Positions 1 through 64,000 of a stretch of 64,000 bases of DNA are shown here, piece by piece. The stretch comes from a bacterium (lineage in GTDB: Bacteria; Margulisbacteria; Marinamargulisbacteria; GCA-2716485; JAYNIM01): assembly GCA_038109055.1 (NCBI GenBank), contig JAYNIM010000003.1:20269-84268 (forward strand). The letters run 5' to 3'. Numbering within the stretch: the first letter of the stretch is position 1; every line of letters begins with the position of its first letter. The notes beneath the pieces were generated by a model that saw only the letters and a program-made list of their open reading frames with translations, made no database searches and was not told the origin of the DNA. A program made the position numbers and the translations under genes.

Positions 1-73
1 CTATATTGACATAAGTCATATTACACATAGAATGATCTGATGTCTATATTGACATAAGTCATATTACACATAG
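1..73. repeat. Perfect 30-bp direct repeat (1-30, 44-73; 43-bp period) containing a sigma70-like promoter
   Basis: ctatattgacataagtcatattacacatag occurs twice. Copy 1 reads TTGACA(6-11)-N16-TAGAAT(28-33), and each copy has a TGAC-N4-GTCA dyad. The array may continue upstream of the window. Confidence 0.85.
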
Positions 74-201
74 GGGGTATTTTTATTGAAAGAACCAGAC
101 AATTAACGTCAAGGCCCCAGATTTCACCTACTTCAGGGACTTCTAATGTTCCTGGCCAAGCGGCAGCTGCCTTTTCTGCTAGAACAGCTGTTTCTCTTAA
201 A

Positions 202-466
202 GGTGACCTGTCGCACACTGTCTCACCCCGTGACATGTCAGGGTCTACTCCTACTGAGGTTGACCGGGAGTCCCCTGTCTCAATCCCTGACTTGCCAGGC
301 TCTAATTCTCCTGAGGGTGACCTGTCGCCCCCTGTCTCAATCCCTGACTTGCCAGGCTCTAATTCTCTTGAGGGTGTGCTGTCGCACACTATCTCACCCC
401 CTGATATTTCAGGGTCTACTCCTACTGAGGTTGACCGGGAGTCCCCTGTCTCAATCCCTGACTTGC
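202..466 (+). repeat. About 4.7 tandem 57-bp (19-aa) coding repeats
   Basis: Units start at 202, 259, 316, 373 and 430: GDLSHTVSPRDMSGSTPTE / VDRESPVSIPDLPGSNSPE / GDLSPPVSIPDLPGSNSLE / GVLSHTISPPDISGSTPTE / VDRESPVSIPDL. Confidence 0.9.
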
Positions 467-1359
467 TACGTACCCCCACTAGGCAAACTCAATTAAGTTC
501 TACCTTAAAACGTAGTGGTATCAAATGTGGCATTACCGCTGTTTTTACGGGATTATCTATCTTAGTAAAATCGGGTCCAGTTCGGCCTATTACGTCTATG
601 CTTTATCATGGATACACAGGTTTAAAAGATTGTAGACGATCACTTTTATTTTGTGAAACATCCTTAAAGGCTAATCCTCCACCAGATAACAAACAACAGC
701 TTGTTTTAAGTTCTGCTAAAAATATAGCTGCAAAACGTATACGTAACAAGAAAATTGCCATGGTTGCTGCGAGTATTTTGCTGACTATTGGTACCGCTTG
801 TTCTCCAGCTATTGGCTTGTGTGCGTATACTGCCTTTACACTTTTAGAGGTTTCTTGTCAGGTTAAAAGTGACAGTTCAGATTTTCTTAAAGCAGAAAAA
901 GCTAAGATACAGCTTCACAGTCATATGCTTACAGATGATATCCCCCACAATGAAGATGAAGATCTATATAAAGATGAAGATGTATATCAATATGTTTATG
1001 ATCAACTTACTAGATCAGATCTTAGCACAGAGAACAGAGATATTTTTCTTCCATTGTATCTAGATCTTGGCGAACCTATGCATGATTATGCCCTTAAACG
1101 CATGACTCAGGCTCTCTCTGTTGACACTCTTGCCTCTGAACAAACTGCTAATATTACATTTTGTGCACAGTTAAAATATGGGGATCATCCTTCTGAGGAT
1201 GATATTTTAGTCACAAAAGCGCATATCGCAGGGGTAAATTCTTTAAATGATGCTGAACGTACCCAATATAGTGCTATTACATCTAGTTTTACTCATTATC
1301 TTAAAAATGCTGTCGCTCTTTTTGTAGGCGCTTATGCTGAAATGGATCTCCCTAGTTGA
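235..1359 (+). CDS. Hypothetical protein with Ser/Pro-rich N-terminal repeats and hydrophobic segments; true start probably upstream
   Basis: 374-aa ORF. The frame is open from 58 and the first repeat unit begins before the ATG at 235. No family recognised. Confidence 0.7.
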   Translation: MSGSTPTEVDRESPVSIPDLPGSNSPEGDLSPPVSIPDLPGSNSLEGVLSHTISPPDISGSTPTEVDRESPVSIPDLLRTPTRQTQLSSTLKRSGIKCGITAVFTGLSILVKSGPVRPITSMLYHGYTGLKDCRRSLLFCETSLKANPPPDNKQQLVLSSAKNIAAKRIRNKKIAMVAASILLTIGTACSPAIGLCAYTAFTLLEVSCQVKSDSSDFLKAEKAKIQLHSHMLTDDIPHNEDEDLYKDEDVYQYVYDQLTRSDLSTENRDIFLPLYLDLGEPMHDYALKRMTQALSVDTLASEQTANITFCAQLKYGDHPSEDDILVTKAHIAGVNSLNDAERTQYSAITSSFTHYLKNAVALFVGAYAEMDLPS

Positions 1360-1510
1360 TATTGTTTTACAAAAGCCCATATCGCAGGGGAAAATTCTTT
1401 AGATGACACTCAACCTCTTCAATATAGGGCTATCACATCTAGGTTTACTCATTATGTTAAAAATACTATGGTTCTTTTTATAGCTACTTACACTGAGAGG
1501 CCCCTCCCTA
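1213..1510 (+). repeat. Diverged tandem duplication (156-bp period) of the orphan gene's 3' end
   Basis: 1213-1354 (TKAHIAGVNSLNDAERTQYSAITSSFTHYLKN...) aligns without gaps to 1369-1510 (TKAHIAGENSLDDTQPLQYRAITSRFTHYVKN...). Confidence 0.85.
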
Positions 1511-1561
1511 TCAGCTATAAGACCTTCTTAAACTATGTCACTATTTTTTATCGTAAGACGT

Positions 1562-3004
1562 TTATCCTCTGTTTGCTTTTTTTAAAATCAACTCTCTAAC
1601 TGCGTCAGGTTTAGCGCGCCCTTGGCTTTTTTTCATGACCTGACCCATTAAAAAATTGGCTGAATTATGTTTGCCGTTTTTGATTTTTTCAACCACATCG
1701 GGGTTTTCAGACATCACTTCTTGCACAATACTCTCTAATTCAGAGCTATCATTAATTTGCCCCCCACCCTTTAATAACTCTGCCAATGCTTTGCCCTCGA
1801 TTAACTGCGGTAAAAATTCTTTTGCCATTTTGCCAGATATATCACCCTTTTCTTGGGCCTGCAATAAGGCCATCAATTCAGCTGGCTTCAACTGTAACTG
1901 TTCAAAGCCTTGCACATCATTGGCTGCTTTACTGACATCGCCTAACACCCATTTGCTAATGGTATCACCTTTGACTCCATTGGCATGCCTTAAACATTGT
2001 TCAAAAAATTGGTTTAATGCCACATCAGCAACCAAGGTATAGGCATCTTGTTTTGATAGTTTAAGTATCTTTACATAGCGCTTCTTCTTTTCAAAAGGGT
2101 TTTCTTGCACTTGACCCGCCCACCTGTTGATTTGTTCATCACTTAATACAAGGGGTAATAAGTCAGGTTCTGGAAAATAACGATAGTCATGCGCTTCTTC
2201 TTTGCTGCGTAATACCGTTGTGCTCTGCGTTATATCGTCGTAGTTACGTGTTTCTTGATCAACGCTGCCACCAGAGTCCAAGATCTCTGTTTGACGTTCG
2301 ATTTCACTGTATACCGCCCGCACAATGGCTCGAAATGAGTTCACGTTTTTGATTTCTGTCCGCGTTCCAAATGCCTCTGTCCCTTTAGGCCTCAACGACA
2401 CATTAATATCCGCACGCAAATTTCCCTGCTGCATGTTGCCATTACACACACCTGCATGCACCAATATCAGACGTAAGGTTTCAACATAGGCTTTGGCTTC
2501 TTCTGCTGAGCGTATGTCTGGTTCGGACACGATTTCAATTAAAGGGGTTCCTGCTCGATTTAGATCTACCAATGAGCCACTCGATCCTTCAATCGCCTCT
2601 GCTCCTTGATGTACCAGCTTACCCGCATCTTCTTCCATATGGATCCGTGTGATACCAATACGTTTTGTGCTGTCTCCTACTTCAATATCGACATACCCCC
2701 CTAAACAAATAGGCAGATCAAACTGTGAGATCTGGTAGCCTTTCGGCAGATCAGGGTAAAAATAGTTTTTACGTGAAAAGACTGATTTTTTTTGAATCTT
2801 ACAATGTAGTGCTGTACCGGCCATGACGGCATATTCAACGGCCTTTTTATTTAACACTGGTAAGGTGCCCGGCAAGCCTAAGGTTAGGGGACAGGTATGT
2901 TCGTTCGCATTTTCACTCACACCACTTGGACAGGCTGTAAATAATTTAGTTTTAGTATTTAATTGAGCATGAACCTCTATGCCAATAACAACGTCATACT
3001 CCAT
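1562..3004 (-). CDS. gatB: Asp/Glu-tRNA amidotransferase subunit B
   Basis: MEYDVVIGIEVHAQL, RKNYFYPDLPKGYQISQ, HMEEDAGK, DYRYFPEPDL. Start moved to the ATG at 3004. Confidence 0.97.
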   Translation of the reverse strand: MEYDVVIGIEVHAQLNTKTKLFTACPSGVSENANEHTCPLTLGLPGTLPVLNKKAVEYAVMAGTALHCKIQKKSVFSRKNYFYPDLPKGYQISQFDLPICLGGYVDIEVGDSTKRIGITRIHMEEDAGKLVHQGAEAIEGSSGSLVDLNRAGTPLIEIVSEPDIRSAEEAKAYVETLRLILVHAGVCNGNMQQGNLRADINVSLRPKGTEAFGTRTEIKNVNSFRAIVRAVYSEIERQTEILDSGGSVDQETRNYDDITQSTTVLRSKEEAHDYRYFPEPDLLPLVLSDEQINRWAGQVQENPFEKKKRYVKILKLSKQDAYTLVADVALNQFFEQCLRHANGVKGDTISKWVLGDVSKAANDVQGFEQLQLKPAELMALLQAQEKGDISGKMAKEFLPQLIEGKALAELLKGGGQINDSSELESIVQEVMSENPDVVEKIKNGKHNSANFLMGQVMKKSQGRAKPDAVRELILKKANRG

Positions 3005-4442
3005 TTGGAATCTCCTTATGAAAATGGGTAAGTTGTTGATATAAATGCCCCGCTTGTAGCACACTTGTCTCATCAAATGCCTTAGCAATCAGCTGTAATC
3101 CCACGGGTAAGCCTTTGCTAAACCCACAGGGAATAGATAATGCCGGTAAGCCCGCCATATTAGCCGGAATCGTTGCTAGGTCACAGCGATACATGTCTAA
3201 GGGATTACTTTTTTCGCCTTTTTTGAAAGCGACCGAAGGGGTTGTCGGGCTCATGATAAGGTCGTAATCTGCAAATATGCGTGAAAAATCGTTTTTGATA
3301 TACGTACGCGCTTTTTGTGCTTTTAGGTAATAGGCATCATAATAACCGGCACTTAATACGAAGGTACCTAATAAAATGCGCCGTTGAACTTCTGGCCCAA
3401 AACCTTCTGAACGGCTTTTGATCATCATGTCTTTCAAGGTATCTGCGTGTTCACGACGTCCATACCTCACTCCGTCAAATCGAGCTAGGTTTGCTGATGC
3501 TTCCGCTGGGGCAATGATATAATACGTGGCAATTGACGCCTCCAATGACGGCATATCTACCTCTTCGATCACGGCACCTTGATTTTTGAAGGTATCGACT
3601 GCTTGCAAGACACAGTGTTTTACATCTTCATCAATCGTCTCTCCAATCAATTGTTTGGGTAAGGCAATTTTGAATTTTTTGGGAGGGGTTGCAAGACTGT
3701 TTACCCACTCTTGAATGGGCGCTTGGCTACTGGTAGCATCATTTACATCATGCCCACAAATGGCCTCCAAGACATAGGCAAGATCTTTAACAGATCGAGC
3801 AAAAGGACCTATTTGGTCTAGCGAAGAGGCAAATGCCACTAAGCCATAACGAGACACCCTCCCATAGGTGGGTTTTAAGCCCGAGACTCCACAAAAAGCC
3901 GCTGGTTGACGAATAGACCCCCCTGTATCAGATCCTAAAGAGATCGGGACTTGACCTGCCGCAACCGCTGCTGCAGACCCCCCTGATGAGCCGCCAGACA
4001 CACACTCTGTATTCCAGGGATTTGGCGTGGTAAAAAAGGCCGAATTTTCAGTGGATGACCCCATGGCAAATTCGTCTAGATTTAGCTTTGATACACACAC
4101 TCCCTTGTTTTTCTGAAGCTTTGTAATTACCGTGGCGTTGTAAGGGGATGTATAAGGTTCTAAAAACCTTGACCCACATGTTGTTTGGGTGTTTTTAATA
4201 CAAATATTATCTTTGATTCCTATTGGAATCCCTGCCAAAGCAGGAAGATCATCCCCTTTATCAAGGGCGGTATCAATCACCTGGGCTTGTTCTAATGCCT
4301 GATCTTTCAACACGGTGATACTGGTTTTGAAGTGTGCCTCTTGTTTGGTAATAGTTGCAAGGCTTTCTCGTACTAAGTCTGTGCTTTTTAGCTCACGGTT
4401 ACGCAGTTTTTTTTGTAGTTCATCTACGCTTGAAAATTGCAT
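2994..4442 (-). CDS. gatA: Asp/Glu-tRNA amidotransferase subunit A
   Basis: Amidase signature GGSSGGSAAAVAA, GSDTGGSIRQPA, RFDGVRYG. Start moved to the ATG at 4442. Confidence 0.97.
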   Translation of the reverse strand: MQFSSVDELQKKLRNRELKSTDLVRESLATITKQEAHFKTSITVLKDQALEQAQVIDTALDKGDDLPALAGIPIGIKDNICIKNTQTTCGSRFLEPYTSPYNATVITKLQKNKGVCVSKLNLDEFAMGSSTENSAFFTTPNPWNTECVSGGSSGGSAAAVAAGQVPISLGSDTGGSIRQPAAFCGVSGLKPTYGRVSRYGLVAFASSLDQIGPFARSVKDLAYVLEAICGHDVNDATSSQAPIQEWVNSLATPPKKFKIALPKQLIGETIDEDVKHCVLQAVDTFKNQGAVIEEVDMPSLEASIATYYIIAPAEASANLARFDGVRYGRREHADTLKDMMIKSRSEGFGPEVQRRILLGTFVLSAGYYDAYYLKAQKARTYIKNDFSRIFADYDLIMSPTTPSVAFKKGEKSNPLDMYRCDLATIPANMAGLPALSIPCGFSKGLPVGLQLIAKAFDETSVLQAGHLYQQLTHFHKEIPNGV

Positions 4443-4447
4443 GTTCC

Positions 4448-4738
4448 TTACGCCTTTAATTGAGGAACCCAAAAGGCCCCTTCTTGCCAATCTGGCGCAT
4501 TCTCATCCATTAACAGGCCATGATGTTTAACTGGTTTATCTTCGCGCAAATAGAGTTCATTTTCAGCTGCATGACTGCTGGGTGCCAGGTGATTAATAGG
4601 CAATTTATTCAAAGTTTCCACATAGCCTAAGACATCATCAATACTCTTTTTCATTGCTTCTTTTTGATCTTCAGGAACCTCCAAATGCGCTAAGGTACAT
4701 GTTTTGTCAAAATCAAATGATTCGGTTGCCTTTTTCAT
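4448..4738 (-). CDS. gatC: Asp/Glu-tRNA amidotransferase subunit C
   Basis: LAHLEV...LREDKP...NAPD...FWVP pattern, directly upstream of gatA. Confidence 0.9.
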   Translation of the reverse strand: MKKATESFDFDKTCTLAHLEVPEDQKEAMKKSIDDVLGYVETLNKLPINHLAPSSHAAENELYLREDKPVKHHGLLMDENAPDWQEGAFWVPQLKA

Positions 4739-4745
4739 GAACAAA

Positions 4746-4774
4746 AGTGTAGCAAGTTTAACTAGGAGCGTCTA
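4746..4774 (-). promoter_or_regulatory. sigma70-like promoter of gatCAB (probably leaderless)
   Basis: TAGACG-N17-TACACT with extended TG, then 7 nt, then the ATG at 4738. Confidence 0.55.
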
Positions 4775-4901
4775 ATAGGTTTTTTGATTTTTAATGGGAA
4801 AGGCGCAAAAGTGGAAAAGACCCGCAGGTAATGGAGATCTTCTACCCATCTCTAGGGTATATATTGAGAAAAAGGCCTTCCTAAAAAAATATGCTGCTTT
4901 C

Positions 4902-5444
4902 TTAGGTTTCTATCAACCCTAACTCCCTATTATTCACGGGATAAATAACTGAAATTTTCTCTGTTCTCATATCCCGAAACACTAAAAAACTCAGAGCTTT
5001 TTCTTTTAGCAAGGCTGCTGCTTCTTCTACATCCATTGGTTTTTTGATGAAATGATCTGTCTCTGATTCTGTCATTAACTCATTTGAAGTAGCTGAATTT
5101 GTACCTACCCCTTTAAGTGCTCTACGTTTATCTATCTTTGTACGGCGATTCTGCATTTTTTCTTTATGTTTCTTCAACTGGATCTGTAATTTATCGTAAA
5201 TCATATCGACAACCGCGTAACTATCTCCAGCTCGTTCTTTGGCATGCAGCATAGCGCCAGATGCATAAACCGTGGCATTGGCTTCAAAGCGTTCGGTATT
5301 ACTCGATGAGTATGTTTCACTTAAATCAATGATTATCTCTTGGGTATTGTGAAAAAAATGATCTAATTTTTCAATTTTGGTATAAATATAATCCTTTAAC
5401 TTTGTTCCTAAGTCTATATCTTTTGATTTAACGATAATGTTCAT
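4902..5444 (-). CDS. hpf: Ribosome hibernation promoting factor, long form
   Basis: MNIIVKSKDIDL...KIEKL...QLKKHKEK plus C-terminal KPMDVEEAA...FLVF domain. AAGGAG lies 6 nt before the ATG at 5444. Confidence 0.9.
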   Translation of the reverse strand: MNIIVKSKDIDLGTKLKDYIYTKIEKLDHFFHNTQEIIIDLSETYSSSNTERFEANATVYASGAMLHAKERAGDSYAVVDMIYDKLQIQLKKHKEKMQNRRTKIDKRRALKGVGTNSATSNELMTESETDHFIKKPMDVEEAAALLKEKALSFLVFRDMRTEKISVIYPVNNRELGLIET

Positions 5445-5555
5445 GGTCATCTCCTTTTTTATTTTATAACTACTTATTTTAATACTACCCATTGTCGTGT
5501 TATTTTCAAACATGTTAGACTCTGTAAAAAAATAATAATACATAGGAATATTGAG

Positions 5556-6293
5556 ATGTCATTGAATGCTGTTGTCTTAGCTGCTGGAAAAGGGACTAGA
5601 ATGAATAGTCAGTCTTCAAAAATGCTATTATCCCTTGGTGGTCGACCATTATTGCATTATTTAATGGATACCTTATCAGACTTAAATAACTGCGATATCA
5701 CCTTAGTTTTGGGCTATCAGTCTGAAAAAATCGAGCAGTCATTGCAACATTATACCTTTGATAAAGTCTATCAAGATACACCCCTTGGTACTGGTCACGC
5801 TGTCCAACAGGCCTTTCCTGTACTGCGTAAACATCAACCTAACTATGTTTTGGTCTTACCAGGAGATAGTCCCTTTATCCAAAAAGAAACTCTTGAAAAA
5901 ATGTTAACGTTACATCAACGGATGCATGCTAAGGCGACTGTCCTTAGTGCTGTTTTAGATGATCCTGGTGCCTATGGTCGTATATTAAGAGACTCAAACA
6001 ATCAACTGATGGCTATTCGTGAATTTAAAGATTGCAGCAAAAAAGAAGCCGCAATCAATGAAATTAATTCGGGGATTTACCTATTTAATCTAGATGTTCT
6101 TTTATCTAACTTACCCCAATTGAAAAATGATAACGCCCAAAATGAATTCTACTTGCCAGATATTGTTGAATGCTTACATCAATCTGCTCAGGTTGTCGCC
6201 TCTTATTGTTTAAATGACCCTCAGGAAATTCTTGGGGTAAATACACCTGAAGACTTGGCCTTATTGCGGCGCTTGGTTCCTCATTTTTCGTAA
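5556..6293 (+). CDS. glmU: GlmU-like UDP-GlcNAc pyrophosphorylase, uridylyltransferase domain only
   Basis: LAAGKGTRM, LGTGHAV, YGRILRD, EINSGIY, NAQNEFYLPD, GVN. The ORF ends before any hexapeptide acetyltransferase domain. Confidence 0.85.
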   Translation: MSLNAVVLAAGKGTRMNSQSSKMLLSLGGRPLLHYLMDTLSDLNNCDITLVLGYQSEKIEQSLQHYTFDKVYQDTPLGTGHAVQQAFPVLRKHQPNYVLVLPGDSPFIQKETLEKMLTLHQRMHAKATVLSAVLDDPGAYGRILRDSNNQLMAIREFKDCSKKEAAINEINSGIYLFNLDVLLSNLPQLKNDNAQNEFYLPDIVECLHQSAQVVASYCLNDPQEILGVNTPEDLALLRRLVPHFS

Positions 6294-6398
6294 GTTATGT
6301 ATAATCTTCATTATATGTTTAGGCTCTTGTTTTGTATTTTTTTCCGTGTTATTATTTATGCCCTATATTGAAAAGTAACGTAGGCGTTTGGAGAGATT

Positions 6399-6734
6399 AT
6401 GAAGAATACATATGAACTTTATTTTATTATTAAATCGCACCTTGATAAGTCAGTGTATCAGGAAATTGAGAAAAATGTTCAGAAATGGATTGTAGATGGT
6501 AAAGGATCTATTTTACATTTTGAAGTTGAGGGTCTACGTCCGCTTGCAACCATGATAAAAAAACAAAAAGAAGGGTATTATATGCTTTGTCAGTTTGATA
6601 TCCCTGTAGATTCTTTGCCAGAACTTGAGCATAAGTTGCGTATTGATGAGTCTATTCTTCGATATATGATTGTGACTATAGATACTGTGCGTCCTCGTTT
6701 TAAGAAATCAGACTCTGTGGAGAGCGCAGCTTAA
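6399..6734 (+). CDS. rpsF: 30S ribosomal protein S6
   Basis: YELYFII...GLRPLA...IKK...EGYY...LRIDESILRYMI; first gene of the operon. Confidence 0.95.
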   Translation: MKNTYELYFIIKSHLDKSVYQEIEKNVQKWIVDGKGSILHFEVEGLRPLATMIKKQKEGYYMLCQFDIPVDSLPELEHKLRIDESILRYMIVTIDTVRPRFKKSDSVESAA

Positions 6735-6741
6735 ATTTTTT

Positions 6742-7242
6742 ATGTCAAGCTTAAATAAAATTTTATTACTTGGAACTATTGTCTCTGAGATTGAGCATAA
6801 AGAGTCTACGGATGGTCAGTCCTTGTCTAGGTTTACACTTTGTGTCTCTCGTCCAGAACGTCAGGATGGAGTGCCGTCAGGGGAGGATAATGTGCCTATT
6901 ATTGCTAAGGCAAATGCCTCCACCGTCTGTCAATCCCTTGCCAAAGGGGCCCTTTTGCAATTAGAAGGGCGTGTTTGTACGGGTCGCTCACAGTCAGAGG
7001 ATGGCTCTTTTACCTATTTTACTGAAGTTGAAGCGCTACAACTTACGCCATTGTCGTCTGTGTCTTTTAAACACGTTCCGGCGCAAGATCATCTTGATGC
7101 TCATACTGCTCCTGGACAAGCTTCTTTTAATGATTTAGGTGCTATTTTGGAGACTAAGGCCCCCGCTACTGACACCTTCTCTTTTGACACTAAAACAACC
7201 CCATCGGAGGAAGCGGAACTGGAAGAAACTGTTCCTTTTTAA
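6742..7242 (+). CDS. ssb: Divergent single-stranded DNA-binding protein with acidic C-terminal tail
   Basis: LNKILLLG...LAKGALLQLEGR...FTEVEA OB fold; ends EELEETVPF-like tail (AELEETVPF). Confidence 0.75.
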   Translation: MSSLNKILLLGTIVSEIEHKESTDGQSLSRFTLCVSRPERQDGVPSGEDNVPIIAKANASTVCQSLAKGALLQLEGRVCTGRSQSEDGSFTYFTEVEALQLTPLSSVSFKHVPAQDHLDAHTAPGQASFNDLGAILETKAPATDTFSFDTKTTPSEEAELEETVPF

Positions 7243-7245
7243 GCT

Positions 7246-7608
7246 ATGAATAAATGTTTTTTAATTGGTAGATTGGTTAAAGACCCGGATCAACGTGTGA
7301 CTGGTTCTGGTATATCGGTGACTTCGTTTTCTATTGCTGTTGATCGTATTAGAAAACGTGATGGACAGGAAGGTGTCACTGATTTTATTCGCGTGGTTAC
7401 TTGGCGACGATTGGCTGAAATTTGTGGTCAATATTTAAAAAAAGGAAAGCTTATTTGTATCGAAGGGCGCTTGCAGTTTGATCACTATATGAAAGAAGAC
7501 AAACGTATTGAGCGCGCAGAAGTTGTAGCAGATACTATGCAAATGCTGGATCGTGGCTTGGCTGAAGCCGTAGATACAGCTCAGGCAGCAACGGCGGGAT
7601 CATTTTAA
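7246..7608 (+). CDS. ssb: Single-stranded DNA-binding protein, canonical OB fold, short tail
   Basis: MNKCFLIGRLVKDP...FSIAVDR...DFIRVVTWRRLAE...YLKKGKLICIEGRL...EVVAD. Confidence 0.92.
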   Translation: MNKCFLIGRLVKDPDQRVTGSGISVTSFSIAVDRIRKRDGQEGVTDFIRVVTWRRLAEICGQYLKKGKLICIEGRLQFDHYMKEDKRIERAEVVADTMQMLDRGLAEAVDTAQAATAGSF

Positions 7609-7621
7609 CGGAGGTATTTAC

Positions 7622-7861
7622 ATGGAACAGCAACAAACTAATAAAAAACGATTTAAACAAAAACGACCTTGTCCCCTAAAATCTAAGTTAATTTCATATT
7701 TAGATTATAAGGATGTTGACAGTTATAAACGCTATATTACAGATAGAGGTAAAATTGCCCCACGTCGCAATACTGTGGTAAGTGCAAAATTTCAACGCTA
7801 TATTTCAAGGGCAATTAAGCGCGCTCGTATTATGTGCTTAATCCCCTATGAAATTTCGTAA
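7622..7861 (+). CDS. rpsR: 30S ribosomal protein S18
   Basis: DYKDV...YITDRGKIAPRR...QR...AIKRAR...LIPY. Confidence 0.97.
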   Translation: MEQQQTNKKRFKQKRPCPLKSKLISYLDYKDVDSYKRYITDRGKIAPRRNTVVSAKFQRYISRAIKRARIMCLIPYEIS

Positions 7862-7872
7862 CGGAGCCTCCT

Positions 7873-8493
7873 ATGACTACAACAGTTGAAATTGTATTTT
7901 TGGAAAGCAAACCTGGATATTATGACAAAGGTCAGCTTAAGGCCGTCAAAGCAGGTTATTTTAATAACTACTTAAAACCAAAGGGTATTGCTCAGTTACG
8001 CTCACTCGTTGATCTTTCATTATTTTCTTCATTGCAGAAACATTACGATACAAAACAAGCTGAGCTTAAAGCTAAAGCTGATGATTACGCAAAAACATTG
8101 TCTAACGCTACTTTTGTGCTTACGGCTAAATGTCAGGACAGAGGTACTTTATATGGCTCTGTTTCAACAAAAGATGTTATCTCCTTGATTAAAAAGAAGG
8201 GGCAGTATGATCTTACTCCTGAACACATCTTTTTAAGTAAAAAAAACATTAAAGAAATTGGTCAGTATAGCTTTTCTATACGTTTGCATGCAGACACACC
8301 TATTTTTTGCACACTCAGTGTCTTGCCTGAAGAAAGTAAAAAAAGTAAAAAGGTTGCAACTCCTTTGAAAAAGATTTCACGGCCTGTGGGTCAATCGCCA
8401 AATAAAGATGTATCTGCGTCCATTACTGCTACCAAAGATGCTGAAAAATCTGACTCAACTGATGATGATCTTGTATCTAAAGACTCTGAGTAA
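7873..8493 (+). CDS. rplI: 50S ribosomal protein L9 with C-terminal extension
   Basis: VKAGYFNNYL.PKG.A, LYGSVSTKD, IKEIG...IRLH. Confidence 0.93.
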   Translation: MTTTVEIVFLESKPGYYDKGQLKAVKAGYFNNYLKPKGIAQLRSLVDLSLFSSLQKHYDTKQAELKAKADDYAKTLSNATFVLTAKCQDRGTLYGSVSTKDVISLIKKKGQYDLTPEHIFLSKKNIKEIGQYSFSIRLHADTPIFCTLSVLPEESKKSKKVATPLKKISRPVGQSPNKDVSASITATKDAEKSDSTDDDLVSKDSE

Positions 8494-8548
8494 GCCTCCC
8501 TTTTTTTACCTTTCTTTCAGTAGTTAAAAACGAGCATGCTGGGGATGC

Positions 8549-10171
8549 ATGATCATGAATGATTTTATCTCAGTCTCTGATGTGTCTTTATTGCCTTGTT
8601 TACCCGGTGTCTACCACTTTTATGATACAGATAAACAGCTGCTATATGTGGGAAAAGCTCTGCATTTAAAAAAGCGGGTTAGCAGTTACTTTCAACAAAA
8701 ACAACACACCCTTAAAACGACGGTCATGCTACGAAAAGTTGTGTGGATTCGCGTGTTACTGTGTCCTAGTGAAGCGGATGCCCTTGTCCTTGAAAAACAG
8801 TTGGTTCAACACTTTCAGCCTCGATATAATATTCTGCTAAAAGATGACAAACACTTCCCCTATCTGAAGCTAACAAAAGAGGTGTTTCCTAAATTGGAGA
8901 TTGTCCGGGAGAAAAAAAAGGATGGAGCTCGCTATTTTGGTCCTTACCCCTCGATTGGGTCAACAAAAGCCCTGAAGAGACATCTCTATGATTTGTTCCC
9001 TATTCGGGATTGTAAGCAAGCGATTTCTATTGATACACCCGAACAAAAATGTATTCTTTTGGACCTGGAGCGCTGTTTGGGACCATGTGTTTATAAAACT
9101 ATTCGTTCAGAGTATGACGCCTATGTTCAGTCTCTGACTCTTTTTTTACAGGGAAAGAAAAAAAGCCTGTTAAAACAACTTGAAACGCGCATGCATGAGG
9201 CAGCTACTAATCATCACTTTGAACTTGCAGCTAAATTTAGAGACTCGTTACAACAACTTCGTCGTTTATTTAGCCAAGAACCTCTATTAACTTCAACGAC
9301 TGAAACCTGTCTTTGCTTTGCCTTAATCTCTCGCTCTGATCTCCATTATGTCTCTGTTCAACATTATGTTGATGGCCACTTACGCTTTCAATACGGTCAC
9401 TATAGCCAAACATATTGTGATGCCCTCGATTTTATGGAACAAGTAGCGATTGATGTGTTAGCTGAACTCTCTCACATACCGCCGTTACTCCTTTGTCAAT
9501 CTGACTATACAGAGATTCTTCAGGAGCTTGCATTCTCGTTACCTGCTACATGCCGTGTTCTATCCCCAAAAAAAGGCGCAAAAGCCAAACTATTAGCTAT
9601 GGCAGAACGCAATGCTGAACAGGCCCTTGAACGTATCCAGCTGAAACCTAGAAAAACGTCTGTCTTACCACAGGTTCAAACTCAATTTCGACTCAAACAG
9701 TTGCCTCGTCGAATCTTTGGCTTTGATGTATCCCATTTACATGGGACGGGGATTGTAGGATCCTGTGTCTGTTTTGTGGACGCAAGACCCTCAAAAGCTG
9801 ATTATCGACATTTTAAAATCAAAGCAACGATTCCTCATAGCAATGATCCATTATGTATGAAAGAATTACTTTTACGGCGTTTTAAGGGCTGTCTGAGTAA
9901 AAATGAGCCCTTACCTCACCTCGTTTTAGTAGATGGGGGGAAAGGCCAATTATCCTTTGCCTGTGACGCGTTGGCTGAGTTGGGGCTATTGGAGAAGGTT
10001 GAGATTCTAGCCTTGGCAAAACGTCTTGAGGAAATTTTTGTGCCGGGTGCTTCCTCTGCAATTCGCCTTAATCACGATGACCCTGCGCTGCATCTGCTGC
10101 AACATGTCCGGGATGAGTCTCATCGCTTTGCACTTCGATTGCAACGAAAACAACGTGATCTTGGCAGGTAA
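8549..10171 (+). CDS. uvrC: Excinuclease ABC subunit C, lacking the C-terminal HhH region
   Basis: GIY-YIG (PGVY...LYVGKA), PRYNILLKDDK, FDVSH, LVDGGKGQ, LAKRLEE, RDESHRFA. Confidence 0.95.
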   Translation: MIMNDFISVSDVSLLPCLPGVYHFYDTDKQLLYVGKALHLKKRVSSYFQQKQHTLKTTVMLRKVVWIRVLLCPSEADALVLEKQLVQHFQPRYNILLKDDKHFPYLKLTKEVFPKLEIVREKKKDGARYFGPYPSIGSTKALKRHLYDLFPIRDCKQAISIDTPEQKCILLDLERCLGPCVYKTIRSEYDAYVQSLTLFLQGKKKSLLKQLETRMHEAATNHHFELAAKFRDSLQQLRRLFSQEPLLTSTTETCLCFALISRSDLHYVSVQHYVDGHLRFQYGHYSQTYCDALDFMEQVAIDVLAELSHIPPLLLCQSDYTEILQELAFSLPATCRVLSPKKGAKAKLLAMAERNAEQALERIQLKPRKTSVLPQVQTQFRLKQLPRRIFGFDVSHLHGTGIVGSCVCFVDARPSKADYRHFKIKATIPHSNDPLCMKELLLRRFKGCLSKNEPLPHLVLVDGGKGQLSFACDALAELGLLEKVEILALAKRLEEIFVPGASSAIRLNHDDPALHLLQHVRDESHRFALRLQRKQRDLGR

Positions 10172-10311
10172 TTTGGCGATGTCCTTGTGGATCTATTAGC
10201 AATTGTATCTTTGCGTTGAATTGAAATAGGGCCATGTATGCTTGAGTAGGCGCTATCTTTAGAGTGAATATACCATCAAGGCGTCACTGATGATTTATTT
10301 CAGGATAGTCC

Positions 10312-10914
10312 TTAGGGACGATAAACTTGATTTAATAAGGCCTCTATTTTTTGCGTTACCTTTTTTGAATCTGGTTTTGTCATAGACCCAAAACGTGCGA
10401 CTATTCGCCCTTCGCGATCTATTAAGAATTTGGTAAAGTTCCATCTAATCGGCTCATGAAAACTAGGGTTATCTTTTTTATTCGTTAGTTTTTGATAAAG
10501 GGGATGTTTGTTTGTTCCTTTGACATGTATCTTTTCAAGTAAGGGAAAGGTCACCTGATAATTTAATTGACAAAATGTTTTGATTTCCTGGGCCGTGCCT
10601 GGTTCTTGATTAGCAAAATCATTGGAAGGGATCCCAATTACTAAAAAACCTTTGTCTTTATAGCGCTCATAAATTGCTTGTAAATCTTTATATTGACTTG
10701 TAAACCCACACTTACTTGCTACGTTAACCATTAATATAAGTTTCCCTTTACATTGATCAAAGTCAAAGGGTTTTCCATTAATATCGTTGATGGAAATATC
10801 CTGAAAAAACTGAGGTGGTGATGGTAATTTTATTTTTTTGGTGGCCTGAACCGTCGCTACCGAAGCTGCGATCCCAATGATAAAGCAACTAGTGATGATT
10901 AGTTTGATTCCCAT
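10312..10914 (-). CDS. Glutathione peroxidase (Cys-type) with signal peptide
   Basis: NVASKCG (codon TGT), PSNDFANQEPG, WNFTKFLID; hydrophobic N-terminus. Confidence 0.92.
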   Translation of the reverse strand: MGIKLIITSCFIIGIAASVATVQATKKIKLPSPPQFFQDISINDINGKPFDFDQCKGKLILMVNVASKCGFTSQYKDLQAIYERYKDKGFLVIGIPSNDFANQEPGTAQEIKTFCQLNYQVTFPLLEKIHVKGTNKHPLYQKLTNKKDNPSFHEPIRWNFTKFLIDREGRIVARFGSMTKPDSKKVTQKIEALLNQVYRP

Positions 10915-11012
10915 GTGTCTTTTTCCTTTTTAGTCTATACTAACTTTCACCCTGCTTATGATCAAGCGTTTTTATTCGTAATAGTTTTGGCTTTTTCTAT
11001 CTGTGATGATAA

Positions 11013-11041
11013 TTGACAGCTCTTCGTGAGGGCGTGATACT
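11013..11041 (+). promoter_or_regulatory. sigma70-like promoter of ribF-menA-addBA (probably leaderless)
   Basis: TTGACA-N17-GATACT, then 7 nt, then the ATG at 11049. Confidence 0.6.
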
Positions 11042-11048
11042 AACAGTA

Positions 11049-11912
11049 ATGGATACTGATGAACTATGTATAGATAGAACTCTCCCTGGTTCCTGTGGGG
11101 TATTGGGCCTTGGTGTTTTTGATGGTTGTCATTTGGCGCATCAAGAACTGGCCAAACACTGTGATACGCTTTTGAGCCTCTTTCCTCACCCTCGCATGGT
11201 TTTAGGTAATGAAAGCTGCCAATATTTGAGTATGCCTGAGGAACGTAAGGTGTTTTATGAGCGGTCTCTGGTACTCCGCTTTACGCCGGAAGTTGCAACA
11301 CTCTCCGCGCTTTCATTTTTAGAAAAACTCTGTCATCAACTGTCGCCAACAGGCTTTGTGGTGGGTTATGATTTTCGCTTTGGTCACCAGCGTGAGGGGG
11401 ATGCGTCATTTTTGCGTGATTGGGCGAAAGACCGCGGACTCAGTTGTCGCATTGTCCCCTGCTTTCGTTATCATGATACTGTAGTTAAAAGTGGTGTAAT
11501 TAGAACAGCTATACGTGAAGGCAAGTTTGATTGGGCCGTGACACTCCTTGGCCATCCCTATGTCGTGACAGGTGATGTTATTACAGGCGATGGTCGTGGT
11601 AAGTCTTTGGGATTTCCTACAGCTAATCTTTCTCTAGCGCCAGAGAAGCTACTGCCTGCCCCAGGTGTATATGCTGCACGCCTAATCTCCCCGTTTAAGG
11701 ATCACTCTGCAATCGTATATGTGGGCTCGAAACCGACATTTTCTGGCAAAGGGCAACATCTTGAAGTCCATGTACCTAACTTTGAGGGCTCTCTCTATCA
11801 TCAACGCTTACAATTGGGTCTGTATAAACATATTCGTGATGAAAAAGTCTTTGCTTCTCGAGACGCATTGATCTCCCAAATCAAACAAGACCTTGAGGCT
11901 CTTTCAACATGA
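11049..11912 (+). CDS. ribF: Riboflavin kinase / FAD synthetase
   Basis: GVFDGCHLAH, VVGYDFRFG, GDGRGKSLGFPTAN, LEVH, IRDEKVF. Confidence 0.95.
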   Translation: MDTDELCIDRTLPGSCGVLGLGVFDGCHLAHQELAKHCDTLLSLFPHPRMVLGNESCQYLSMPEERKVFYERSLVLRFTPEVATLSALSFLEKLCHQLSPTGFVVGYDFRFGHQREGDASFLRDWAKDRGLSCRIVPCFRYHDTVVKSGVIRTAIREGKFDWAVTLLGHPYVVTGDVITGDGRGKSLGFPTANLSLAPEKLLPAPGVYAARLISPFKDHSAIVYVGSKPTFSGKGQHLEVHVPNFEGSLYHQRLQLGLYKHIRDEKVFASRDALISQIKQDLEALST

Positions 11913-12799
11913 GTACATCACCAGGGCTATGGAAAGCGTGGTTATTGGCGGCTCGACCTCAGACCCTGTTTGTAAGTATCTGTCCAGTATTAATAGCCAT
12001 CGTCTTAAGTTTTCGCTTGGCTTCGATTGACTGGTTTGGGAGTGTATGTTGTCTCATGATTGCGCTTTTATTGCAGCTTGCGGCTAATTTTTCTAATGAT
12101 TATTTTGATGCTAAACATGGGGTAGATACGCCGCAGCGAGTGGGCCCTAAACGTGCCACTGCTGAAGGTTGGATATCGGCTAGCTCTATGAAACGAGGCT
12201 TTATCTTGTGTTTATTAGCGGCCTTTTTACTGGGTTTGATTATCATTTTAAAAGCGGGATGGCTCTTTGCGATATTGGGGGTAGCCGCTATTTTATCTGC
12301 AATTCTTTATACAGGAGGACCGTTTCCCTATGGCTATTTTGGTTTGGGTGATGTCTTTGCCTTTTTTTTCTTCGGGCCTGTCGCTGTCTGTGGAACGTAT
12401 TATGTGAATGCCTTGGTCTGGTCTGACTATGTGTTTATCTTAAGTGTCGCACCTGGACTACTTGCGACAGCTATTTTGGCTGTTAATAATCTGCGAGATT
12501 GTGATGAAGATACCCTACACAATAAACGAACTCTGGCTGTTTTATTGGGCAAGCGCTTTGTTAAATTTGAATATGCTGTGTGTGTGTGGGTGGCTGCCCT
12601 TATTCCACTTTATCTTTATTTTCATCACGGCCTTTACCCTTTTACTGTTTTAACGATCATTGTTACTTTTTTGGCAAAAAAACCCTTACGTATGATGTGG
12701 GATTCTGATGACGCTGATTTGAATGAGGCCCTTGTTAGAACGGCAAAATTGCTTGTAAGTTTTAGTATTTTGTTTACAGTTGGCGTTTTGGCAAATTAA
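11909..12799 (+). CDS. menA: 1,4-dihydroxy-2-naphthoate polyprenyltransferase
   Basis: AARPQTL, NFSNDYFD, YTGGPFPYGY.GLGD, NNLRD...D...KRTLAV. Confidence 0.93.
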   Translation: MSTSPGLWKAWLLAARPQTLFVSICPVLIAIVLSFRLASIDWFGSVCCLMIALLLQLAANFSNDYFDAKHGVDTPQRVGPKRATAEGWISASSMKRGFILCLLAAFLLGLIIILKAGWLFAILGVAAILSAILYTGGPFPYGYFGLGDVFAFFFFGPVAVCGTYYVNALVWSDYVFILSVAPGLLATAILAVNNLRDCDEDTLHNKRTLAVLLGKRFVKFEYAVCVWVAALIPLYLYFHHGLYPFTVLTIIVTFLAKKPLRMMWDSDDADLNEALVRTAKLLVSFSILFTVGVLAN

Positions 12800-12804
12800 C
12801 GTTT

Positions 12805-15708
12805 ATGTCTGAACGTGTTTATGTGTATACCCAGGGCTTTGATCAAGGATGGCGTGGTCCTTTTTGGGATATGTTTTTTCAAATTCTTGCCCATAATGGT
12901 GCGAAGGACTGTCTTTTTTTAGTTCCGAGTCATGCCTTTAAACAATCTTTAGTGAGCGAATGTCTGCGTCGATTAGATCATGATATATGCTTGCCTGATT
13001 TGCTGACCTTTGATGAGCTTATTGCCGCCTGTTTTTATGAGCAGGTTGATGCCCATGTCCTAACTGAACAAGGCTGTCTTTCCGCCTGCATGCAAGACAA
13101 TCCTCTCCTGTGGCCATCTTCACTACAATCACCTGCGTCTCTTAAAGCATTGCAAGCATTGTGGCAGGATACTCGCCGTTATGGATGGTCGGCTACTACG
13201 TATAAACGTTGCGAATCGCACCCTTTTCATGAGGCTATTCCTAGGCTTTTTTTAGAGGCCCAACAACGTCTCAAGAGCTACCCCACAAAGCCCCTCTTAT
13301 CACTGTATTATCGTGCTGAGAAAGAGGGGTATTGCTCTTTGTTAGAGTTTGTCGGATCACGCAGTGTTTTTTGTGCTGGGTTTTGGCAACTCCCCCCCTA
13401 TCAACAAGCTGTGTTGGATGCTTTGTGGACCTTGCCTGGCGAGCATAGTTTATTGCTGTATTATATTGCGGGTCATTCAGCTTACCAAGCCGCAGTTCCT
13501 TGGATACGTAGGCTTGAAGCTGATTCACGTATTGAATGGCTCTCGGCTGAGTCTCCGTCTTATCGTAAAACTCCCTCGTTGTTTGTAGCAGACCATGTGC
13601 AGCAAGAAGTCGCTCATCTTATCTCTTGGATTTTGTCGGCGCTTCAAAGTCAAACAATTAAATGTCTCGAAGATGTTAGTATTGTGCTGGCGGATTATAC
13701 TCGTTATTTGCCTGTTCTAGCCCAAGAAGCCCAAGCAAAGAGCCTGCCCCTTTATTTATCTACACGGTATTTAGAACAACGCCCTCTTGGACGGCTTATC
13801 CAAGCTATCCTAACCTTAAGCTATCCCCTGCAAGATCTCCAGGCTTTTTTGGGCCTCTTTTCTCAGTCTTTATTCCATTCTTTTCAAGGCATCATCCCCT
13901 TGCCATGGTTATGGGAACTCGCTGATTCCATCGGTCGAAAACCTCGTTATTGGCTTGACTGGGAGCGTGCTTTTCACACTGTTCGCAACAAATGTCCAGA
14001 AATTGAACAGTCGGCGCTTGATTCCCAGCTGGCACTTCTAGACGCATTAAACAAACAGTGTCAGCGTTTTTTTTATGCGCGCTCTATGCATGAGATCATC
14101 ACTGCTTTTGTTACTTTATGGAAGGCGATTGATCTTGATACCTTTGTCTCCACGTTTTCTGAGAGAGATTGCGATTTATTTCGAGCGGATACTGAGGCCT
14201 TTGATGCCTTGCTGTTATCTCTTGAAATCCAAGAATCTCAGCGTATTTTGATGATTGATGGCCCAGAGTCCTGGCAATCTCGCTTGCGTCTGGGTTTATC
14301 ACAGCAGACGGTGAGCTCTCCACATAAAAACGGACTTCGCATCGTGGGTAAATTTGACGCTTTCTTAATCAATACCCCGGTCATTTGGATCTTGGGTTGT
14401 GAACAAGGTACGTGGCCACAGGCTCCCAGACCCTCTGTTTTTATCTCCTCTCAAACTCGAAAACGGTTGGGCTGGCCCTCTGTTGCTGATCAAGCCTTGG
14501 CTGATCGATATATTTGGGAATCGTTATATCAACATCCTGACGCAGAGGTTATGCTGAGTGTATCTCGTTCACAAAATGACCATAGGCTGTCACTCTGTGA
14601 CTGGATATTGCCTGACACCCAACGTCAGGTTCAGACCTGTGTTTCACGTGAAACATCGTTTGTTTTAGCTGAAAAACCAGTCCCTCTTTCAGAAAAACTG
14701 ATTTCTATGAAATCGACTCTTTCACTCTCTAGCTCTGATACTCTCTCTAAAACTGACACTACTCATTCTGTTTATAGTCCGTCTATGCTCGAGTCTTACC
14801 AACGCTGTCCTCGTGCATTTTACCTTCGTCGTGTACTAAAGGTGCCTGACTCCTCGCCTAGCCAACTAGACATTGCTGATAAAGATTGGGGAGATTTGTT
14901 GCATGCTGTGATGAAGGAATTTGTCTCTTCATGGCCCTACACATCGCTTTCTAAGGCGGAGAACACCCTCTCTACTCTCTTTAAGGATTATGCACAACGC
15001 CTCTTTCCAGATGATCACTGGCTACACTTTCGCTGTGAGCGTTGGAAAAAAGGTCATGCTTATCTTAAATCTTGGATCTCTCTACTGAGAGAACTCTTTG
15101 TTAATTATAAACCTATTGGCCTTGAAGTTCCTTTGGGGCCTTTCACACAAGAAAGTGAAACTGACTCCTTCTCGGTTTCAGGGCAAGCGGATCTACTTAT
15201 TCAGCATCGCGAAAAACCCTTTGTCTTTGTCGTGGATTATAAAACAGGCTCGATGCTTAGCAGCCCGGCAGATCTTCGTCAGGGCAAGTCATTGCAGCTC
15301 CCCCTATACTTACTTGCCTTGCAACACCATCCTGGTTTAGTACTCAATGGAACAAACCTACTTCCTTCTGATGTCCATATTGGAGGGGCTATCTTATTGC
15401 AGTGCCACCGTGAGTTACTCACCCATAAAACCCTCGTCCTATCTCCAGACTGCAAAGAGGACACCCCTTTGTCGGCACCGGGCCCCCGCTCCTATCTCAC
15501 TTGGGATGACCACAGTAAACTTGACACCATCTCTATTCTTGATGATATTCATCATGATCTTTCTGAGAATATGTATAGTGAAGATCCTGTTCATGGACGC
15601 TCAAATGCCACCTCTAACCCAACCTTTCGTCAACAAAGCTGTTCATTTTGCTCGTTTCAATGGAGCTGCCAGTATCCCGAACGCTGGAAAGGGGCGCTTG
15701 GTGGATAA
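12805..15708 (+). CDS. addB: AddB/RexB-like PD-(D/E)XK nuclease subunit
   Basis: C-terminal YSPS...YQRCP, GQADLL, VVDYKTG, LQLPLY, CSFCSFQWSC (Fe-S staple cysteines); upstream of an AddA-like gene. Confidence 0.8.
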   Translation: MSERVYVYTQGFDQGWRGPFWDMFFQILAHNGAKDCLFLVPSHAFKQSLVSECLRRLDHDICLPDLLTFDELIAACFYEQVDAHVLTEQGCLSACMQDNPLLWPSSLQSPASLKALQALWQDTRRYGWSATTYKRCESHPFHEAIPRLFLEAQQRLKSYPTKPLLSLYYRAEKEGYCSLLEFVGSRSVFCAGFWQLPPYQQAVLDALWTLPGEHSLLLYYIAGHSAYQAAVPWIRRLEADSRIEWLSAESPSYRKTPSLFVADHVQQEVAHLISWILSALQSQTIKCLEDVSIVLADYTRYLPVLAQEAQAKSLPLYLSTRYLEQRPLGRLIQAILTLSYPLQDLQAFLGLFSQSLFHSFQGIIPLPWLWELADSIGRKPRYWLDWERAFHTVRNKCPEIEQSALDSQLALLDALNKQCQRFFYARSMHEIITAFVTLWKAIDLDTFVSTFSERDCDLFRADTEAFDALLLSLEIQESQRILMIDGPESWQSRLRLGLSQQTVSSPHKNGLRIVGKFDAFLINTPVIWILGCEQGTWPQAPRPSVFISSQTRKRLGWPSVADQALADRYIWESLYQHPDAEVMLSVSRSQNDHRLSLCDWILPDTQRQVQTCVSRETSFVLAEKPVPLSEKLISMKSTLSLSSSDTLSKTDTTHSVYSPSMLESYQRCPRAFYLRRVLKVPDSSPSQLDIADKDWGDLLHAVMKEFVSSWPYTSLSKAENTLSTLFKDYAQRLFPDDHWLHFRCERWKKGHAYLKSWISLLRELFVNYKPIGLEVPLGPFTQESETDSFSVSGQADLLIQHREKPFVFVVDYKTGSMLSSPADLRQGKSLQLPLYLLALQHHPGLVLNGTNLLPSDVHIGGAILLQCHRELLTHKTLVLSPDCKEDTPLSAPGPRSYLTWDDHSKLDTISILDDIHHDLSENMYSEDPVHGRSNATSNPTFRQQSCSFCSFQWSCQYPERWKGALGG
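14640..14655. promoter_or_regulatory. parS site (inside addB)
   Basis: TGTTTCACGTGAAACA, a perfect match to the consensus. Confidence 0.85.
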
Positions 15709-18490
15709 GTGGACCCCTAGCCAAGAACAGGCCATTTTTAATCAGAAACAAAACTTGCTCATTGAGGCGGGTGCAGGGTCGGGAAAAACGGCCGTCCTAG
15801 TTGCCCGTTATTTGGAGTTTTTACGACAAGGGAAGGATATAAGCCCAGAAAACATCTTGGTCCTTACATTTACTAAAAAAGCAGCCTCTGAGCTAAAAAC
15901 GCGCATATCGACTTCATTGCTTGATTCGCCTGATCTTTGCCTGGATCGCCATTTTCAGCGAGAGTCATGGATTACAACCATTCATGGATTCTGCAAAGAA
16001 CTTTGTGACCGTTATGGGTTTCAAGCCGGTCAGGCGCCTTACCCCTCTATTCTGCAGGATGGGATTATCTCGTCTCATTATTTAGACACTTGTATTACCC
16101 AGGTTCTTTCCACTTCCACTTCAGCCTCTCTCGCTCCCCTCCAACGACTCATGCAGCATATGTCCCTTCATCAATTAACCCGCTCTTTAAAGTCCGCCTT
16201 ACAGTCCCCTTTGAGTATGGAGACCGCTATCTCAGCTATGACCTTACCCCTGACTGGACATGACCTTACTTATGACGAGGCAAGGACCTTTTTCGCTACA
16301 AAAGACCTCACATTAACCCCTTCTAGCTTCACTAGCCTGTCTCTCTCTGTAGATTTTATTTGTTTATATCGTCACATTTGGGAGAGATACTGTCATCTTA
16401 CTAGCAGGCTCAATTGTATCAGCCAAGATGATCTTTTACATCGTGCTAAGGCAGTGCTTGAAGACCGAGATATTCGACAGGCCTGCCAGAAACAGTTTCG
16501 TCACGTGATGATCGATGAATGCCAGGATACAGATCCTTTGCAATGGGAGATCCTTCATGCGCTCTGTGATGATTCAGACCCGCTTCTGCCTAAAAAATTA
16601 TTTTTAGTGGGTGATTTAAAACAAGCCATCTATCGTTTTCGTGGTGCCCAATCCCATTTATTCGTCTCCTTCATGAACACATTTTCCAAGCACCCAGACT
16701 CTCAGGTGGTGTCCTTACAAGAGAATTTCCGTTCAACTCAACCTATCATCACACTTGTCAATCATCTATTTTCTCAGCAACTCGATCCTTTTAGCCCCCT
16801 TGTTGCGGTTCATGATTCCTCCCTTAAACATCCCGTATGCTTGGCTCGGCTTGAAACTGACGCGTTTCACGTGAAACATGTCCTCCATTGGGCAACCACA
16901 CAACGTGAACAACTTGACCTCAGCTGGAACGATGTTGCACTTCTATGCCGAAATCGTCGCCAGCTGACTTACTGGAAACAACAGTTCCTTGATGCCCACA
17001 TCCCCTGCTGCGAAGACCTTGACCCGTTGACCTATAAACGTGAATGGACCATAGACCTCATTATGCTTGCGCAGGCCCTTATAGACCCCTTTCATCACCA
17101 AGCGTGGCTTCGACTCTGTCAGTCCCGACTGCTCTCTCTCTCGAATGACAGTCTAACTGTGGTCTGTCAGGAGCTGCCCTTGCAGACTAGCTTTTCGTGG
17201 CTGACACGACTTCAGCATCTCCCTTCATCGCCGCTTCTTACACAGTTCCTAAAAAACTATCACACTGCGGCTCAAAAACGTCGCAATGACTCTCTAGCCT
17301 CCGCTGTTTCGCATTTTCTATGCTCTTCCAGCTATATCCTTACCCAAGATGAAAAAGACGCTGAATCCTGCCTCTTACAGACACTTTATAGTCTTCAGTC
17401 CCAAGGGCTATCTGAACTTGAACTCCTCCAAAGTTTGAAAGCGATGACAGAAGGCCGCCTTCCTGCGACTACAGCGCCCATCGCCCCTAAAGGCATTCGA
17501 CTTATGACCATGCATGCGTCAAAGGGCCTTGCTTTCCCTATCGTAATTATCCCAGATTGCCAACGCAGCACCTTTCGTGCTGATACTCGATCTTTTTCTA
17601 TTAGCCCCTTTGGAATTGCGGCAAGTATTAAAGATGAAAATAAAAAGCAAAATACCTGGCGAGAGTTTATCAAAAGCGAAGAACAAAAGGCTCAGCTTCA
17701 AGAAGAACGTCGCCTCCTCTACGTTGCGATGACCCGCGCAGAGAAAGCCCTTCTTGTTTGCGGTACCCATTCTCGTTATAAAAGTGGCACTTGGTGGGAT
17801 TTTATCTTGCCATTTTGTTGTGACAATCACAATACGGATGCCAAAAACATGCATAAAGGTCCCTTCTCGCTCAAGAAAGAACTTCTTAATCAAGGCATCT
17901 ACTACACAGAATCACCCCAACAACCCCTTATTGCCCCATCTACTGACGCCATAACACAGACAGCCCCCATGCTATGGCAGCGAGCTCCTTTCGTTACGCC
18001 CGATTCATCACTTCCTAATACTCCCACCTCTACAAATCCTTCCTTCAGCCTTCATCAACAAGGTCTCGCAAAGTGGGGAAACTGCGTGCACCGGGCACTT
18101 GAACTACGCAATCGCCACCCCAAGCGTGATAAAAAAACACTGATTCATCACAGCCTTCAACGTGTCTCCCCCCACTTACAGACATCCTGGACAAAGAAGC
18201 TCCATACTCTATTAGAGCACTATGAAGCACACCCCATCTTCACGGCAGTCTGCCAGGCAGAACGCCGCCTCATTGAACACTCCATCCGTTACATTCATAA
18301 GCAGACGCAGCAGCATTGCCGACTCGACCTTGCCTATCTTCACAATCAAAGGTGGACGATTGTTGATTTTAAAACGGGACGCAGTGATCCAGCGCAACTC
18401 GAGAACTACAAACATGCGCTTCGCTACTGGCTAGGGACGCCCAGCATTGTCATTGAGGCCATGTTTATAAATATCACTTCCTTTGGATGA
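15701..18490 (+). CDS. addA: AddA/RexA-like UvrD helicase-nuclease
   Basis: EAGAGSGKT, LTFTKKAA, IDECQDT, VGDLKQAIYRFRGA, NFRS, MTMHASKGL, YVAMTRA, C-terminal RLDL...VDFKTG. The GTG at 15701 overlaps the addB stop. Confidence 0.88.
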   Translation: MDKWTPSQEQAIFNQKQNLLIEAGAGSGKTAVLVARYLEFLRQGKDISPENILVLTFTKKAASELKTRISTSLLDSPDLCLDRHFQRESWITTIHGFCKELCDRYGFQAGQAPYPSILQDGIISSHYLDTCITQVLSTSTSASLAPLQRLMQHMSLHQLTRSLKSALQSPLSMETAISAMTLPLTGHDLTYDEARTFFATKDLTLTPSSFTSLSLSVDFICLYRHIWERYCHLTSRLNCISQDDLLHRAKAVLEDRDIRQACQKQFRHVMIDECQDTDPLQWEILHALCDDSDPLLPKKLFLVGDLKQAIYRFRGAQSHLFVSFMNTFSKHPDSQVVSLQENFRSTQPIITLVNHLFSQQLDPFSPLVAVHDSSLKHPVCLARLETDAFHVKHVLHWATTQREQLDLSWNDVALLCRNRRQLTYWKQQFLDAHIPCCEDLDPLTYKREWTIDLIMLAQALIDPFHHQAWLRLCQSRLLSLSNDSLTVVCQELPLQTSFSWLTRLQHLPSSPLLTQFLKNYHTAAQKRRNDSLASAVSHFLCSSSYILTQDEKDAESCLLQTLYSLQSQGLSELELLQSLKAMTEGRLPATTAPIAPKGIRLMTMHASKGLAFPIVIIPDCQRSTFRADTRSFSISPFGIAASIKDENKKQNTWREFIKSEEQKAQLQEERRLLYVAMTRAEKALLVCGTHSRYKSGTWWDFILPFCCDNHNTDAKNMHKGPFSLKKELLNQGIYYTESPQQPLIAPSTDAITQTAPMLWQRAPFVTPDSSLPNTPTSTNPSFSLHQQGLAKWGNCVHRALELRNRHPKRDKKTLIHHSLQRVSPHLQTSWTKKLHTLLEHYEAHPIFTAVCQAERRLIEHSIRYIHKQTQQHCRLDLAYLHNQRWTIVDFKTGRSDPAQLENYKHALRYWLGTPSIVIEAMFINITSFG
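16863..16878. promoter_or_regulatory. parS site (inside addA)
   Basis: CGTTTCACGTGAAACA, one mismatch. Confidence 0.8.
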
Positions 18491-18506
18491 TGTTTCACGT
18501 GAAACA
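18491..18506. promoter_or_regulatory. parS site
   Basis: TGTTTCACGTGAAACA immediately after the addA stop. Confidence 0.92.
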
Positions 18507-18690
18507 AGCCCTCTACACCTACCCAATCCTTGATACCCTCCTATTTCACAGATAAAATAAATAGAAATGTATATCCCCCCCCGACCTATTAAAATTAGCG
18601 AACTGTCCCATTTTTTGTTGTTGCCTCGGCAATGCTAACAATACCCCCACACAATCAGCCCCATCCACCCAAAACAAAGTATCCCAAGCT

Positions 18691-19416
18691 ATGCGCAGTC
18701 CCTCACAAGACCCCCCTCAAGAGGCATCAAAAACAGCCGATTCAAAAAAAGAACTGGAACTAGCAACAGCAGTATCCCCACCAGGACCATTAATTGAGCT
18801 GCAAAACATCAGGGGACAGGCAGGGCTCAATGAGGGGCTAAATACATTTTTAAGCGCTCTAGACATCTACGACAAAACGCAGTCTCTAGGTAAATACCAC
18901 AAATTTGCAACAGGCGCCATGAGCACCCTGAGCTTTTTTGGCACGAAAAACAAGGATGGCTTTTGCGCTGATACCATCGAAGATTTATGCAGCAATTATG
19001 GCGTTACGGACTTAACTGAACTAACACCAGTTCAATTACGAGAAATCCTTCAAAAGAACTCAGACCAAGCCATCAGTCCTCAGAAAGCCGGCTCTATTCT
19101 CAGACAAATCATGGCCTTAGGAAGAGATCACTCTCTTCTCGGCTTGACGATCTCAGGGCTCGTAATGGGGGCACAACGTTTTCACCCTGAAACAAAAGGA
19201 GGCGTCCCCATAGAACACAAACGCCACCTTCGCCTCGCCCTCCTCCTACGCATCACCATTTCAATCATTGTCGAGGGCGATCCCCGTAATGAAAACGATG
19301 CCTTCAGTAACATCTTAAACAACTGTATAAAACTACAAGAAAGCTCCCAATTCATTGACTTCTCGAAATGCAAGGCATCAGTTGATAATTATCTAGCAAA
19401 AAGAGACACCCACTAA
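18691..19416 (+). CDS. Hypothetical protein
   Basis: 241-aa ORF with a Pro/Ser-rich N-terminus; no family recognised. Confidence 0.6.
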   Translation: MRSPSQDPPQEASKTADSKKELELATAVSPPGPLIELQNIRGQAGLNEGLNTFLSALDIYDKTQSLGKYHKFATGAMSTLSFFGTKNKDGFCADTIEDLCSNYGVTDLTELTPVQLREILQKNSDQAISPQKAGSILRQIMALGRDHSLLGLTISGLVMGAQRFHPETKGGVPIEHKRHLRLALLLRITISIIVEGDPRNENDAFSNILNNCIKLQESSQFIDFSKCKASVDNYLAKRDTH

Positions 19417-19593
19417 CCGCCTCTCTCTTGAATAAACTGGGCATCTCACATAGAGCACACTCCTTCTTATACGCAAAATCACTTAAAATAAGCCCCATAA
19501 ACCGCACACTCCGGCCACAATCACTTCCCGCCACCTCTCATTAACCAAGACCGCAATTACAGTAAGCCTACATCCCCGCCATTAAGACAACAA

Positions 19594-19609
19594 TGTTTCA
19601 CGTGAAACA
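19594..19609. promoter_or_regulatory. parS site
   Basis: TGTTTCACGTGAAACA. Confidence 0.92.
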
Positions 19610-19907
19610 ATCCCTACAATACACCCCCAAAGCTTCACTCCATTATCACCTTAAACACAGTAAAACAATTGGTTAACCACTATAAAAACTCCCGAACGGC
19701 CGACCATCAACTAACCTTTTTCCAAAAATAAACTAACCATCTATGCTTAGATTACTATAAATACTTCTCTTTTATTACAAATTTATACAGCAAAAAAAAA
19801 CCATGTCTTCACCCATTTCAGCTCAATAAAAACCCGATAGACTATTAATATGGATACTACTTTAGTTATCTTACCTTTATATTTAGCTAACCCTTAACGA
19901 CTTTTTC

Positions 19908-19923
19908 AATTTCACGTGAAAAC
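19908..19923. promoter_or_regulatory. Degenerate parS site upstream of parA
   Basis: AATTTCACGTGAAAAC; the 12-bp core palindrome is intact. Confidence 0.55.
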
Positions 19924-20000
19924 AAAATTTTATTTTTAAACGCGTTTACGTTACTATTTAATTGTAAAATACATTGTAAGGACCTAATCATCACCTAACC

Positions 20001-20795
20001 ATGAGCGCTACTATATTTGCAATTGTGAATCAAAAAGGGGGAGTGGGCAAAACGACCACCGCAGTCAACCTAGCCGCATACCTAGGCCAACAACAAAAGA
20101 AATGTTTACTTGTTGACTTCGATCCTCAGGGAAATGCTAGCTCCGGTATTGGGGTGCAAACTGAGTCACTGACCTGTGGCATCTATGAGCTTATGATGAC
20201 CAGCAAAACACTCCCGGAAACTCTGTGCCCAACCCCATTCAAAACCCTTCACCTACTACCTGCCACCCGTCACCTTGCAGGTGCGGAAATCGAGCTTGTA
20301 GAACTTCAAAACCGTGAACTATACCTAAAAAATACCCTAGCCCCCCTAGAAGATTACTATGATTACATCATAATAGACTGCTCCCCATCTCTTGGACTCC
20401 TTACAATCAATGCGTTATGCGCTGCACATAAGGCCATCATTCCATTACAATGTGAATATTTTGCACTTGAAGGCATTGCAGGACTCATCAACACACTTAC
20501 GCAGGTAAAAGATACCCTTAACCCGCTCCTAGAAATAGGCGGAATACTCTTAACAATGTTTGATGGACGAACAGCGCTAAATAGACAAGTAGTAGAAAAT
20601 GCAAGACAGTTCTTTAAAGATCTTATATTCGACACTTTAATTCCACGAAATATCCGATTAAGCGAAGCACCCAGCCATGGACTTCCGATATCAATCTATA
20701 GCCCAAAATGCAATGGAGCTATCGCTTACCAAGCATTAACAGAGGAGGTATTAAAACGTGCAAAACAAGAACAATACAGCACCGAGACTCGGTAG
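20001..20795 (+). CDS. parA: Chromosome partitioning ATPase ParA/Soj
   Basis: NQKGGVGKTTT, DPQGNAS, IIDCSPSLGLLT, QCEYFALEG, PRNIRLSEAPS. Confidence 0.97.
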   Translation: MSATIFAIVNQKGGVGKTTTAVNLAAYLGQQQKKCLLVDFDPQGNASSGIGVQTESLTCGIYELMMTSKTLPETLCPTPFKTLHLLPATRHLAGAEIELVELQNRELYLKNTLAPLEDYYDYIIIDCSPSLGLLTINALCAAHKAIIPLQCEYFALEGIAGLINTLTQVKDTLNPLLEIGGILLTMFDGRTALNRQVVENARQFFKDLIFDTLIPRNIRLSEAPSHGLPISIYSPKCNGAIAYQALTEEVLKRAKQEQYSTETR

Positions 20796-21648
20796 AGGCC
20801 TCGAGGCATTACTATCACGCGATCCCATCACAAACAATAAGGGCGACAGCTTCCTAAGCGCTGGCAGGACAATTATGCAACTTCCCATATCACTTATTGA
20901 TCCCAGCCCCTATCAACCGAGAAAACACTTTAACACAGAAGCCCTACTACAACTATCTAACTCTATTAAAGCGCATGGTCTTGCCCAACCTATCGTTGTA
21001 CGACGAAATGACAAACGCTATGAAATTATTGCCGGAGAACGTCGATTTAGAGCAACTCAAAGTGCTGGAATTGATAAAATACCTGCAATTATACGCAGCT
21101 ATAGCAATCAAGAATCGCTACAAATTGCCCTTATAGAAAATCTTGACCGCGAAAACCTAAGCGCCATTGAAACCGCCAGGGGTTATGCGCGCCTTATGTC
21201 AGAATTTAATGTCTCTCAACAAGAAATAAGCCAAATTTTCAACAAAAATAGAAGCACCATAAGCAATACACTTCGACTACTTCACCTACCTGAAGACGTA
21301 CAGCAGCTGATCATAAAAGGAGAACTTAGCGAGGGCCATGCCAGAACGCTATTATCCGCAGAAGATAGTGCCACCGTGCGAAAATTAAGCCAACGTATTA
21401 TACAAGAAGGCCTAAGTGTTCGAGCCTGTGAAAGCCTTATCAAATCTCTCAGAAACGACTCTAAAAATAAATCAAGCAAAACACCCCATGATCAAATATC
21501 ACTGTTCCCCGAAATTACTTCTCAACTCAGCCAGAAAATGGGAGCCCCTATCAACATTCAAGGAAATAATAAAAAAGGGAAAATTACCATTCAATACAAG
21601 AGCCCGAAAGAATTGGATCAACTCTTAACAAAATTAGACGGCATTTAA
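20758..21648 (+). CDS. parB: Chromosome partitioning protein ParB/Spo0J
   Basis: LGRGLEALL, PYQPRK, IIAGERRFRA, ALIENLDRE, RSTISNTLRLL, GHAR. Confidence 0.97.
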   Translation: MQNKNNTAPRLGRGLEALLSRDPITNNKGDSFLSAGRTIMQLPISLIDPSPYQPRKHFNTEALLQLSNSIKAHGLAQPIVVRRNDKRYEIIAGERRFRATQSAGIDKIPAIIRSYSNQESLQIALIENLDRENLSAIETARGYARLMSEFNVSQQEISQIFNKNRSTISNTLRLLHLPEDVQQLIIKGELSEGHARTLLSAEDSATVRKLSQRIIQEGLSVRACESLIKSLRNDSKNKSSKTPHDQISLFPEITSQLSQKMGAPINIQGNNKKGKITIQYKSPKELDQLLTKLDGI

Positions 21649-21658
21649 ATATTTCGGA

Positions 21659-21680
21659 TGCTGTTTCACGTGAAACAGCA
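21659..21680. promoter_or_regulatory. parS site within a 22-bp perfect palindrome
   Basis: TGCTGTTTCACGTGAAACAGCA just after parB. Confidence 0.92.
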
Positions 21681-22751
21681 GAAGAATTTTAATCATGGCC
21701 AAGAAAAGACTAAGGATAAATTCATCTTATTACTAAATAGATAAAATATATACTCAAATAATTAATTGAAATATTAAACCTATACACAAAATACCATATT
21801 TAAAACTTAAGAATCTTATCATTTAAGAGCCATATAAAGATATAAGAATCACTTAGACTGGTTAATTTGGAAAGACCTAAGACTTTTATTCTAAATAGAT
21901 CAATATAAAAAGCAATATCAACATAGATCTTAAATAATAACCTATCCGCACTCCTATTATGCGACATCAGTTACTTAAAGTTTTATATTTTTCTGTCATT
22001 CAGTTCCGCTTAGATAAGAGCTTTTAAAGAATTTATCACCCCTTATTAACCATAATACAAACATATATATCAAGATGATCACTATATGAATATAGGCTTT
22101 TTTTTTTATTCTAAGTTGCATATAAGCGACATAAAAAATAGAAAGAGTACTAAAAAATAAATATCATAATCGTTTAATTAGTATAAATATAAGAAAAAAC
22201 AAATAAATCAAAATAACCTCCTACATATAAATAATATCTGCGCAAACATCCGCTCTTATCACGACGGAAACCTTTTTTTTATTTGTTAGTATATTTTTAC
22301 ATATCGTACTTATGATACTTTAGATTTTTTTTATTTTATCTGACATTCTAATAAAATCTATAATAAAAGACTTCTTAATAAATGGTTAATAAAGACAATT
22401 GCGATCTAATACTCTGACAATTCATAAATAAAATTATCTCAGATTTTATGTAAAAATATATTTGAATTAATATTTTTTAGAATTATGCGTATGTGTAAGA
22501 AAACACCTATGGTTTTTACTCTATATTTATTATATATCAGGAGTAATATGAGTTGAAACTTAAGAAAATTGATTCCATAACGCAGTGCAAGAAGTTATAT
22601 AGTTTAATCACATGGATACGCTTTGTATATATCGCCCATAAGTTTTTGGTTATCTTGGTTAACCGACTTTATTTTGAACAAAACAACTATAGTGAAATGG
22701 ACAAAGATATCAATAGAATAGACGTAAAACTAAAAAAAGTCTGCGTCTTTT

Positions 22752-23882
22752 CTAACTATTTTTTAGCAGTAAATGGGCTTCATTGAGTGCAAAAGTGTCG
22801 GTCATACCCGAAATATAATCTGCGATGACTTGCTGCATTGTCTCGTCTTCAATACGCACTCTTACCTTTAGAGGGAGTAAATTAGTATCTTTTTCATAGG
22901 CTTTAAATAACAACTTAATTGCCTCCTGGCCTCTTTTATTCATACGATAAATATCTTCATGCATATAAAATTTATCAAATAGATACGTTCTTAGCTGAGT
23001 ATTTTTTTTATTCATAGGGGCTGAAAAACGGATCAAAGGATGTAAACATCTTTGTATATCTTCAGGTCCCTTGATATCTTGAGCTACTAATTGGGATGTA
23101 GACTCCTTCACCACATCCTCTATAAAGGTCGCAATTAAATACCGATGTATCTGGTGTCGTCTTTGAATAGCTGTTAATGCCTCACCTTCTAATTCTAGAA
23201 TTCTCTTTGCATCCGACCATATTTCCACCTCTTTTCCTAGATCTTCCTCGGATAATATACCAGCCGATAAACCATCATCAATATCGTGGCTATTATAGGC
23301 AATTTCATCCGCTAAATTAACAACTTGCGCCTCTAAACTAACAAATGCATCATTGCCATCAGGACTATCCCATGGCGTTTCATGTTTTAATAAACCCTCT
23401 CTAATTTCAAAGGATAAATTTAATCCACGAAAATTTGGATACTTAGATTCTAAATAATCAATGATGCGACGGCTTTGTCTATTATGTTCAAACCCCCCAT
23501 AATTTCTCATTAGCATATTTAACATCCGCTCTCCTGAGTGCCCAAAAGGCGTATGGCCTAAGTCGTGAGCTAAGGCTATACATTCAGCCAAATCTTCATT
23601 TAAACGTAGCAAACGAGCCAAATGACGCGCAATTTGTGCTACTTCTATGGTATGCGTTAAGCGAGATCTATAATGGTCTGAAATATTTGCTAAAAAAACC
23701 TGTGTTTTGTCCTTAAGACGCCTAAATGCTTTTGAATGTATGATACGATCTCTATCTCGTTGAAAACAGGTTCGGGTATCATTTTGAAAATTCTCTTTAA
23801 ATTTTCTTCCTTTACTGTCTTTACTTTTTACAGCGTATGGAGCTAAATATTTACTTTCTAATTCTTCGAAAAATTTTCGCAC
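22752..23882 (-). CDS. dgt: Deoxyguanosinetriphosphate triphosphohydrolase-like HD protein
   Basis: FQRDRDRIIHS.AFRRL..KTQVF, RLTHTIEV, HDLGHTPFGH, DYISGMTD. Confidence 0.93.
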   Translation of the reverse strand: MRKFFEELESKYLAPYAVKSKDSKGRKFKENFQNDTRTCFQRDRDRIIHSKAFRRLKDKTQVFLANISDHYRSRLTHTIEVAQIARHLARLLRLNEDLAECIALAHDLGHTPFGHSGERMLNMLMRNYGGFEHNRQSRRIIDYLESKYPNFRGLNLSFEIREGLLKHETPWDSPDGNDAFVSLEAQVVNLADEIAYNSHDIDDGLSAGILSEEDLGKEVEIWSDAKRILELEGEALTAIQRRHQIHRYLIATFIEDVVKESTSQLVAQDIKGPEDIQRCLHPLIRFSAPMNKKNTQLRTYLFDKFYMHEDIYRMNKRGQEAIKLLFKAYEKDTNLLPLKVRVRIEDETMQQVIADYISGMTDTFALNEAHLLLKNS

Positions 23883-24691
23883 TAAACTAATGCAAAACAG
23901 ATAAATTGATTAACTGAATTAGTGGGAACTAACTGCTTAATACTTTTTTTATCATCTTTGATAAACGGCTGTTCCATTAAACATATCTCTTTGAAGAACT
24001 TATTAAGCTTTCCTTCCGCGATTTTTTCTATTAAGTCTGCGGGCTTTCCTGATTCTGATAATTGAGACACAATTATAGCCTTTTCTTTTGCTTTTTCCTC
24101 TTCTGGCACATTAGCAGGGGTTACATATCGTGGTCTTGCAGCCACTACTTGCATGGCAATATCTTTCGCAATATCACTCTCTACTGACTGATTAAATGAT
24201 ACTAAAGCTGCGATTTTAAAATTACTATGCATATATGTAGCTATAGAATTCTCTGACTCTAACTTTTCAAACTTTCCTACTTGTATATTTTCTCCTACCT
24301 TCAAAATAAGGTCTGCTACAGCCTGATCAAAGGTTTTCTCAAAAACGTTTTTATTTTTTAAATCTTCTAAAGTTTGTATGTCATCACTATTTAAAATTAA
24401 CGTTGAAAGTGTCTCCCCAAAACTAACAAAATCATGGCTACTGGCCACAAAGTCAGTCTCACAATTTAGCTCTAAGATTACGGCTTTATTGCCTTCATTC
24501 GCAATAAAAACACGACCTTCACTGGTATCTCGGGACGCCTTTTTGCTTGCTGAAGCTAAACCTTTTTCTCGCAGCCACTTGACTGCATCATCAATATTGC
24601 CATCTGCCTTAGTTAAGGCATCTTTACATGCCATCAACCCCACACCAGTTCTTTCTCTTAATTGTTTAACTAAGGATGCTGAAATATTCAT
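23882..24691 (-). CDS. tsf: Elongation factor Ts
   Basis: VKQLRERTGVG.MACK.AL, ELNCETDFVA. Confidence 0.97.
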   Translation of the reverse strand: MNISASLVKQLRERTGVGLMACKDALTKADGNIDDAVKWLREKGLASASKKASRDTSEGRVFIANEGNKAVILELNCETDFVASSHDFVSFGETLSTLILNSDDIQTLEDLKNKNVFEKTFDQAVADLILKVGENIQVGKFEKLESENSIATYMHSNFKIAALVSFNQSVESDIAKDIAMQVVAARPRYVTPANVPEEEKAKEKAIIVSQLSESGKPADLIEKIAEGKLNKFFKEICLMEQPFIKDDKKSIKQLVPTNSVNQFICFALV

Positions 24692-25509
24692 TTTTTGGTC
24701 GTCTCTTCTATCTTTTCTTCTTTTTCTTTAGCTGCCTTGACTGCAGTTTCAGTTTCCTTTTTGTTTGCATAGGCTACCTGCTCTGATTGGCCAGCAATCA
24801 CTGCATTTGCACATACTGAACATAATAACTTAATGGCTCTAATAGCATCATCATTGGCTGGTATGGGGTAATCTACATCTTCTGGATTAGCGTTGGTATC
24901 TACAACCCCTACAATTTTAATCCCTTTTCTTTTGGCCTCTTTAATGGCGAGATGCTCCTTATTTGTGTCTATGACAAATAAAATCTCTGGTAACCGCACC
25001 ATGTCTTTCACGCCATCCAAATAATTTTTTAAACGTTGATAGCGTTTTGTTTTTCTTGCTAATTCTTTTTTCGATAAGGATTCTAACATCCCCTCGGCTT
25101 CTTCTTTTGTGTACTTTTTTAACTTGTTTATACTCAGATGGATCGTTCCGTTATTTGTAAGAAAACCGCCTAACCAGCGTGAACTGATATAAAATTGTTT
25201 GCAGCGTAATGCTTCTGACATTACGGCATCTTGCGCTTGCTTTTTTGTCCCTACAAATAATACCGTTCCACCTTTCTTAACTGTCTCTTTAATAAATGCA
25301 TAGGCTTCGTGAATTAACGGAATTGTTTGTTGTAAATCTATAACATGAATACCATTTCTTGCTGTAAAAATATATTTTTTCATTCTGGGATTCCAACGCC
25401 TTGTTTGGTGGCCAAAATGAACACCTGCTTCTAACAGGTCTCTCATTGCGATTATCTCGCTATCTTTATCTGTAGATTCTTCTTTTTGATCTGTTACTTG
25501 TTTATTCAT
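24688..25509 (-). CDS. rpsB: 30S ribosomal protein S2
   Basis: LLEAGVHFGHQTRRWNP, FVGTKKQA, RWLGG.LTN, PANDDAIR. Confidence 0.98.
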   Translation of the reverse strand: MNKQVTDQKEESTDKDSEIIAMRDLLEAGVHFGHQTRRWNPRMKKYIFTARNGIHVIDLQQTIPLIHEAYAFIKETVKKGGTVLFVGTKKQAQDAVMSEALRCKQFYISSRWLGGFLTNNGTIHLSINKLKKYTKEEAEGMLESLSKKELARKTKRYQRLKNYLDGVKDMVRLPEILFVIDTNKEHLAIKEAKRKGIKIVGVVDTNANPEDVDYPIPANDDAIRAIKLLCSVCANAVIAGQSEQVAYANKKETETAVKAAKEKEEKIEETTKK

Positions 25510-25523
25510 AAGTTTGAGTGACT

Positions 25524-25552
25524 AATTTAGCGGTTCTTTTCTTTATCGTCAA
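25524..25552 (-). promoter_or_regulatory. sigma70-like promoter of rpsB-tsf-dgt
   Basis: TTGACG-N17-TAAATT, 14 nt before the ATG. Confidence 0.55.
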
Positions 25553-25679
25553 TAGCTTTATTTGCATGACTGTGTGCCGCTGCACTTATCCCCCCCCCTT
25601 TCTACTGTGCTTCTTTTGTGAGGCAGTGACAGATTTTCAGTAAAGCTTCCCCATATTTACTCGTTATGCGCACCTTATT

Positions 25680-27857
25680 TTATCGATTAAAATAGCGCGT
25701 GATGCCTTTGGAAAGTGTGTCTGCAAGGTTTTGTCGAAAAGTGGCCATTTTAATTTTTTCTAAATTTTTTCTTTCTGTCATATATGCTGGTTCTAATAAC
25801 ACGGCAGGCATTCTTGTATGCCTAAGTACATACAACCGTTTCCTTCTTAGTCCATTATCTTTTAAATTTAATGCTCTGACCATGGCCTGATGTAATATTT
25901 TTGCTGCGTAGCGATCTTTATGTTTGTAATAATATGTTTCAGTTCCTTTCACTTTATTATGTTTAAATGAATTAAAATGTACACTTATAAACAAATCTGC
26001 TCGTTTATGATTTGCAAGCCTAATACGTTTTGGTAAACTTATACTATGGTCGCTGGATCTTGTGAGAATGACATAGGCTCCTTGTGCTTCTAAATTACGT
26101 TTTAATCTCTGGACAACATCTAACGTATAACGTTTTTCGTACTCTTTATTTAGTCCAATTGCGCCTGGATCACGGCCACCATGTCCCGGATCTAGTACAA
26201 TAACTTTATTGGCTAGTCCTTTTTGCCGTCCTTTCTTTTCCGTCTTTTTTTTATAGGTTTTTTTGACTATTTTTTTCTCCACGGAGGTTAATGGAAAATT
26301 GACGACTAATGCCTGCCCTTCTTGCGTAAGTTTCCAGGTGTGTTTCTGGTTTTTTTCAAAATTGAATTCTATTCTTGTCATAGGAGGATCTACCTGTAAT
26401 TGAGACATCCGTACTTGTTTATATACGCCATAATTGGACCGTAGTAATAAGGGGAGTTCTGAAAAAGTGTTGGGAATATCTATAATCAATTTAGCACCAC
26501 TCTTTGACACCTGAGATTTAGCTTTAAAAGGCCGTGTACCTGTTATTTTGAATTGCAGCCGATTGTGTTTTAACTGCTCCTTGGCAGTGAGTAAAATACT
26601 GTGAAAACGGAGCTCGGTGCCTTTCTTTGTTCGTAATATTGTGGGAGGATTGCTTTCTAATCCAGCTCTTAAAAACAGTCGTGTATCTGCTCCTTTTTTA
26701 TAGGCCCAGTTCCATTTCAAAAAAGGATGCGGACTTTTACTTCGTATTTTCTCTGTTGCTAATACTGTGTTTGCTAAGGTAATAAAATACCCCTCTTTTA
26801 AAGACCCTTCTTGTGCAGCACTACAGTATAACTTGTGTGCAGATAAAAGTTTTAGGACCGGGAATGGCCCCTGATTGACCCAAAAGATTCCTTGTAGCTT
26901 TGCTTGTAATACTAAGGTATTGCTCTTTTTTTGATATATGACGCCATAATCCAATGCACTTATTATATTTTCAAAGGGAATATATACTTTGTTTCTACGC
27001 TTTTTTACTGCTGCAATTCCTGATAATTGTAATTGTTTGTTACCGATGTAAATGGTAATTTTGTTATGCTTTTTGGAAAAAATATAGTGCGTGTTTTCTT
27101 TTTGTAAACTATAGCTATCTTTGGTTTCTTTGCAGGTATACCCTTCTTTCTTAAACGTATTTTCTAGATAGACATATAACACTTTATCCTGGCTGTAAAA
27201 AAAATGTTTTAATGGATAACTCATTCCTTGAAAAGAGATAAATAGCGTTTTGTCTTTTCTGAATTCTGGTAATGTTGCCGTCATATCTAAAATGGGTTTG
27301 GCATAGTCTTTTGACGTCACAATCTGAGGATGAGTTAACTGTAGTCGGCTTTGTGCAATTTCTTGGGTTTTAATTTTATTTTCTTGAATGATTAAACCCT
27401 CTTCTTCTTCGTGAACACTGTAACCTAAACTTTTTAAACACTCTTTGACTGGAATATATAACTGACCTTTGTAAATATGTGTGGGATTGTTAAAAAAATG
27501 ACGTTGATCCAAGATCCACCACTCTCGACTTTTCTCTAAAAATAAACATCGTAATTCTGGATATTGTAGGATGACTTCATGTGCTAAACTACGACGTAAC
27601 TTCTTGTGTTTTGCAGCCAATAATTCACTTAAATCTGGTATAGATATATAGCTTTGATTATGTCTCGTTATTACTGTTATTTTTTGGTGTTGTTTTTTGA
27701 AATTTATACTGATTGTTTTAGATTCTTGATCTGCTACCTCCTTTTCCGCAACTATATGTGTAGTACTCCACAGTACGCTTAGTAGTATCAAGATGCATAA
27801 TTTTGAAATGTTACGACTAAAGACCTTTCTGCTTTCTGTCACTAAATTGAAACACAT
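25680..27857 (-). CDS. N-acetylmuramoyl-L-alanine amidase (Amidase_3) with N-terminal stalk/AMIN-like region
   Basis: IVLDPGHGGRDPGA, EK, LTRSSD, LFISVHFN, GTETYY, LYVLRHT.MPAVLLE; N-terminal signal/TM segment. Confidence 0.9.
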   Translation of the reverse strand: MCFNLVTESRKVFSRNISKLCILILLSVLWSTTHIVAEKEVADQESKTISINFKKQHQKITVITRHNQSYISIPDLSELLAAKHKKLRRSLAHEVILQYPELRCLFLEKSREWWILDQRHFFNNPTHIYKGQLYIPVKECLKSLGYSVHEEEEGLIIQENKIKTQEIAQSRLQLTHPQIVTSKDYAKPILDMTATLPEFRKDKTLFISFQGMSYPLKHFFYSQDKVLYVYLENTFKKEGYTCKETKDSYSLQKENTHYIFSKKHNKITIYIGNKQLQLSGIAAVKKRRNKVYIPFENIISALDYGVIYQKKSNTLVLQAKLQGIFWVNQGPFPVLKLLSAHKLYCSAAQEGSLKEGYFITLANTVLATEKIRSKSPHPFLKWNWAYKKGADTRLFLRAGLESNPPTILRTKKGTELRFHSILLTAKEQLKHNRLQFKITGTRPFKAKSQVSKSGAKLIIDIPNTFSELPLLLRSNYGVYKQVRMSQLQVDPPMTRIEFNFEKNQKHTWKLTQEGQALVVNFPLTSVEKKIVKKTYKKKTEKKGRQKGLANKVIVLDPGHGGRDPGAIGLNKEYEKRYTLDVVQRLKRNLEAQGAYVILTRSSDHSISLPKRIRLANHKRADLFISVHFNSFKHNKVKGTETYYYKHKDRYAAKILHQAMVRALNLKDNGLRRKRLYVLRHTRMPAVLLEPAYMTERKNLEKIKMATFRQNLADTLSKGITRYFNR

Positions 27858-27956
27858 ATCTTTATTCTAACAAAAAGTTATCTTCCACAAAAAATTTTAG
27901 CTATGTGTATTTTCACTCTATTGATTCCGTGTTTAAAAACGGGTACCCTTTCATTT

Positions 27957-28820
27957 ATGTTGGATTCTTTATCTTTGAAACAAAAATTGCTCTATGCTTT
28001 GGAAGAAGATATGCCTCACACAGATGTTACCTGCGAGACGTTAGCGCTGTCTGACACCCCTGGATTTGGCACCTTAATTGCTAAAGAATCCGGTATTTTT
28101 TATGGTAGTTCCGTCCTGCAGGCTATCGCGCTGTGTTGTACCCCTCCTATAAGTATTACTGGCTTAATTGAAGATGGTACAGCATTTTCTGCCAAGGATC
28201 CTATTGCACATCTTTCTGGGAATATACAAGATTTGTTGCGTATTGAACGTGTTTTACTCAATTTGTTACAGCATCTTTGTGGGATTTCGACTCAAAGCCA
28301 TGCCTTTGTTCAGGCATTAGATAACCCCTCTATTCAGATACTCGATACTCGAAAAACCACACCTTTGTGGAGGGATTTAGAAAAAGCAGCAGTTGTAGCG
28401 GGTGGTGCTTTTAATCATCGTCAGTCTTTGTCTGATATGGTGCTCATTAAGGAAAATCACTTGGCACTATTGCCTATGCAACAAATGTCCTCGTATTTAA
28501 CTCAAAAAATTTTGGAATCCAAAACAAAACATCCGAACTTAAAAATCGAAGTCGAAGTAGAAAATTTGGAGCAGTTATCAAAACTTGATCTCTCTTTAGC
28601 TGATTATATCCTTTTTGATAATTTTTCACTTGAGATGTTAGATGAGGCTATTTTGTACTGTCAACATAATTACCCTCATAAACAATTAGAAGTTTCTGGC
28701 AATATTTGTCTGGATAACATTCATCTCTATCGTGATCGTGCGATTCACCGTATTTCCTGTGGCGCACTCACCCATTCTGTTGTCGCTTGTGACCTAAGTT
28801 TGTTGATTAAGTTACGCTAG
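27957..28820 (+). CDS. nadC: Nicotinate-nucleotide pyrophosphorylase (carboxylating)
   Basis: LRIERVLLN, DTRKTTP, NHR..LSDMVLIKENH, EVEVE, GALTHS. Start placed after TTGATT-N17-TACCCT. Confidence 0.95.
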   Translation: MLDSLSLKQKLLYALEEDMPHTDVTCETLALSDTPGFGTLIAKESGIFYGSSVLQAIALCCTPPISITGLIEDGTAFSAKDPIAHLSGNIQDLLRIERVLLNLLQHLCGISTQSHAFVQALDNPSIQILDTRKTTPLWRDLEKAAVVAGGAFNHRQSLSDMVLIKENHLALLPMQQMSSYLTQKILESKTKHPNLKIEVEVENLEQLSKLDLSLADYILFDNFSLEMLDEAILYCQHNYPHKQLEVSGNICLDNIHLYRDRAIHRISCGALTHSVVACDLSLLIKLR

Positions 28821-28951
28821 TGTTTACATTGCTATCCCTATTGTTCGTTCCTTAACTGTTTCTGCGTTTTATCTTGATTATTTATGTTTAACTTTTGCTT
28901 TAATTGTCTATATTATTAATAGATGGTATTCCCTATTTTTATATTTCATTT

Positions 28952-29977
28952 ATGATGCAGGATCGTTTAATTGATTTTACGTTACCATCCAACTTAATTG
29001 CGGATGCTCCTTCTCAGGCACGCGATCAGAGCCGTTTAATGCTCCTTTCATTGCCTCAAAAACGTCTCTCACATTATATTTTTAAGGAGATAGAGGATCT
29101 TCTTTATCCTGGCGATATGTTGATCCTTAATGATACAAAAGTACTTAAGGCCCGCTTGTTTTGTACTCGTGAAAGCGGTGGTCGAGTTGAAGTTTTATTG
29201 CTACAAACTGTTACGCCCTTTGTCTGGCAAGCCTTGATTAAACCTAGTAAAAAACTGTCGATCGGAGAACCTTTATACCTAAGTAATGATTGTTTTTTTA
29301 CGCTTGTTAAGAAAGAGGCCCCTTTTTGCCACTTACGCCTACCCGAAGGCCAATCTGCTCATGAGATCATGGCGCAATTTGGTGTGCCCGCGTTACCTCC
29401 TTATATTCGTCATAGCCCTCTTAGTTTAGAGGATCAAATCTCGCGATATCAAACTATTTATGCAGATAAAGAAGGGGCTGTTGCCGCCCCAACTGCTGGC
29501 TTGCATTTTACTGAAGATTTATTGACGTCCTTACGTGCTAAAGGTGTTTGTATTGAAACAGTAACCCTTCATGTAGGATATGGAACATTTCAGCCTTTGG
29601 AAGATCGCCATTTTCAAGAAAATAAATTACACAACGAACGTTTTTATATCTCTGATGCGACAGCCACACGCTTGATGGCACATCGTCAGCGTCGTATTGC
29701 TGTAGGAACCACGACTATTCGTGCTTTAGAGTCTGCCTGGACTGGAACAAGGTTTCGTTCGGGTTGGCAAGAAACAACGCTTTTTATTCAGCCAGGTTAT
29801 CGTTTTTCTACCTGTCAGGGACTGATCACAAATTTTCACTTACCTAAAAGCTCGTTACTATTACTAGTGGCTGCCTTTTCGGACGTCGCATTTTTGCAAG
29901 AGGCCTACCAAACCGCTATTGCCGAGTCGTATCGATTTTATAGTTTTGGAGATGTGATGTTTCTCTCTTATGATTAA
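28952..29977 (+). CDS. queA: SAM:tRNA ribosyltransferase-isomerase
   Basis: NDTKVLKARL, LPPYI, YQTIYA..GAVAAPTAGLHF, TLHVGYGTF, TNFHLPKS, YRFYSFGD. Confidence 0.97.
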   Translation: MMQDRLIDFTLPSNLIADAPSQARDQSRLMLLSLPQKRLSHYIFKEIEDLLYPGDMLILNDTKVLKARLFCTRESGGRVEVLLLQTVTPFVWQALIKPSKKLSIGEPLYLSNDCFFTLVKKEAPFCHLRLPEGQSAHEIMAQFGVPALPPYIRHSPLSLEDQISRYQTIYADKEGAVAAPTAGLHFTEDLLTSLRAKGVCIETVTLHVGYGTFQPLEDRHFQENKLHNERFYISDATATRLMAHRQRRIAVGTTTIRALESAWTGTRFRSGWQETTLFIQPGYRFSTCQGLITNFHLPKSSLLLLVAAFSDVAFLQEAYQTAIAESYRFYSFGDVMFLSYD

Positions 29978-32900
29978 TCGCCCTTATTATTTTTCATCTT
30001 TATATGAGGGTGCATTGTTGTGCTTGCGTTATTTTTTTTATTCTTATTTTTTGCTTTGTATTTCTGTTTTTTTCCTTCTATTTGCTAAAACTACTCTTGC
30101 TGTTACGCCATCTCCTTTATATGTTCAGGTTATTACGCCCACTGCTGCTATTCAGTTGAATGCCTTTGAACTTTCTAAGGTTATTTATGAAACAGAGAAG
30201 GGGGCCTCTTTTGTTATGTCTGGAGAATCGTTCTTTTTTTATGAAATTACTCTTGCAAATAATCAAAAGGCCTGGATCGATAAAACATTTGTTGCTCTTA
30301 CCAAAACCCCTAGTGAGATTCTTACTCCTTCGTTAATTCGGCTGCCTCAACACTCTCACTATTCTTATGTGCCTAGCCATGTTTATGTAGACCCCCCTGA
30401 CTATCAAAATAAACAGATTCAAAACCTGAATATTGATGGTTTTTATACTATTAACTTTAGTGGTCGTGATTATAACCCTAAAAATACCCTTGATCCTCGT
30501 TGGCAGATTATCAAATCTGATCCGTTATACACAAAATTTCCTGCTGATGTTCTTTTAGGTCCACTGAAACGTGAAGATAGCTTTAAATTTTCCTTGGATA
30601 GTCATATTTCTAAGGATCTCTACCTTTATTTTGATATTGAATCTATTCCAGACTTTCGCTCTAGATGGGATGTTCGTCTACATTTAAAAGAAAATAAATT
30701 AGCTTTTGGTGCTATTGATGCTCAATTTAATAATGGTAGTTACTCTAATCTTAAAAAATCTATTGATGGCGTTAAATATCAACGAGAAACAGATCTCTAT
30801 GCTTTTACTCTAGCAAATGGAAAACAACGTTCTAACCCTCAAAAAGTATCGTTTATGGGTGATGGTGGAAAAAACTACTCACTGCAGCACAGCTCTATTT
30901 TACGAGGTACTGTTAAAGTGTGGGTAGACAACAACCTTCAAACTGAAGGATTGGATGGTGATTATACACTCAATTATTATACGGGGAGGATTTCATTTAC
31001 ATCGATCAAAACAATTACGAATGTTATTGAAATTGTTTACGAGTTCACAAATCCAATTGAAGATTTTCTACCTATCTTAAATCGAAAAGAATTTACGGGA
31101 TTTCAAGCAAGTTTTAATACCCTGCGTCCTGAAAAAAAGGAGGCTGTTGTTGTTGACTATCGTGAAGTCATTCCGAGTCGTTCGATTCAAGCAGGGTTTT
31201 TCCTGACAAAACATAGGCCCCTTATCTTTGATAGTGACTCTCTAACCTTTCCGAACAAAGATCTTCAGCGCAATCACCATTATGTGATGAACTATGATTC
31301 AGGAAAAATAACCTTTTTAACTCCTATCACATCTACTCATAATTTATCTTTACGTTATCAATTCCATAAAAATGATGCTACGACAGACTATTATGTCGGT
31401 AAAGATTCTCCCGGCCCTTTTCAATTGACTCACCCTGATATTATTCGTTCATCTTTATCTGTTTATGTTGCTGGTAAACGTGTTAAAGAAATTAAAGACT
31501 ACCTTATTCTTGATAATGACAATGGGTTTTATGAGATTATTTTTAATTACCCTATCTCTTTTCCACAGTTGATCTCTGTGGCGTATAACTATCGTATTAA
31601 TACCCTCATTCCGGCGCAAAAATCGAAGGAACAATTTACTTTGGGTGTGAATGTTTTTGAAGAAAAAATTCATAATAATGAAACTTCTCTTATTGGTACT
31701 GTAGAGGAACCTGCTATTGTTAGTCAGAATACTATTTATGCCTCTCGTGTGCCGTTGACGGAACTTGCATATTTTCAGGTGTCCTACTTGAACAATGTGG
31801 TTTCTCATAATATTACGGATGCTTATCGTGGTATTATTACCGTTAATGATGCATCGCTAAATGGCAAAAGTGTTTCACTGCGTTACAAGTATAAACGTAG
31901 TGAAACCGCTTTCCTAAGTTTTACAGCCAATAAAGCATCTCATACCTATGAGATTGATAAGTATCATTACAGTAATTTTTTAAACCCAATTCAATATCTA
32001 GGTATTCGAAAAGTAACTGTGCGTGATATCGAACTTGACCCTGGGGATTATTCCGTTGAATGGAGCCAAGATGGACAAAGCTTTACTATTACGTTCTTGC
32101 AATACAATGTTGATACAAATACTGCGCCTCAAACTCAGGTTTTACTTGGAGATAAAATTGACATTCACTATAACTATACGCCTGATGTTGCAGTGACTGG
32201 TTTATTGCAACATCGTCAGTTTGGTTTTACTATTGGTACTCAACTTACAGATCGCTGGCGTGTTGATGGTGAAATTGCTGCTGCTCAAAATAATTTCTCC
32301 AGAAAGATTTCCTTTGTTTCTGAAACACTTCTTGCCTCATCCGCCTCTTCCTTCTCTCTCTCTAAAGGTCCTGTTAAAGAAAATAGTGACTCTGTGTTTT
32401 TAAATACAGGTACCAGTGATTTTCCTATTTGGATACCTGTTAATCAGAATGAATATTATTTAAATTATAATACAGGTCAACTTATCTTTCATTCGACAGT
32501 TGCTCCTAATACTATGATTAAGGTCGAATATGATTATTTTCTTAGTCAAGATTCAGTTGTTCCTGGCACAAACCCAATGTCTTATGCTAAAAAAATTGCC
32601 CTTAGCTATGATAATTCTATATTGAATAGCCATCTGTCCTATCAACATATCGATATAGATTACAAACCTCTTAGCCAAATCAGTGAACGTAACGGTAGCC
32701 GTTTATTGCGTTCTCAATCCACCTGGGAAATCAGTAGTCAAAACCGTATAGAAGCCACGTATAGCCATTCTTCCCAAGAACAAAAATATTATGAACCTGT
32801 TATTCAACATGACTTTTTTACAAAATCAACTCTTAAACTATTTCAATATATTGATGTCGATGCATCCCTGACTTATCATAGTGAAAAAGAAAAATATATT

Positions 32901-35177
32901 ATTCCTGTTTCAGAAGAACGCTACCGTCAAGATTCTCTTTCGTATTCGATCAATGACACATTTTCTGTAGGTCCTAAATTTTTTCGCACTACCTATGCAA
33001 ACTCATATGCTTATTCAAAAAACAACTATATCGATAACATTAATGTTGATACAACCTTAAGTTACGCACATGATATATCCTCGACTCTTTCATTAGATGA
33101 TTTAGCATTTTTAGGCCCTTTTACCTTTACTCCCAGTTTTTATATGTCTATTTTAAAAACAAAAAAACCTTCTTATACTTATGCTTCTTTACAAAAAAAA
33201 TTAAATCAAAGCTATAGTGCCTCTTTTTCTCCATTACGATCTTGGCGAAATAATGTGTCTTATACTGCTGAAAATACGTCCCAAAAAAATGAATCTAAAG
33301 AATTATTACATGACAATTATGCAACAAACTACCATTTTTCTTCTTCATTTTCTCCCGTCTCTTGGTTTTCTAGCGATCTATCTACCTACCATAAAGAGGC
33401 ATTTAGTAAACTTAGTCATACACAATCGTTGATTCAAGATACCTACTCGGTCGGTATTAGTTCATTTAAACCCATTGGTGTTTTACGTCTATTACGTTTA
33501 CGTGATACACATTTTCTTCGTCGTGCTTTGGCTTATACCTATGGTTCAGCAACCTTTTCAAATGACGTTTCTAAACAAAAAGATTCTCTTATTTTGAACA
33601 CTAATAGTATCCAACGTTATACCTTAAGTTCTATTGAGCTTCTTAAAAATGCTGTGCTTAAATCTGTTTCATATGGGCTCACTGATCAACATTATAAAAC
33701 CTTAGAGGCATCTAGCTCTTATCAAACAAGTTCCACTGATTCTCATCTAAAAAATTATGCTTTTTCCTTTTCGTACTTTCCAACCTATCGTTGGCTAAAC
33801 CGTTTTAACTATTCTATCTTTTATAAACATAATACCCAAACTAGTTTGGGGAAGGATGTCTATGAAAATGCTAATTATAAGCTTGTAGAAACGGATACCC
33901 CTTTGTTTGAAAACAAGCAAACATTTCGTCTTAATTCTATCCCTCTGCATTTTTGGGGCTTGGGCTATGTTAGTACTTTTGAGGCTTCGTATGCACTAGA
34001 TAGTCGCTATACGCGTAATGAAACGTCTGTCAACTATCGGCATCCATCAAATTCTTTAGACCCTTATCAACAATTTGATAATTTGCTTTCGACTAGTCAT
34101 TCTGTTACGTCACAATTTTCTAGATATTTTCGTCGCTATAAGTTTGGAAATGTGACGTATTCAACTATTTTTGAGCGTTCGATTTCTGAACAATTAAATT
34201 CATTATCCTACTCGTTTTCTCCTAATAAAAATACCGAATCTTCTGATTTTCGATATAAACATTCTGGCAGCCATACTATTAGCATGAAGCCTTTCTCTCA
34301 ATTTGATCTAACTAGTAAATATCAGTATAGTTCTGAAGATAATACTGTTCATACAACATCAACATTTAAAACATTTCTGGATCAAAATACCTTTTCCATT
34401 TCTAGCGTATTTCCTGTGTTTTGGTCATTGTCTTTAAACACAGGGTTTCAAGAAAATTATTTACTTCAGTATCGAGGTAGTGCAAAACATTTATCAAAGA
34501 ATGATTTATATCAGGCCTATCTTGATACCTATAACGGAACGTTTAGAAATTATTTTATTGAACGACTGTTAAAAGATACCCAGACTTATTCCGTAGGATT
34601 AACATATACTTTCTCTTCTATCTTGAATTTAACAGGCACTCACTCTCAAACTTATACATTAAATAGACATAGAACCTTAAACTCGAATTCTGACCTTAAT
34701 TTTTTGATAATTAAAGAGTCTCTTTTAACAAAATTTTCTCCTCTCAAGGCACTTGATATTGTGTCCGAATTTAGCCTTAATTACAGTAAAAATAAAACTT
34801 TAAATCAACAAATCTTTCAAAAGGGGTACCAACATGTTCTTTCAGTTAGCTACTCTCCAATAAAAACTAGATACTTTAATGTCAATCTTAGCTACTCTAA
34901 AAGTAATAATTGGGGCCAGCTCATTAATAACAATGAACAAGAAGGGGATGAAGTTCTTGAAGGACATACGACTGCAACGTCTATTACGAAACAAAATAAT
35001 AGTCAGGAAATTGGGCAGCTTTCTGTTAATATTACATACCCTTTTCATAAAACACCGCATATTGATAAATTAACAATTACTGGTGAAGGTTACATTAAAC
35101 GAAAGTCAGATCGCTATGAAACGCTTTATAATTATGATCTTTCTGGATTAACTCTTGAGCTCAAACTTCATCTATAA
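29970..35177 (+). CDS. Very large exported, probably outer-membrane, protein with SprA-like repeats
   Basis: 1735 aa: signal-like N-terminus, SH3b-like segment, about six repeats of the DYxxNYxxGxIxF...YxY type, and a Ser/Tyr/Thr-rich beta-strand C-terminal half ending LELKLHL. Confidence 0.65.
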   Translation: MINRPYYFSSLYEGALLCLRYFFYSYFLLCISVFFLLFAKTTLAVTPSPLYVQVITPTAAIQLNAFELSKVIYETEKGASFVMSGESFFFYEITLANNQKAWIDKTFVALTKTPSEILTPSLIRLPQHSHYSYVPSHVYVDPPDYQNKQIQNLNIDGFYTINFSGRDYNPKNTLDPRWQIIKSDPLYTKFPADVLLGPLKREDSFKFSLDSHISKDLYLYFDIESIPDFRSRWDVRLHLKENKLAFGAIDAQFNNGSYSNLKKSIDGVKYQRETDLYAFTLANGKQRSNPQKVSFMGDGGKNYSLQHSSILRGTVKVWVDNNLQTEGLDGDYTLNYYTGRISFTSIKTITNVIEIVYEFTNPIEDFLPILNRKEFTGFQASFNTLRPEKKEAVVVDYREVIPSRSIQAGFFLTKHRPLIFDSDSLTFPNKDLQRNHHYVMNYDSGKITFLTPITSTHNLSLRYQFHKNDATTDYYVGKDSPGPFQLTHPDIIRSSLSVYVAGKRVKEIKDYLILDNDNGFYEIIFNYPISFPQLISVAYNYRINTLIPAQKSKEQFTLGVNVFEEKIHNNETSLIGTVEEPAIVSQNTIYASRVPLTELAYFQVSYLNNVVSHNITDAYRGIITVNDASLNGKSVSLRYKYKRSETAFLSFTANKASHTYEIDKYHYSNFLNPIQYLGIRKVTVRDIELDPGDYSVEWSQDGQSFTITFLQYNVDTNTAPQTQVLLGDKIDIHYNYTPDVAVTGLLQHRQFGFTIGTQLTDRWRVDGEIAAAQNNFSRKISFVSETLLASSASSFSLSKGPVKENSDSVFLNTGTSDFPIWIPVNQNEYYLNYNTGQLIFHSTVAPNTMIKVEYDYFLSQDSVVPGTNPMSYAKKIALSYDNSILNSHLSYQHIDIDYKPLSQISERNGSRLLRSQSTWEISSQNRIEATYSHSSQEQKYYEPVIQHDFFTKSTLKLFQYIDVDASLTYHSEKEKYIIPVSEERYRQDSLSYSINDTFSVGPKFFRTTYANSYAYSKNNYIDNINVDTTLSYAHDISSTLSLDDLAFLGPFTFTPSFYMSILKTKKPSYTYASLQKKLNQSYSASFSPLRSWRNNVSYTAENTSQKNESKELLHDNYATNYHFSSSFSPVSWFSSDLSTYHKEAFSKLSHTQSLIQDTYSVGISSFKPIGVLRLLRLRDTHFLRRALAYTYGSATFSNDVSKQKDSLILNTNSIQRYTLSSIELLKNAVLKSVSYGLTDQHYKTLEASSSYQTSSTDSHLKNYAFSFSYFPTYRWLNRFNYSIFYKHNTQTSLGKDVYENANYKLVETDTPLFENKQTFRLNSIPLHFWGLGYVSTFEASYALDSRYTRNETSVNYRHPSNSLDPYQQFDNLLSTSHSVTSQFSRYFRRYKFGNVTYSTIFERSISEQLNSLSYSFSPNKNTESSDFRYKHSGSHTISMKPFSQFDLTSKYQYSSEDNTVHTTSTFKTFLDQNTFSISSVFPVFWSLSLNTGFQENYLLQYRGSAKHLSKNDLYQAYLDTYNGTFRNYFIERLLKDTQTYSVGLTYTFSSILNLTGTHSQTYTLNRHRTLNSNSDLNFLIIKESLLTKFSPLKALDIVSEFSLNYSKNKTLNQQIFQKGYQHVLSVSYSPIKTRYFNVNLSYSKSNNWGQLINNNEQEGDEVLEGHTTATSITKQNNSQEIGQLSVNITYPFHKTPHIDKLTITGEGYIKRKSDRYETLYNYDLSGLTLELKLHL

Positions 35178-35205
35178 TGGCAATGTGTCACACTGCTCAT
35201 TTAGC

Positions 35206-35718
35206 CTATTTCCTGTATGTTTTGTTTGTCTTAGCTAAGGCCTTATTTCTCTTGATCTCATATATTCCGCCGATCGCAACGGCTAGTGCATCACAAACAT
35301 CGTCTGGCTTTGGTGCTGATTTTAAATTTAGAAGTCGCATTACCATGTATTCTACTTGTTTTTTTGTTGCTCTTCCGTAACCACAAACCGCCATTTTTAC
35401 CTGTAGAGGTGTCAGGGATATCGGTGAACAACCATATTGTTCACATTTTAAAACAAGTGCTCCTCTGGCTTGTGCAACATTTATCGCTGTTTTTGTATTG
35501 GTGTTGAAAAATAACGATTCAATTGCAATACCATCTGGTTTATAGTGATCCAAAATTTGACTTAACTGTTGTGAAATTGATAGCAATCTCTCTGAAAATG
35601 CTTGCTTTGCGTCAGTTATAATTGCCTTGTAATACAAGGCCTTGGTCTTGTTTCCTGTAGATTCAATAACAGCAATACCAACAATTGCGTATCCAGGATC
35701 AATTCCTAATATAATCAC
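35206..35718 (-). CDS. ruvC: Holliday junction resolvase
   Basis: ILGIDPG, IESLFF..N, QARG, TPLQVK.AV.GYG.ATK.QV, PDD..DALAVA. Confidence 0.97.
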   Translation of the reverse strand: MIILGIDPGYAIVGIAVIESTGNKTKALYYKAIITDAKQAFSERLLSISQQLSQILDHYKPDGIAIESLFFNTNTKTAINVAQARGALVLKCEQYGCSPISLTPLQVKMAVCGYGRATKKQVEYMVMRLLNLKSAPKPDDVCDALAVAIGGIYEIKRNKALAKTNKTYRK

Positions 35719-35721
35719 ATT

Positions 35722-36669
35722 CTAAACGATTTGAACCTCTAAAAAGGTAATATGTATATAAATTTCTTCTTTGGGCCTTAGCGGCTGTTTAAATATTACT
35801 TTTTGTACTGACTTCACTTCACATTGATCTACAATACCTTCTACATCATGCCAAGCTTTTAATTCTGTATTTTTGAGTTCCGCTATCATACCGTAATGAC
35901 TTTTATATAGTTTTGCGTTTACTTTCATTGTGATATGACCGCGAATATCTCTCTCTTTTAACCATAATAATACTGTATCTTCGATTGACGTTACTTGTAA
36001 TACGCCCATTAATAATGGATTGCCTGGAAAATGACCTTTATTGCAAATATGGGTTTCGGGGAAAAAATAGCTTGCCCATGCCTCTGTTTCTGATGAAAAA
36101 AATAGTTCATCTGTTATGACTAAGTCTGGATGCTTTAGATCGCTGTTTTTGTTTGCCACTTTCTTGCAATTAGAGGATGGAATGGTCAGTGCTTGTTTTT
36201 GTACTTCTTGTGAAATATCATCATTATCTTTTATGTAGTAAGCAACCATTTCTCCCTGTGCAAGCCTTTGTTGATTACTATCGTATAATTGTCCTGAATA
36301 TTTATGAAATCCTCTTTTATTACCCAGGCTATGTACCGTACCTTGTAAGCTTGTATTAATATAAAAGTCCTTCTCTTTTGTGTATTTGGCTGCACTTGCG
36401 AAAATAATCAAATCGTCTTTCGTCACACCTTTTGTAGATGCGATAGCTCCCAAGGCTAATACCTCAAGATATAATGCTGAGAGTAAACAATAACGGCCAT
36501 GTTCTTTTTGACGAAAGAAAATATGTCTGTTTAATAGATCATTTTTTTCTATTTTTAACTGTAATTCTCCTGGATGATTTGGTTCTGCTATTTTTACCTT
36601 ATCTAATAATAAATTTTCATATCGATGTCTTATCTTTTCTTTAATCCCGTCTTGATGTAATTGTGTCAT
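35722..36669 (-). CDS. Double-hotdog FabA/FabZ-like dehydratase
   Basis: N-domain HRYENLLLDKV...YLEVLA; C-domain GHFPGNPLLMGVL...FKQPLRP. Confidence 0.7.
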   Translation of the reverse strand: MTQLHQDGIKEKIRHRYENLLLDKVKIAEPNHPGELQLKIEKNDLLNRHIFFRQKEHGRYCLLSALYLEVLALGAIASTKGVTKDDLIIFASAAKYTKEKDFYINTSLQGTVHSLGNKRGFHKYSGQLYDSNQQRLAQGEMVAYYIKDNDDISQEVQKQALTIPSSNCKKVANKNSDLKHPDLVITDELFFSSETEAWASYFFPETHICNKGHFPGNPLLMGVLQVTSIEDTVLLWLKERDIRGHITMKVNAKLYKSHYGMIAELKNTELKAWHDVEGIVDQCEVKSVQKVIFKQPLRPKEEIYIHITFLEVQIV

Positions 36670-36689
36670 GTCTTTATCTTTAATATATC

Positions 36690-37442
36690 TTAGTTTGATT
36701 CAATAATTAGTGTCTTTAGCTTTAAAATTGATTTTCCCAAAAGTCGTGAAATATGCATCTGTGATAATCCTAACCTATCTGCAATTTGTGTTTGTGATAA
36801 GCCTCCATAATACCTTAAATACACTATACGGCGTTCTCGTTTTGTTAGCTTATAAATAGCTTCTTTAAGTGTTTCTTTATTAAGTAAACTATCCTCTTTA
36901 CCTATCACCCCTAAACGGTTCATGATATTTTCATTTTGATTGCCTTGATTAGACAACTGATTATGGGTGTATGTGGGTGTGTCTAAAGATATTGTTCGTG
37001 TATTTTGACCTGCTTCCATTGCTTCTAAAACGAGTTCTTCACTTACATCTAATTTTTGGGCTAAAACTTTCAATGTGGGTTGTTTTTGATCGTTTTGCAT
37101 ATCTCTGACTATTGTTTTTATTTTTGCATAAACCTCTTGTAGGCGTCGTGGTACTTTGATTAATTTATTTTTATCTCTAAAATAATGTTTAATTTCTCCA
37201 ATGATATTCGGTGTTACAAATGTTGCAAAATCTATATTTTTATTTATATCATAGCGGTCTAAACAGCGTATTAGCGCAATATTCCCGATTTGAATTAAAT
37301 CGTCCAAATCATCTATATTGTAGGCTAATTTTCTTGCAATGTATTCTACTAATGGCTTAAAGGTTATTGAGATTTTTTCAAGTAATTCTATGCTTTTATT
37401 TTTGTAATAAAGCTTAACTAACTCTTGCTGCTTATTTTTCAC
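36690..37442 (-). CDS. SigB/SigF/SigG-family RNA polymerase sigma factor
   Basis: DDLIQIG.IAL...DRYD, FATF..P.IIGEIKHYFRD, KVPR, LSQTQIA.RLGLSQMHISRL. Confidence 0.93.
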   Translation of the reverse strand: MKNKQQELVKLYYKNKSIELLEKISITFKPLVEYIARKLAYNIDDLDDLIQIGNIALIRCLDRYDINKNIDFATFVTPNIIGEIKHYFRDKNKLIKVPRRLQEVYAKIKTIVRDMQNDQKQPTLKVLAQKLDVSEELVLEAMEAGQNTRTISLDTPTYTHNQLSNQGNQNENIMNRLGVIGKEDSLLNKETLKEAIYKLTKRERRIVYLRYYGGLSQTQIADRLGLSQMHISRLLGKSILKLKTLIIESN

Positions 37443-37508
37443 TCGTTATTAATCCTAGAATATAGAAATTAGTATATTATTATATCCATTGCTATACTCT
37501 CAAACAAG

Positions 37509-38681
37509 ATGTATTCATTCGACTCTCGAAAAATCACTCCGGGTGATACGTTCTTATGTTTACCAGGTGCAGAACGTTACATAGAACACGCCATGCGAAA
37601 TGGTGCTGTTGATCATGTTCATCTAGATCGACAAACGTTGGCAGTGTTTGCTAAATATTATTTTTCCTGTCCTGATGAGCAGCTTTTTATCATTGGTATT
37701 ACTGGTACAAATGGTAAAACAACCATTTCGCACATGGTCCATCAGACACTTGTCTCTCTTGGTCATAATAGCTTACTATTGGGAACCTTACACTCTCCCT
37801 TAACTACCATGGAAAGTTGGGATCTTTTCTCTTGTTTTTATGATCATTTGTGGAAAGGTGGGACACATGTAGTCATGGAAGTATCCTCTCATGGTATCGC
37901 ACAGCATCGCATTTTTGGTATTGATTTTAATATTAAATGCTTAAGTAATATTAGTCAGGATCATTTAGACTTTCATCATACCTTTGCTGCCTATAAAGCA
38001 TGTAAACTATCCTTTATGAATGCCTCTTCTTGTGTCAAAGTTTTTCCACTTGAGGTTTCTCGACTTTCTTTGCCTTTTAAAAATCCGTTACTAGGTCATT
38101 TTAACTTAAATAATGTCAAAGCTGCTTATCGTATTTTGCAACACTGTGATTTACCTAACGATTTGATTTGTCAATCTTTAAAGAAAACAACGGGTGTCTG
38201 TGGTCGTTTTGAAGCTATTAAAAATTCATTATCTTTGCAAATTTTCATTGATTTTGCCCATACTCCGGCTGCGTTGAAAGCTTTGTTAACCTCCGGCCGT
38301 TTGCTTGCTAAAAAAACCTGTGGCCGTTTGTGGATTGTTTTTGGCTGTGGAGGTAATCGTGATCAAAATAAGCGTGCAAAAATGGGGGCTATTGCTTCAT
38401 CTATTTCAGATGTTATTGTGCTTTGTAATGATAATCCACGAAATGAGGATCCTGCCCGTATTATTCAGGATATTTGTCAGGGTATTCAACATTCTTGTTT
38501 TAAGGTTATACCAGATCGAAAAAAAGCTATCTTTCATGCTGTGCAGCATATAACGCCTAATGATATACTTTTAGTGGCTGGAAAAGGTCACGAATCTCAA
38601 CAGATTACTCGAGGTCGATCCATTCCGTTTTCTGATAAAGAGGTTATATTGTCTGCTTTGACGCTATTGAAAAAAAAATAA
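37509..38681 (+). CDS. murE: UDP-MurNAc-dipeptide:diaminopimelate ligase (compact)
   Basis: DSRK, ITGTNGKTT, MEVSSH, DHLDFH, DFAHTP, FGCGGNRD, DNPRNE (DAP-type motif), AGKGHE. Confidence 0.93.
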   Translation: MYSFDSRKITPGDTFLCLPGAERYIEHAMRNGAVDHVHLDRQTLAVFAKYYFSCPDEQLFIIGITGTNGKTTISHMVHQTLVSLGHNSLLLGTLHSPLTTMESWDLFSCFYDHLWKGGTHVVMEVSSHGIAQHRIFGIDFNIKCLSNISQDHLDFHHTFAAYKACKLSFMNASSCVKVFPLEVSRLSLPFKNPLLGHFNLNNVKAAYRILQHCDLPNDLICQSLKKTTGVCGRFEAIKNSLSLQIFIDFAHTPAALKALLTSGRLLAKKTCGRLWIVFGCGGNRDQNKRAKMGAIASSISDVIVLCNDNPRNEDPARIIQDICQGIQHSCFKVIPDRKKAIFHAVQHITPNDILLVAGKGHESQQITRGRSIPFSDKEVILSALTLLKKK

Positions 38682-39805
38682 TGGATATTTCTATTGATTC
38701 GCGAACTATTCAAAAAGGGCAATATTTTATTCCTGTTAAAGGAAAGAATTATGATGGACGAGACTTTATCAAAGAGGCTGTATCTAAGGGTGGTATTTTA
38801 TTGGATGTGGATCTACAGAAGTATACTAAATCCTATCGAAAAAAGTTATCTGCTACTGTTATTGCTGTAACTGGATCTGTGGGTAAAACAACGTGCTGTC
38901 AGATGCTTTATTCTCTGTTACGACCTTATTTTAATACGGTTTGTACTACGGGAAACCAAAATAATGATATTGGGGTTCCGTTAACTATATTACGTGCAGA
39001 TTTTCAAACAGAAATCTTAATTTTAGAGCTGGGTATTCGTCAAAAATCTGATATGTTACCTTTAGTTCAAGTTTGCCGTCCCTCACTATCTATTGTGACA
39101 GGAATTTCCTACTGCCATATGGCTTTTTACCGTTCTTTAAAGCAGCTAGCACTTGCTAAATCTACTATTTTTCAAAAACCTTTATCTTGGGAACAATTAA
39201 ACCGTACTGCTCTTATTCCTTCCGATAATGTCTTTTTTGATGTGTTATCAGAAAAAGCTCAGCGAGCTGAGTATAAGGTTAGGGCCTTTCATGGTGATTC
39301 GCCTAGAGCCGCAATGCTTGATCTTTGCTATCAAGTGGGCCGATACTTTTCTTTAGATGAATCACAGATAACCCAGGGGCTTAGTAATTTTATTTCACTT
39401 GAACAACGTTTAAAAAAAATTACCCTCTCTAAATGTACTCTTTATGATGATACCTACAATGCAAACCCTGCTAGTGTCCTCTATGCCTTAGATGTCCTCA
39501 AACCACTTAGTAGCCGTAAACTTTTTGTTTTGGGGGATATGCTTGAATTGGGATCTTTTACTGATCTTGCTTATAGCCAAATGTATCTCCCTATGATCGA
39601 TGCTGATATATCACTTTTCATTTCTTGTGGGAATATTGTTCCTAAAGTTCCAGATACTATTTCCTCGCTTCATTTTCATCATAAAGACTTGTTACATGCT
39701 TATCTAAAGGATGAAATCATACCTGGTGATACTATCCTGATAAAAGGGTCCCGATTAAGTCGTATGGAGGATACGGTTTCATACCTTAAGACCCATGTTT
39801 CTTAA
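38681..39805 (+). CDS. murF: UDP-MurNAc-tripeptide:D-Ala-D-Ala ligase (compact)
   Basis: IDSR, VTGSVGKTT, NNDIGVPLT, DTYNANP, GDMLELG, KGSR..RME. Confidence 0.93.
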   Translation: MDISIDSRTIQKGQYFIPVKGKNYDGRDFIKEAVSKGGILLDVDLQKYTKSYRKKLSATVIAVTGSVGKTTCCQMLYSLLRPYFNTVCTTGNQNNDIGVPLTILRADFQTEILILELGIRQKSDMLPLVQVCRPSLSIVTGISYCHMAFYRSLKQLALAKSTIFQKPLSWEQLNRTALIPSDNVFFDVLSEKAQRAEYKVRAFHGDSPRAAMLDLCYQVGRYFSLDESQITQGLSNFISLEQRLKKITLSKCTLYDDTYNANPASVLYALDVLKPLSSRKLFVLGDMLELGSFTDLAYSQMYLPMIDADISLFISCGNIVPKVPDTISSLHFHHKDLLHAYLKDEIIPGDTILIKGSRLSRMEDTVSYLKTHVS

Positions 39806-40706
39806 ATTATTCTTTATCTTTATAACGTCTTTATTTTGTTTTTGGGCCTTGATATATATTTTAAACAAACGACATATTTTTCAGTACATCTACAAGCTTA
39901 CACCACCTACACATCAACACAAAACACATATTCCTTCGTTTGGTGGTTGTGTATTTTTATTGATGATAATCCTGTCTTATTTTCTTTTTGAGTTTACGAC
40001 GCCTAAAATAGGGTGGATTTTGTGTTGTTTTTTCACCTTTAGCCTTATTGGATTTGGAGATGATCTTATATCAGCGTTACGCCACAAAAATGATGGCTTA
40101 TCTGCAAAAGCTAAATTTTTGCTTCAATGTCTCTCCGCCTGTTTACTCATGCTTTATTTTCATTTTTACATTGAACCACTTTCCTTGTTTTATTTTTTAT
40201 TTTTTATTTTTTTATTTGTTGCAACGTCTAATGCTTGTAATCTTAGTGATGGTCTGGATGGTTTATTAACTGGTTCTAGCCTCATTTCTTTAGGAAGTTT
40301 TTCCTTATTATTTTTCCATATGCAACTCCCCATCTTCAGCCTCTTTTGTTTTTGTCTCATGAGTATTTTAAGTGCTTTTTTGTTTTTTAATCGTCATCCT
40401 GCTGTCTTGTTTATGGGTGATACAGGCTCATTGGCTTTAGGTGCTTTCTTTGTTGCTCTTGCTTGTTGTGCCAATAATCCATGGGTTTTACTTGCGTTTG
40501 CAGCGCTCTTTCTGATAGAGGCACTTTCTGTCATTCTTCAGGTTAGCTATTTTAAAACAACTAAAAAACGTTTCTTTCTTATGGCACCTTTACATCATCA
40601 CTTTGAATGTCTTGGTTTAAACGAACGACATATTGTTCTTATTTTTTGGATTATACATCTGCTTTTTTGCAGTATATACTTAGTAAAGTTATTTAATTTT
40701 ATGTAA
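39795..40706 (+). CDS. mraY: Phospho-MurNAc-pentapeptide transferase
   Basis: PSFGG, GDD, SNACNLSDGLDGL, FMGDTGSL, MAPLHHHFE. Confidence 0.95.
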   Translation: MFLKLFFIFITSLFCFWALIYILNKRHIFQYIYKLTPPTHQHKTHIPSFGGCVFLLMIILSYFLFEFTTPKIGWILCCFFTFSLIGFGDDLISALRHKNDGLSAKAKFLLQCLSACLLMLYFHFYIEPLSLFYFLFFIFLFVATSNACNLSDGLDGLLTGSSLISLGSFSLLFFHMQLPIFSLFCFCLMSILSAFLFFNRHPAVLFMGDTGSLALGAFFVALACCANNPWVLLAFAALFLIEALSVILQVSYFKTTKKRFFLMAPLHHHFECLGLNERHIVLIFWIIHLLFCSIYLVKLFNFM

Positions 40707-40717
40707 AGGATGGTTGT

Positions 40718-41296
40718 ATGATATTTCGACACTTATTTATAATTCTATTATTTTTTACTCCCTACCTATTTTCTCAAGAACAGTCACCCTCTAATTATGT
40801 ACGATTATTAACAAACAAAGGTTCTATCTTAATTGAACTATTCCCTAAAAAAGCGCCCGAGACTGTTGCCAACTTTTTAAAGTATGTAGATTCTGGTTTC
40901 TATACTAATGTCATCTTTCACAGAGTTGTCCCAGGGTTTGTTATGCAAGGGGGCGGTTTTGATATCAATATGGTTAAAAAAGAGACACTTCCTGCCATTA
41001 AAAATGAAGCTGATAATGGCCTTCTTAATAAAAAATACACCTTATCTATGGCTCGAACGCCTGATCCGCATTCTGCATCTTCTCAATTTTTTATTAATGT
41101 TTCAGATAATCCTTTTTTAGATTTTCGATCCAAAACATCTCAAGGTTGGGGATATGCTGTTTTTGCTCGTGTATTACCTGATAGTTATTCATTAATTGAT
41201 ACCCTCTCATCTGTCTCAACAAAACGTTTTTCTTACCATACCCATTTACCAGTTCAACAAATTATTATCGAACGCGTAGAACGATATACCCCCTAA
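40718..41296 (+). CDS. ppiA: Exported cyclophilin-type peptidyl-prolyl isomerase
   Basis: APETVANF, FHRVVPGFVMQGGG, MART.DPHSASSQFFIN; signal peptide. Confidence 0.93.
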   Translation: MIFRHLFIILLFFTPYLFSQEQSPSNYVRLLTNKGSILIELFPKKAPETVANFLKYVDSGFYTNVIFHRVVPGFVMQGGGFDINMVKKETLPAIKNEADNGLLNKKYTLSMARTPDPHSASSQFFINVSDNPFLDFRSKTSQGWGYAVFARVLPDSYSLIDTLSSVSTKRFSYHTHLPVQQIIIERVERYTP

Positions 41297-41304
41297 TCCT
41301 CGCT

Positions 41305-42468
41305 ATGTCTCATGATGAATCTATTGCTGTTTTGGGCGAAGGTGTTACGGCAAGATCTATTCACGCATATTTGAATAGGCATGGTGTTTCTTGCGTTCCT
41401 ATAGATCAGGCTGAAACTCTTATAGTAAGTCCTGGTATCCCCCCTCGAAATTTTCCTAAAACAAACGCTGCTATAGTGCCTGAGATAGAATGGAGTTACC
41501 TCAAGTTACAACAGAAAAAACAGCCCCCTTTTGTTATTGCAGTAACCGGTACGAATGGAAAAAGTACGGTCTCTACCCTTCTTGGTCATTTTCTTGATGC
41601 GCCTGTTTTTGGAAATATTGGAATCCCCCTTACTGAGGCTATTGACTGTGATCCTTGTCCCACAACGATTATTGTTGAAGTAAGCAGTTTTCAACTTGAG
41701 TGCTGCCGTTATTTTCGTGCTGATATTGTCATTTTATTAAATATTAGTGAGGACCATATTGACCGCCATACAAGTTTTGAAAACTATATTCAGGCAAAAT
41801 CAAAACTCGTTGATGCTCTCTTAGAAAAAGATCTACTTATTTATAACCAAAATGACCCTATTGTCTGTCAGTTATCAAATCGATGTGTTGCAAAAAAACG
41901 GGCTTTTTCTACAGATCTATTACGAGACTATCACTATGAGCTCCCTATTGTTAAGGATAGCCTTGCTGCTGCTATTTCAGGTGTAGAATACTTATCTATT
42001 TCACCTACCATAATTCAAGAGAAACTAAATTCTTTTCGTCCATTGGCTCATCGAATAGAAAAGGTTGCTTGTATTAAAGATCGTTTATTTTTTAATGACT
42101 CTAAATCTACGACGCCTAGTTCTACCTTAGCAGCTCTAAAAACTTTCCCCAAAAAAGTACATTTAATTTTATGTGGTAATCATAAAAATATCGACTTTTC
42201 CTCTTATAAAGAAGCTCTATTAAAACACAGCTTATCCATTAGTGTTTTTGGAGACCTTTCACCATGTATTGCCGCCCTGTTTCACTCAAGTTCTATTCCT
42301 ATATATATTCATGATACTATGCTAGATGCCGTATCATTGTTATTTCCAAAAACAAAGGCAAATGATATTATTTTATTTTCTCCTGCTGGTGCTAGTTTTG
42401 ATCAATTTCAAAACTTTAAAGAACGCGGTGAACACTTTAAATCCATTGTCCATCAACTTTGTTCATGA
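41305..42468 (+). CDS. murD: UDP-MurNAc-L-Ala:D-Glu ligase (compact)
   Basis: VSPGI, VTGTNGKST, GNIG.P, EVSSFQLE, DHIDRH, NDSKST, SPAGASFDQF. Confidence 0.93.
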   Translation: MSHDESIAVLGEGVTARSIHAYLNRHGVSCVPIDQAETLIVSPGIPPRNFPKTNAAIVPEIEWSYLKLQQKKQPPFVIAVTGTNGKSTVSTLLGHFLDAPVFGNIGIPLTEAIDCDPCPTTIIVEVSSFQLECCRYFRADIVILLNISEDHIDRHTSFENYIQAKSKLVDALLEKDLLIYNQNDPIVCQLSNRCVAKKRAFSTDLLRDYHYELPIVKDSLAAAISGVEYLSISPTIIQEKLNSFRPLAHRIEKVACIKDRLFFNDSKSTTPSSTLAALKTFPKKVHLILCGNHKNIDFSSYKEALLKHSLSISVFGDLSPCIAALFHSSSIPIYIHDTMLDAVSLLFPKTKANDIILFSPAGASFDQFQNFKERGEHFKSIVHQLCS

Positions 42469-43601
42469 TTCAAAAAAAAATTACGTCTCATATTTATTCC
42501 TTAAAAGACTGTCATTTTTCGTTGCTTTTTGTTTCTCTCTTTTTTTTACTTTTAAACCTTTTTATGATGTTTTCTACAAGTCCCATTACTGGCCTTAGTG
42601 TTTATGGTGATAGCTACTATTTTATAAAAAAAACGCTTTTTCTGGGAAGCGTGGGCTTATGTGCCCTGTTGTGTGGGTTACTTTTCCCCCTAGGGTATTT
42701 AAAAAAACTAAGCCCTCTGTTTCTTATAAGTTCATTTATATTACTTTGTCTTTGTTTTTCTGTATTAGGAGTTTCTATTGGTGGTGCTCAACGATGGCTG
42801 AACCTCTATGTTATTAATCTTCAACCTGTTGAATTAGTTAAATTTTCTTTGGTTCTTTTTTTTGCTATTTTTATGAATAATAAGCATCATCAATTACAGT
42901 ATTTTCAAAAAGGGATCCTACCTCTTTTATGTATTTTCATTCCCTTTATTTTACTTTTGCTTCTACAGCCAGATCTTGGAAATACCCTTCTTATTTGTTT
43001 GGTTCTTATCACCTTGTTTTTTTTAAGCCCGCTTCCTCTTTGGCAGCTTTGTATTCTCTGCTTAAGTTCTTTACTTACGTTTATTATTAGTGTTTTCTTT
43101 AGACCCTACCAACTTGACCGTATTTTAACTTTTTTATCTCCAGACTTAGATCCTTTTGGTAAAGCTTATCATATTAATCAATCATTACTCTCTGTGGGTT
43201 CTGGTGGATTATGGGGCCTTGGTTTAGGTCAAAGTAAGCTTAAGTTCTTTTATCTTCCCTTGCAATATTCAGACTTTATTTATTCAATTATCTGTGAAGA
43301 AGGGGGGTTTATTTTAGGAACTCTCGTTATTCTTTTTTTTCTCTTTTTTCTTTTAAAATGTTTTACGATTGCAATGCGGTCACAGGACTATTTTCAACGT
43401 TATGTTGTTTTGGGTTTAGGACTCTTTATTTGTTATCAAGCCTTTATAAATATTGCAGGTGTTATTGCCTTACTACCTATTACGGGAATTCCCTTAACCT
43501 TTGTCAGTTTTGGTGGAAGTTCTTTGGTTAGTTCCCTGTTTTATCTGGGGATTATTCTTAATATTTCTAGACTTCCTCATAAAAGAGTCAGGTCTGTGTG
43601 A
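42465..43601 (+). CDS. ftsW: SEDS peptidoglycan polymerase FtsW
   Basis: GAQRW, QPVELVK, QPDLG, DFIYSIICEEGG, PITGIPLTFVSFGGSS; lies between murD and murG. Confidence 0.93.
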   Translation: MIQKKITSHIYSLKDCHFSLLFVSLFFLLLNLFMMFSTSPITGLSVYGDSYYFIKKTLFLGSVGLCALLCGLLFPLGYLKKLSPLFLISSFILLCLCFSVLGVSIGGAQRWLNLYVINLQPVELVKFSLVLFFAIFMNNKHHQLQYFQKGILPLLCIFIPFILLLLLQPDLGNTLLICLVLITLFFLSPLPLWQLCILCLSSLLTFIISVFFRPYQLDRILTFLSPDLDPFGKAYHINQSLLSVGSGGLWGLGLGQSKLKFFYLPLQYSDFIYSIICEEGGFILGTLVILFFLFFLLKCFTIAMRSQDYFQRYVVLGLGLFICYQAFINIAGVIALLPITGIPLTFVSFGGSSLVSSLFYLGIILNISRLPHKRVRSV

Positions 43602-44629
43602 TGTCTTCATATTTTTTTGTTGTAGGAGCTAGCGGTGGGCATGTCTATCCAGCGTTAGCAATAGCGGAACTATTATCTAAAAAAGAGGTCTTCTTTATTG
43701 CCCGTAAAGATAGTCCTGCATCAACTATTTTAAATGGCTTTTCTTATCCCTGGATTACCTGTATTGCTACTAACACTTTTTTTTCTTTTATTAAAAACTT
43801 TATTATGGCTTTTTTTATATTCAAAAAACAGAGGATTCGTTGTGTTATTGGAACAGGTGCCATTGATACTGTTCCTATTGTTCTGGCGGCTTTTATATGT
43901 CGAATACCTATTTTTTTACTTGAACAAAATACCATTCCGGGTCGAAGTAACCGTTTTCTGCAATTTTTTGCTCGTAATATCTACTTAACCTTTGCTGAAT
44001 CTCAACGTTATTTTTTGACTAAGAATTTTCAACTTACAGGTAATCCTATTTGTATGACATATCCCCAAAATATCAAAAATATTGATTTAAAAGGGCTAGT
44101 GTTTGCTAAAGAAAAAACACTTTTAGTTATTGGTGGTAGTCAAGGTGCTCACGCCCTTAATGATTTTTTTATCGCACAACAACCCCGTCTTTTAGACGCT
44201 GGTTTTAATCTTCTTGTGCTTTGCGGAAATAGCTATTTTAACAAGAAATGGCCCAAAAACTCTGGTGAACCTAGGTATATCAAACAAAATAACTCTATCT
44301 CAGCAATCTACTTTCCCTATGTTGATCGCATCGACCTAGTCTATCAACAGGTTGACTATGTTGTTTCACGAGCAGGAGCAACAACCTTAAGTGAACTGCA
44401 ATTTTATAATAAATGTTCCGTACTTATACCTTATCCTTACTCTAGAGATAATCATCAAACTAAAAATGCGCTTGCAGTTATCCAGGCAGACAATTTTGAT
44501 ATCCTGAGTCAAGATAAACTTGATCTGGAAGTCTTATTAGAAAAATTATCTTACTTAAAACCACTTACACCCACACCTAAAAATCAGGCGTCTCAGCTAA
44601 TTTTAAAGACTATTAATGCTAATCTATAA
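43598..44629 (+). CDS. murG: Lipid II GlcNAc transferase
   Basis: SGGHVYPALA, EQNTIPG.SN, TGNP, GGSQGA, SRAGATT..E, IPYP...HQ.KNA. Confidence 0.95.
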   Translation: MMSSYFFVVGASGGHVYPALAIAELLSKKEVFFIARKDSPASTILNGFSYPWITCIATNTFFSFIKNFIMAFFIFKKQRIRCVIGTGAIDTVPIVLAAFICRIPIFLLEQNTIPGRSNRFLQFFARNIYLTFAESQRYFLTKNFQLTGNPICMTYPQNIKNIDLKGLVFAKEKTLLVIGGSQGAHALNDFFIAQQPRLLDAGFNLLVLCGNSYFNKKWPKNSGEPRYIKQNNSISAIYFPYVDRIDLVYQQVDYVVSRAGATTLSELQFYNKCSVLIPYPYSRDNHQTKNALAVIQADNFDILSQDKLDLEVLLEKLSYLKPLTPTPKNQASQLILKTINANL

Positions 44630-44702
44630 TTTTGATTAGATCATCATTTATAGTTTGTTACTTATGTGAAGTAGAGATTTTGATCTTTCTTTTATCAAAA
44701 AA

Positions 44703-44792
44703 CTAACTTTTATTTTTTGTCATGCGTTTTCCGTATTTTTTATACTTGTGCTTACGCATTTTTTTACGCCTTTTTTTAATTAGGCTACCCAT
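44703..44792 (-). CDS. Small basic ribosomal protein bS22/mS38 (AURKAIP1/COX24-like), not in the ORF track
   Basis: Translates as MGSLIKKRRKKMRKHKYKKYGKRMTKNKS (29 aa) with a GGAG RBS upstream; resembles the mycobacterial bS22 N-terminus MGSVIKKRRKRM. Confidence 0.8.
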   Translation of the reverse strand: MGSLIKKRRKKMRKHKYKKYGKRMTKNKS

Positions 44793-44865
44793 TTAATATT
44801 TCTCCATTTTTTTTTTGCATAGTCACATATCCTACGTGCTTCACTACAAAAAGTCAAACCCATCT

Positions 44866-45360
44866 TTAACGATATTCTTTCTTATTTCTACAGAAAACAC
44901 AGAGCCTATCTTGCATTGTCCAACTTGACTGACATAGCATACACCAAACATAGCCCATGTCTTTCATTCTTCTATTTTTAAATTTTATCTTCTCCGCTAG
45001 CGTCTTTTTTTCAATGTTACGCGCTTTTACTTGACCATTTGATTGTTTTTTTTTCGTATACGTTACAATAAGTTTTATTCCTGAAATGTTTCTTGACCGC
45101 CGTACATATTGATGTAACTTTTGGATAATTTTTTTTTCAAAAAAAGAAATTTCAGTTTTCCAACTAGGATTTTCAGATTCAATAATTATCTTTTTATTTC
45201 TACAATAAGAAAAATGTAAAACACTCTCTAAATTCCCCATAATTTTAGGCCAGGCTTTAGAAACCTCGTGATTCAATGTTAGCGTTTTAGCTGCTGATTT
45301 TACAACAGTGGATACATACCCATACTTAATTTCTGATAAACAGTTATTAAGCTGCTTCAT
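44866..45360 (-). CDS. dciA: DciA/DUF721-family protein with C-terminal CxxC...CxxC
   Basis: W..IMG...IIIES.NPSW..EISF.EKKII.KL...ISGIKL; directly after recF; C-terminal CMLC and CVFC. Confidence 0.7.
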   Translation of the reverse strand: MKQLNNCLSEIKYGYVSTVVKSAAKTLTLNHEVSKAWPKIMGNLESVLHFSYCRNKKIIIESENPSWKTEISFFEKKIIQKLHQYVRRSRNISGIKLIVTYTKKKQSNGQVKARNIEKKTLAEKIKFKNRRMKDMGYVWCMLCQSSWTMQDRLCVFCRNKKEYR

Positions 45361-46459
45361 AGCAATGAATTTTTCCTTTTTCCACTTGGTATACGTCAAT
45401 ATCATTAAATAGCCCTATATCCTCACTATTTACCCCTGTTAAAAATAGTTGATCATATTTTTTTAAATATGTTGCTAACTTTGTCTTTACCTCGCTATCT
45501 AACTCTGCAAATATGTCATCCAATAATAAAATAAGGGGCTGTTGAAACTTTTCAGATACAAGATCCCAATGAGCTAGTTTCGTGAGTACGGCAAATACCC
45601 GATTAATCCCCTTAGAAAAAAACCTAAATACACTTTGATCGTGTGATATTGCATCAAAATCATCTCTATGTGGACCTACTAGACTATAGCCCAGAAAACG
45701 TTCTTTCTGTTTATCTTCTTGTAATTTATTAAATAATACTTCTTGATATAATGGCCGTGAAAACTCCTCGATATCTAGGCGATGAAACATATACTTAAAT
45801 TGGATATTTTCTAATATATCCACAAAAAATATTTCTTGTGTCTTTTTAAAAAATTCAGATAATCGTCTTAATCCCTCTATTCTATATTCTAATACAGAAC
45901 CTGAAAGTATCGCTAACTGTTTATTTAAAATATCGCCATGTTTTTGATCCACAACATCTTGTTTGATCCATGCATTTTTTTGTTTACAGACACTTTGAAA
46001 TCGGTTTAAACTTTGACGATACTCTGTGAAATATTGTGTACAAAATGTGTCCAAAAAATGTCGTCGTTGAGCTGCTGAGTCTTGAAACTGACGATTTATA
46101 TCCGATGAAAGGTAGTCAGTAAAACAGTTTTTTGTAAATGTTTTTTTGTCTCTTGAGCATTGTTTGTTAATAACAACAGATACACCTTCTGATTTAGACA
46201 ATGATAAATAAACCTGTTTTTGTTCCTCTTCGTTAAGCTGCCACTCCCCCCCAATTACCGCTCTTTCTTTAGAGAATTGAATTAACGCGTTGCGGTCTTT
46301 TTCTTTTAACCATCCCCCAGTTAACAATATATAAATGGCTTCTAAAATCGTTGTTTTGCCTTGATTATTTTTGCCTATAAAAAAAATATATTTATTTTGT
46401 TTAACTACGTTTAATTGATTTATGTTTCTAAAATTCTGAATCCATACTTTGGCTAACAT
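45347..46459 (-). CDS. recF: DNA replication/repair protein RecF
   Basis: NFRN, GKNNQGKT..LEAI, RR.FLD, GPHRDD, LLLDD..AELD. Confidence 0.92.
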   Translation of the reverse strand: MLAKVWIQNFRNINQLNVVKQNKYIFFIGKNNQGKTTILEAIYILLTGGWLKEKDRNALIQFSKERAVIGGEWQLNEEEQKQVYLSLSKSEGVSVVINKQCSRDKKTFTKNCFTDYLSSDINRQFQDSAAQRRHFLDTFCTQYFTEYRQSLNRFQSVCKQKNAWIKQDVVDQKHGDILNKQLAILSGSVLEYRIEGLRRLSEFFKKTQEIFFVDILENIQFKYMFHRLDIEEFSRPLYQEVLFNKLQEDKQKERFLGYSLVGPHRDDFDAISHDQSVFRFFSKGINRVFAVLTKLAHWDLVSEKFQQPLILLLDDIFAELDSEVKTKLATYLKKYDQLFLTGVNSEDIGLFNDIDVYQVEKGKIHCYEAA

Positions 46460-46462
46460 ATA

Positions 46463-47593
46463 TTAGCTTTGATTAAATTCTCTTGCTCGAATTGGCATCA
46501 CAATATAGGTGTAATTTTCATCACTTGGTCGATCAAATTTGCAGGGACTTACAGCATTATTAAAGTTAATAACTAAATCATCATCCTCCATGACTCTTAA
46601 ATAGTCCAAAATTAATTTCACATTGAATGTAATCGTTAATTCACCAGCCCCCTCTAAGCTATTCGCTTCCAATACTTCTTTAAAATCACCTAATGCACTA
46701 GCTTGAGCGACGATCGTTATACTATTTGTTGCATAGCTAAATTTGATAATATCGTTGGATGCTGAGGCAATAATTGATGCACGTTCGCAAGAACTTAGTA
46801 ACTGCCGTCTAGAAACTTTCACTTTATGCTCAAACTCACTAGGTATAACCTTATCTATATCAGGAAATTGTCCTTGAATTAATCTTGAAATCAATAAAAA
46901 TTGTTCGCAAGTAAAGGATATTTGTGTCTCAGAAAATGAAATTTCAACAGTTTTATTTGGATCAAAACTTTGTAATAATCTAAAGACTTCGTTAATAGCT
47001 TTAAATGGTATGATCTTTGATATATGTGCTATATCTTGATTATAGTGAAGTGTTTTTACGGCTAATCTGTATCCGTCTGTCGATATAAAACTAACAGAGT
47101 TGTCTTTACACTCTATCAAGACTCCGTTAAAAAACTTTTTTGTATCATCGTACGATACTGAAAATATAGTAAATTTAATTAAATCTAATAGTTCTGAAAC
47201 TTTTAACGTTAATTTCTGACCACTTTCTACGTTAGGAAAGGCAGGATATTCGGCAATATTTTCACCTAATAAATTAAACTCTATACCTTCGGTTTTGATG
47301 TTTAGTGAATTTTTCTCATTGACGCTTAATTCTAAATGATCACTTTGTACTTTACTTATAATTTCATTTAATGTTTTGGCTTTTACTAAAATAGCGCCAT
47401 CTGTTTCACTTTGTTTAACGGTAATATGATTCTCTATCCCCATCTCTAGATCATTCCCCCTTACGATTAATGAGCCTTGATTTAGTGAAAGGTATAGATT
47501 TTGAAGTACAGGTAAACTGCTTTGCTTTGGTATGGCTTTTTCTACCATTGCGCAAACATCTTTAAATTTTTTTCTTTCACAACTAAATTTCAT
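46463..47593 (-). CDS. dnaN: DNA polymerase III beta clamp
   Basis: LPVLQN, NDLE, STDGYRLA, SRLIQGQFP, FNVKLILD, IVMPIR. Confidence 0.97.
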   Translation of the reverse strand: MKFSCERKKFKDVCAMVEKAIPKQSSLPVLQNLYLSLNQGSLIVRGNDLEMGIENHITVKQSETDGAILVKAKTLNEIISKVQSDHLELSVNEKNSLNIKTEGIEFNLLGENIAEYPAFPNVESGQKLTLKVSELLDLIKFTIFSVSYDDTKKFFNGVLIECKDNSVSFISTDGYRLAVKTLHYNQDIAHISKIIPFKAINEVFRLLQSFDPNKTVEISFSETQISFTCEQFLLISRLIQGQFPDIDKVIPSEFEHKVKVSRRQLLSSCERASIIASASNDIIKFSYATNSITIVAQASALGDFKEVLEANSLEGAGELTITFNVKLILDYLRVMEDDDLVINFNNAVSPCKFDRPSDENYTYIVMPIRAREFNQS

Positions 47594-47599
47594 TAAAGC

Positions 47600-47806
47600 C
47601 TCCTATAGGGTGTTATTATATATATTATATATTTATATATTTATTAATATTAATATGCCTTGTGTATATGTGGATTCCTTGCATAGATTCTACTTGAATT
47701 TTTTGTTGATAACCTTGTGCAAAAGATCTGTATTGATTCTTGATAAAGATATGGATATTGATGTTCTATATATTGTTAATAGGTTCTTCACAGGGTTCTC
47801 CACATA
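47600..47806. other. oriC, unwinding sub-region (dnaA-dnaN intergenic)
   Basis: AT-only tract 47613-47656 ending in trios TAT TAA TAT TAA TAT, then GCCT, then overlapping boxes TGTGTATAT/TGTGGATTC (47661-47677). Further boxes TGTTGATAA, TGTGCAAAA, TTCTTCACA, TTCTCCACA. The + strand is C-rich in sampled dnaN lines and G-rich in sampled dnaA lines. Confidence 0.8.
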
Positions 47807-49150
47807 TTATTCTTGTTTTAAAACATTGATTAGAAAGGTAATTGATTTTTGTGTTTCACTGTTATCTTTTAACTCTTTCTTTACTTTTTCGCAGGCATGA
47901 ATCACGGTAGTATGATCTCTATTTCCAAATTTCTTACCAATTTCGGGTAACGATGATTTGGTTAATTCGCGTGATAAATACATGGCTATTTGGCGTGCAT
48001 GAGCAATTTCTTTTGTTCTGCATTTAGAATTTAAATCTTGAACACTAATATTAAATAGGTCAGAGGTCTTTATTTGTATTCTCGAGATAGTGATGGGTTT
48101 TTCATTTTTCAGTGTCACCATGTCGCTAATTACTCTACTAGCAATTGATAATGTCATGGGGGTGTCCATGAGGGATGTATATGCGAAAACTCTATTTAAA
48201 GCTCCTTCCATTTCTCTAACGTTTCCCGACATTTGACTCGCTATAAAATGAAGAATTTCATCGGCTAAAACTGTTTTATTTAATTCTGTTTTCTTCTTTA
48301 AAATTGCAATTCTTGTTTCTAATTCAGGTGGCTGAATATCCGCAATTAATCCCCATTCAAAGCGAGTTCGAAGTCTTTCCTCTAGTGTAAGAATATTTTT
48401 TGGAGGACGATCGGAGGTCAAAATAATCTGTTTTTTTTGACTATGTAAATCATTAAATGTGTGAAAAAATTCTTCTTGGGTTTGTTCTTTTCCAGATAAA
48501 AACTGAATATCATCTACAATTAATACATCCACAAATCTATATTTATCACGGAATGTTTCTAGTTTTTTATCTTTAATTGCATTAATCATGTCGTTTGTGA
48601 ACGTTTCACAGGACACGAGTAATATTTTTGCGTTTGAATTTTTTTCTAATACTTGATGTGCAACGGCGTGTAATAGATGTGTTTTACCTAAACCTGCAGA
48701 TCCATAAATGAAAAGTGGGTTGTATATTTTTGCGGGTTCTTTCGCTACTGCATAGCAGGATGCATGTGCAAAGCGATTGTTTTGGCCAACCACAAATGAA
48801 TCAAAACTGTATATTGGGTTAAATAATTGTTTGTTTTTTGTTGACTTTTCTTTATCAAAAATAGATAGTTGTTCTGTTTCTTTAGGTAGTGTAGGACTTA
48901 TATTGTAGCTGATAATTACAGGGTGATTGTGTTGTTCAAATAAGCTTAATACTATTTTTTCGCAAAAGTCCTTAAACCAGTTTTTTGAGAATTCATTTGG
49001 GACTGATAATAATAGATTTGAGTTTTCAAGTGATATGGGGGTTGCAGAGGCTAAAAATGTTTGATAAGCAGAATTAGTTAATGTTTTATTTAAGTTTTCT
49101 TTTACTTTATCCCATATATAATCTAATGATATCTCTGTCGCTTTATTCAT
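47807..49150 (-). CDS. dnaA: Chromosomal replication initiator DnaA
   Basis: YNPLFIYGSAGLGKTHL, DDIQF, QEEFFHTFN, RL.TRFEWGL, NVREMEGAL, RDHTTVIHA. Confidence 0.99.
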   Translation of the reverse strand: MNKATEISLDYIWDKVKENLNKTLTNSAYQTFLASATPISLENSNLLLSVPNEFSKNWFKDFCEKIVLSLFEQHNHPVIISYNISPTLPKETEQLSIFDKEKSTKNKQLFNPIYSFDSFVVGQNNRFAHASCYAVAKEPAKIYNPLFIYGSAGLGKTHLLHAVAHQVLEKNSNAKILLVSCETFTNDMINAIKDKKLETFRDKYRFVDVLIVDDIQFLSGKEQTQEEFFHTFNDLHSQKKQIILTSDRPPKNILTLEERLRTRFEWGLIADIQPPELETRIAILKKKTELNKTVLADEILHFIASQMSGNVREMEGALNRVFAYTSLMDTPMTLSIASRVISDMVTLKNEKPITISRIQIKTSDLFNISVQDLNSKCRTKEIAHARQIAMYLSRELTKSSLPEIGKKFGNRDHTTVIHACEKVKKELKDNSETQKSITFLINVLKQE

Positions 49151-49329
49151 AAATGTAATTTTCTTATTTAAAGTTAGGAATTTATTTTACTAAACTACTA
49201 TATAGTTCTGAGCGATTCATGTAAAGGTTTGTATGTGACGAATAATTTGCGTGGTATTGTTTTGTAAGGTATTAGAGAGCATAAGACTTATCAAATTTTT
49301 ATTTTCTTGTATGAGTGTTGATGGGAGAA

Positions 49330-49775
49330 GTTATTACCAAGTTATACACAGAGCTATTTATATATATTTTTTTTTAGTATAGGGGGGGGATTTTAGCTAC
49401 TGTTGTATATTTTTTTTTACAGTATTGGGTATAAAGCTTGTTTTTATCACAAGTTATACACAGTTTTTTTTTTTTTAATTGGGTGACTGTAATTTTTGAA
49501 TTTTTTGTTATATATGAGTCTATGATTGTTTTTTTTAAGGTTATATTGAGATTGATTTTCTTATTTTTATAAAAGTAAGCGTATGGATTTCATGTATAGA
49601 TAAAGGTTCTTTTTTTTGTAAAACTGAAAATAGTTGAGGATGTTTTTAATAACTTATCCACATTTTTTTAATCAAATATCTTTGTTTGAATTAGTGGGGT
49701 AATGTGGGTTCGTTTTTTTTTTAATAGTGAATGATAGGCGTCTTTATTTTTTATTTATCACAGGTTATACACAGG
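49330..49775. other. oriC, upstream DnaA-box cluster
   Basis: TTATACACA at 49342, 49454 and 49765; TTATCCACA at 49654; TTTATCACA partners at 49443 and 49754. Confidence 0.8.
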
Positions 49776-49808
49776 TTGTTTTTATTGAGTATTTATGTAT
49801 ATGGATAG

Positions 49809-51638
49809 TTATTTTTTTTGAGTTGCTAGGTATATTTCGGAGGAAAAATTATTTTTCATTTCTTGATAAGCAATTTCTTTGGCTTCTTTTTTCCTATTTG
49901 ATTTTCCTGTTGATTGAAAGGTCTTTGTTTCTGTATTTATACTTAAGGTAATGATAAAAAGTGGAAGTTTATTTTGACCTATCATGGTATTTGTTTGGTA
50001 AGATATGTTCCATTTTCTTTTTTGACATTGTTCATTTAGTTCACTAATAATATTTTTTTCTTTTTCTTGAGGTGTTTTTATTGTTAAGGTTTCTTTTTCG
50101 TCTTTGTTTACTAGAGAGTTCGTCAGATAGTGTTGAATGAATCCGACAGCGGCTAAATCTTTTGCTAATTGTTTTCTTTTATTTGTATATGGTAACTTTG
50201 TTGTTTTTCTTTCTTTATTTATTGTAATACAAACCCTCATTATAAATATCATGTTTGTAGATTCGTCTATTAATTCATAATTATCCCAAGTGGATGTGAT
50301 TTGACAGGCAATGTTAATGATTTGAATAGCTAACCCAGGTGCGTTTTTTAGATAGTTTAGTATATTTTCTTGAATGTTTTTAAAACTAGGGTTTTCTTTT
50401 GATAAAATCGTTAGTTGATATAGTTGTGTGGGGAGAATTGAGTTTTCGTAAAGATGTTTTTTTAAATAATTTTCTATATTAGTAAGGACGTTTTGTTTTG
50501 AGAGAAGTTCGTCATTAATGGCAATTGATAAGTCATTTGAGTTTTGAATGTTTTGTGTATGATGTAACTTTATTTGGTAGTTATAATTGCTATTTGTTTT
50601 AGATATATTTTTTTGTAGTATATTGAGATGATTTGATAGGAGTAGTAATTCATTTTTTTGATAGGGGATGGGGGTATTTTTGATTAGGCTCTTTAGAATC
50701 CGTAAATTGACAAGACTAGGGTATCTATAGATTGGGTCACAGATGAATAGATAACAGGCTAAGTTTTGAGAAAAAAAAGGGGTAGGGTTAGTGTCATAAA
50801 ATGCTTTGTTAGAGATTTTTTTTAATTTGTTATTATAACTTGTAATATTATCTGTAGATAAGGTCTCTTTTTCTAATAAATCAATTAACTCTTGTCTTTT
50901 ATCTTCGGTAGTATTGAGACTATGATTGTAAAAGAGACCGGGCGTGTCACTTTGTTGAAAAAATGATGCAATTAATTGCTGGCACAATAGTTGAAATTCT
51001 TGTTGTATTAAAAAGCATTCAAAGTTTTTATGGCTGTCTAATGGTGTTAAAATACCTAATTCTTGACAGGTGAGACCATTTTTATTGTTAAAGTAACAGA
51101 GTGCTTTTTTTTCTTTTCTTTGTTTGTATAAGCCATTTGCTATTTTTAAGCATAAGCGTATATGTTTTGTACTTTGTTGGTCTGTGTTTTGTTCTAATAA
51201 GTGATTAGCTGCTTGGAAAGAGAGTGTTAATGATTGTTTTAATGAGGCTTGAGAAAAATTACATGTTTCTGGTAAAAAATCTTGATTGAGATGACAGGAT
51301 ATTAATATGCAGGAATTTTTGTTTTCTGTTTTTAATGATAGTTGAGTATCTATTAAAGGTTCAGGGAACATGAAGATGGGATTTGTATTAGAAAATCGGG
51401 TAAACCCAATAAGACGTGCTTGACGATCTAAAAGGTCGTCTCTTTTTATAATTTCAGTGATATCGGATAGTAATATATTTAATTCAAAACCGTTTTCTTT
51501 TTCTTTTGTTGAATAGGCCATGTTAGTTGCCTTAGAATATGGATGCTCTATGCTGGTTGCACAGTCATTAAATGTACGCTCTTTCATAGAAAAAACAATT
51601 TGTTTTTCTTTTGTTGAAATGGTCAAATAACCCTCCAA
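49809..51638 (-). CDS. Protein with two C-terminal double-stranded RNA-binding domains
   Basis: IISELNEQCQKRKW..SY....G....PLFIITLSI......STG...KKEAKEIAY, and IINIACQIT..W...RKQLAKDLAA; no RNase III signature. Confidence 0.7.
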   Translation of the reverse strand: MEGYLTISTKEKQIVFSMKERTFNDCATSIEHPYSKATNMAYSTKEKENGFELNILLSDITEIIKRDDLLDRQARLIGFTRFSNTNPIFMFPEPLIDTQLSLKTENKNSCILISCHLNQDFLPETCNFSQASLKQSLTLSFQAANHLLEQNTDQQSTKHIRLCLKIANGLYKQRKEKKALCYFNNKNGLTCQELGILTPLDSHKNFECFLIQQEFQLLCQQLIASFFQQSDTPGLFYNHSLNTTEDKRQELIDLLEKETLSTDNITSYNNKLKKISNKAFYDTNPTPFFSQNLACYLFICDPIYRYPSLVNLRILKSLIKNTPIPYQKNELLLLSNHLNILQKNISKTNSNYNYQIKLHHTQNIQNSNDLSIAINDELLSKQNVLTNIENYLKKHLYENSILPTQLYQLTILSKENPSFKNIQENILNYLKNAPGLAIQIINIACQITSTWDNYELIDESTNMIFIMRVCITINKERKTTKLPYTNKRKQLAKDLAAVGFIQHYLTNSLVNKDEKETLTIKTPQEKEKNIISELNEQCQKRKWNISYQTNTMIGQNKLPLFIITLSINTETKTFQSTGKSNRKKEAKEIAYQEMKNNFSSEIYLATQKK

Positions 51639-51742
51639 ATTATTATTTTGAGTATATAAAATATTGTAGCAAAAAAAATATTAAAAGCAATTTTTTATGT
51701 CATTATTTTGTTTTTTTGTGTGTATATAAATGAGGGGGGTGT

Positions 51743-52669
51743 TTACTTGTTTAGGTTTGTATTTAATATGATTGCATTTTTTATACTTAGGTTGATATAG
51801 CTATGACTGTGTGGATATTTTTCTGATGGATAAATATGTAAATTTTTAAGGCTGATGGTGTGATCTATCTTTTTTGCGGCTTTTTTGATGGATAATAAAG
51901 AGGTTTTGTTACCATTCTCGAGTGCAAATATCGTGTTTATTTTTTTTTGTTTTAATTTTTTTGCTATTTTTATGATTATATTATGGGTTGGGTGTGCATT
52001 TATAGGTAGAATTTGTGGAGTGAGATTGTAGGTCTTTAAAAACATATTTAAGGCGTTTGTATTGGTAACAACTAAACGTTTATTGGGCGGGATTTGTTTT
52101 ATTAAACGTTTAATTTCTTTGTGTGTTTCGTTCAATCGAAGGGTGTATATATATTTGTTTTTAGTATAAAAAGCTCTGTTTGTTTTATCTAGTTCTATTA
52201 GTTTTTTTTCTATTATTTCTAATGCTTGCTGCCATATTTTTGGGTCTAGGTAATAATGGTCATTTTTTTGCTTCATTTCTTTGGATAGTATGATTAGTCG
52301 TTTATCTTTTTTTCTCTTTTCTTGTTTTTTGTAAATTGTTTCTGTCTGTTTTGTGTTCATGCTGATAATTAGATCAGCTTTTTTTAAGGCTTTTTTACTT
52401 TTTTTACTTAATTTATTTTTTTTTTTGTTTAGGGTGATAGTGTGTCTATTACAGCGCGAGAAAGCGATATGAAAAATAGCCTCATCTACTAGTTTGTTCG
52501 TACTTACTATATTTAGTTGTCTTTCGTGAATAGATATAGATGGGGGCGTTTTTATTAAAAGAAAATACCCGATGATACTGAGTGTTAGGATTGTGGATAT
52601 TAAAATTATTTGGCGTTTTATTTTTTTAGTAAAGACTTTTTTTTGATCTATTTTTTTTTTAGATGGCAT
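51743..52669 (-). CDS. ZnuA/TroA-like solute-binding protein, degenerate and very basic
   Basis: N-terminal TM, IVST, ADLII, HYYLDP, L.ELD..N..FY.KN, IPP.KR.VVT. Confidence 0.65.
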   Translation of the reverse strand: MPSKKKIDQKKVFTKKIKRQIILISTILTLSIIGYFLLIKTPPSISIHERQLNIVSTNKLVDEAIFHIAFSRCNRHTITLNKKKNKLSKKSKKALKKADLIISMNTKQTETIYKKQEKRKKDKRLIILSKEMKQKNDHYYLDPKIWQQALEIIEKKLIELDKTNRAFYTKNKYIYTLRLNETHKEIKRLIKQIPPNKRLVVTNTNALNMFLKTYNLTPQILPINAHPTHNIIIKIAKKLKQKKINTIFALENGNKTSLLSIKKAAKKIDHTISLKNLHIYPSEKYPHSHSYINLSIKNAIILNTNLNK

Positions 52670-52775
52670 TATTTTTTTTAGTATATACAGTTTGTACTGA
52701 AAAGTCTTGAAGGATTTAGAAAAAATTTGTATTTATTTGTGGGTAAGCTTCTTTTTTATTTAAAAATTATACATA

Positions 52776-52804
52776 TAGACGATAAGTCTAATAAAAGATA
52801 TAGT
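52776..52804 (+). promoter_or_regulatory. sigma70-like promoter of the KaiC-like operon
   Basis: TAGACG-N17-TATAGT, 14 nt before the ATG. Confidence 0.5.
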
Positions 52805-52818
52805 GGTTTATATTTCAT

Positions 52819-53535
52819 ATGGAACGATTAAATAGTGGTATAGAGGGCTTAGATAAGGTAATTTATGGGGGCTTTCCCTCGGATCGAGCTTATGTTATTT
52901 CGGGAGAGCCTGGAACTGGTAAAACTATTTTTTCTTTACAATATTTGTTAGCAGGATTACATAAAGGTCAAAGGGCTATTTATGTATCTATTGATGAAAA
53001 GCCAGCGCATGTTATTTTGGATGCGTTGTCTTTAGGATGGGATTTGCAATCGTTTTTAGACAACGGTCAATTGAAAATTATTGATGTTACTAGGTATTTT
53101 TCTTCTGCTAAGACGAATGATCAAGATGCTGTTTCTTTAAATCGTGCGATAGAGGATATTTTGGGGTTTGTCAAAGAAAGTGGTGCAGAACGTTTGGCTA
53201 TAGATCCAATTGCGCCGATTATTTTTAATCCACGTCATGATGCTCAGACTATGGTGTCGTATATTCGTTCTTTGGTTTTTGAGCTTGAAGAATGTAGAGG
53301 GTGTACAACCTTGATGACGTCTTATGTACCTGTAGGTTCTCAGAGGCTTAGTCTGCATGGTGTTGAGGAATATGTTGCCTCGGGTATTATTGTTTTAAAA
53401 CTCAAGCAAAATGATCAAGGTAAAAATATTCGAACTGTTGCGGTACGAAAAATGAGAGGAACTCGTATTGAATTATCAGAGTATAATTGTGAAATATTAC
53501 CGGAACGGGGCTTTGTTCTTCGGCAACCAGTATGA
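52819..53535 (+). CDS. Single-domain KaiC/RAD55-family ATPase
   Basis: SGIEGLD..I.GG.P, GEPGTGKT, YVSIDE, RLAID, GVEEYVASGIIVL, RTVAVRKMRG. Confidence 0.88.
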   Translation: MERLNSGIEGLDKVIYGGFPSDRAYVISGEPGTGKTIFSLQYLLAGLHKGQRAIYVSIDEKPAHVILDALSLGWDLQSFLDNGQLKIIDVTRYFSSAKTNDQDAVSLNRAIEDILGFVKESGAERLAIDPIAPIIFNPRHDAQTMVSYIRSLVFELEECRGCTTLMTSYVPVGSQRLSLHGVEEYVASGIIVLKLKQNDQGKNIRTVAVRKMRGTRIELSEYNCEILPERGFVLRQPV

Positions 53536-54641
53536 CTAAAATTTTAGTTGCTGATGATGAACATAATATTCTTGCTCTTTTAGAGATTATTCTTAAAGAC
53601 CTAGGTGCAACTGTAGTGTGTGCAGAGGATGGTCAGGTTGCTATTGATAAGCTTCAGGTTGAGAAGCCTGATTTAATTATTACGGATGTTGTGATGCCTA
53701 ATAAAAACGGTTTTGAAGTTTGTCGACATGTTCGAAGTATGCCTGATATAGCAGATACACCTATTATTATTTTGTCTGCTTTAGGAGATGAATATAATAA
53801 AATTACGGGGTTTGAAGAGGGGGCTGATGATTATGTTATTAAGCCCTTTAATGTCGAAGAGCTCAAAGCTCGAGCGAAGACCTTGTTGTTGAGACATGCC
53901 TCTAGGCAGGCTCACTTTTCTACAGTACCTCAGGCTTCAGTCACCATGGATGATCCTAAATTAATTCCAAGTAGTTATGCTGTTTTGGATATGAAGATGG
54001 GGGGAGGGATGCCAAAAGGGTCTAATATTTTGACGTTGGGATCGCTAGGTTTAGGCAAGTCTTTTTTTTGTCGCAGCTTTATTTGTGAGGGGCTTAAGCG
54101 AGAAGAGCCTTGTTTGTTTATTGCATTAGATGATGATCCTAAAAAAATTAGGCAAAGTTTGGAGCAGCAATTACCTGAGCCCTTGTCTTTTTATGAAGAT
54201 GCAGGCTTGTTTCGTTTAGTTGATGCTTTTTCGTGGTCGTCGATGACACAAGACAATGAGGAACAGTACGCGGTAAATGGTCATTTGGAGTTAACCCAAT
54301 TGTCGGGTGTTATTTCGGATGCAAGTTATGATTTGGGGCAGACTGTACAAGAAAAGAGAGGGGGGCGACGAGTGATTGATTCTATTTCTAGTTTGATGAT
54401 TCATTTTGATTTGGCTGCAGTTCAGCGTTTTTTAAACCAAATTGCGCGAACATCTATTGCCTTGGGAGATGTTACTACCTTGTTTTTGATGGAAGATGGT
54501 ACGGTTACTGAACAGGATCTTAACCATATTAAATATGTTATGGATGGTATCATTGAATTTAATTTGTATCAAAATCAGCGGGCCGTAAGAGTGACGTCCA
54601 TGAAATGGTCGTCGTATGATGGCGATTGGGTTGTTTTTTAA
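53532..54641 (+). CDS. Response-regulator receiver fused to a KaiC/RAD55-like ATPase domain
   Basis: REC: ILVADDE, DLIITDVVMP..NG, ILSA, GADDYVIKPF. Then LD..MGGGMPKG, GSLGLGKS, FIALDD, RVIDSIS, MDGIIE. ATGA overlap with the upstream gene. Confidence 0.85.
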   Translation: MTKILVADDEHNILALLEIILKDLGATVVCAEDGQVAIDKLQVEKPDLIITDVVMPNKNGFEVCRHVRSMPDIADTPIIILSALGDEYNKITGFEEGADDYVIKPFNVEELKARAKTLLLRHASRQAHFSTVPQASVTMDDPKLIPSSYAVLDMKMGGGMPKGSNILTLGSLGLGKSFFCRSFICEGLKREEPCLFIALDDDPKKIRQSLEQQLPEPLSFYEDAGLFRLVDAFSWSSMTQDNEEQYAVNGHLELTQLSGVISDASYDLGQTVQEKRGGRRVIDSISSLMIHFDLAAVQRFLNQIARTSIALGDVTTLFLMEDGTVTEQDLNHIKYVMDGIIEFNLYQNQRAVRVTSMKWSSYDGDWVVF

Positions 54642-54642
54642 C

Positions 54643-55929
<1,287 letters not shown>

Positions 55930-56072
55930 TTAGCGTAAGATTTGTAGAAAGAGAAGCGTTTTTTTAATGATGTATTAAGGAGTGGATTTCGTTATATTTT
56001 TTATGATGCATGTGTAAAAGGGATTTTGAGTGTGTTTATACGAAGTTTATTGGGTCTGGTTATGTGGAATAA

Positions 56073-56248
56073 GGTAGCCCCACTTTGCCGTTTTGCTGGA
56101 AATGTTCAATCCCTTTTGTCAGGGTGGGTTCTGCACAAGGCAGATAGCAGTTCATTATTAACGAACACGTTCAGATAATATCCAAACTCCCAATATAAAA
56201 ATGTTGGAAAAACATTAAGCCAGTAGGCACCAACAAAGTCGGGTTAGA
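56073..56248 (-). ncRNA. ssrS: 6S RNA
   Basis: Minus-strand rod: CCCGACUUUGUUGGU pairs with ACGGCAAAGUGGGG, and CUGG..AAUGUU with AACAUU.CCAG. Central bubble CCAACAUUUUUAUAUUGGGAG opposite CCCACCCUGACAAAAGGG, as in Bacillus and E. coli 6S RNAs. TGnTACTAT -10 element at 56252-56260. Confidence 0.78.
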
Positions 56249-56561
56249 TAAATAGTAACAAATTTTTAGGGTAAACAAAAATAATTGGTATGAATTTTCG
56301 TGTTATTTTTTTTTCTTTTTACTAATTACGCCCATTACTGGTATGGAAATGGGAGGTTTAGGCGTGGGTTTGTTTTTTTTGGGCATTTTTCTTCCTTTAA
56401 TCATGTTTTTCTATATTTAGATTATACCCTTTTCTTTTTATGTATAAACCTTTTTGTTGATTTACCTGTATTTGATATTTTATTTTTTTGATTTTTATGA
56501 GGATGTTTCTCATCATTATTAGATTTTTTGGCTGGTAGGAGTTTCAGATGTTTTGTAAGGT

Positions 56562-57242
56562 ATGGATATGCGTATTCAGAAATATTTGTCGCAACAGGGG
56601 AGGTTGTCTAGGCGTGAGGCAGAACGCTACATGCGGGAAGGATGGGTGAAGGTTAATGGGGTTGTGGTGACTGTGTTAGGTTCACAGATTGATCCAGTGG
56701 TTGATTGTGTAACGTTACATGCGCCTGCTGAGAAAACAAATACCTGTCTGCTTGCTTTTCATAAACCAGTGGGTATTGTCAGTCATAGTCCACAAAATGA
56801 TGAGAAGGAAATTAAAGATTTATTGCCTGAGAACTATCACAGTTTATCGCCGATCGGGCGCTTGGATAAGGCTTCTTCAGGATTGATTTTGTTAACGGAT
56901 GATGGGGTTTTGGCTCGTAAATTGCTCCAAGGGGATACACCTCATACGCGAAGGTACATTGTGACGACATCTTCAGAGTTAACGTCAGGACAACAACGTA
57001 AATGTGAAAAGGGACTAGTATTATTTGGTCAGAAAACGAAGCCTGTTTCTATCAAGCGAGTGGGGGATAAGTGTTATGAATGGACAATGATAGAAGGTAA
57101 GAATCGTCAAATTAGACGTATGATACAAAAGGTTGGCTCGAGTGTATTGGGGTTGAAACGCGTGTCTTTTGGACCCTATGTGTTGGGTGATTTGGGAGTA
57201 GGGGCGTATTGTGTTGTCGATGTGTCATTGATGGGTAAATAA
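56562..57242 (+). CDS. RsuA/RluB-family pseudouridine synthase
   Basis: S4 domain RIQKYLS..G..SRREAE, HKP.G, GRLDK.SSGL.LLTDDG, EGKNRQIRRM. Confidence 0.93.
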   Translation: MDMRIQKYLSQQGRLSRREAERYMREGWVKVNGVVVTVLGSQIDPVVDCVTLHAPAEKTNTCLLAFHKPVGIVSHSPQNDEKEIKDLLPENYHSLSPIGRLDKASSGLILLTDDGVLARKLLQGDTPHTRRYIVTTSSELTSGQQRKCEKGLVLFGQKTKPVSIKRVGDKCYEWTMIEGKNRQIRRMIQKVGSSVLGLKRVSFGPYVLGDLGVGAYCVVDVSLMGK

Positions 57243-57289
57243 GTAGTTTTTCATTGGTTGCCTGTTTTGTATATGGTAGACTTTGTGGT

Positions 57290-58135
57290 ATGAGACAAAT
57301 GACTCCTTATGGTGTTAGTGATTTTGTACCTGAAGAAACTACTTTTTTTCAGGAAAAGATACAGATTTTAAAGGAACTATTTGAGCAGCATCACTATCGA
57401 TCTGTTAAAACACCTACCTTGGAATACTATGATACATTGTCGTCGGCTATGGGGGATTATTTAAAAGAACAGGCGATTAAATTTGTTGATCGTTCGGGTC
57501 ATTTGCTTATTTTGCGTCCAGATCATACGACTCCCATTGCTCGTATGGTTGCGACCCGTATGGCGGAGACGCCGCGTCCTTTGCGTTTGTGCTATTTTGA
57601 TTCAGTTTTTCGTTTAAAAACAGGTGAACTTTGTGATGCTGTAGAGCGTTTTCAGGTGGGTGCGGAATGTATAGGTATTTCAGGGGTACAAGCTGAGCTA
57701 GAAACTATTTTACTTTGTATTCGTTGTTTGGAGGCGATGGGATTGACGGGCTTGTCGTTGGCCTTGGGGCATGTATCTTTTACTAAAGGGCTTAGTATGG
57801 AAGAAAAAGAGGCCTTATTAAACAAAGACTATACTATTTTGGGTGCTTTGCCTGACCGTGGAGATGCGACTTTATTTTCGGCCTTTCCTGATTTACAAGA
57901 TCTTACGTCTCAGTTGCAGAGTCAATTGATTTCGACACAGGTGTTTGTTGATAAATCGTTGGTGCATGGTTTGTATTATTATACGGGTTTAATTTTTGAA
58001 GTTTATATGAAGGGGATTGCCTTACCTGTGGCAGTAGGGGGGCGTTATGATCAGTTGTTGTCGAAATTTGGTGCTGATGATGCAGCAGTAGGTTTTGGTA
58101 TAGATATGACCTTGTTGGCGGAGTTTTTACAATAA
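57290..58135 (+). CDS. hisZ: ATP phosphoribosyltransferase regulatory subunit
   Basis: TP.GV.D, TPTLEY, LRPD.T.PIAR, FQVG.E, YYTG..FE, GGRYD.L; adjacent to short hisG. Confidence 0.9.
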   Translation: MRQMTPYGVSDFVPEETTFFQEKIQILKELFEQHHYRSVKTPTLEYYDTLSSAMGDYLKEQAIKFVDRSGHLLILRPDHTTPIARMVATRMAETPRPLRLCYFDSVFRLKTGELCDAVERFQVGAECIGISGVQAELETILLCIRCLEAMGLTGLSLALGHVSFTKGLSMEEKEALLNKDYTILGALPDRGDATLFSAFPDLQDLTSQLQSQLISTQVFVDKSLVHGLYYYTGLIFEVYMKGIALPVAVGGRYDQLLSKFGADDAAVGFGIDMTLLAEFLQ

Positions 58136-58137
58136 TT

Positions 58138-58749
58138 ATGAAAACGATTGCTGTTGCTAAAGGTTATTTGATGAAAGATGCGTTACACTTACTAGAAAGT
58201 GTGGGGATTGTGTTTGATATGAACGTGTTAGAAAGTCGGGCGTTGTCTTTTGTTGATCATTCCAAAAGCTGGACGTTGTTGGCGGTTCGCCCATGGGATG
58301 TTCCGGTTTATGTTGCACGAGGCGCAGCTGATTTTGGCATTGTTGGTTATGATGTGTTAGCCGAACAGCAGCAACATGTGTCGGTGTTAAAAAATTTAAA
58401 ATTTGGTCCCTGTTCGCTGATTTTGGCGACAGTTTTATCTGATTCTCCCTTTGTTTTAGAACATAATGTTCGGGTTGCTACTAAGTATCCTAAATGTGCA
58501 GAACGTTGGTTTTGTGAACAAGGTATTAAAGTAAGGTTAATTAAATTGTATGGAGCTGTAGAATTGGCTCCTTTGACAGGTTTAGCAGATATTATTTGTG
58601 ATTTGACTGCGACAGGTACAACTTTGAAAGAGAATGGCTTGTCTGTTGTTGAGACATTGTTTTCTTCTACGGCTCAATTGATTGCTAACCCAAGTGCTAT
58701 GGCTTTTTATTATGATGATGTGTCGGAGTTATTATCTAAATTAGGATGA
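58138..58749 (+). CDS. hisG: ATP phosphoribosyltransferase, short form
   Basis: AVAKG, DVPVYV..GAADFGIVG.DVL.E, ATKYP, GAVELAP..GLAD.I.D, TG.TLKENGL. Confidence 0.95.
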   Translation: MKTIAVAKGYLMKDALHLLESVGIVFDMNVLESRALSFVDHSKSWTLLAVRPWDVPVYVARGAADFGIVGYDVLAEQQQHVSVLKNLKFGPCSLILATVLSDSPFVLEHNVRVATKYPKCAERWFCEQGIKVRLIKLYGAVELAPLTGLADIICDLTATGTTLKENGLSVVETLFSSTAQLIANPSAMAFYYDDVSELLSKLG

Positions 58750-59279
58750 GTCGTTTTTTTGCCTTACGTGATTATTTGTCTATTTTAGATTCGTTGTTTA
58801 GACCTGATTTATTGACGGATCGTGTTGAGTCTATTGATCTTGATCAGTTGAAGACTCAGGGATATCAGATTTTGTTATTAGATATTGATAATACGGTATT
58901 GCGTATGGATGAACGAAAATTGTCTTTGCAGTGTTTACATTGGATTGAGCGTGCAAAAATGTTGGGGTTTTTATTGTTTTTTATCTCTAATAACTCTAAA
59001 CATAAACGGGTTGAGTTGGTGTGTGAACAAGCCAAAGTATCCGGACGTTTTTTTTCTTGTAAGCCTTTCCCCTTTTCTATTTGTGAATTACTAAAGTCAC
59101 TTTCTGTTAAGCCTGAAAAAGTGGTTGTGGTGGGAGATCAATTGTTTACAGATGTGCTTGTTTCTAATTGGATAGGCGCTTATTCTGTTTTGGTTGACCC
59201 ATTGGATAAACGTTTATCTTTTTTTAAAACGTTACAACGTCAGTTAGAATTGTCTATTTTGGGTTTTTTAGTCCATTAA
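58746..59279 (+). CDS. YqeG-family HAD-IIIA phosphatase
   Basis: LLDIDNT, ISNN, KP, VVGDQLFTDV. Confidence 0.9.
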   Translation: MSRFFALRDYLSILDSLFRPDLLTDRVESIDLDQLKTQGYQILLLDIDNTVLRMDERKLSLQCLHWIERAKMLGFLLFFISNNSKHKRVELVCEQAKVSGRFFSCKPFPFSICELLKSLSVKPEKVVVVGDQLFTDVLVSNWIGAYSVLVDPLDKRLSFFKTLQRQLELSILGFLVH

Positions 59280-59322
59280 AAACTCAGCGTTAAATTGCAA
59301 GATTCTTTATTTTTGATTAAAC

Positions 59323-59349
59323 CTAGCAATCTTTCTTTTATAATGCTAG
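59323..59349. promoter_or_regulatory. Degenerate CIRCE (HrcA operator)
   Basis: CTAGCAATC-N9-TAATGCTAG versus consensus TTAGCACTC-N9-GAGTGCTAA, just upstream of groES. Confidence 0.6.
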
Positions 59350-59385
59350 AATGGTCACTTAGAAAAAATAGAGGAGGAGTCTAAT

Positions 59386-59682
59386 ATGTCAAAATTGAAA
59401 TATAAACCATTGGGTGATCGAATTATTGTTGAGCCTGAAGCAGCTGAACATAAAACTAAGAGCGGGATTGTTTTACCTGATACGGCTCAAGAAAAACCAC
59501 AAAGAGGAAAGGTTTTAGCTGTTGGGAAAGGTCGTGTCACTGATGAAGGCAAAACTATTCCTGTGGAACTTAATGTTGGGGATGTTGTTATTTATGCCAA
59601 GTATGGTGGTACGGAATTAAAACAGGATGGCTTTGATTACTTGATTGTTAAAGAAAGTGATATTTTAGCTAAAGAAAATTAA
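59386..59682 (+). CDS. groES: Co-chaperonin GroES
   Basis: [37 protein letters not shown]. Confidence 0.99.
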
Positions 59683-59702
59683 ATTCGGAGGAAAATTATA
59701 CT

Positions 59703-61361
59703 ATGGCATCAAAACAATTAAAATATTCACATGAAGCTAAACGTGCTATTGCTGAAGGTATTGAAAAGGTAGCAAATGCGGTTGGGAGCACCTTAGGTCC
59801 CAATGGTAATAACGCTGTATTAGAAAAAAAGTGGGGATCACCAATAATTACGAATGATGGTGTGACTATTGCAAAGGATATTGATTTGGAAGACCCTTTT
59901 GAGAACATGGGGGCGCAGTTGATCAAGGAAGTTTCGTCTAAAACAAATGATGTTGCTGGTGATGGGACAACGACTGCAACAATTTTGGCTCATGCAATCT
60001 TTAAAGAAGGGTTAAAAAATGTTGTTGCAGGTGCAAATCCAATACAATTGAAGAAAGGGATTGAGAAAGCAACGTCTATTGCTGTTCAATCTTTGCGTAA
60101 TTTAAGTAAACCTGTTGAAACAAAAGAAGCTATTGCTCAGGTTGCAACTATTTCTGCTAATAATGATCCAGAAATTGGAAATCTTATTTCTGATGCAATG
60201 GAAAAAGTTGGTAAAGATGGTGTTATTACTGTTGAAGAATCTAAAGGTATTGAAACAGAATTAGAGGTTGTTGAAGGGATGCAGTTTGATAAAGGTTATG
60301 CATCTCCTTATATGGTTACAGACAAGGATAGAATGGAAGCTTCATTTGATGATCCGTTTATTTTAATTACAGATAAAAAGATTTCTGCGATTAAGGATTT
60401 GTTACCTATTCTTGAAAAAGTTGTACAAGCAGGTAAAGGATTGGTTGTTATTGCTGAGGATGTAGAAGGTGAAGCTTTGGCAACTATTGTTGTAAATAAA
60501 TTACGTGGTACTGTTAATTGTATGGCTATTAAGGCGCCTGGTTTTGGAGATCGTCGTAAAGCCATGTTAGAAGATATTGCTGTTTTGACGGGAGCTGAAG
60601 TTATCTCTGAAGAAAAAGGGCTTACTTTAGAAGCTGTAGAGCTTGAACAATTGGGATCAGCTGCGAAAGTTAAAGCTGATAAAGATAATACAACGATTGT
60701 TCAAGGTAAAGGTGATTCTGCTGCTATTGAGGCACGTGTTCAAGAAATTCGTCGTGAAATTGAAAACACTGATTCATCCTATGATAAAGAAAAAGCGCAA
60801 GAACGATTGGCAAAATTGTCTGGTGGTGTTGCGGTTGTTAAAGTTGGTGCGGCTACAGAAACAGAGTTGAAAGAGAAAAAACATCGTGTTGAAGATGCAT
60901 TATCTGCAACCAGAGCTGCTGTTGAAGAAGGGATTGTTCCCGGTGGTGGAACAGCTTTGCTTAGTTTGACGACTGAAATTGAAAAGGCTATAGGAAAAGG
61001 CACGTCGGATTTTGATATTGGAATGAGAATTGTTCTTAAAGCGTTGGATAAACCGTTGAGAAAAATTGCAGAAAATTCCGATGAAGATCCTTCTGTTATT
61101 GTTGATCGTGTTAAAAATGCTAAAACAGGATTTGGGTTTAATGCATTGACGGGTGAATTTGTTGAAATGATTGCAGCAGGTATTGTTGATCCTACTATGG
61201 TCACTATTTCTGCATTACGGCATTCAGCGTCTGTTGTTGGTTTGTTGTTGACTACAGATGTGTTGATTGCAGATAACCCTGAAGAAAGTAAAGCAGAAGC
61301 TGCTGCACCTGCAGGTGGTGGTATGGGCGGCATGGGTGGCGGTATGCCAGGTATGTACTAA
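59703..61361 (+). CDS. groEL: Chaperonin GroEL
   Basis: [39 protein letters not shown] tail. Confidence 0.99.
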
Positions 61362-61384
61362 ACCTAGTTGTTTTATTTTTAGTG

Positions 61385-61415
61385 AATAGCAGGGCGAAAG
61401 CCCTGCTATTTTTTT
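61385..61415 (+). terminator. Rho-independent terminator of groESL
   Basis: AATAGCAGGGC-GAAA-GCCCTGCTATT followed by a T-run. Confidence 0.92.
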
Positions 61416-61490
61416 ATATATATTAGAGATTATGTCTTGATTTATTGTTATTTTTTGGTTAGTTTATTTTATGATTGAAATTTATTTGTA

Positions 61491-63038
61491 TTGTTTCTGT
61501 TTTTAATTTGGGGCAATATTTTGAGCTTAGTGGGTTTTGTTTTATTTCTTTGCTTATTGGGGGCTATTTTTGCTCTTTTTTTAAACTATAAATTTTTTAA
61601 TTTTCATTTTAAGTTCAATAATTTTCTAGCGTGGATTGTTTCGTTTGGGCTTGTTTTTTTGAGTTTTTTCGTACTTTATTTGTTTGTTCAGAGAAATATT
61701 TTTTATGCTGCTATTGTTAATCCTTTCTTGTGTTTGTTATATGTTTGTTTTGTTGCCTTGTTTTTTCATGACATTCGTTTATTTTTACAAGATAAAACAT
61801 CTAAGTTCTTTTTTATTTCCTATCAAAACTATGACCTGCTTTTACCAAAATTAACTAAAGTTTTGGGATTCTGTATTGACTTGGATCAGTTACTTCTTTG
61901 TTTTAAAGATACATGGTTCCCAGAATTAAATGTTAGCCGTTTTATCTTGTTGATTCCTAAAGAGCAAGAAGATGTGTGGCAACATGATTGGGTTTGTTAT
62001 CTTATTTCAAATATGGAAACTCAGGTTTTTGAAGTCAGTTCTAAAGAGATGACAATTTTTTCTCATGTGTCTTCTGATACGCAACTTTATTTTTATGATC
62101 AAATTTCGCCAAAACTTAAAGTTTTTTTTGATAGGCATCATCTTTCTTTATTATTACCTTGTTTTGGACCTGCTCGGCTGAATGGATTTTTCTGTATCGG
62201 AAAGAAAAAAAATGATAAAACTTTTTATAATAATGATATTTCCTTGTATAAAGTCTTGGCGGGACATATCGCATTAGCGTTACAACATATTCAACCCTAT
62301 GAATCGATTAAGCGTTCGTATGAAAAATATCGTGAAAACTTGGAGAAAGCATCTCAGCAAAGTGCCTTTTCTAGTTTAAGTATGGGAATTTCTCATGAAA
62401 TACGTAATCCTATGGCGGGTATTTTGACTCGTACGGAATTGCTTGAAAAAGATCCGGATAATGTAGAAGATGTGAAAGAATTTGTTCAGCGAGTTAAGCG
62501 AGATATTTTTCGTGTTTTGAATATTACGGATATTATGTTGCGTTATGGTAGTCCTGTTGTAAAGGATATGACCTTGATTTCTATGCCTGAACTTTTGGAT
62601 GATATTTTGTTTATGGCGAAAGGCAAGTGTCAACAAACTGGTATTCGTATTCAAAAAAATTTTATTGCTAATTTAAAGCCGGTTATTGGGGACTCTAATC
62701 GATTATATCAAGTGTTTACTAATATTGTTTTAAATGCGATAGAAGCAATGTCGGATTCGTCTGAAAAACTACTTTCTATTAGTACCTTGTATCATACTTT
62801 TACGAGTCAGGGAAAATTAACACCTGGGGTAGTGGTTATTATTCAAGATACAGGTTGCGGAATGTCTGCAGAAGTTTTACAACGAATTTTTGATCCTTTT
62901 TATACGACAAAATATAAAAATACGGGCTTGGGATTGTCTATTGTTGCTAAGGTTGTTAATGATCATAATGGATTGTTAAAGATCTTTTCTACTCCCAAAA
63001 AGGGGACAGAGTTTCGTATTTCTTTAGTTCAGGGATAG
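61491..63038 (+). CDS. Membrane sensor histidine kinase (TM-GAF-HisKA-HATPase)
   Basis: Hydrophobic N-terminus, GAF-like GFFCIGKK...Y...D...L, SHEIRNP, QVFTNIVLNA, DTGCGM, IFDPFYTTK, GLGL; start uncertain. Confidence 0.88.
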   Translation: MFLFLIWGNILSLVGFVLFLCLLGAIFALFLNYKFFNFHFKFNNFLAWIVSFGLVFLSFFVLYLFVQRNIFYAAIVNPFLCLLYVCFVALFFHDIRLFLQDKTSKFFFISYQNYDLLLPKLTKVLGFCIDLDQLLLCFKDTWFPELNVSRFILLIPKEQEDVWQHDWVCYLISNMETQVFEVSSKEMTIFSHVSSDTQLYFYDQISPKLKVFFDRHHLSLLLPCFGPARLNGFFCIGKKKNDKTFYNNDISLYKVLAGHIALALQHIQPYESIKRSYEKYRENLEKASQQSAFSSLSMGISHEIRNPMAGILTRTELLEKDPDNVEDVKEFVQRVKRDIFRVLNITDIMLRYGSPVVKDMTLISMPELLDDILFMAKGKCQQTGIRIQKNFIANLKPVIGDSNRLYQVFTNIVLNAIEAMSDSSEKLLSISTLYHTFTSQGKLTPGVVVIIQDTGCGMSAEVLQRIFDPFYTTKYKNTGLGLSIVAKVVNDHNGLLKIFSTPKKGTEFRISLVQG

Positions 63039-63042
63039 ATTT

Positions 63043-63999
63043 TTATGTCTTATGGGGGGTATTTTTATGTGTTTTAAGTGCATCAACAAAGGGGAGAAGC
63101 CCCTCTTCTAAAATTTCGTTTGGAATGTTTTGATTATCAGGAAGATGGTTGTTTCTTAGTTCTGGAAAAAAAGAATAAATATCGCTCATTTTAAATGGTT
63201 CTTGTGAGGTTAATTTTGTTTTGCTGCATTCGTTTAATAACGACATTTTTTGATTATTTGGGATCACATTTTCTGTAATCCAATTTTGTAATTTTGGGAT
63301 TATTTTTTTTAAGCGTTGCAAGCGAAGATTTTTTGAAATGGCGTTATTTAATGTTTCTTCTAAAAAAGGTTTATTTAGGTAGTCATGTGCGCCTAATTGT
63401 AATGCTTGGATGGCAATATCAAGTTCTTGATAGGCAGTTATGATGATGATGGAACAGTTTTTTTGATATTTTTTAATGTCCTTAATAAGTAATATTCCTG
63501 TTGTATCGGGAAGGTAAATATCTAAAAGTATCAGATCTATGGGTTCGTTTTTTAAATGATTTTTGCATTCTTTTCCGGTTTCTGCTGTTATTATGTTAAA
63601 TTTTGGCTGTAGTAACTTTTTTAATGCTAAATTGATGGACTGATCATCTTCCACAATTAAGATTGTATTTTTTTCTGTGCTTTGAGCATTGCTTTGGAAC
63701 TCATTGACTAATTTTTTTTGAAAACTAGCCAGCATTTTTTTATCCTCGTTTTGTGGTATTGTATTAGTTGTTTCCGTGTTCCATTTAATTTCCATATTTG
63801 TTTGTTCTATGACAATACGTTCTGTTAGGTCTTTTAATTTTTTTGTGTAATCTATATTTTTAACGGCTAAGGATAATTTATTTAGTAGGCTTCCTTTTTT
63901 AAAGGGGCTTAATAAATAATCAAAGGCGCCTGCTTTTAGTAGATCTACAGCTTCTGTTAAATTTTCATGATCCGAAAATATAATAAACTCAGGGCTGTT
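63043..63999 (-). CDS. Tandem-receiver response regulator, 5'-truncated by the window
   Basis: The frame stays open to the window end. The extra 68 codons (EFIIFSDHENLTEAVDLLKAGAFDYLLSPF) form the end of a first REC, followed by a canonical REC (ILIVEDD, LLDIYLPD, IITA, YLNKPF). Confidence 0.85.
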   Translation of the reverse strand, partial: NSPEFIIFSDHENLTEAVDLLKAGAFDYLLSPFKKGSLLNKLSLAVKNIDYTKKLKDLTERIVIEQTNMEIKWNTETTNTIPQNEDKKMLASFQKKLVNEFQSNAQSTEKNTILIVEDDQSINLALKKLLQPKFNIITAETGKECKNHLKNEPIDLILLDIYLPDTTGILLIKDIKKYQKNCSIIIITAYQELDIAIQALQLGAHDYLNKPFLEETLNNAISKNLRLQRLKKIIPKLQNWITENVIPNNQKMSLLNECSKTKLTSQEPFKMSDIYSFFPELRNNHLPDNQNIPNEILEEGLLPFVDALKTHKNTPHKT

Positions 64000-64000
64000 G

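Follow-up and report, generated by a model that had tools for sequence, protein, structure and literature searches.

Two overlapping genes, here called ORF A and ORF B, lie on the plus strand of the 64,000-nt stretch of Margulisbacteria DNA that was analysed (the window). ORF A is predicted to encode a single-domain ATPase of the KaiC family, and ORF B encodes a response regulator in which a disordered linker leads from the receiver to a divergent KaiC-like domain. The features of the locus, and the more distant genes that bear on its reading, are as follows.

52670..52818, plus strand: AT-rich intergenic region, common to ORF A and a divergent znuA-like gene
52819..53535, plus strand: ORF A, predicted single-domain KaiC-family ATPase of 238 aa (PF06745) with all catalytic motifs
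53532-53535, plus strand: ATGA overlap of the ORF A stop codon (TGA) and the ORF B start codon (ATG), indicating translational coupling
53532..54641, plus strand: ORF B (369 aa), a response regulator with receiver, disordered linker and divergent KaiC-like domain
53541..53876, plus strand: receiver (REC) of ORF B, residues 4-115 (PF00072, 92.2 bits, cut-off 30.2)
53982..54602, plus strand: KaiC-like domain of ORF B, residues 151-357 (PF06745, 86.8 bits, cut-off 26.6)
45347-49150: dnaA-dnaN-recF
61491-63038: histidine kinase (HisKA and HATPase_c), 7 kb from the pair and adjoining another response regulator

In the window, the pair is flanked by the znuA-like gene and purA. A promoter-like site in the intergenic region (52776-52804) is a consensus match only, as the nine sites found, compared to a mean of 8.3 in shuffled sequences, are not above chance, and a terminator scan of the region likewise gave nothing above the shuffles. 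Four DnaA-box-like sites, including the sole perfect one in the window, lie at 49342-49773 and the minimum of the cumulative GC skew falls at 46-48 kb, which together place oriC about 3.0-3.6 kb upstream of ORF A. The original prediction, which had described two ATGA-coupled genes about 3 kb from oriC and a kinase at 61491, is borne out by these observations. The host genome (1.8 Mb, 93% complete) encodes only five receiver proteins, of which ORF B is one, suggesting that ORF B is a major regulator in this organism.

Catalytic residues of the two proteins

ORF A matched the Pfam KaiC family (PF06745) with 197.9 bits (cut-off 26.6) and stayed far below the NCBIfam cut-offs for clock KaiC (104.4 vs 546.25 for TIGR02655 and 140.1 vs 408 for NF006799). 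The translation and alignments place its Walker A motif at G29-T36 (G29-EPGTGK35T), the catalytic segment IDE60KP with D59-E60, the Walker B aspartate at D129 and the motifs GVE183E184YV and VRK211MR213GT, the latter carrying the K211/R213 finger; these align with FEESP, GVEEFV and LKLRGT of the KaiC CI domain. Among 21 homologues, residues K35, E60, D129, K211 and R213 are all either unchanged or conserved in no fewer than 90%. The sequence of ORF A scored 111 bits to KaiC CI and only 46 bits to CII of the same chain. Its structural model (pLDDT 88.8) superposes on the KaiC CI domain 5yz8_F with Z 30.0 and an rmsd of 1.6 Å over 211 residues, and on PH0186 and PH0284 with Z 29.0 and 28.7, respectively. 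Structure was discarded as a means of telling CI from CII, since the two Z scores (30.0 vs 29.6) are a tie. ORF A also matched the RadA paralogue SSO2452 (2w0m, E 1.7e-21). By its motifs and scores, ORF A is the CI-like protein of the two and has a full catalytic set.

In a word-based search for longer forms of ORF A, which such forms may escape, 196 proteins were found, and the 120 that were listed are double-domain KaiCs with at most 40% identity, none of them fused to a receiver. A role of ORF A as a defence-system protein was rejected, as PADLOC gave only a weak mad8 match (21.4 bits, E 3.7e-5); ORF B had no match among the PADLOC defence models.

The receiver of ORF B has a pocket formed by D8, D9, D52, S82 and K104, with D52 as the predicted phospho-acceptor. 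D9, D52 and K104 do not vary among 21 homologues, and conservation of D8 and S82 reaches at least 90%. It is nearest to the OmpR/PhoB type (receivers of RpaB, YycF and PhoB, E 1e-32 to 1e-35). As judged from its sequence, the receiver has an intact and conserved phospho-acceptor pocket.

The KaiC-like domain of ORF B retains Walker A (G170-SLGLGK176S) and the Walker B aspartate, with a DDD stretch (D200-D202) replacing the catalytic glutamate pair and S356-M-K358-W359 standing where KaiC has the K-x-R-G finger. It lacks about 20 C-terminal residues that are present in ORF A and KaiC. Counts of alignment columns in 21 ORF B sequences showed that the P-loop lysine is kept in 18 and that DD occupies the catalytic-glutamate columns in 16, while K358-W359 is conserved in at least 90%. 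The glutamate pair and trans-acting K-x-R finger expected of a competent hydrolase are hence present in ORF A and missing from ORF B, and the residues kept and lost are complementary between the two proteins. When both were aligned with cyanobacterial KaiC, the columns of the CII phosphosites S431 and T432 were found to hold E183-E184 in ORF A and K334-Y335 in ORF B, so that neither has a Ser or Thr there. These results agree with the original description of a CI-like first gene with Walker A, GVEEYV and a KMRG finger, and of a second gene with an intact receiver and a KaiC-like domain that keeps Walker A and has its finger and phosphosite replaced.

The model of ORF B has a pLDDT of 88.6, with residues 128-140 below 50. 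The best solved relative of its KaiC-like domain is PH0284 (66 bits), and the domain superposes on 2dr3_F with a TM score of 0.79 and an rmsd of 2.7 Å; the Foldseek comparison of whole ORF B with whole KaiC (rmsd about 15 Å) is not meaningful across both domains. The domain contains an insert in common with non-clock single-domain proteins, relatives for which taxon names are mostly missing. Of the 22 relatives scanned, 4 have a REC-KaiC module of the ORF B type joined to a SARP DNA-binding activator, which fits a regulatory, nucleotide-binding oligomerisation module. More distant leads are REC-KaiC clusters in the ESM Atlas, labelled 'Chloroflexota' and 'Acidobacteriota'.

Conservation of the pair and its neighbours

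We then examined the distribution of the two genes, a check that had been proposed along with the original prediction. Among 146 Margulisbacteria genomes, ORF B was present in 59, ORF A in 56 and both in 53, and in all 53 the two genes are adjacent on one contig. ORF A lies directly upstream of ORF B in 19/19 full-length loci from named genomes, including two Abditibacteriaceae, and in 14 of these loci the genes overlap or are separated by no more than 3 nt. Among 401 Chloroflexota-binned genomes searched, ORF B was found in one, and there too the pair is adjacent. The pairing of ORF A and ORF B is far beyond chance.

Each gene also occurs alone. Six genomes, from two families, hold ORF B with no match to ORF A at E 1e-20; one of the six is a single 1.77-Mb contig that is 95% complete, and in these genomes ORF B adjoins recO and an NtrC-type regulator. 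Three genomes have ORF A-like genes without ORF B, and so do four from the phylum to which the Abditibacteriaceae belong, where the identity is 40-42%. This suggests that each protein can work without the other. In addition, 7 of 40 further loci contain three KaiC-like genes, a degenerate A', then B, then an active A'', implying that the stoichiometry is not fixed. Two-component genes accompany some of the loci: in Abditibacteriaceae, genes for a receiver protein and a PAS hybrid kinase come after A-B, and the second ORF B copy of one of the genomes without ORF A sits within the order kinase / REC / REC-GGDEF / B / NtrC / kinase. No conserved histidine kinase adjoining the pair was seen in Margulisbacteria.

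The genomes with a lone ORF B or a lone ORF A-like gene, including those in another phylum, would be expected if the two proteins act separately. ORF B would then be a self-contained regulator with its P-loop domain serving as output, as a homo-oligomer or with another partner such as a sigma-54 activator, while ORF A would be an independent ATPase and their adjacency inherited synteny. Indeed, the whole region is syntenic (ruvC-ruvA-[A-B]-hisZ-hisG), and the two proteins belong to different halves of the KaiC tree (see below), so that they are not recent tandem duplicates that would be expected to co-assemble. However, the genes have remained adjacent in every phylum genome holding both despite rearranged surroundings, and also in two further phyla-level groups; together with the tight spacing or overlap and the complementary pattern of catalytic residues, this makes separate action unlikely.

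We next looked at the neighbouring genes for an indication of the output. The immediate flank was DNA-related in 17 of the 40 further loci (parA in six, ruvA in four, uvrD in four, one of which also has dnaA, and recO in three), a class that was set after looking at the flanks. In one locus, ruvA overlaps ORF A by 1 nt, in another it overlaps an ORF A-like gene by 4 nt, and in a third, ORF B and a uvrD-like helicase gene overlap by 22 nt; in both Abditibacteriaceae, uvrD is directly upstream of the pair on the same strand. Metabolic flanks were also seen among these loci, namely purA (nine), hisZ (seven) and a GlmU-like gene (five). A role of the pair as a RuvB substitute behind ruvC-ruvA was rejected, as ruvB is present elsewhere in the genome (468.6 bits).

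These neighbours, the distance of only some 3 kb to oriC and the match of ORF A to SSO2452 would fit a RecA paralogue that mediates DNA transactions (in recombination, repair, replication restart or segregation) under the control of phosphorylation, along the lines of Rad55-Rad57 or aRadC; the receiver would tie activity to a stress or cell-cycle signal. On the other hand, the 17 loci represent only four arrangement types from related genomes, and parAB, gidAB and dnaA are origin-proximal anyway, so that the DNA-related flanks may be largely inherited synteny. Since the class was defined post hoc, other loci have metabolic flanks, the flanks in the window itself are the znuA-like gene and purA, and RuvB needs no replacement, we consider a DNA mediator improbable. 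In summary, the neighbour genes point only weakly to DNA recombination, repair or segregation as the output.

Relation to the KaiC clock

Margulisbacteria are the sister phylum of Cyanobacteria, so the host is, as had been supposed, a relative of the clock-bearing lineage. A domain tree was built to place the two proteins; it is unrooted and drawn at the midpoint, the ORF A-family profile having missed the RadA, RecA and DnaB cores meant as outgroups. All 14 CII domains formed one clade without the ORF B domain (SH-aLRT 95), which instead grouped with archaeal-type single-domain KaiC-like proteins, and the ORF A and ORF B domains fell in different halves of the family tree. An AU test rejected a single clade of ORF B and CII (p 0.0044, lnL difference 50.3). 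As ORF B is not CII-like, the two genes do not represent the CI and CII halves of a divided KaiC; of the split KaiC module originally proposed, the CI-like nature of ORF A stands and the CII-like counterpart does not. The placement of ORF A relative to the CI/CII duplication is not settled by the AU test (p 0.55).

The prediction that kaiA and kaiB are missing extends from the window to the genome, where, at 93% completeness, KaiB (PF07689) and KaiA (PF07688) had no match while the Synechococcus controls matched. Among the 146 genomes of the phylum, KaiB was found in one, within a kaiC-kaiB-kinase cluster, and this genome also holds the pair; the presence of both in one Margulisbacterium implies that the pair is not a clock substitute. 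Clock KaiC carries CI and CII in tandem on one polypeptide, compared to one domain in ORF A and a receiver plus one domain in ORF B. On these sequence features, the pair is likely a signalling switch and not a circadian oscillator. The proposed bearing on clock origins has become weak, given the AU result for ORF A and the genuine kaiC-kaiB-kinase cluster that coexists with the pair.

It is possible, and to our minds quite doubtful, that ORF A descends from a single-domain branch that left the KaiC stem no later than the CI/CII duplication and has survived in the phylum that is sister to Cyanobacteria. With ORF B, it would then form an ancestral KaiC machine set by a histidine kinase and acting on the chromosome near oriC, in replication, recombination or segregation, rather than on the timing of transcription. 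A split or ancestral KaiC timer would have ORF A as the CI ring and ORF B as the CII ring of an hourglass or clock that a kinase, in place of KaiA/KaiB, resets. This reading draws on the CI-like score and GVEE motif of ORF A, the sister phylum and the AU result for ORF A, and is very hard to reconcile with the rejected ORF B and CII clade, the non-clock insert and missing C-terminal segment of ORF B, its replaced glutamate pair and finger, the lack of Ser/Thr at the phosphosites, the true kaiC-kaiB-kinase cluster that shares a genome with the pair and the lack of any A-REC-B fusion in the 120 entries listed from 196 longer proteins.

A putative receiver-controlled ATPase complex

We favour, at about an even chance of being right, a reading in which ORF A and ORF B would assemble into one RecA-type ATPase complex that is switched by phosphorylation of D52 in the receiver. 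The A:B complex would likely be obligate. One of the few histidine kinases in the genome would phosphorylate D52 of ORF B. The KaiC-like domain of ORF B may still bind nucleotide, as its P-loop is kept, and would hydrolyse it poorly, having Asp for the catalytic Glu pair and no K-x-R finger to give to a neighbouring subunit. ORF A would be the working ATPase, with ORF B joining or capping a ring of ORF A, so that mixed A:B interfaces would differ from A:A interfaces. By analogy with receivers that gate NtrC-type ring ATPases, phosphorylation would alter the pairing of the OmpR/PhoB-type receiver and hence change assembly or ATP turnover. The output could be a protein-protein or a protein-DNA action; in other lineages, the flanks point weakly to sigma-54 or two-component regulators.

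A literature search returned no paper on this gene pair. The claim of an undescribed system nevertheless has to be narrowed, since regulators that combine a receiver with an inactivated KaiC are already catalogued for archaea. Following Makarova et al. 2017, the available text of Galperin et al. 2018 (PMC5847659) lists iKaiC-REC of Methanosarcinaceae, REC-DUF835 and REC-MEDS as response regulators whose KaiC-like output is inactivated; their role is presumed to be in signalling, and experimental work has characterised none of them. As far as that description goes, the iKaiC-REC type likewise joins a receiver to a divergent, probably poorly active P-loop domain of the KaiC superfamily. Compared by description only, ORF B differs in being bacterial, in having its receiver at the N-terminus (the reverse order) and in keeping the P-loop lysine, and its gene, unlike that of the archaeal type as described there, is locked to an upstream, apparently catalytically complete CI-like gene.

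The RecA-type fold of ORF A is also that of circadian KaiC (KaiABC of Synechococcus, KaiBC of Rhodobacter), whose CI domain is 30-35% identical to ORF A and has its Walker motifs, GVEE motif and K-x-R finger as well; the pair differs in having single domains on two proteins, no phosphosites, no KaiB or KaiA, and an ORF B that is not CII. Proteins of the UPF0273 type (PH0284, PH0186) and SSO2452 resemble the pair in size, fold and motifs. In contrast to the pair, they have no receiver and no fixed arrangement of an active and a degenerate gene, and their functions are poorly known. In environmental Pseudomonas, modules of a KaiC-like protein, a histidine kinase plus a response regulator of the single-domain type have been proposed to act in stress signalling (bioRxiv 10.1101/2022.01.26.477890). 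In the available part of that preprint, a non-clock KaiC homologue is similarly wired to two-component proteins; however, the Pseudomonas KaiC is double-domain and autophosphorylating with a separate receiver, whereas the receiver of ORF B is fused to a degenerate single domain. In NtrC/DctD-type ring ATPases, which serve as a working analogy only, the phosphorylation of the receiver governs how an oligomeric P-loop ATPase assembles or how active it is. They belong to the AAA+ sigma-54 activators and carry a DNA-binding domain, while the pair is RecA-type and, except for the SARP-fused relatives, has none.

KaiC-family ATPases beyond the cyanobacterial clock occur widely and have hardly been studied. 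With only two proteins, the pair is a compact and conserved system whose classical receiver appears to be wired directly to a RecA-type ATPase; the Asp-phosphorylation input can be imposed in vitro, and assembly and ATP turnover are measurable. The recurring DNA-repair and origin-proximal neighbours provide a testable lead to the output. With regard to clock evolution, a CI-like single-domain protein is common in a phylum that is nearly devoid of KaiB. For the organism itself, ORF B, as one of only five receiver proteins, is likely among the main regulatory routes.

Architecture and motifs of the gene pair

The two genes of the pair are coupled by an ATGA, in which the start codon of ORF B (ATG) overlaps the stop codon of ORF A (TGA). 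Their neighbours in the window are a znuA-like gene in divergent and purA in convergent orientation, and the RNB-dsRBD gene and dnaA-dnaN-recF lie on their upstream side.

Features of the pair and the origin region
44866-45405, minus strand: DciA-like ORF, following with dnaA-dnaN-recF
45347-49150, minus strand: dnaA-dnaN-recF, beside the candidate oriC
49151-49808: candidate oriC, a 658-nt spacer upstream of dnaA
49809-51638, minus strand: RNB-dsRBD protein, 609 aa, TTG start
52819-53535, plus strand: ORF A, 238 aa
53532-54641, plus strand: ORF B, 369 aa

By Pfam, A is a KaiC-family protein (PF06745, 197.9 bits; cut-off 26.6). In B, residues 4-115 matched Response_reg (PF00072, 92.2 bits), an OmpR/PhoB-like receiver (REC), and residues 151-357 matched PF06745 (86.8 bits). 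The clock-KaiC models of NCBIfam scored far too low, with 104 bits where the cut-off is 546 and 140 where it is 408. In the alignment, A matched the first KaiC domain (CI) with 111 bits and the second domain (CII) of the same chain with 46 bits. We then compared the motifs of A and B with those of five cyanobacterial KaiCs from named genomes, which bore out the original reading of an intact finger (K-x-R) in A and an altered finger and phosphosite in B.

Motifs of A, B and the two domains of clock KaiC
Catalytic pair: A, IDEKP; B, LDDDP; CI, FEESP; CII, YEESR
Phosphosite region: A, GVEEYV; B, NHIKYVMDG; CI, GVEEFV; CII, SHISTITD
Finger: A, RKMRGT; B, TSMKWS; CI, LKLRGT; CII, FKMRGS

Among 21 homologues of A, there is no variation at G29, G32, G34, K35, D129 or K211, and conservation is 90% or higher at E60, E183 and R213. 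In 21 homologues of B, D9, D52 and K104 never vary, D8, S82, K358 and W359 reach a conservation of 90% or more, and 18 of the sequences retain the P-loop lysine. The motifs and their conservation thus suggest that A looks like a competent ATPase and that B is, as predicted, a phosphorylatable receiver joined to a nucleotide-binding, catalytically altered domain. An insert of B recurs in non-clock single-domain relatives, which extend about 20 residues beyond the C-terminus of B.

The structure model of A (pLDDT 88.8) matched CI (Z 30.0, rmsd 1.6 Å over 211 residues) and CII (Z 29.6) in a tie, followed by PH0186 (Z 29.0) and PH0284 (Z 28.7). The model of B (pLDDT 88.6) has two domains with a disordered linker at 128-140, and its nearest single-domain structure is PH0284 (TM 0.79, rmsd 2.7 Å).

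Conservation and locus variants

The pair is a real, conserved module, as the original prediction had proposed to check: A lies directly upstream of full-length B in 19 of 19 loci from named genomes, with a gap of at most 3 nt or an overlap in 14, and two of these loci are from Abditibacteriaceae (43% identity). A search at E 1e-30 found B in 60 of the 146 phylum genomes, or 59 after removal of a receiver-only match (G070). A is present in 56 (E 1e-20) and both genes in 53, where they are neighbours on one contig in every case. The best 120 of 1151 relatives of B are full-length REC+KaiC proteins with 54-100% identity, the 100% match being the window's own protein; those named are mostly Marinamargulisbacteria or Margulisiibacteriota, and a few are labelled bacterium, Rickettsiales or, once, a Thermoproteota archaeon. 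An exhaustive search with the KaiC-like part of B yielded just 25 clusters (E 1e-30). Of the 401 genomes searched at the level of Chloroflexota, one had B-type domains, and there too A lies upstream; in the phylum holding Abditibacteriaceae, there was a strong match in one of 201 genomes and an A-like gene without B in four more.

We inspected nine loci and then 40 more, picked among the 59 carriers by the length of their contigs; of these 40, 30 are A-B, seven have B between two KaiC-like genes (A'-B-A'') and three have B alone. In the three-gene loci, A' is degenerate and A'' appears active, with motifs closest to CI. Such loci (L089, L090, L122, L124-L127, L129 and L140) belong to other Margulisbacteria families; their A'' carries FEEP and RKIRGT, and the row always has a fapA-like gene, which is divergent, on one side and hisZ-hisG on the other. 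In two families, B as a rule occurs by itself (six genomes in which E 1e-20 gave no A; L088, L091, L094, L128, L130 and L141), with a divergent recO on one side and, downstream, an NtrC-type sigma-54 response regulator and then a patatin-like gene. A second B copy in one genome (G081) sits in a row of kinase, REC, REC-GGDEF, B, NtrC and kinase. An A-like gene stands alone in three genomes, with ruvA and hisZ on either side. SARP (BTAD)-REC-KaiC-like architectures (619-638 aa) were found in four of 22 more distant relatives scanned. In these metagenome proteins (P0256, P0257, P0259 and P0278), a SARP-type N-terminus with BTAD precedes the receiver and a B-type KaiC-like domain, joining a transcription activator to the same module as in B.

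Relation to clock KaiC

The domain tree held 80 rows cut from 66 proteins (IQ-TREE, LG+C20, quick search, midpoint root only); its single-domain rows are the best matches of B, and hence a biased sample, and it leaves out some A and B orthologues. One split (SH-aLRT 98) put B and the single-domain proteins on one side and CI, CII, A, A'' and A' on the other. A is monophyletic (SH-aLRT 100), B and its distant relatives form one clade (SH-aLRT 100), and all 14 CII domains fall in a clade excluding B (SH-aLRT 95). Constraining B to join CII cost 50.3 lnL and was rejected (p-AU 0.0044); grouping the domains of all double-domain KaiCs to the exclusion of A was not rejected and was marginally better (p-AU 0.55). 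Hence, the tree and AU tests place A on the KaiC-proper side, either before or after the CI/CII duplication, and give B a different origin; the pair is not a KaiC cut in two, contrary to the original 'split' reading.

A genuine kaiC accompanies the pair in one 3.3-Mb Margulisbacterium (G069). It encodes 485 aa with two KaiC domains and stands elsewhere in the genome, in a row with kaiB (102 aa) and a histidine kinase gene (L096, G069:C10:88500-94500). No second KaiB occurs among the 146 phylum genomes, so this one was probably acquired.

Genomic context and proposed function

The pair had been placed near oriC, at a distance (about 3 kb) that agrees with the four DnaA-box-like sites within 49342-49773 (49342, 49454, 49654 and 49765, among them the window's only perfect TTATCCACA) and with the change of sign of the GC skew at 46-48 kb. 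The 609-aa protein beside the candidate oriC combines RNB (RNase II/R, residues 28-320) with a C-terminal double-stranded-RNA-binding motif (531-594), an unusual domain combination, and its gene lies in the window's lowest-GC part (about 29%).

Among the 40 loci, 17 have a DNA-related immediate flank (parA in six, ruvA in four, uvrD in four, one with dnaA, and recO in three), a class defined after inspection. Other flanks are purA (nine), hisZ (seven), fapA (seven), a GlmU-like gene (five) and NtrC (three), with single cases of a Ser/Thr kinase, a low-molecular-weight phosphatase, a PP2C phosphatase and CdaA. Overlaps of ruvA with A (1 nt, L021), of B with a uvrD-like gene (22 nt, L017) and of ruvA with an A-like gene (4 nt, L093) argue for co-transcription in some lineages. 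In the window's genome, ruvA lies just beyond the window end (C3:84893-85075) and ruvB elsewhere. Since the loci are related, show four arrangement types and were classed post hoc, a DNA-related output is a lead only. One lineage (L107, L108 and L114) has a same-strand row of RelA/SpoT, Ham1 (ITPase), A, B, a uvrD-like helicase and a radical-SAM gene, combining alarmone, nucleotide-sanitising and repair genes.

The window's genome (G000) encodes few kinases and only five receiver-domain proteins. The HisKA kinase at 61491-63038, correctly located by the original prediction, adjoins another regulator, one of the five receiver proteins (63043-63795, minus strand), which lies tail to tail with it.

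In a Pseudomonas preprint (bioRxiv 10.1101/2022.01.26.477890), double-domain KaiC homologues are reported to have a kinase and a single-domain regulator as interaction partners. Among the papers searched, none names both Margulisbacteria and KaiC, and of the names looked for that describe a receiver-KaiC architecture, 'KaiC-REC' alone appears, solely in Galperin et al. 2018 (PMC5847659). The tables there list iKaiC-REC (nine proteins, Methanosarcinaceae), which with REC-DUF835 and REC-MEDS is described as an uncharacterised archaeal regulator.

An obligate A:B complex is argued against by the B-only and A-only lineages and by the three-gene form. The best reading of A-B is a receiver-gated hetero-oligomeric ATPase. 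The analysis shows the anatomy of the pair, how it is conserved and that the genes are coupled, and we infer binding of A to B, phosphorylation of B and an output. Hydrolysis would be carried out by A, and B would be the regulated subunit, binding nucleotide and having no finger; phosphorylation of the receiver aspartate may alter assembly or turnover. The pair is a bacterial variant of receiver/KaiC-like regulators that have already been catalogued, and most probably works as a phospho-switched ATPase rather than as a clock.
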